From the IMG/VR virus record IMGVR_UViG_3300009702_000024: a stretch of 20,000 bases of DNA; one strand, written 5' to 3'. How positions within the stretch are numbered: the first letter of the stretch is position 1; each line of letters begins with the position of its first letter. The stretch is from an uncultured virus (IMG/VR IMGVR_UViG_3300009702_000024) (lineage: Duplodnaviria; Heunggongvirae; Uroviricota; Caudoviricetes). Positions 1-20,000 of the stretch are shown here, piece by piece. The notes below the pieces were generated by a model. The model ran no database searches, was not told the origin of the DNA, and was given only the letters and a program-made list of their open reading frames with translations. The position numbers were made by a program, and so were the translations under genes.

Positions 1-1231
1 CTGAAGGTCTAGCTACATAGAAGTTACTCGTCTTATCTCTTAGTAATTGACATCCGGGCGGTCTTCGTGGATTTGTTTGTGTTGGTACTACAAAGACATT
101 CATATTTCTTTCTAACTCGTAATAATTGTTTGGTGCGTTGTCCTCTTCGTCATTCATAGCAAAACGTATGAAGAGAGCTATCTCTTCAAGTGTGAAATTT
201 TTATGAAGAAGATAACGAGATATGAGTACTCTATTCCAGTGCTGAGGTGTGTTCTTGACAAACGCTCGTTTAATGCACGGTGGAGTTTCTTCAACATCTC
301 CAGTCAATTTCTCTTTGATAGAAAGGATAATATTTTTCTGATGAACATCCAGTGTTTCAAATGGCAGTGGTACATTGAGTGTTACATATTCACGCACATA
401 CTTACTCTTATCTATCGTCTGAATTGACTGTGTGTCTACAAGCACATCGCCAGTTTTCAGCACATCGATAGTTTCATACGGTATATTGAAATCAATAATC
501 TTACAATACTGTAATTCAGTGTTTCTTATACTTGCTTTTATGTCAATGACAGTGGGATCTTTTCTTGTGAACAGAATTGGAGCACATATGTAAATATTTG
601 GCATGATTTTTGTGTAGGGAGAATAAGGCATTCTAAACACATGAACTCCTTTTTTCATGATCATGTGCCGATCTATAACAACTTCAAGCTTGTGCTCATC
701 AACAGTTATCCAGCGAGTAATTCCTCTTTTGTAGTCGTGCCAATCTTCACAGTATGTGTCTACTTTATGGTTCTTTTGGCATTTATTCACTATCTTCCAC
801 ACTTTTTTGTACAAATTAGCTTTGGATATATTTGGAAATATTTTACGTACCATATAGCCACCTTTTCCACTCAAATAACAGAAGAAATTAGGATCTTTGT
901 CAAGAATACTTTGCATTGCTGTCAATGCAGTTTTCAATTGTAAGTGTCGTAATTTAGAATTTGTTAGTACCATACGAGTATTGTTAGAAGGGTAAATATC
1001 CATATCAAACACGAACATAGTATGATCCTTTCCCTCCACAGATCGAAATGCGGAAGTATTTAGAGTGAAATTAGCACTGTCAGTTTTCCACGATTTATCT
1101 GTGAATTTCTCGTGACCTTTCCCATCGGGAATAGCATTCACATAATTTACAGCGTTTCTAAGTAACTGTTGAGTACCATCCAATTTCATAGCTTGTTTGA
1201 CAATGTGATAAAGTTTTGATCCTTCGACCAT
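1..1231 (-). CDS. Fused primase: archaeo-eukaryotic primase (PriS-like) catalytic domain plus PriL-like C-terminal domain; 3' end runs off the window (>=410 aa)
   Basis: Not in the ORF track. Manual translation from ATG at 1231 is open to the window edge: MVEGSKLYHIVKQ...TMFVFDMDIYP (motif I hhhDhD, ~998-1016)...FCYLSGKGGYMV (motif II-like)...EVVIDRH...HVFRMPYSPY (motif III and RxPxS)...TPPCIKRAF..QHWNRVLISRYLLHKNFTLEEIALF...RRPPGCQLLR (PriL-CTD pattern). A TATA-like element lies ~25 nt upstream. Confidence 0.85.
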   Translation of the reverse strand, partial: MVEGSKLYHIVKQAMKLDGTQQLLRNAVNYVNAIPDGKGHEKFTDKSWKTDSANFTLNTSAFRSVEGKDHTMFVFDMDIYPSNNTRMVLTNSKLRHLQLKTALTAMQSILDKDPNFFCYLSGKGGYMVRKIFPNISKANLYKKVWKIVNKCQKNHKVDTYCEDWHDYKRGITRWITVDEHKLEVVIDRHMIMKKGVHVFRMPYSPYTKIMPNIYICAPILFTRKDPTVIDIKASIRNTELQYCKIIDFNIPYETIDVLKTGDVLVDTQSIQTIDKSKYVREYVTLNVPLPFETLDVHQKNIILSIKEKLTGDVEETPPCIKRAFVKNTPQHWNRVLISRYLLHKNFTLEEIALFIRFAMNDEEDNAPNNYYELERNMNVFVVPTQTNPRRPPGCQLLRDKTSNFYVARPS

Positions 1232-1251
1232 ATACTTCTTTTAGAGTAACC

Positions 1252-1268
1252 AAAATATATATGTTTTT
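1252..1268 (-). promoter_or_regulatory. Archaeal TATA-box promoter of the primase gene (leaderless spacing)
   Basis: Minus strand reads AAAAACATATATATTTT, with the TATA-like element ~23-31 nt upstream of ATG 1231. Confidence 0.55.
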
Positions 1269-1377
1269 GTAGCCACTAATAAAATTAGTAGTAAATAGAA
1301 CTTTTTGATAGTACTATACTACAATTGAACTATTGTGAAAGAAAACAATAAATGCATTTGATAGTAAACAATAAAAA

Positions 1378-1443
1378 TAGTAACCTTTATAATGGGTGAA
1401 ATCTAAAGAAATATGCTACCGGAATGGTAGATCAGAAAGGTGA
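1378..1443 (+). promoter_or_regulatory. TATA box (TTTATAA, 1386-1392) and archaeal-type SD (AAGGTGA, 1437-1443)
   Basis: Seen directly. The SD lies 4 nt before ATG 1448, which supports MSEEQ as the start. Confidence 0.6.
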
Positions 1444-1447
1444 CAAC

Positions 1448-2599
1448 ATGTCAGAAGAACAAGATCAAGTTAAAAAAGAGATCCCAAAAGAAGAGACTCT
1501 TTTTCTGAAAAATACATCATTTGATGAATTGAAATCTACAACAATCAATTTATTTAATGATGCCGAAACTGCACTTCTCACGAGAGAAGCTAACAGAGAT
1601 ACATTGGACAAGATAATTAAAAATTATCTATCAAATCAACTGTTCCATAATTATAGTATTGATAAAGTTATTCCAGCCATCAGAGATCAGTTCAAAAGAG
1701 AAGCACTGAGCGGATCAATTTCTACACTTCTATATGTCGGAGGTGCTGATTTTCTTGAGTCGTCAAGACAAAATCCAAGAAGACAGTCAGCACTTTTTAT
1801 TCATGTGAAGGATGGACAGCTCGATCCAAATGGAGAACCCGGTTCTGGTGGTTTCTTCGACACATATGTTTGGGGATCCACACCACGAGAGAATGTGTCA
1901 GACAGATTTGAAGCTGGATCATCTTACGATTTGAAAATTACTGAAACTCTATCTCAAAGACAAGATGGGACACCAGTAACCTATTACAACATTAAAGATT
2001 ATCGTTACATTAAAGACGAAAGTGAAAATTTGGTAAAAATATTGGAAGAGACACCAACCCTAAATAAATTGCTCAGAGAAAATCTTGGTGAAACTGGAAC
2101 TTTCACACAAGAGTACATGGAAATTCTTAGGAGTAGTGCATCTTTTTCATTCGTTGCTCTTAAAATGCGTATTACTACAGTGTACTCTCACCGTCAAGGA
2201 GAACGAGTACAAGAAAATGGAAAGTGGGTGAATGTTTTCAAAGATGACTCTCCATATCGATCAGTCGTTCAAAAGGATGATAGACTGGATAAGCGGTATC
2301 CATCGTTTAGTCTCAGTGGATATAGCAATATTGGTCAAGATAGATCAATTAGAGTTTTAGCTGGATTTTATCCACAGACATTAGGTCAGTTCTTTATCCA
2401 TTCTGACACCGTTCAAGCTCTTATAGATGATCCATCATTCTTGAAAGAGACTCCAGAACACCAGTCACAGTTCATGTCTGTGACTTTGAGTGGTAAAGAA
2501 TTCCTTATTGTTGGAAAACTAAAAGGTAATTTGAATGCTTCAGCTGACGAGAAGACATTGAATGTTGGACTCACAGCTATAGCTTTGATAGAGCTTTAA
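1448..2599 (+). CDS. Hypothetical protein, possibly an OB-fold ssDNA-binding/recombination protein
   Basis: Long ORF (track start 1424; the SD favours 1448). Beta-rich aromatic segments (FFDTYVWG...FEAGSSYDLKI...TYYNIKDY; FSLSG...IRVLAGFY...GKEFLIVGKL) resemble OB folds. It sits between the primase and the RecA-like ATPase. The CDS is secure; the product is tentative. Confidence 0.6.
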   Translation: MSEEQDQVKKEIPKEETLFLKNTSFDELKSTTINLFNDAETALLTREANRDTLDKIIKNYLSNQLFHNYSIDKVIPAIRDQFKREALSGSISTLLYVGGADFLESSRQNPRRQSALFIHVKDGQLDPNGEPGSGGFFDTYVWGSTPRENVSDRFEAGSSYDLKITETLSQRQDGTPVTYYNIKDYRYIKDESENLVKILEETPTLNKLLRENLGETGTFTQEYMEILRSSASFSFVALKMRITTVYSHRQGERVQENGKWVNVFKDDSPYRSVVQKDDRLDKRYPSFSLSGYSNIGQDRSIRVLAGFYPQTLGQFFIHSDTVQALIDDPSFLKETPEHQSQFMSVTLSGKEFLIVGKLKGNLNASADEKTLNVGLTAIALIEL

Positions 2600-2616
2600 A
2601 GGAGAGTTGAAATGGA

Positions 2617-2850
2617 ATGGATTTCGATATGAAGACTATATCAAAACAAAAAAAGTTGATTGATGATATGCTTGTAAATATTCATTCCAATTCATCCTTC
2701 TCGCATTTAATGTACACGAAGAACCCATATCGAAGTATTCTCGATCACGTGTATTCTCTTGGTGAAGATTTTTCTGATGTCCATGAAGCTATGAGTAAAC
2801 ATCGCATGTATACAGAGATTAAATTAAAACGAGTGAGAGCACAGAGATGA
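2617..2850 (+). CDS. Hypothetical protein (77 aa)
   Basis: ORF fills the gap in the operon; AAGGAG upstream at ~2599-2604. Confidence 0.65.
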   Translation: MDFDMKTISKQKKLIDDMLVNIHSNSSFSHLMYTKNPYRSILDHVYSLGEDFSDVHEAMSKHRMYTEIKLKRVRAQR

Positions 2851-2854
2851 GATA

Positions 2855-3670
2855 ATGCTAGGAAGCAACAAAAATTCTACCAAATCTATGGATCTGTTGG
2901 CAATGACAAGTCATGTTTCAGATAATGCATTGCATTCATTCATATTCATTTATGGCAAAGAAGGTAGTTCTACAACGACATTAGCTTACTCTATTTTGGG
3001 AGCAATCCCGAAAGACAAAAAGCTTTATGTCATTCTCACCGAACCACCTCATAACTCAACAGCACCTCTTTTAAAGCATTTTCCAGAGTATGCTGTTGAT
3101 GAACGAGTAATCTTCCCATCTAAAGACAATATTGTCCATCCTATTTCAAATAGACAACAGTTCCAATATTTTGTTTCACAAATTCTTTTAAAAGACGATG
3201 TGGGAGCAATACTGTTCGATGCTATTGACAGTTTACGGTTCATTCTCTACAATTATTATCTCAGCTCAAATACCAGTAATACACTCAAAGCTTGGGGGAA
3301 AGCTGATGATGATATAAATAGCAGTCTCATTCGTTTCGTGTCACTTCCTATTCCAAAAATTGTCATTATGAAAGAGAAAGCTGAGACAATTGTTGGAAAG
3401 GACAGTATGGGTAAAATGAAATTTGAGAAAACTGGAAATATAGTTCCAGCATTCAATTCTGAAAAAGTTCAACGGTGGGCTTCTATGAGATTTCATACAT
3501 TGAAAATCGGTGAGTATGAAGTTGTAAAAACGAAAGGTAATGTTAAAGTTGGTGAGAAATTTCGTTTTGGATTTGATATTCAGAAACGACAGACCGGTGT
3601 ATGGTTACCAGAAATGCTCAAGAAAATGCAAGTTTTATCTCCAAAAAGGATGACATTGGACAGTAAATAA
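2855..3670 (+). CDS. RecA-superfamily (Sak4/AAA_24/RadB-like) P-loop protein with degenerate Walker A
   Basis: IFIYGKEGSSTTTLAYS (Walker A position, GKT replaced by STT), LYVILTE (RecA-type Glu), ILFDAIDSL (Walker B), KIVIMKEK strand. Confidence 0.7.
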   Translation: MLGSNKNSTKSMDLLAMTSHVSDNALHSFIFIYGKEGSSTTTLAYSILGAIPKDKKLYVILTEPPHNSTAPLLKHFPEYAVDERVIFPSKDNIVHPISNRQQFQYFVSQILLKDDVGAILFDAIDSLRFILYNYYLSSNTSNTLKAWGKADDDINSSLIRFVSLPIPKIVIMKEKAETIVGKDSMGKMKFEKTGNIVPAFNSEKVQRWASMRFHTLKIGEYEVVKTKGNVKVGEKFRFGFDIQKRQTGVWLPEMLKKMQVLSPKRMTLDSK

Positions 3671-3674
3671 ATTA

Positions 3675-4298
3675 TTACTGTGTAGTATCATATTCAATTG
3701 GTTTATATTTTAATTTTTTAAACAATAACTTTTTTCGAGTTTTACTTCCATTAAATCTGATAAATCTGTGTTTGCGTGGTCGTTCAATTTGGTATAATCT
3801 ACTTCCATATTCTTCTTTTAATTCTTTTAATGTCTTACCTCTGAAAATATTTCGAGAGTGATTTAGACTGTCTTTAAGTCGCCACTCTTTATGCTTGTCA
3901 CTCAATCCGGTGTAAATGAATGACAGTGCTTTGTAAACAGTTCCTTTATGTCCTATTGATGTATCAGCATAGGAGACGATAATATCCTTGTCAGTTATCT
4001 GTTTTAGTAACTTGAATGTCCTTGAGACGAACCAGCTTTCTGTATTTTTTGGTGTAATATCTTCGATGAATAATCTAGTGAGTTCAATCACTCTTGAACT
4101 TTCTTCTTTTCCAGCTATCCCTTTACATAAAGCTGGAGATGCTGGTTTTCCATAAATACACACACCTATCAGTTCACTCTCATCAAAAAGACCGAACGAG
4201 AATACAGTAGAACATTTTCTTTTTAGATAATGTCGTTCTTTTTGCCAATTGTTTGCAATAGTATTTTTTATCTGTTTTACAATGTAACTATCTTTCAC
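3675..4298 (-). CDS. Mom-family GNAT DNA (adenine) modification enzyme
   Basis: HYL...FGLF...LIGVCIYGKPA...IELTRL...PKNTESWFVSR...IVSYADTSIGHKGTVYKALSFIYTG...KHRF matches the phage Mu Mom family pattern. Likely start is GTG at 4298, with a TATA-like TTTTATTA at ~4319-4327; the track start is 4346. Confidence 0.85.
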   Translation of the reverse strand: MKDSYIVKQIKNTIANNWQKERHYLKRKCSTVFSFGLFDESELIGVCIYGKPASPALCKGIAGKEESSRVIELTRLFIEDITPKNTESWFVSRTFKLLKQITDKDIIVSYADTSIGHKGTVYKALSFIYTGLSDKHKEWRLKDSLNHSRNIFRGKTLKELKEEYGSRLYQIERPRKHRFIRFNGSKTRKKLLFKKLKYKPIEYDTTQ

Positions 4299-4398
4299 AA
4301 TACAAAATAGATAACAGCTAATAAAAATATTATTACTTGTAAGCATACGAATGTATTAGCAAGGACAAGTTTTAATTATCTAAAAAGTATTGTACTGT

Positions 4399-4728
4399 AT
4401 GGACAATTCAGATGATAAAAATGTGGAATATTTAGATATGGTGGATCGTAAAAATCTTCTCAATCGACTGATTAATGGTGTATCTCCAGAACTATTAGAA
4501 GAAGAGTACTGTGTGAATATACCAAATGTCGTCACAGCTTACTATTCTTGTCCACATTGTCAAAAAGATTTTCCTATCAAGCTTATTACGCAAGACATAT
4601 CACGTAATACACGTTTTGTCAGATGCCCTAATTGTCGCACTAAATCATTTATTACCACATTACAGAAATCCACCAATGTCGTCACACGGAAACGAGCGAC
4701 AATCGATGATTTTTTCACAAACGAATGA
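4399..4728 (+). CDS. Zinc-ribbon protein
   Basis: CPHC...CPNC pairs; ATG at 4399 lies ~20 nt after TTTTAATTAT. Confidence 0.75.
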   Translation: MDNSDDKNVEYLDMVDRKNLLNRLINGVSPELLEEEYCVNIPNVVTAYYSCPHCQKDFPIKLITQDISRNTRFVRCPNCRTKSFITTLQKSTNVVTRKRATIDDFFTNE

Positions 4729-4787
4729 TACAAAAATAGTATTTGACAATAAAAACCTTAAAGTAGTGCATAATACTATATTACCAT

Positions 4788-5204
4788 ATGAATAATGAAA
4801 ATATTGAAATTGAAAAAAGAGAAGAAATACTAGACTCTGAAATTATACTTAGCATTCTCAAGAATATTTTTGATTTGCCAGAGAGAGGTGAGTCAAAAGC
4901 AGATCATGATAAATATCTTCTTGATATGTTAAAATTAGGAGGTCTCACTGAAAGACAAGCTATGTCTATAATTCTCTATGCTGATGGAATGTCAGTAAGT
5001 GACATTTCAATGGAGATCTCTAACTCACGATACACACAGAATATTTCGGCAGCATTGTCACAAGCAGTAGGTAAAATTCTCAAAGCAGTAACTATCTTTG
5101 AAGTTGTCCGATACGACAAGAATTTTATCGCTAAAGTATTCGAGCGAGGAGCTGCAATTCAATCGACATATAAAGCACTATTGAAACCAGAAAATAAAAA
5201 ATAG
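4788..5204 (+). CDS. Helix-turn-helix DNA-binding protein (sigma70 region 4/LuxR-like HTH)
   Basis: LTERQAMSIILYADGMSVSDISMEI...NISAALSQAVGKI pattern. Confidence 0.7.
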   Translation: MNNENIEIEKREEILDSEIILSILKNIFDLPERGESKADHDKYLLDMLKLGGLTERQAMSIILYADGMSVSDISMEISNSRYTQNISAALSQAVGKILKAVTIFEVVRYDKNFIAKVFERGAAIQSTYKALLKPENKK

Positions 5205-5207
5205 TGG

Positions 5208-5438
5208 ATGATAATTATGAAACGAAAATATATTGACCCAAGTGATTTTAATATTTCTGAAATAATTAATACTGGTATATTAGCAAGAGGGAGAATGGAT
5301 CTCCCATCCTCGTTGCATATGCTAGTTGGCAAATTTTCCCAAATTATAAATGATATTCTCAACGATATATACAATGAACTTGAGAACCCTTCAATAGATA
5401 CAGAAGAAGAAGACGAGGACAGCGATCTTTTTAGATAG
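5208..5438 (+). CDS. Hypothetical protein with acidic C-terminus
   Basis: ORF starts 3 nt after the HTH gene and ends DTEEEDEDSDLFR. Confidence 0.65.
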   Translation: MIIMKRKYIDPSDFNISEIINTGILARGRMDLPSSLHMLVGKFSQIINDILNDIYNELENPSIDTEEEDEDSDLFR

Positions 5439-5592
5439 AAAGAATATCATCCAGTGCTTTAATAAAAGATATTTTTCTCTTTTGTTCCATCTGCATCTTT
5501 GCAGCGTGATTTAATATCCGCTCATATGCTAATGGACTTATTCGTACTGATTTTGTTTCTAGTGGTGCTTTGGATATTGATTTACTTGTCAT
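5431..5592 (-). CDS. Small ribbon-helix-helix-like DNA-binding protein (53 aa)
   Basis: Below the ORF-track cutoff. MTSKSISKAPLETKSVRISPLAYERILNHAAKMQMEQKRKISFIKALDDILSI. It has its own SD (GAGGT, 5599-5603) and TATA (TTTATATA, ~5632-5639). The strand-helix-helix pattern TKSVRIS..AYE....ISF..ALD.IL is RHH-like. Confidence 0.7.
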   Translation of the reverse strand: MTSKSISKAPLETKSVRISPLAYERILNHAAKMQMEQKRKISFIKALDDILSI

Positions 5593-5731
5593 AATAATAC
5601 CTCTTTATTACTTGTATTACTTGTGGATACATATATAAATACTTCTATGTGTTTAATGCGATATTGCAGAATTATCATACAAACATAACAGCTTCAATAC
5701 TTTTTTATGCGATACTACTACAATTGGTAGT

Positions 5732-5944
5732 ATGGTATCTATAACAGAAATAGAAAACACAGATATATTCTGCGTAGAATGCGAACAAGTACATACTCTG
5801 AAAAATACAATTTCAGTACCATTTTTTATTAGTGGTAAATCTTATAAATGTCCAGTGACAAAATATGAAATTGCGAGAACATTCAAAGGAAAATTCGTCT
5901 ACTGGAACGGTAATAATTTTGTGAAGAAGGAGGTCAACAAATAA
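5732..5944 (+). CDS. Small putative Zn-binding protein
   Basis: CVEC...H...KCP; TATA-like TTTTTTAT ~24 nt upstream. Confidence 0.65.
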   Translation: MVSITEIENTDIFCVECEQVHTLKNTISVPFFISGKSYKCPVTKYEIARTFKGKFVYWNGNNFVKKEVNK

Positions 5945-6295
5945 ATGAGTAGCATGAGATGGAAATCTCTACCAGCTCCTTTTGAACATTATCGAATATA
6001 CGAGAATGGGAAGGTGGTGAACACCAGATACAAAAGAAATGGTTGCTACAGAGAATTGAAATCTATTCTCAATAAAAATGGTTATTGGTATATCGTGGCT
6101 TCAAATAATAAGCAAAGAAAAGCTTTTTTCATTCATCGTCTTATGTATACGGCATTCATTGGAGATATACCAGATGGATTTCAAATAAACCACCGAAATG
6201 ATAAATCTGATGATAATAGAATTGAAAATTTAGAACTGGTTTCTCAGAAGAAGAATTTAGAATATCGCTGGAAAAAGAGGCATAAAATTGAATAA
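5945..6295 (+). CDS. HNH homing-type endonuclease (NUMOD4-like N-terminus plus HNH_3)
   Basis: WKSLP..FEHYRIYENGKV...NKNGY...IHRLMYTAFIGDIPDGFQINHRNDKSDDNRIENLELVSQKKN; SD GGAGGT at ~5929-5934. Confidence 0.9.
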   Translation: MSSMRWKSLPAPFEHYRIYENGKVVNTRYKRNGCYRELKSILNKNGYWYIVASNNKQRKAFFIHRLMYTAFIGDIPDGFQINHRNDKSDDNRIENLELVSQKKNLEYRWKKRHKIE

Positions 6296-6475
6296 TTCAT
6301 TATTGTAGAATGATAATAAATGTGATGATTGTGACACATTAGCTGAGGATGGTGAATATCCACCCAAAGATATTCTTTCGATTATTCTTGATAAATATAA
6401 TACTAAACCAAAAATATTCGAATAAATTTATGCAAGGACAATAACCTTTTAATATGTAACAACATAATTGATATT

Positions 6476-7567
6476 ATGTTATTAGGGTTGACATTAAAAC
6501 ACCGAAAGTATAAGATTACTGTTCCATATTGGAAGAATCTCTTTTTCATCGAAGCTGAAGATGAAAAAAAAGCTCGATTAATAATAAACAATCTACTTGA
6601 AGGAAGCAGAGTATCTCAAGAGTATATCGTTGAGAAGATGACTGTTCTGGATGAACGTTCAGAATTGATAAGGCATTCAGACATTAGATGCCTTCTTACT
6701 GAGAACAGACGGGAGCATAAAAGTTGTGTTCACATGGCACACGATGCATTTTTTGCAATGTATCATAAGATAATGATCGATAAAGATACTGATAATCTAA
6801 AAGAAGCGGTCTATGGACTGATAAAAAATTTAATCTATTCGTTTTTAACTGGATACAGTACCGATGGAGATGTATTGCGTCAAAAGATATTCATATCACA
6901 TATTGAGCAAGAGACATTGATAGTTGATGAAAACTTCAAGTTCATTATTGCAAATGCAATACAACGATCTATATCGGACGAGGAAAGCAATAAAATTATA
7001 GATCCAAATGCAAGTCAAGATGAGAAAGAAATTATAATAAAGAAAGTTACAAATGAGCTTTATAATACAATACTTCTAAAGATGGACACTGTTCTCAACG
7101 AAATTATACTTTACAGACCAAACAAGACAATAGTTGACATATATAATATCCCCATTGTTCCATGCGATCCAAAAATTTGTAAAATTCCAGAAATAACTGA
7201 CATGAATGAAGTTATTGAGTACATTGGTACTCATAGAGATAGAATAGCAGTGCACGATGACATTACGGGAATAAAAGAAACTGTGTGGCTAAGTGATTTG
7301 CCACGTTACAAATACATACACTGGATATTCACTTTTATACTTAAAAAGAAATTACCAATAGCTCTTCATGGAAGAGATATAAAGACATCACCAACAATGA
7401 GGTATTGTTCTCATTGTGGAGATGTACCAATACGAGAATGTCATATCGATGAAGACAACAAGTATATTCATAGATGTGGTAACAATCTACGTAGTCTATG
7501 TTACTTATCAGAAGAAGACTACAATAAAATCAAAAAAGCATACAAAATAGAGGTAGAAAGAACATGA
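6476..7567 (+). CDS. Hypothetical protein with C-terminal Zn-finger (CSHC...HRC)
   Basis: 363-aa ORF; TTTTAATA ~24 nt upstream; no family recognised. Confidence 0.75.
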   Translation: MLLGLTLKHRKYKITVPYWKNLFFIEAEDEKKARLIINNLLEGSRVSQEYIVEKMTVLDERSELIRHSDIRCLLTENRREHKSCVHMAHDAFFAMYHKIMIDKDTDNLKEAVYGLIKNLIYSFLTGYSTDGDVLRQKIFISHIEQETLIVDENFKFIIANAIQRSISDEESNKIIDPNASQDEKEIIIKKVTNELYNTILLKMDTVLNEIILYRPNKTIVDIYNIPIVPCDPKICKIPEITDMNEVIEYIGTHRDRIAVHDDITGIKETVWLSDLPRYKYIHWIFTFILKKKLPIALHGRDIKTSPTMRYCSHCGDVPIRECHIDEDNKYIHRCGNNLRSLCYLSEEDYNKIKKAYKIEVERT

Positions 7568-7776
7568 CACCGGATGAACAAACAACACAACACTGGATAG
7601 CAGATGAATTGAAAAGACTTAGACAACTAAAAGTCTTAGAACTCAAATTACGAATACAAAAAGAAATCAAAGATATTGAGTTATACAATTTTGAAGGGCA
7701 CAAAGAAAAAGAAAACTACCAATACGATGTGTCCCAAATTCTTAAGGAGGTAAATTACATAAATGACCGAGAGTAA
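7564..7776 (+). CDS. Hypothetical protein (coiled-coil-like)
   Basis: ATGA overlap with the previous gene; SD GAGGT upstream. Confidence 0.65.
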   Translation: MTPDEQTTQHWIADELKRLRQLKVLELKLRIQKEIKDIELYNFEGHKEKENYQYDVSQILKEVNYINDRE

Positions 7777-7858
7777 AATAGACCCACTGACATTGGCAGT
7801 TATCACTGATCTGACCAATGTAATGTATATCGAGAACGAGGTCGAGAGTCATGATTAG
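7763..7858 (+). CDS. Small hypothetical protein (31 aa)
   Basis: MTESKIDPLTLAVITDLTNVMYIENEVESHD; strong SD AAGGAGGT at 7744-7751; bridges the flanking ORFs with short overlaps. Confidence 0.5.
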   Translation: MTESKIDPLTLAVITDLTNVMYIENEVESHD

Positions 7859-8042
7859 AATAGAACAAGATGGAGAATACTCTACTCTAACAGCACCGAG
7901 AAATTTCTTCCCGCTCGTCTGTATGCTCCTTGAAAATTTGACTGACGAGGATCTAGACAAATGGATAAATGACCATTATCCCATCACAAAGGATAGTATC
8001 CATGAAATTAGAAATGAAATAAGGAGGAATTTCTTTGATTAA
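7851..8042 (+). CDS. Hypothetical protein (63 aa)
   Basis: SD GAGGT upstream; overlaps neighbours in operon fashion. Confidence 0.6.
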   Translation: MIRIEQDGEYSTLTAPRNFFPLVCMLLENLTDEDLDKWINDHYPITKDSIHEIRNEIRRNFFD

Positions 8043-8526
8043 TAATCGAGATATACCATATATTAGACGGTTAGAGGATATTCGACAATTCTCTGAAAAA
8101 TATCTAAACATAAAACTTAATACGTTTCAACTGGAATTCTTGAGAGAAGACTATAAGATGAGACTGATGGGAAAGACTACCGCTGCAATCGTAGAGACAA
8201 TGTGGAAAGCTTATAATATGCCTCCTAATTCTCATCTGTACTTTGTGACTCACACTCGTGATATGAGTCAGAGAGCACTCAAATCAACAATCGAAATATT
8301 GACTAAAGCAAATCAGAAATATTTGAAATACAATTATGTGAATAATATTTTAGTGCTTGAAAATACAGTGACCATTCATTTCATATGGATAGACGACATA
8401 AAGGATGTCGTGTCAGATATGAAAGACAGTATTATTAAAAACGTTACAAGCATTAAATTCTATGAACGTAGAGGATTTAGTAGAGCAAGAGAAGATTATA
8501 CATTTGATCTTGATCAAATGTTCTAG
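8035..8526 (+). CDS. Terminase-large-subunit ATPase-like protein (N-terminal part, Walker A retained)
   Basis: FSEKYLNIKLNTFQLEFL...RLMGKTT resembles the adenine-binding Q motif and the RxxGKT Walker A of large terminases; no nuclease domain; TTG start with AGGAGG SD. Confidence 0.6.
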   Translation: MINNRDIPYIRRLEDIRQFSEKYLNIKLNTFQLEFLREDYKMRLMGKTTAAIVETMWKAYNMPPNSHLYFVTHTRDMSQRALKSTIEILTKANQKYLKYNYVNNILVLENTVTIHFIWIDDIKDVVSDMKDSIIKNVTSIKFYERRGFSRAREDYTFDLDQMF

Positions 8527-8540
8527 GAGAAATATAAAAC

Positions 8541-8918
8541 ATGAAAGATACGACAGAAAAAGAATTGGAAGAAATTACAACTTTGCTGGTGAAAGCTATA
8601 TGGGAGTCTTTTAGGATGCCTCCTCATTCTCACATTGCTTATTTGATAAATAATCCAAATACGAAAACTGTAATAATTAAAATGACAAAAATCTTGGATA
8701 TTGCAGACGTAGGTTACTCGGAATACGATTTGAAAGAAAGTACTTTGACACTCAAAAATACTGTGACCATCCACCTTATGCCAATGTCCGGTTTAATTTC
8801 AGAAATGTCTGCTACAAAGAAAACAGAGATAAGAGAAAAGAAAACTATCGAACCACATGTAATATGTATAGATGAACAAGCTTATTCTAGTAAACAAATA
8901 GGGAGGTGGAATATATGA
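8541..8918 (+). CDS. Paralog of the preceding gene; Walker B-like motif present, Walker A absent
   Basis: IWESFRMPPHSHIAYL vs MWKAYNMPPNSHLYFV; LTLKNTVTIHLM vs LVLENTVTIHFI; C-terminal HVICIDEQAY. Confidence 0.65.
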   Translation: MKDTTEKELEEITTLLVKAIWESFRMPPHSHIAYLINNPNTKTVIIKMTKILDIADVGYSEYDLKESTLTLKNTVTIHLMPMSGLISEMSATKKTEIREKKTIEPHVICIDEQAYSSKQIGRWNI

Positions 8919-9121
8919 TTGAAGACAAAACTCTAATAGAAGAAAAACGAAAATTCGTGGAGTATTTGAAAAAGCACGTAAAGGATGAGGATCATATTAC
9001 TTCTAAAGAAATATCAGAAATAATAGAAAATTATCAGAACACAAGAGTGAGTGAATATCGTATTGTAGGATTAGACAGAATATACAAAATAATTGGAGAT
9101 GTGAAATATGATGAAAAATGA
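8906..9121 (+). CDS. Hypothetical protein
   Basis: SD GGAGGTG at ~8902-8908 favours the ATG at ~8915; operonic overlaps. Confidence 0.6.
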   Translation: MEYMIEDKTLIEEKRKFVEYLKKHVKDEDHITSKEISEIIENYQNTRVSEYRIVGLDRIYKIIGDVKYDEK

Positions 9122-10487
9122 GAAAAAGATGACGGTAAAAGAGTATCTTCAATCGCTGGACTGGACACTGAAATACGCAGACATGAAAGAGAATACTCAC
9201 AATATTCACACATACCCAGCTCGTATGCCACCATTACTTGTAAGAAGGATCATAAAAAATTTGTCTATGAAAGACGACACTGTTCTAGATCCATTCATGG
9301 GATCGGGAACTGTTACACTAGAAGCATTCATCAATAAGAGGAGAAGTATTGGTATAGATGTCAATCCTCTTGCTGTGAAAATAGCTCGAATAAAATCAAC
9401 AATTGTTGATCCACAGAAGATCCAAGAGGAATTTATGAGAGTGTTGAAAAACGCTAATTCTGATCTCTCAAAGAAAAAAGATGCTTACAGAATTAAATTC
9501 CTTGCATATAAAAAGTCTTTATCGTGGAAGACAATAAAGTGGTTAAATTACTGGTTTCTTGATTATGTGCAACTTCAACTATTTGGTCTGAAAGAGGTTA
9601 TCAAACGAATAAGAAATGAAGAAATTAGAGAATTCTTTCAAATTATCTTATCTGATACTTCTAGATGGGTATCAAACAATCGAAACAGCTCATACAAAAA
9701 TTATAAAATGAGCGAAGAGCAAATGAAAAAGTTTGAACCTAAAGTATTTCAAACTTTTAATCTTCTCTACAGTCAAGCCATTATCAGTATGCACAAACTT
9801 ATAGATAATGTGATAGGAGAATACTCACCAGTCTTCTCACATAAATTCTTCCTCAAATTAGTTAAGGAGAAAACGAGTGGATACACTCCAAAAATTCTCA
9901 ATGAAAATTTTCTTGACACAGATATAAAACCTAAATCAGTTGATCTTATCCTCACAAGTCCCCCATATGGTGATAATGGGACAACAGTGGCTTACGGTCA
10001 ATTCTCAAAATTCTCTCTTTTCTGGTTAGGTTACGATCCTCTTACTGGAGCAAAGATTGACAGAGAAGGATTAGGAGGAAGAAAACTGTATGACACGGAG
10101 ATGATATATTCTCCGCATTTCTATATAATCAAGAAAAAGATTAAGGAGAACGAGAAAGAGATGAAAAATAATACTCGTCACATTGATTTTCATCTCTTCT
10201 TTCAAGAGTATCAGAAATCTATTGAGAAAATGGCGATGTGTATTAAGAACAATAAATATATATGTCTGGTTGTTGGAAATCGCTCTGTTAGAGGTGTGAG
10301 AGTTCCTATGGATCTTATAAGTGTAGAAATAGCAAGGCAGTATGGTCTTGAGCATTATTTAACTCTAAATCGAGATATTTCAAGTAAACGACATCCTATA
10401 TCACAAAAGATGAAAATAAATGACAAATCTACAAAAATTAACAATATAAATAGAGAAACCATTGTCATCTTGAAGAAAACTGGTTGA
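9108..10487 (+). CDS. DNA N4-cytosine methyltransferase, alpha class, M.MvaI-like
   Basis: Motif X HNIHTYPARMPP; motif I VLDPFMGSGT precedes motif IV LILTSPPYGDNGTTVAYGQFS; VVGNRSV. The TSPPYGD..TTVAYGQFS string is what I recall as typical of the MvaI-like family. Confidence 0.9.
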   Translation: MMKNEKKMTVKEYLQSLDWTLKYADMKENTHNIHTYPARMPPLLVRRIIKNLSMKDDTVLDPFMGSGTVTLEAFINKRRSIGIDVNPLAVKIARIKSTIVDPQKIQEEFMRVLKNANSDLSKKKDAYRIKFLAYKKSLSWKTIKWLNYWFLDYVQLQLFGLKEVIKRIRNEEIREFFQIILSDTSRWVSNNRNSSYKNYKMSEEQMKKFEPKVFQTFNLLYSQAIISMHKLIDNVIGEYSPVFSHKFFLKLVKEKTSGYTPKILNENFLDTDIKPKSVDLILTSPPYGDNGTTVAYGQFSKFSLFWLGYDPLTGAKIDREGLGGRKLYDTEMIYSPHFYIIKKKIKENEKEMKNNTRHIDFHLFFQEYQKSIEKMAMCIKNNKYICLVVGNRSVRGVRVPMDLISVEIARQYGLEHYLTLNRDISSKRHPISQKMKINDKSTKINNINRETIVILKKTG

Positions 10488-10499
10488 AACCAATTAAAA

Positions 10500-10907
10500 C
10501 TATTCAGATAATTGTTCTGTTTTAATTTTAGACATTCGAGCACTGTTCTCCTCATCGGAGAGATAAGACTTCCATCCTTTATTCTGCCTACTTCTACTTA
10601 CTTTCTGATTTTCCATCCATTCTGTAATAGATTTTTTAGTTATTGGATAACTGTATATTGGTGTGCATGGATCTCCTTCTTTTTTCTGTCGTACATTCAT
10701 GCAGTTTGTACAGAGCATTAAACTTCCTCTTTCCTTTAGGGGAAAAGTGTTTTGTACCATCTGTCTTCTTTTCGTCAGAGGGAATTTCATGTAATATTCT
10801 CTTAAATATTTGACTACTTCTGCAATTGACCCAGCTTTTTGATCTACTTTTGGTTCAACTTTAGGTTCAACAGTTGGTTCAATTTCTTCTTCATCAGCAT
10901 CTGGCAT
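10500..10907 (-). CDS. Hypothetical protein with acidic/Pro N-terminal repeats and CxxC
   Basis: MPDADEEEIEPTVEPKVEPKVDQK...LCTNC...PC; TATA-like TTTATAC ~25 nt upstream. Confidence 0.7.
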   Translation of the reverse strand: MPDADEEEIEPTVEPKVEPKVDQKAGSIAEVVKYLREYYMKFPLTKRRQMVQNTFPLKERGSLMLCTNCMNVRQKKEGDPCTPIYSYPITKKSITEWMENQKVSRSRQNKGWKSYLSDEENSARMSKIKTEQLSE

Positions 10908-10961
10908 AAATTACTGTGTGTAGTATCGAAGTATAAATCTTATCACTACAACTTGGACATT

Positions 10962-11249
10962 TCACAACTCGAATTCGAGAGATATTTCTAGTACATCGTC
11001 CTCAATAAAGATCTTTGATGACATACCTTGCCATTTAATTCTACGACTGAATAAAATAGACAGTTCGTTCTGCAAGTGGATGAACACTTCGCTGAAAATT
11101 CTCTCTTTCAGTGGTGATCCATGCCATTTATACACTGTGAGCAAACTTTTAGAATGGATTTCTATAATCTTATTCGTGTAATATATACACACAAATGAGA
11201 AATCTATCGCTCTATCATCCAGCAATAAGTTAGAAATTTTTATCTGCAT
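10962..11249 (-). CDS. Hypothetical protein (start uncertain)
   Basis: ORF fills the gap. The track start (11315) overlaps the opposite gene and its promoter, so ATG 11249 or 11267 is more plausible. Confidence 0.45.
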   Translation of the reverse strand: MQIKISNLLLDDRAIDFSFVCIYYTNKIIEIHSKSLLTVYKWHGSPLKERIFSEVFIHLQNELSILFSRRIKWQGMSSKIFIEDDVLEISLEFEL

Positions 11250-11275
11250 ACTCTTCAATTTATACATTATCCAAA

Positions 11276-11291
11276 ATGTATTTATATATAT
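11276..11291. promoter_or_regulatory. TATA element (TTTATATATA) between divergent genes, possibly bidirectional
   Basis: Lies 20-29 nt upstream of ATG 11310. Confidence 0.55.
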
Positions 11292-11309
11292 CTTTCCACA
11301 CCTATAATA

Positions 11310-12959
11310 ATGCAAGATAGTAAAATTTATGACGATTTTGTACTAATATATGGAGACGCATTCAAATATGTTAGAGGGATACCCAGAAAAAGTATAAAAT
11401 TGATTATGACATCGCCACCTTACAACATTGGAAAAGAGTATGAGAAGAAGAAGAAATTCGATGACTACTTATACGATATGCAGAAATTGATTGAGAATTT
11501 AAAGAACGTTCTTAGAGATGATGGTATTGTAGTATGGCAAGTAGGCAATTACATTGAGAGACGAAGTAATGTGACAGAAATATTTCCTCTAGATTATTAC
11601 TTCACAGATATATTCATCTCTGCTGGTTTCAGATTTCTGGAGCGTGTCGTGTGGAGGTTTGGACACGGATTAAATGCCACGAAGAAATTTTCGGGAAGAT
11701 ATGAAACTTTGCTGGTCTTCTGTAAAGCAGACTACCTTCCTAAGCATCAAATTAGAAGATACAATGACATACCCAATGAGCTGAAAAGTAAAATTGTCAT
11801 GAATTCATGGATTGAAAAAATTTGGAACATTCCAAACGTGAAATCCAATCATGTTGAGAAATATAAACATCCGTGCCAATTTCCAATAGAGTTGGTTGAA
11901 CGGGTAGTGTACGCTTACACCGAAAAGAACGATGTCGTTCTGGATCCGTTTGCTGGAGTCTCATCAACACTGATAGCTACCATAAAATGTGGTCGAAAAG
12001 CTATTGGTATCGAAATAGACATGAAATATATAAAAATTAGTAAAGAGAGGCATATCAAATTTCTCAACAATAAATTGAAGATACGAGAAATGCGAGATCA
12101 AAAAGAAATTCCAATTACAAAAGGGAAGACCAGCATCATTCCCAAAGAATTTGATCTCTATTGGAGAGAGAAAAAGAGGGAAGAGAAAGAGTTTATTCTC
12201 AAAAATCTTGCAAAATTTGACAAAAATAGTGGGGATATTCCACTCCATATAATTCGGCAAAAATTATTAAAAACTCTCAAATCAAAAACTTATAGTCTTA
12301 TTTTCGTTGACCTCCTTGAGTGTTTTAATGAAACACGGTGGTATGATATTATGAATACTATAGTGGAAAATTCACTGATGAAAAACAATGGTAATTTTCT
12401 CATACTCGTAGATGGAAGACGGTTCATTGAAAGAGAAACTTATAAAAAATTCAAGGAATTTACATCCACGAAATTCAAACTTAGAGGAAGAGTGGTAATT
12501 GATGGAGGGAATTACACTGACACTTCATACTTAATGCTTCTGTGGTTCACAGCATCAGAGACATATCTATGGGATCTAGATAATCTAAGAATTCCTCAGA
12601 AATATCCCGGAAAGACTCATTATAGTGGGAAGAAGAAAGGGACAATTTCTGGCAATAAACGTGGAAAGAACCCATCTAATTATTGGGGAACTGAGACACT
12701 TAATTTCCACAAGAAATTATATCACACGAACTCCACTGACACGGTATATGAGATGGTTGTCAAAGGCTTCTCTTCTACTGGAGACTCTATTCTACTAATG
12801 AACTATGGCAGAGATGGTCATAAGATGGTAAAATATGCTCTTGCACGAGGACGCAAGGTCGTTGAAGTCATTCCAGAGTATCAAGAATACATGGTAAATG
12901 CAAGGAAAAGAACGAATTTTGACGACATAAAAGAAGCATTTTCCAAATATACACTATAA
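11310..12959 (+). CDS. Beta-class DNA amino-methyltransferase (BglII/BstYI-like, probably m4C) fused to a second, catalytically degenerate MTase domain
   Basis: N-half: IMTSPPYNIGKEYE, WQVGNY, WRFGHGL..KFSGRYETL, IPNVKSNHVEK..HPCQFP, VLDPFAGVSST. C-half repeats the fold: LIFVDLLE (for DPPY/SPPY), LMKNNGNF, LLWFT..YLWDLDNLRIPQKYPGK...GKNPSNYW, STGDSILLMNYG, RGRKVV. Confidence 0.88.
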   Translation: MQDSKIYDDFVLIYGDAFKYVRGIPRKSIKLIMTSPPYNIGKEYEKKKKFDDYLYDMQKLIENLKNVLRDDGIVVWQVGNYIERRSNVTEIFPLDYYFTDIFISAGFRFLERVVWRFGHGLNATKKFSGRYETLLVFCKADYLPKHQIRRYNDIPNELKSKIVMNSWIEKIWNIPNVKSNHVEKYKHPCQFPIELVERVVYAYTEKNDVVLDPFAGVSSTLIATIKCGRKAIGIEIDMKYIKISKERHIKFLNNKLKIREMRDQKEIPITKGKTSIIPKEFDLYWREKKREEKEFILKNLAKFDKNSGDIPLHIIRQKLLKTLKSKTYSLIFVDLLECFNETRWYDIMNTIVENSLMKNNGNFLILVDGRRFIERETYKKFKEFTSTKFKLRGRVVIDGGNYTDTSYLMLLWFTASETYLWDLDNLRIPQKYPGKTHYSGKKKGTISGNKRGKNPSNYWGTETLNFHKKLYHTNSTDTVYEMVVKGFSSTGDSILLMNYGRDGHKMVKYALARGRKVVEVIPEYQEYMVNARKRTNFDDIKEAFSKYTL

Positions 12960-12998
12960 GATACCAACATTTTTAATAGCAACTAATAATTCACCATT

Positions 12999-13292
12999 AT
13001 GAAATTACGAGAACGTAATACTATCTACCCGAAATTACATGAGAGATTTGTTAAACTCACAATAGAGGGAAATGACGAGATGAAAATAGACATGTGCAAG
13101 AAACTTATGAAGCATAATGAAGTGCTCTATGCCGAATTGCATCCACTTGAACACACTGGAATACGCATTGTCGTATCAAGAGCACTAAATTTTAGAGACG
13201 TGCTTAATATTATCAAGAGAGAAATTGACGATGAGATAAAATTTGTAGAATTGCGAGAAGTTTCTAGTTTCTATCCCGCACTCGAAAGATGA
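12999..13292 (+). CDS. Hypothetical protein
   Basis: ORF with TTTTTAATA ~21-29 nt upstream. Confidence 0.65.
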   Translation: MKLRERNTIYPKLHERFVKLTIEGNDEMKIDMCKKLMKHNEVLYAELHPLEHTGIRIVVSRALNFRDVLNIIKREIDDEIKFVELREVSSFYPALER

Positions 13293-13561
13293 GAGGTGAG
13301 TATATGAACATCTATGAAAGCACAAACGGAGACATTATTGAGCTGAAAACTGTCGCACATATATCAAAGAAAAGCAAGTGGGTGAGATATACGAAAGAAA
13401 GAGTGAAATTGCATCTCAAACTCAACTATCCTTCTTCCCACATTATATCTTATAGCACAACTACCACAAATAACCCGCAAGAAATCATCATCCGTCTTCT
13501 TGCTGAACTGTTTCCAGAGAAGCAGACCACACTCTCCTCCTTCCTAAATTCTGCACAGTAG
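13289..13561 (+). CDS. Hypothetical protein
   Basis: ORF; GAGGTGA SD suggests a start at the second Met (~13304). Confidence 0.6.
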   Translation: MRGEYMNIYESTNGDIIELKTVAHISKKSKWVRYTKERVKLHLKLNYPSSHIISYSTTTTNNPQEIIIRLLAELFPEKQTTLSSFLNSAQ

Positions 13562-13611
13562 TACTTGCAGTTATAGAAACGTTTATATTACCACAATGTA
13601 GTAAGTGTAGT

Positions 13612-14262
13612 ATGAAGAAAGTGAAGATATTTCCAGCACTTACTTTCTGCTCATTTGGGGAATGCAGAAATCGTATAACACCACGAACAGAGAAAGAGCT
13701 GAGAAAGATGAAGGGAAGAGACGTGTTGAAAGACACCTTCTGTGACGAATGCGTTGAAAGTAAATTCACACAGAAAGGATCACCCAAAATACTGTCCCAC
13801 TGGCGGAGAAAGATAGAGAAGAAAGCGGAGACAGTGACCCGTATCATCTACGGTGACGAGATTGCGAAAGAACGAACTCAAGCACTCAAGACTGTGAAGT
13901 TCATTCCAACTCTGAGAAAGTACAAAAATCTTCGCACTGGAATAGTTGGTCAGTATTTTGGTAACAACAGAATAGAATTGAATGTACGTAAATGCAGTAC
14001 CGAAACCCAATTCATTTCAGTCTATGTCCACGAGATCTCCCACCATTTTGTCTTCTGGAAGAAGGAGAATAAGTCACACGGGGAAGAATTTGTTAGGTTC
14101 ATTCGAGCACTCATCCACGAGCTAGAATTTGAGATCACACACTGCCACAGAAAGAAGAACGGTGACATTCGCTGGGATGCCATCATGGACATCAAGCTAC
14201 CTCCTCGTAAGCACAGCAATTTTGCATCAATGGAGAAAATGGAGAAAATGGAGAAAGTCTAA
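13612..14262 (+). CDS. SprT-like zinc metallopeptidase with N-terminal Cys4 Zn-finger
   Basis: GQYF...IELN...VYVHEISHH...SHGEEF (HExxH plus HGxxF); CSFGEC...CDEC; promoter GAAACGTTTATATTA at 13576-13590. Confidence 0.8.
   Translation: MKKVKIFPALTFCSFGECRNRITPRTEKELRKMKGRDVLKDTFCDECVESKFTQKGSPKILSHWRRKIEKKAETVTRIIYGDEIAKERTQALKTVKFIPTLRKYKNLRTGIVGQYFGNNRIELNVRKCSTETQFISVYVHEISHHFVFWKKENKSHGEEFVRFIRALIHELEFEITHCHRKKNGDIRWDAIMDIKLPPRKHSNFASMEKMEKMEKV
14230..14256 (+). repeat. Perfect 9-bp tandem repeat x3 (ATGGAGAAA) encoding MEK-MEK-MEK
   Basis: Seen directly at the 3' end of the SprT-like gene. Confidence 0.9.
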
Positions 14263-14310
14263 TTGTAGATAACAAAGCTTATTAATACATTATATACATA
14301 ATGATATAGT

Positions 14311-15186
14311 ATGGTAATATACAACACAGAACCGCCGATACCGCCTACCAACGTGAATGGTAGAATAAACTGGACACGAACCAAGCTTGAAAACATAGCA
14401 AATTACATCGATGCTATAGAAGAAAGTTACAAAATGGGGAAGTACGGGACAGTGATAATTGAAAATCTGGAAGTTAACAATCCGCTGAATGACGATTTCG
14501 GATTTACTGTAAATCCGTTCAAAGAATGCGTTTATCTCTTCAGTACGAAGGGTACACTCTTTGATCAGATGGGACAAAAAAAACTGAATTACGGGGATTT
14601 CAATAAACTTCTAAGTAGTGTGCTGTACAAAATAGTTATAGACAACTTAAATGGTTTAACTGTCCGTTACGATTTAGCTGAGGATATGTACACATGGGAC
14701 ATCAACATGCCAACTCTTGACGGTTTTACGAAAAAACGTTTCAAGACGAGTGGACACCTCACTCGTGTGAGGATGCTGAACATAGCTTTTGGTATAACGA
14801 GCATCCACATGAGACAGAAGCAATTCATGTCAGTTCCAACTTTGGACACAATCTCACAATTGTTCCAGAGTGAGAAAATTGGTGGTCGGCACTCTGGAAG
14901 AGATGCAAAAGAAGAGCAACTTCTTCTCTATATTCTCTACACTTACGGTAAGAGTCTGGCATACAGTTACGATCTTGGACTCGACACCGCTTTTCTGGAT
15001 CTCAAACGTCACGATCTTCCACCAGAATACGTGAGAATTATATCTCGTGGAATAAGTGCAGTAAGAAAGTGCTCTTTCGTCATGGTGTACGAGGACAGCA
15101 GTTTCCACACAATAAACGTACTAGATCTTGAAAAATTAGGAGGTAACAATATTACAGTTGTTGACTGGTTTGATGGAGTGATCTAA
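14311..15186 (+). CDS. Hypothetical protein (291 aa), paralog of the next gene
   Basis: Long ORF with promoter AAAGCTTATTAA upstream; collinear similarity to 15187-16062. Confidence 0.8.
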   Translation: MVIYNTEPPIPPTNVNGRINWTRTKLENIANYIDAIEESYKMGKYGTVIIENLEVNNPLNDDFGFTVNPFKECVYLFSTKGTLFDQMGQKKLNYGDFNKLLSSVLYKIVIDNLNGLTVRYDLAEDMYTWDINMPTLDGFTKKRFKTSGHLTRVRMLNIAFGITSIHMRQKQFMSVPTLDTISQLFQSEKIGGRHSGRDAKEEQLLLYILYTYGKSLAYSYDLGLDTAFLDLKRHDLPPEYVRIISRGISAVRKCSFVMVYEDSSFHTINVLDLEKLGGNNITVVDWFDGVI

Positions 15187-16062
15187 ATGGAGTATATAGA
15201 CGATGCAAGTATCACAGAAACACTTTCCAAGATACGGAATTACCAGAAGGAGATCACGCAGACTGGAAGGAACGAGAAGTACTTCATACAAAGTTTGAAC
15301 AATCTCTCTGATGGGAGTGATAAGATAAGCCATATCAAGTTCATTACAATGTCTTCACTTTATATGGTAAAAATATTCTTGGTGTCCAATAACAACACAC
15401 TATACTTGATTGGAAATATAAGTCTCTCAAGCTTCATGAATTTTCTCGACACTACAATGAAAAAAGAGTCAAGTCCAGCTGTTCTGGTAGGAATATTCCA
15501 CTACGATGAGATACACGAGAAGCGAATTGTCTACAACAGTAAGAAAGATGTATTCTACGCATCGGCAAACTACACTGAGAGTTCTGGTATTCGGATGAAT
15601 TCTCCCCTTGAATTCGACAGCTTCGAGCTGAGAAAAACTTTGCTTCAATTGGCTATTGGCATGACCTATTCTATCCCTCGTCATCCACATCTTCCAGCAT
15701 CACTTTTCCCCACCGATGTCCGTCTTTGGAAGACCGACAATGAAACAGACAAGGAGCTTATTCTCGCTCTTCTCTACCACAATGGTAGGAGGATGCGGGA
15801 CATTGGCAAAACTTTCGATCCAGTGTACACCAAGCTCACCTTAGAGCAAATTCGAGCTGTCGGTATGGGTATGTCCGACATTGACGATACTCTACTGGTC
15901 AGTACCGAAGATGGTAGTTACATTATGCACCCATACGATCCGCTCATTGTCAATTGGAGACACATGCGTACTATGAAATGGCAGAACCTCACTCTTCCTT
16001 TCAGTGGTGAACTGAAGGATGATTTAGAAGATTACTTGAAGGACGATTTGGAGGATGATTAG
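15187..16062 (+). CDS. Hypothetical protein (291 aa), paralog of the previous gene
   Basis: Abuts the previous stop; SD GGAGTGA; acidic DDLEDYLKDDLEDD tail. Confidence 0.8.
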   Translation: MEYIDDASITETLSKIRNYQKEITQTGRNEKYFIQSLNNLSDGSDKISHIKFITMSSLYMVKIFLVSNNNTLYLIGNISLSSFMNFLDTTMKKESSPAVLVGIFHYDEIHEKRIVYNSKKDVFYASANYTESSGIRMNSPLEFDSFELRKTLLQLAIGMTYSIPRHPHLPASLFPTDVRLWKTDNETDKELILALLYHNGRRMRDIGKTFDPVYTKLTLEQIRAVGMGMSDIDDTLLVSTEDGSYIMHPYDPLIVNWRHMRTMKWQNLTLPFSGELKDDLEDYLKDDLEDD

Positions 16063-16453
16063 AATAAGCACAGCACCTTCTGGCATTTACTTACATCTCA
16101 CGAAGAGGGACTTTGTGGTTGACAATCCCGACATACTAGATGTCGTCACTGAGTGGCACAAGAAGCTGGTTCTGAAAGCTGACATGTCATGCATGTCTGA
16201 GCTTCTTCTCTGGAGGTTCTACACTGTTGGAGTTAGCGTTGAGAGTTTCGAGCCTATCAGCAGCATCCGAGACTTTGCGACAAAATTTGCACTTCCATTG
16301 ATACATCGTTTCGGTATTCCCTACGATCTGAGTTTTCTGGTGAACCCACATGTCGCCGATTTCGACATGGAGATGACCAAGATCATTGTGAAACTCATGA
16401 ACCACGAGGTTCTTGAGATGTCCGAGATCAACCGCATTATCAATGGGAGCTGA
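16055..16453 (+). CDS. Hypothetical protein (132 aa)
   Basis: Overlaps the upstream stop; last gene of the run. Confidence 0.7.
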   Translation: MIRISTAPSGIYLHLTKRDFVVDNPDILDVVTEWHKKLVLKADMSCMSELLLWRFYTVGVSVESFEPISSIRDFATKFALPLIHRFGIPYDLSFLVNPHVADFDMEMTKIIVKLMNHEVLEMSEINRIINGS

Positions 16454-16647
16454 GCATGTCTGCTGAGCAATCTGCTTGGCACACTCTGAATTGCTGAGGC
16501 AAGAGAGATTTCCACATCAAACGATTTAGGACAGTGATGAAGTCCGTGCTTCGCACGGAGTGGAGTTGGTCAGAGTTGGTGAAGGGATGATCACGGATAT
16601 TTAAAGGAGTGATCTGCGGGTGTAGCGAAAACTTTTTGGTTACGCTC

Positions 16648-16677
16648 ATTCTGTATTAGTAATAACTAATACAGAAT
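16648..16677. repeat. Perfect inverted repeat, 13-bp arms, 4-nt loop
   Basis: ATTCTGTATTAGT-AATA-ACTAATACAGAAT. Confidence 0.9.
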
Positions 16678-16887
16678 TAACAATAGAAGAAAAATACAAG
16701 TAGTTGCGTACCCAAAAAAAAGCTCTAGTGGTCATCTGATTGAAGTAGATTGACTGTGGAAGGGTTTAAGGTAGGTAAAATATGTGTTTTCCTACGATTT
16801 TCAAAAAGTGGAACGGAAATGCACTGTAATAAAATGTCTGGAGTTCCGGTACTATTTTGATACACATATCATTATAGAACACCTTCT

Positions 16888-16902
16888 TATATAAACTTTG
16901 CG
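16888..16902 (-). promoter_or_regulatory. BRE-TATA promoter (CGCAAAG-TTTATATA) with no substantial downstream ORF
   Basis: Close to archaeal consensus; followed by a 33-codon ORF (16867-16766) and a T8 tract (16721-16714). Confidence 0.55.
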
Positions 16903-17095
16903 TTTTTTTTTCGTCTTGGTACGAATTACCTTCACACCGCTTCACGGACGATATAATACGAGTTTCAAACCCGCTATGTCGTTTTACTCTATTGTACTAA
17001 AAAAATCACTTCAGCAAAACGGTAGCAGAATTGTGGTAAAAGTGGACGAATACCACCGAAAGATTTATTAATTTACTGCTTCATTACAATGTAGC

Positions 17096-17440
17096 ATGGT
17101 AGAACACAACACTAATACTGCGAAGAAAAGATATGACAGCAGACGGATAAATATCGAGTTGAATGCTGAGTTGAAGAATGTCAGAGAGTTGCAGAGAAAG
17201 ATCGAAATGCCACGTATAGGGGGATCTGCAACGAATTATTTCATGTAAGAGATTGTGAATGAAAGAGAGGAGGAGAGCAAAACTGTATCTCTGTTCAATC
17301 AACTGGGGATGTCTGGCGATGATGAAAAACTGCTTGTAAGCAGAGTTGACGGGTCTATCCGCCCTTACACTGAGATAGTTGCTATGTGGGACGACATGTT
17401 CACATCTACTTGGATGAAGCTTGAGTTGCCTACGACATAA
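17096..17440 (+). pseudogene. ~114-codon reading frame interrupted by one in-frame TAA (17246-17248)
   Basis: MVEHNTNTAKKRYDSRRINIELNAELKNVRELQRKIEMPRIGGSATNYFM*EIVNEREEESKTVSLF...LELPTT*; BRE-TATA AAAGATTTATTAA at ~17058-17071. Confidence 0.55.
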
Positions 17441-17800
17441 TTCTGCATTCTAAAATTTAAAATTCCGAGCTGCTAAGTTCCTCTAAATCTGGGAGTGTGT
17501 GGCTTTTTTGTTATCGTTTGAACAAGTTCCACGACAACAAGAAAGGTGTGTTCTGTGCGTTTGAATGGATCGGCATGAGTATTTGGTCATCTCGAAATAA
17601 TCGTGTAAAATTTCGGTGTCTGTGTGGCTGTGTGAGCATTCATGTACTACAGCAAGACAGCAGAACCGGAGAAAAAAACAGTGTAGTGAGAAAACAATGC
17701 ACACACCTACAGAACAAGGGCAGATAATACCAAAGTGAACGACATAAAACACCACTCCACAGACTTCAGAAGTGCATCTAACAACGAAGAGAGAGGACGA

Positions 17801-17870
17801 TATGACACGATATAGCACGGTATAATACGACATAACACGGTATAATACGGTATAATACGGTATAATACGG
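17801..17870 (+). repeat. Tandem array of seven 10-bp units, consensus TATAAYACGR
   Basis: tatgacacga, tatagcacgg, tataatacga, cataacacgg, tataatacgg x3; followed by ACGG-TACT-CCGT and a C7 run (17879-17885). Confidence 0.95.
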
Positions 17871-17959
17871 TACTCCGTCCCCCCCATTTATACCCCAGAT
17901 ATGTCATAGAATGGCATGTGCGGAAAATGAATATATGTAGTGTTCTACTATAGGGTAGT

Positions 17960-17974
17960 AAAGTATATATAATC
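17960..17974 (+). promoter_or_regulatory. BRE-TATA promoter AAAGTATATATAATC (copy 1)
   Basis: Identical 15-mer at 18200-18214; precedes ATG 17994. Confidence 0.75.
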
Positions 17975-17993
17975 CCTAATTCCTATACTATCT

Positions 17994-18176
17994 ATGAGAT
18001 CAAAAATAGGGAGTGAACACATAAGAATTATTTTGTGCGCTCACGGAAGAAAAAACTATTCTGAAAATCGTATGTCACAACTGGAAATTATGTCCAGTGA
18101 ATATTACTTTCAATGCGTTGACTGTGGTTTTCAAACGAAAGATGACGACACTATGATAGATCACTGCTTAAATTAA
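17994..18176 (+). CDS. Small C2H2-like zinc-finger protein
   Basis: YFQCVDCGFQTKDDDTMIDHC; start uncertain. Confidence 0.55.
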   Translation: MRSKIGSEHIRIILCAHGRKNYSENRMSQLEIMSSEYYFQCVDCGFQTKDDDTMIDHCLN

Positions 18177-18199
18177 GTGTTAATTTACTGCTAAGAGAC

Positions 18200-18214
18200 A
18201 AAGTATATATAATC
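18200..18214 (+). promoter_or_regulatory. BRE-TATA promoter AAAGTATATATAATC (copy 2)
   Basis: Identical to 17960-17974; precedes ATG 18228. Confidence 0.75.
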
Positions 18215-18227
18215 TGCAATTTCTGTA

Positions 18228-18497
18228 ATGTCTATGACAGAACTAATTTGTCAACAGACTGGAAAGGAGACATCTGTGAAGGTGTTGAGAGTCCATATCT
18301 TTGAGCATATGGTCAGAGATATGGATAAATTGAACATTGAGAATTTTATGAAACTCGAAACTGATAATACAGTTTTGAATTCAAAGTATGACACAAGTGC
18401 ATTTATCTGCTTAGAGTGTGGTTATACCGCATATTTTGGCGGAGTAATGCAGTTACATTTTCAAAAGTTACCAGAATTAACAGAAGAAGACGAGTAA
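18228..18497 (+). CDS. Small C2H2-like zinc-finger protein
   Basis: FICLECGYTAYFGGVMQLHF. Confidence 0.65.
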   Translation: MSMTELICQQTGKETSVKVLRVHIFEHMVRDMDKLNIENFMKLETDNTVLNSKYDTSAFICLECGYTAYFGGVMQLHFQKLPELTEEDE

Positions 18498-18740
18498 ACC
18501 TAATATTTTACATTTTACGCTATAAAATACCACAATTTTCCATTCATGGGAATAAAAGTAGGGTACTTTGAAGCAGAAGCTTTCAAAGCACGTTCTATTG
18601 TCGTTTAGGATATTAGAATTTTTTGGAGTCGAAATTTTAGAATTTTTGCGTGGAACAATATCACAACGTAGAAAGATATATATACTATTTCCACAAAGTA
18701 GTAATTGAAGCAAATCTTAAATTTGCTAGGAGTTATCAAA

Positions 18741-19919
18741 ATGAAATTCAATTTCGATACGATAAAAATGAGTTCTTCTCAATATGGGAAGGATTTTAAC
18801 AAGCAATTGCAAAATCTGGAATTGTTTGAAGAGAACATTAGCTCAGTTTCTCAGCCATTAAGTGAAACTTTGATCCAACAAGGAGTAGAGAACTATACAG
18901 TCTCTTTCTATGATCGAGACTACAAGTTATCAAGAAAAGCTATTTCAGACCTTCTTTCAAAGTCTGAGAAGAAAATATCTATCAAGTCATTTGACGAGAT
19001 AGAAGCTTTAAAAGACAATAGAGGATTAAAACTTGGTACTTTCATTCTGAATAGAGCTGCTGAAAAGACTTTTCGAATAAAGCAGAAATTCGCTCTTTAC
19101 AATGGAGAAGTTAAAGCAATTTTGAATGAGCACTTTCCAATAGAGGAAGGACTAAAGATAAATCGATTAGCTGAAAATTTAACTGATTTACTTGTCTCTT
19201 CTGGTAAAGACTATGTAAGTGATATAAGCTTCAATGAGAATACGGGTAATGTGTCTTTTGATATAATGTCGAATATCACGGAACTTGATATTGAAAATGT
19301 GAAGGTAAATGAAGAGGTAGCTTTCGGATTTAGTTTTCGAAATAATTATTACGGATCTAGAAGATTTTCGATGATAAGTTCAACCTTAAATTTGGCTTGC
19401 AGCAATGGAATGCTTAGTTCTAAAGCAATTGACAATCTCGATATTGTTCATTCTTCACGTTCCAATTTTGCGTTCAAAATTGGTGATTGGATGTATAGGA
19501 ACGTAAATTACCTTAATCTTCCAAATACTGAAAGGTCTATTCTTCAGTGGCTTAGAGCCGGTAGGTGGATCTCAAGCGATTATTCAGAAAGATTTTACAA
19601 TCTCTTTTCAAGTGTCATTCTTGACACTATGGAGAGACAAAAGAATGATAAAATAGAATTGATAAAGGCAGCATCAGCCAGATCTATCAGCGATTTATCT
19701 AAAGAGCTTGATAAGCTTCAGAAGCAATTTAAACTACCAAGATCTATTGTGTTTTCGATCGAGAACGTATATTATACAGATGATACGATAGATCAAAATA
19801 GCAAAAATGATTATTATCTTTCAATGGCTATTTCTCGTTATGCTAACGAACCATCTTTATCCTTCGAAAGAAAAGAAGAGTTACAAACAATTGCAAATCA
19901 AATATTAGTTCGAGTTTAA
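18741..19919 (+). CDS. DUF932-like protein (phage/plasmid family)
   Basis: FGFSFRNNYYGSRRFSMISSTLNLACSNGML...IVHS matches the N..G...h...hhC.NG....H pattern of DUF932. Promoter AAAGATATATATA at ~18672-18684; the AGGAG SD favours ATG 18741 over the track's TTG 18705. Confidence 0.7.
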   Translation: MKFNFDTIKMSSSQYGKDFNKQLQNLELFEENISSVSQPLSETLIQQGVENYTVSFYDRDYKLSRKAISDLLSKSEKKISIKSFDEIEALKDNRGLKLGTFILNRAAEKTFRIKQKFALYNGEVKAILNEHFPIEEGLKINRLAENLTDLLVSSGKDYVSDISFNENTGNVSFDIMSNITELDIENVKVNEEVAFGFSFRNNYYGSRRFSMISSTLNLACSNGMLSSKAIDNLDIVHSSRSNFAFKIGDWMYRNVNYLNLPNTERSILQWLRAGRWISSDYSERFYNLFSSVILDTMERQKNDKIELIKAASARSISDLSKELDKLQKQFKLPRSIVFSIENVYYTDDTIDQNSKNDYYLSMAISRYANEPSLSFERKEELQTIANQILVRV

Positions 19920-20000
19920 AAGTTTAAAATTATTCTACAAATATTCTAATTATTATTTTATTCGTTTTACCCACAAAGTAGGGTATTTTTTTCTTCATGA

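Follow-up and report, generated by a model that had tools for sequence, protein, structure and literature searches.

A gene cut by the left edge of the window (the whole stretch of 20,000 nucleotides that was analysed) probably encodes a one-chain protein in which a predicted primase is joined to a predicted iron-sulfur PriL-like domain and to an XPD-like fold that is without the ATP-gripping lysine. The first 410 codons of this primase/PriL-CTD/XPD-like fusion gene occupy 1..1231 on the minus strand, as defined by the open frame and by its identity to a full-length homologue, P0006. One domain layout, consisting of AEP-type, PriL-CTD-like and XPD/DinG-fold parts, is common to all 33 non-redundant full-length relatives, and the invariance of the family's motifs holds across 26-45% identity. 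Viral primase-helicase fusions are common, but nearly all of them involve ring helicases, and SF2 cases are few in the portion of the literature survey available (PMC4889955). In the literature searched, no fusion was found that combines a primase with both a domain of the XPD/DinG type and the Fe-S domain of PriL. Additionally, the Walker A lysine is lost throughout the family although the other ATPase machinery is intact, which poses a sharp and cheap biochemical question, while a cellular stand-alone relative of 370 aa offers a natural minimal primase for comparison with the fused form. Its members also serve to mark an unannotated group of elements of ~60-90 kb, probably archaeal viruses.

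A gene that continues beyond the window

The minus-strand frame, open over 410 codons from the ATG at 1231 to base 2, had been described in a first-pass annotation, and every motif named there was found in its place. FVFDMD starts at aa 73 (nt 1015), SGKGGY at aa 121 (nt 871), VID at aa 185 (nt 679) and FRMPYS at aa 199 (nt 637), followed by PPCIKR at aa 317 (nt 283), ISRYL at aa 337, FTLEEI at aa 346 and PPGCQLL at aa 391 (nt 61). P0006 is 1,114 aa long, is identical to all 410 residues encoded in the window and then continues; therefore, the end of the gene lies ~2.1 kb to the left of the window, with ~2,114 bases of the gene beyond the edge. Contigs from the sequencing runs X1, perhaps the origin of this DNA, and X2 also extend past this edge (runs X3 and X4, which gave small pieces only, were left out). 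Thus, the leftward extension that had been proposed does carry the gene onwards, through P0006 and the X1 and X2 contigs, though its end is not near the edge.

Strain comparison bears on whether the frame is a real gene. Between strain X2 and the window there are at least 39 differences in the frame. Those listed touch 37 codons, of which 27 are changed synonymously and 10 are not; relative to the proportion of sites that are synonymous, this excess has a p value of 1e-11, and 12 of the 12 listed changes in aa 294-400 are synonymous. An X2-like variant, P0026, is likewise 1,114 aa in length, has 21 residues unlike P0006 and contains the ten non-synonymous X2 changes listed. The frame is a real gene under purifying selection, and it is present in a public collection as a called, unnamed protein.

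Single-sequence searches with P0001, the 410-residue part, returned no Pfam, no meaningful PHROG and no PDB match, and its search among proteins of near length returned one 234-aa fragment and nothing more. P0001 also gave no loci among viral contigs and no relative among metagenome contigs, and a DNA pattern search for the gene found nothing. When P0001 was aligned with two viral relatives and then searched against longer proteins, P0006 and 20 relatives of 1,101-1,205 aa were obtained. The family alignment (A5) has 50 rows, 45 of which are at least 1,050 aa; 33 are left at 90% identity, the five shorter rows having been excluded. Profile searches of PDB sequences gave nothing with E <0.1, and tblastn found no match among 72,556 plasmids, with P0006 as the query, or among 50,697 phage records. 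The counts of family members and of stand-alone forms are both lower bounds.

Among 400 Promethearchaeota genomes searched with the profile A3, five had matches: two on virus-like contigs that also encode PolB, two that are weak fragments and one that is a stand-alone protein. The matches in G112 and G142, being weak C-terminal fragments, were excluded from membership. The stand-alone homologue, P0055 (370 aa; L032:1570-2682, minus strand, G127:C8), ends after the PriL-like domain and is without the helicase; its motif I reads DSE, its motif II has His and its PPC is SPYC. Its neighbours are cellular (aspartate-semialdehyde dehydrogenase, an Fe-S oxidoreductase and a Rad51-like gene), and it belongs to a cluster of five, with the source label Candidatus Helarchaeota. 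A true minimal form occurs in this relative and not in the window gene.

Primase, iron-sulfur and XPD-like parts

The predicted AEP (PriS-like) catalytic domain spans aa ~25-255 (467..1159, minus strand), on the evidence of its motifs, a statistically weak alignment with Asgard PriS in motif register, look-alikes in the atlas and a match of the profile A6. Motif I, FVFDMD (998..1015, minus strand), contributes Asp76 and Asp78, its DxD being present in 33/33 members. Motif II, SGKGGY (854..871, minus strand), has Tyr126 in place of His; SGxGxY occurs in 31/33 members and SGxGxH in the other two (L007 and L022), as well as in the stand-alone form. Since the column is His in these two relatives, Tyr126 is identified as the His substitute, such that the annotation's replacement of the motif II His by Tyr or Met holds for Tyr and not for Met, the His-bearing members being the two most divergent relatives. 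Motif III, VID (671..679, minus strand), has Asp187 in 33/33 and aligns to the PriS 'rID', and motif IV, FRMPYSPYTK (608..637, minus strand), has Arg200 in 33/33 along with Tyr206 in place of the second His; together, motifs III-IV align to rID...RliRlP.S of PriS. Archaeal PriS has a co-varying nucleotide-binding triad, H-R-H (PMC5862659 section 9). In the family, the triad is Y-R-Y in 31/33 and H-R-N in 2/33, and so the second His is replaced too. Tyr in motif II has a precedent in the PrimHYQ family, in the part of PMC5862659 available; within the AEP superfamily the motif II residue differs by family, and may be His, Gln or Tyr. What the protein holds, then, is the general AEP set, namely the motif I DxD, a motif II variant, the motif III acidic residue and the motif IV Arg; the motif II His and H-R-H triad that mark a cellular PriS are not part of it.

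Comparison of the family profile with 29 Asgard PriS proteins scored 22.5% (E 9e-4), a weak match that spans motifs III-IV, and alignment A6 against PriS scored 2%, although the full-length alignment sets all motifs in register. There was no match to PF01896 in any family member scanned and, in one member, a match to AEP_C962R at E 0.01. The atlas look-alikes belong to the PriX, PriL, PriS or PriCT families, including a PriX-bearing cluster at 0.97, and the only outside match of the A6 profile in the 400 genomes was a PF01896 protein, a PriS paralogue. In structure searches with the full-length model, helicase matches filled all lists, so that the primase had no place and no primase was listed, and a domain-only model made from two sequences (pLDDT 36.8) was too poor for a meaningful fold search. 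On motif and profile evidence, the N-terminal domain is very probably an AEP. An Asgard genome (G053; L103:748-1920, minus strand) encodes a PriS paralogue of 390 aa whose C-terminal half is unrecognised, and second PF01896 matches of such kind occur in several genomes.

Following the primase is a low-confidence and probably flexible linker, aa 261-282 (386..451, minus strand; model pLDDT <50), which leads into a PriL C-terminal-like helical domain at aa ~288-420 (1..370, minus strand, for the part within the window). This domain has Cys319, His331, Arg339 and Cys394, with PPC (Cys319) at nt 275-283 and PPGC (Cys394) at nt 50-61. The joining of PriS-like and PriL C-terminal-like parts that had been claimed is borne out by hhalign, in which aa 283-430 scored 85.5% (E 5.7e-6) against 13 Asgard PriL proteins, with a reversed control at 0.1%. 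PF04104 was matched by 11/21 members (best E 6.8e-7), P0006 itself having no match. From motif IV to PPC there are 115-126 residues, compared with 231-273 residues ahead of PPC in the 13 PriL proteins; thus, a PriL N-terminal domain, the loss of which had also been proposed, would not fit into this interval. The third Cys that had not been seen before the edge is indeed not there, yet it is not lost either, as Cys412 and a fourth, Cys415, lie two and five residues past the edge and complete the P0006 ligand set of 319, 394, 412 and 415. Cys319 is present in 33/33, and the domain has at least four Cys in 33/33. Read by eye, the third Cys sits ~12 residues past PPxC in 27/33 and within a CxxC in 6/33, and never in both places (script classing gave 25 and 5, with 3 unclassed), while the rarer CxxC form is spread over three separate clades in a quick tree. 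Such mutually exclusive positions, recurring across clades, fit a required metal ligand, and the domain is predicted from its sequence to carry an iron-sulfur cluster of the PriL-CTD type. PriX is a PriL-CTD-like bundle that is not known to have the Fe-S Cys, and the four Cys kept here do not fit that description; nor does the single chain without a PriL N-terminal domain fit the separate subunits of a cellular PriS/PriL.

The helicase-like part, aa ~441-1114, lies entirely outside the window. The P0006 model has a pLDDT of 81 and a pTM of just 0.53, and the arrangement of the domains is therefore unsure. In Foldseek, the top match of the model was XPD 8rev (E 4.3e-18), followed by DinG 9ii8, XPD 3crv and DinG 6fws. 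By VIA, DinG 6fws aligned over 491 residues (Z 26.7, rmsd 7.2) and eukaryotic XPD over 520-550, compared with 290-330 for other SF2 proteins (Z 20-24). On this model, the C-terminal part is predicted to have an SF2 fold of the XPD/DinG type. Four cysteines between Walker A and Walker B, Cys540/578/585/610, are present in 33/33, and a weak alignment places three of them opposite Cys of XPD. Walker B (DE[IV]S), motif III (TDA) and motif VI (QxxGRxK) are likewise each found in 33/33. Walker A, in contrast to that of XPD and DinG, reads K[TS]TR[AC]G[LVF]TT in 33/33, the usual catalytic Lys being present in 0/33 and replaced by Leu, Val or Phe. In an alignment to 24 Asgard XPD proteins, which is weak (12.6%; reversed, 1.2%), Leu484 falls in the Lys column and Arg481 in that of the first glycine, and GxGKT is present in 21/24 of those XPD proteins. 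Lys478 and Arg481 of the P-loop are invariant in the family, and no conserved Gln corresponding to a Q motif was seen upstream in the family consensus. Since the Walker A lysine is missing, the domain is filed as XPD/DinG-derived and not as a member. In the excerpt of PMC3270479 available, a Lys-to-Ala mutant of DinG is unable to hydrolyse ATP, the Fe-S domain is needed for unwinding, and the polarity of XPD/DinG is 5' to 3'.

Neighbouring genes and the source of the element

Gene context was counted over 12 distinct loci with a full-length gene, with flanking ORFs scanned for ~10 kb on each side. PolB lies downstream in 10/12 loci, and the contigs of the other two, L009 and L013, end within 0.1 and 2.1 kb. 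A second, ordinary SF2 helicase is nearby in 9/12, with GKT in the three that were read (L001, L002 and L011), and no other primase family was found among the flanking ORFs scanned. A Sak4/AAA_24-like gene adjoins in the window and in L001, L002, L004, L007, L008, L009, L011 and L022. The window shares with L008, L009 and L011 a divergent cassette that is made up of a 391-aa ORF, a small ORF, a Sak4-like protein and a zinc ribbon. In the window, the cassette is separated from the fusion gene by an AT-rich gap between the divergent gene starts (1232..1423), in which promoter-like sites are not above chance. The 391-aa protein (1424..2599, plus strand) has 25-27% identity to the ORF at the same position in L008, L009 and L011 and no match in Pfam or PHROG; comparison with the same-position ORFs of distant loci gave no link (0.8%), with an input that wrongly included the SF2 helicase of L017. 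From its position, we would guess that it binds single strands. Next come the small conserved ORF (2617..2850, plus strand), also present in L008, L009 and L011, and the Sak4-like single-strand annealing protein (2855..3670, plus strand; phrog_124, E 4e-7), which is 42-44% identical to those of L008, L009 and L011; the zinc-ribbon protein (4390..4728, plus strand) is a further member of the cassette.

Several other genes of the window merit mention in their own right. A Mom-like DNA modification protein (3675-4346, minus strand; PF25680, E 7e-39) lies inside the cassette on the opposite strand and has no homologue in the fetched loci. Two N6/N4 DNA methyltransferases are encoded at 9108-10487 and 11310-12959 (plus strand), the second with two matched stretches, and methyltransferase genes are near the primase gene in many relatives too. 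The adjacent ORFs at 8035-8526 and 8541-8918 (plus strand) look like paralogues by eye, the first having weak ResIII and terminase-ATPase matches, and two abutting 291-aa ORFs at 14311-15186 and 15187-16062 (plus strand) have no family match. Also on the plus strand are an HNH endonuclease (5945-6295), a SprT-like metalloprotease (13612-14262) and a protein of 404 aa that weakly matches phrog_1362 (18705-19919). A tandem repeat at 17797-17872, with a 10-base unit in ~7 copies, occupies a gene-poor stretch (~16454-18227) and could be an origin or a binding array.

No structural viral gene was identified in the window, where a Terminase_6N match is weak (E 0.026). Four relatives are on IMG/VR viral contigs, large terminase is encoded on the contigs L007 and L022, and L007 lies in a Promethearchaeota MAG. 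Judging from these relatives, the window element is in all likelihood a virus and, with a good deal less assurance given that MAG binning of viral contigs may err, one with an Asgard archaeon as its host; the source virus is probably a tailed virus of sediment archaea. When the window DNA was compared with the 400 Promethearchaeota genomes, 51 had short or methyltransferase-region matches. The one perfect 28-base match was considered as a CRISPR spacer and rejected, as it is made up of a 9-base low-complexity repeat and is not part of an array; there were no CRISPR arrays in the 8 match regions fetched, and no spacer among them links the window to a host.

The relatives' contigs have further features of note. 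A Salactin/MreB-like actin gene, with a ParA-like ATPase nearby, is present on two terminase-bearing contigs (L022:3-875 and L099:8592-9689), and viral contigs (L002:5812-6633 and L005:5052-5906) encode a response-regulator receiver domain joined to a part anchored in the membrane. LAGLIDADG inteins interrupt three genes of a single contig, those for terminase, PolB and ribonucleotide reductase (L007:1503-4226, L007:13473-18461 and L099:1924-5373). Near the replication genes of L017 (5370-5981 and 19004-21032) are a hexapeptide acyltransferase, a DegT-type aminotransferase and a Gfo/Idh oxidoreductase, which suggests sugar modification.

Proposed role and comparison with known systems

The best explanation of the fusion is that it would be the replication primase of the element, with an XPD-derived domain that continues to use ATP via a rearranged P-loop placing it on the single-stranded template; we give this account an even chance of being right, or a shade better. 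The XPD-like domain would load on the lagging-strand template and move 5' to 3', taking the tethered primase along. Two invariant residues, Lys478 and Arg481, would make up for the charge that went with the Walker A lysine. In cells, the PriL-CTD acts in primer initiation by binding the template and the initiating nucleotide. The PriL-CTD of the fusion, on its flexible linker, may do likewise, and the covalent link would make the PriL N-terminal domain unnecessary. Asp76, Asp78 and Asp187 would bind metal, Arg200 would position the nucleotide, Tyr126 and Tyr206 would replace the His pair, and PolB, a family B polymerase whose gene follows downstream in relatives, would extend the primer. Counting for this explanation, viral primases are often fused N-terminal to a replicative helicase, according to the accessible part of PMC4889955. 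Counting against it are the weak AEP (22.5% and 2%) and XPD (12.6%) profile scores, as well as the absence of the Walker A Lys in 33/33, the lack of a Q motif and the presence of a second SF2 helicase that could unwind.

These last three points sit more easily with the main rival, in which the XPD-like domain would have no ATPase activity, or would do no more than bind nucleotide, and would serve as a clamp fixing the primase to ssDNA or to a fork junction, unwinding being left to the second SF2 helicase or to a host helicase. Indeed, Leu, Val or Phe takes the place of the Walker A Lys throughout the 33 members, the Q motif is not seen in the consensus, the second helicase accompanies 9/12 loci (with GKT in L001, L002 and L011), and DinG of S. 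aureus shows the family to be able to lose unwinding after fusion (PMC3270479, in the excerpt available). Yet Walker B DE, TDA, the motif VI Gln/Arg/Lys, Lys478, Arg481 and the four Fe-S Cys are all invariant, which is seemingly beyond what a passive clamp needs, and we rate the clamp as a tentative possibility. An improbable alternative, though one that can hold together with the replication-primase account, is a restart or recombination primosome which, instead of accompanying each fork, would act where the Sak4-like annealase and the second SF2 helicase have given rise to D-loops, R-loops or stalled forks, clear these structures and then re-prime. The adjoining Sak4/AAA_24-like gene, in the window and eight relatives' loci, is in keeping with such a role, as is the dissolution of D-loops by E. 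coli DinG described in the same excerpt of PMC3270479; however, the steady linkage to PolB fits a main primase, and the ~10 kb scanned on each side of the gene held no other primase family. That the N-terminal domain is inactive or unrelated to AEP, the protein being a helicase-like DNA-binding factor, is very doubtful indeed: replacement of both His, a weak PriS profile score and the lack of a PDB sequence match would accord with it, but the three acidic residues and Arg200 are invariant and in the PriS register, canonical SGxGxH persists in two members and the stand-alone form, a PriL-CTD is fused behind, and A6, searched over 400 genomes, matches nothing outside the family but a PriS paralogue. 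Lastly, the minimal, self-contained PriS-PriL(CTD) primase of ~420 residues that had been read from the window, because its edge cut the gene, is barely credible, in that the visible domain content was correct and a 370-aa stand-alone relative exists but ~700 more residues with the XPD/DinG fold come after, the frame reaching 1,114 aa in two strains (P0006 and P0026) and 1,101-1,205 aa in the other relatives from the longer-protein search.

Returning to the replication-primase account, a bolder and rather unlikely extension is that Asgard tailed viruses have made a repair-type XPD/DinG their replicative motor, i.e. a P-loop ATPase without the Walker A lysine, with a fused primase and two 4Fe-4S clusters. 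If true, P-loop catalysis would have a further, novel solution, and a single protein would suffice to test the roles of the primase and helicase clusters, including redox hand-off along DNA. Such hand-off (charge transport) between clusters is disputed.

No description of a primase/PriL-CTD/XPD fusion was found in the literature searched, though such a protein could appear, named as a primase or helicase, in the annotation tables that accompany papers on Asgard viruses. Its parts can be set beside several known systems. Cellular archaeal and eukaryotic PriS-PriL has the same I-II-III-IV order, in register with Asgard PriS, and the same PPC...H..R..L...PPxC block; the fusion differs from it in being one chain, without the PriL N-terminal domain, with the triad Y-R-Y (31/33) and with a helicase-like domain attached. 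PriX is not known to carry an Fe-S cluster, whereas the fusion keeps four Cys and, among the profiles tested, matches PriL. Both PriX and PriCT-1/2 are structurally related to the N-subdomain of the PriL Fe-S domain in the part of PMC5862659 available. PolpTN2 of the Thermococcus plasmid pTN2 and the Nanoarchaeum equitans primase are likewise single chains that combine a PriS-like with a PriL-like part and have four Cys (PMC3973330, in the portion available), and the motif II His of PolpTN2 is replaced too, by Gln (PMC5862659, same part). However, the PriL similarity of PolpTN2 covers both PriL domains, and, as far as that portion of PMC3973330 goes, PolpTN2 has no NTP-binding motifs and is accompanied by a separate SF1 helicase. 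XPD/Rad3 and DinG (8rev, 3crv, 6fws and 9ii8) share with the fusion the predicted fold at aa ~450-1050, the four-Cys insert and motif VI QxxGR; unlike them, the fusion has a Walker A (KTTRAGLTT) without lysine, DE[IV]S instead of DE[AG]H, TDA in motif III and a primase in front. Similar in overall plan are the phage PAU gp68 (AEP-SF2) and N15/PY54 (DnaG-SF2) proteins, in which the primase is N-terminal to SF2 as in the fusion, along with the giant-virus helicase-primases, which have a similar order and include the Bodo saltans virus DEXDc helicase-primase of the BFVD match (E 7.9e-9). It is by their descriptions that these are set apart, the part of PMC4889955 available describing neither an XPD-type Fe-S helicase nor a PriL Fe-S domain for PAU gp68, N15/PY54 or the giant-virus fusions, both of which are predicted for the family presented here.

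Follow-up and report, generated by a model that had tools for sequence, protein, structure and literature searches.

The mom locus and its surroundings

The window, that is the whole stretch of 20,000 nucleotides that was analysed, belongs to an element present in runs labelled as subsurface, biofilm and sediment metagenomes. The genes and features that matter here are the following:

2..1231, minus strand: 5' part of a 1114-aa fusion of primase (AEP plus PriL-like) and superfamily-2 helicase (full protein P0150)
1424..2599, plus strand: conserved 391-aa gene of the replication block, with 25-27% identical orthologues in three relatives
2855..3670, plus strand: Sak4-like ATPase (phrog_124, E 4e-7), left flank of the likely insertion site
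3664..3679, no strand: left copy of a direct repeat (14/16 identical) that flanks mom
3675..4298, minus strand: mom-family gene, 207 aa, GTG start, predicted GNAT fold with the Mom helical insertion
4299..4346, minus strand: in-frame stretch of 16 aa upstream of mom, beginning at an ATG; translation improbable (homologue starts, box position)
4320..4327, minus strand: archaeal TATA-like box TTTTTATT, beginning 29 nt ahead of the mom GTG
4322..4337, no strand: right copy of the direct repeat, 16 nt, overlapping the mom TATA-like box
4399..4728, plus strand: zinc-ribbon protein on the right flank; in relatives the next gene after the ATPase is its orthologue
9108..10487, plus strand: N4/N6 DNA methyltransferase (PF01555; PADLOC MTase_II, E 2e-85)
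11310..12959, plus strand: second N4/N6 DNA methyltransferase (PF01555, E 3e-46; PADLOC MTase_II)

The minus-strand frame of mom is open from 4346 (ATG, 223 aa) or from 4298 (GTG, 207 aa) and its stop lies at 3675-3677; residue numbers of the mom protein follow the 223-aa frame. The GTG is the better start because homologues begin near it and the box TTTTTATT lies at -29 of it, and an existing gene call (P0122) has the same GTG start and 207 aa. The ATG at 4346 was judged less likely than the GTG, with no TTTWWW box at the corresponding place. A preliminary description of this locus had listed three Mom-like motifs, and all of them are present (ELTRL at residues 88-92, PKNTES at 99-104 and VSYADTSIGHKGTVYKALSFIYTG at 124-147), the third pattern having been written one wildcard short. 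It was also right in describing a gene that runs opposite to its neighbours (1424-3670 and 4399-5438, both on the plus strand), that has a TATA-like element of its own, and whose stop, beginning at 3675, is separated by 4 nt from the ATPase stop ending at 3670.

The sequence TTTWWW occurs at -31 to -27 in seven of the 14 other window genes that come first in their run, compared with 0.8 in shuffles (p 2e-4), for a pattern and a distance window that were picked after the sequences had been viewed. The zinc-ribbon gene has its own TTTTAA box at -29. For mom considered alone, such a box would occur by chance with a probability of 0.18, and its case therefore rests on the window-wide TATA pattern, which suggests that the mom transcript could be leaderless and start from its own TATA box. 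With regard to the direct repeat, a 14-of-16 match around mom was reached by 2 of 400 shuffles for a repeat length that was chosen afterwards, and the repeat might conceivably be a faint insertion scar. The surroundings of mom show short two-copy repeats and no transposon ends.

The product of the 391-aa gene is possibly an OB-fold single-strand DNA-binding protein, a lead that comes from weak SSB/RecJ-OB structure matches below the tool's bar. The ATPase has orthologues with 42-44% identity in three relatives (L048, L049 and L051), and a scan of viral contigs with it gave no relative among 20 candidate stretches. No nuclease partner was seen for the methyltransferase at 9108..10487. The product of 11310-12959 (549 aa) matches PF01555 in two stretches, the second half being divergent, and this methyltransferase is possibly fused or duplicated. 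Upstream of both, the adjacent small ORFs 8035-8526 and 8541-8918 are paralogous, with 28% identity (E 3e-12). With its GKT motif and weak ResIII match, the first resembles a lone helicase or a terminase ATPase piece, its identity as a terminase being unsupported on comparison with the terminase of a distant relative (G002, see below). Paralogy of two 291-aa ORFs was likewise unsupported. C-terminal motifs resembling a PCNA box are found in a 90-aa ORF at 13289-13561 (QTTLSSFL) and, in a looser form (ATIDDFF), in the zinc-ribbon protein. GC content is 37-46% in 13500-18000 and ~33% elsewhere in the window; 16450-18000 is gene-poor and holds, at 17797-17872, a 10-nt tandem array whose region is possibly an origin. 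The X2-run relative differs from the window by small cassettes (at 6318, 7831, 8913-9107 and 15311): in three of them it has different sequence, of 294, 181 and 78 letters, and it lacks 193 nt that in the window hold a 71-aa ORF. No Rfam match or tRNA was found in the 20-kb window.

The Mom protein and its His-bearing subfamily

Judged by its sequence and by its predicted structure, mom encodes an intact Mom-family GNAT enzyme. Family membership, as claimed in the preliminary description, is borne out by three collections: the protein scores 134 bits with the Pfam Mom model PF25680 (cut-off 27.1, E 7e-39) over model positions 2-200 of 202, matches phrog_1384 with E 2e-52, and finds Mu Mom (8BV8) as the sole match of a PDB sequence search (E 6.5e-13). 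Of the two families that had been proposed for an HMM check, Mom is thus confirmed and XF1762 is not, since the cut-off of NF045478 was not reached (25.9-26.2 vs 50 bits, residues 25-160) and membership of XF1762 is ruled out. An AlphaFold model built from 64 aligned homologues (pLDDT 92.6) places insertion helices at 148-151 and 157-167, and its top fold match is again 8BV8 (Foldseek E 2e-13; Z 20.4, rmsd 3.6 over 180 residues), the next GNAT following at Z 12.8.

Of 623 candidates in the homologue search, 440 proteins were homologues, with PF25680 found in 120/120 of the matches listed, and a scan of viral contigs with Mom confirmed 574 of 600 stretches, from which ~2000 are estimated. Between the mom frame of the window and that of the X2-run relative there are 26 substitutions (16 synonymous and 10 non-synonymous) and no gaps, and the resulting pN/pS of 0.16 (p 0.004) indicates that mom is under purifying selection. 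The protein is a single domain of 207 aa encoded between the ATPase and zinc-ribbon genes, with the closest HNH gene 1.6 kb away, and is not fused or adjacent to a restriction-fold nuclease of the type described in PMC7824862. Other arrangements were seen among the Mom-bearing loci: a Mom next to a gene that matches an ABC ATPase and, weakly, an acetyltransferase (L005 4399-6221), a Mom fused behind an endonuclease domain (L016 9299-10546) and two tandem Mom-like matches (L030 9278-10369).

According to PMC13219725, the putative active site of Mu Mom consists of H58, Y59, R111, S124, D149, R151 and Y159, R111 and S124 being named essential and the R151A mutant having undetectable activity in vivo. 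Six of these seven residues are kept in the mom protein, where H58, Y59, R111, S124, D149 and Y159 of Mu correspond to H39, Y40, R91, S104, D128 and Y138, and the equivalents of R111, S124 and Y159 are invariant in 120/120 homologues listed. The seventh, R151, is replaced by S130, which counts against an enzyme identical to that of Mu because R151A leaves no detectable activity there. By a Mu-type Mom enzyme we mean, among other things, one that forms 6-NcmdA at SAS sites in double-stranded DNA in dependence on Gly-tRNA(Gly). The loss of R151 is a trait of the subfamily and not a sign of decay, as an Arg occurs in that column in 5/120 of the homologues listed and a His is found three residues after it (Mu position 154) in 119/120. 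In addition, W48 of Mu, a dimer contact, is not kept (T29 in that column), and W181 of Mu pairs with W155 when aligned by HMMER and not by MAFFT.

The protein could be an active Mom-family modifier whose His-bearing subfamily uses a different aminoacyl-tRNA or acyl donor, sequence context or base, so that the product is not 6-NcmdA. We regard this as a serious, if less probable, reading: R151 is gone and a near-invariant His has been gained in the loop after D149, the protein is just 23% identical to Mu Mom, and donor and substrate are not predictable from a GNAT structure alone (PMC13219725). It is opposed by the conservation of the six remaining predicted active-site residues and of the helical insertion, and by randomly chosen metagenomic homologues, which may or may not be of this subfamily, that were reported in the same study to be active in the Mom assay.

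The element and the origin of its mom gene

The replication protein of the element, P0150, has 11 relatives among longer proteins, with matches to PriL-like PF04104 and DEAD helicase found in these relatives, and its nearest Atlas cluster is an AEP-TOTE primase that is 69% archaeal. A scan with the alignment of the P0150 relatives gave 16 metagenome loci and two viral loci; the protein had no match among 50,697 phage records or 72,556 plasmid records, and its profile gave just coiled-coil chance matches against the PDB. The closest relatives were read for ~10 kb on either side of the replication gene. One of them, L051, encodes a family B polymerase, and among solved structures this matches 1S5J best (E 3e-55, next 7e-25), which is PolB1 of Sulfolobus. 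PolB1 is distributed in TACK and Asgard archaea. A search with the L051 polymerase found P0195 and P0196. P0195 also matches 1S5J best (E 5e-54, next 5e-24), as well as PRK05761 'DNA polymerase I' models, all under their cut-offs. It represents a cluster with members, 98% identical to it, on contigs of 72,211 and 65,521 nt, which are the sizes of the contigs that bear this Mom. A PolB1-like polymerase is therefore apparently encoded on the same contig as mom. The C-terminal tails of these polymerases are PCNA-box-like. The L051 polymerase itself (14516-18139, 1207 aa) has an insertion of ~340 aa inside the YGD-TDS motif that ends in HN and is in this respect intein-like; its relatives in L057 and L059 have ~870 aa.

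The preliminary description had spoken of an archaeal-type element, and the TATA boxes, the polymerase and the AEP-TOTE primase cluster agree with it: as read from its sequence, the element is archaeal in type, with TATA promoters, a primase-helicase fusion and a PolB1-like polymerase. We consider it very improbable that the element infects bacteria and carries an ordinary bacteriophage mom gene. This would be in line with the named close homologues of the protein, which are all bacterial or from bacteriophages (10/10 genome loci and the top phage records), and is at odds with the TATA boxes at -29 in seven of 14 genes, with Shine-Dalgarno-like words in just 2 of the 14 window genes tested, with sigma-70 sites around mom that are no commoner than chance (6 vs 7.3), with the PriL-like domain, and with the PolB1-like polymerase and its PCNA-box-like tail. 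Our reading is thus an archaeal host, and we infer it to be TACK or Asgard, to which the polymerase type alone points.

No HK97 capsid, portal or terminase genes were found in the 20-kb window. In G002, a distant relative of 85.6 kb with a replication protein 29% identical, there are genes for terminase, portal, major head, tail sheath and baseplate proteins, and the element is probably a tailed virus and not a plasmid. G002 also contains response-regulator-like and kinase-like genes, glycosyltransferases and a tRNA-Trp (L067 6893-7711; L069 13892-14923; L068 17293-19749; L069 18035-18111). Elements of roughly 45-87 kb, represented by L048, L050, L051, L057, L059, G002 and the window, form one family of archaeal type, whose common genes are the primase-PriL-SF2 helicase fusion, the PolB1-like polymerase and the Sak4-like ATPase. 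As the fusion is unmatched in the phage and plasmid collections, this may be an undescribed family of archaeal viruses.

In the case of the relatives L048, L049 and L051, the gene order is replication protein, 391-aa gene, small gene, ATPase and zinc ribbon, and the end of the ATPase gene touches or overlaps the beginning of the zinc-ribbon gene, leaving no space for mom. The inserted cassette that the preliminary description had proposed is supported by this empty site, seen in 3/3 relatives that span it: because the flanking ATPase and zinc-ribbon genes are directly joined in all of them, mom was likely inserted. As L048 and L049 are almost the same, the empty site represents about two independent lineages. 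It is possible that mom was instead lost in the empty-site relatives. The Mom profile gave 0/26 over the loci of the replication family (335,591 bases, partly overlapping), and Pfam Mom had no match in G002 or G003 (0/2), both of them incomplete records, in a search whose controls were silent, though it did detect the gene in G001. The mom gene has been kept for some time, since it is found at the same place in the X2-run relative and also, as judged by equal-sized contigs, in a lineage with 82% identity in the replication protein and 89% in Mom.

The donor was likely the bacteriophage gene pool. The best named matches of the mom protein are bacteriophages (37-45% identity), and its sisters in the tree, P0003 and P0072, are both without known host. 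A genome scan gave 10 loci, all titled bacterial, from 131 pattern matches, the patterns being query-specific and no gauge of archaeal absence. None of 124 Mom-bearing loci has this replication protein or polymerase; a DnaB-like helicase is present in 10 of them. L001 has DnaB and an endolysin, and DnaB was found in 0/5 of the records that bear the nearest viral Moms.

Predicted function and comparison with known Mom systems

Mu Mom transfers glycine from Gly-tRNA(Gly), being selective for tRNA(Gly), and the carbamoylmethyl base arises by rearrangement of the resulting product (PMC13219725); acetyl-CoA and iron had been put forward earlier for this chemistry (PMC7261163). The chemistry of Mu Mom as given in the preliminary description consequently needs to be updated to a Gly-tRNA(Gly) donor followed by rearrangement. 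The reading that we favour, with moderate confidence, is that the element, probably a tailed virus of archaea, carries a bacteriophage-derived Mom that would transfer an amino acid, likeliest glycine, from charged tRNA to adenine N6 and so counter restriction. By analogy with Mu Mom, the DNA that the enzyme binds would be double-stranded and already replicated, and glycine would be taken from the Gly-tRNA(Gly) of the host and placed on adenine N6, where the adduct would rearrange to 6-aminocarboxymethyl-dA (6-NcmdA). The modified DNA could then escape cutting by many host restriction enzymes, with mom acting beside the two methyltransferases in protecting the element, and the presence of two N4/N6 methyltransferases on the same element fits such a role in DNA protection.

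It seems improbable to us that the protein serves another role, such as acylating host DNA, RNA or protein, or that it works poorly with archaeal tRNA. GNAT folds do accept very diverse substrates, Mu Mom is selective for its tRNA, and archaeal tRNA has no mention in the text of PMC13219725, from which these points are taken; but the protein resembles Mom over its full length much more than it does other GNATs, as the Z scores given above illustrate, its gene is under purifying selection, it accompanies two DNA methyltransferases, and Mom-family genes are also kept by haloarchaeal viruses.

The protein is comparable to Mom of phage Mu (8BV8) in its GNAT fold, helical insertion and six residue equivalents, and in being encoded by a stand-alone gene of a virus-like element. 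It differs from Mu Mom in the low identity, in the loss of R151 and W48 and in the His at Mu position 154, and its gene has no adjoining com gene and has an upstream region of archaeal TATA type, its function being predicted from sequence. A closer resemblance is seen to the 'Mom-like DNA modification protein' of PHROG 1384, which belongs to the same subfamily (37-56% identity) and has the SYAD/E...GHxG..Y motif; its carriers are Microbacterium phage WaterT, the Listeria A511 group and many uncultured phages. Where the context is readable, PHROG 1384 genes are located among bacteriophage genes, whereas the mom of the window lies in an archaeal-type replication block. Mom-like genes have also been described as accessory cargo of a marine element (bioRxiv 2025.08.03.668216).

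Like the element of the window, the archaeal tailed viruses HGTV-1 and HRTV-4 carry Mom-family genes. RefSeq names HGTV-1 gp215 (YP_008059390.1) a 'Mom-like DNA modification protein', among the matches listed (60 of 347), and this protein scores 110 bits with PF25680, above the cut-off, and has the same GHxG motif; HRTV-4 gp19 also passes, with 32.6 bits. HHTV-1 gp44, which was matched by fold, fails Pfam Mom and was not retained. HGTV-1 has been cultured, and its gp215 gene (L075 2480-3154) encodes a Mom-family protein of full length. The mom protein is 30% identical to gp215, which has a Thr at Mu S124 and whose host is haloarchaeal. In the tree, gp215 groups with Bacillota sequences. A single clade uniting gp215 with the three-member group of the window protein, a group named after a quick tree of 75 rows with long branches had been viewed, was rejected with p-AU 1e-50 on 31 of these rows (without HHTV-1 gp44, HRTV-4 gp19 and 42 others). 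Rejection of a common clade makes this an acquisition separate from that of gp215.

Asgard-linked tailed viruses such as Ratatoskr are also similar in having an archaeo-eukaryotic primase, PolB and DNA methyltransferases (bioRxiv 10.1101/2021.07.29.454249), and G002 shares with viruses of the Ratatoskr type an HK97-type head and glycosyltransferases, a resemblance by description and not by sequence. 'Mom' is not mentioned in the text examined of that study or of PMC13532342, and it is absent from the 12 of 23 supplements searched of PMC8651126. The preliminary description had considered hypermodified adenine to be poorly documented in archaeal viruses. This is accurate for the modification, since we found no report of Mom-type modification in an archaeal virus, in a literature of which most subscription papers lie outside our coverage; it does not apply to the gene, as HGTV-1 gp215 and HRTV-4 gp19 are on record. 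The claim to novelty is weakened because gp215 is already annotated as Mom-like and gp19 passes Pfam Mom. Archaeal viruses were thus already known to carry Mom-family genes, and the window element would be another such case.

A bolder proposal, which we consider a long shot, is that an Asgard tailed virus has captured a bacteriophage Mom and operates it with an archaeal promoter and charged tRNA, making a hypermodified adenine that would be a new base, given that R151, essential in Mu, is replaced throughout the His-bearing subfamily; thousands of uncharacterised viral genes would share it. Returning to the favoured reading of a Mom that protects the DNA of an archaeal virus, an active enzyme would represent tRNA-dependent DNA hypermodification in an archaeal cell, for which we found no earlier report, and would imply that methylation alone would not stop the defences of the host. 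The importance of this case is moderate, as the Mom family is very large and the cultured HGTV-1 is an easier system for the archaeal question; in fact, HGTV-1 is the easiest place to seek the modified base in archaea. The cross-domain gain of the gene is traceable here, with the empty site still seen in relatives, and mom could be a concrete test enzyme for a large His-bearing subfamily whose chemistry may differ from that of Mu. As judged from the sequences, the value of this element would thus lie in a visible cross-domain gain together with a subfamily of uncharacterised chemistry.
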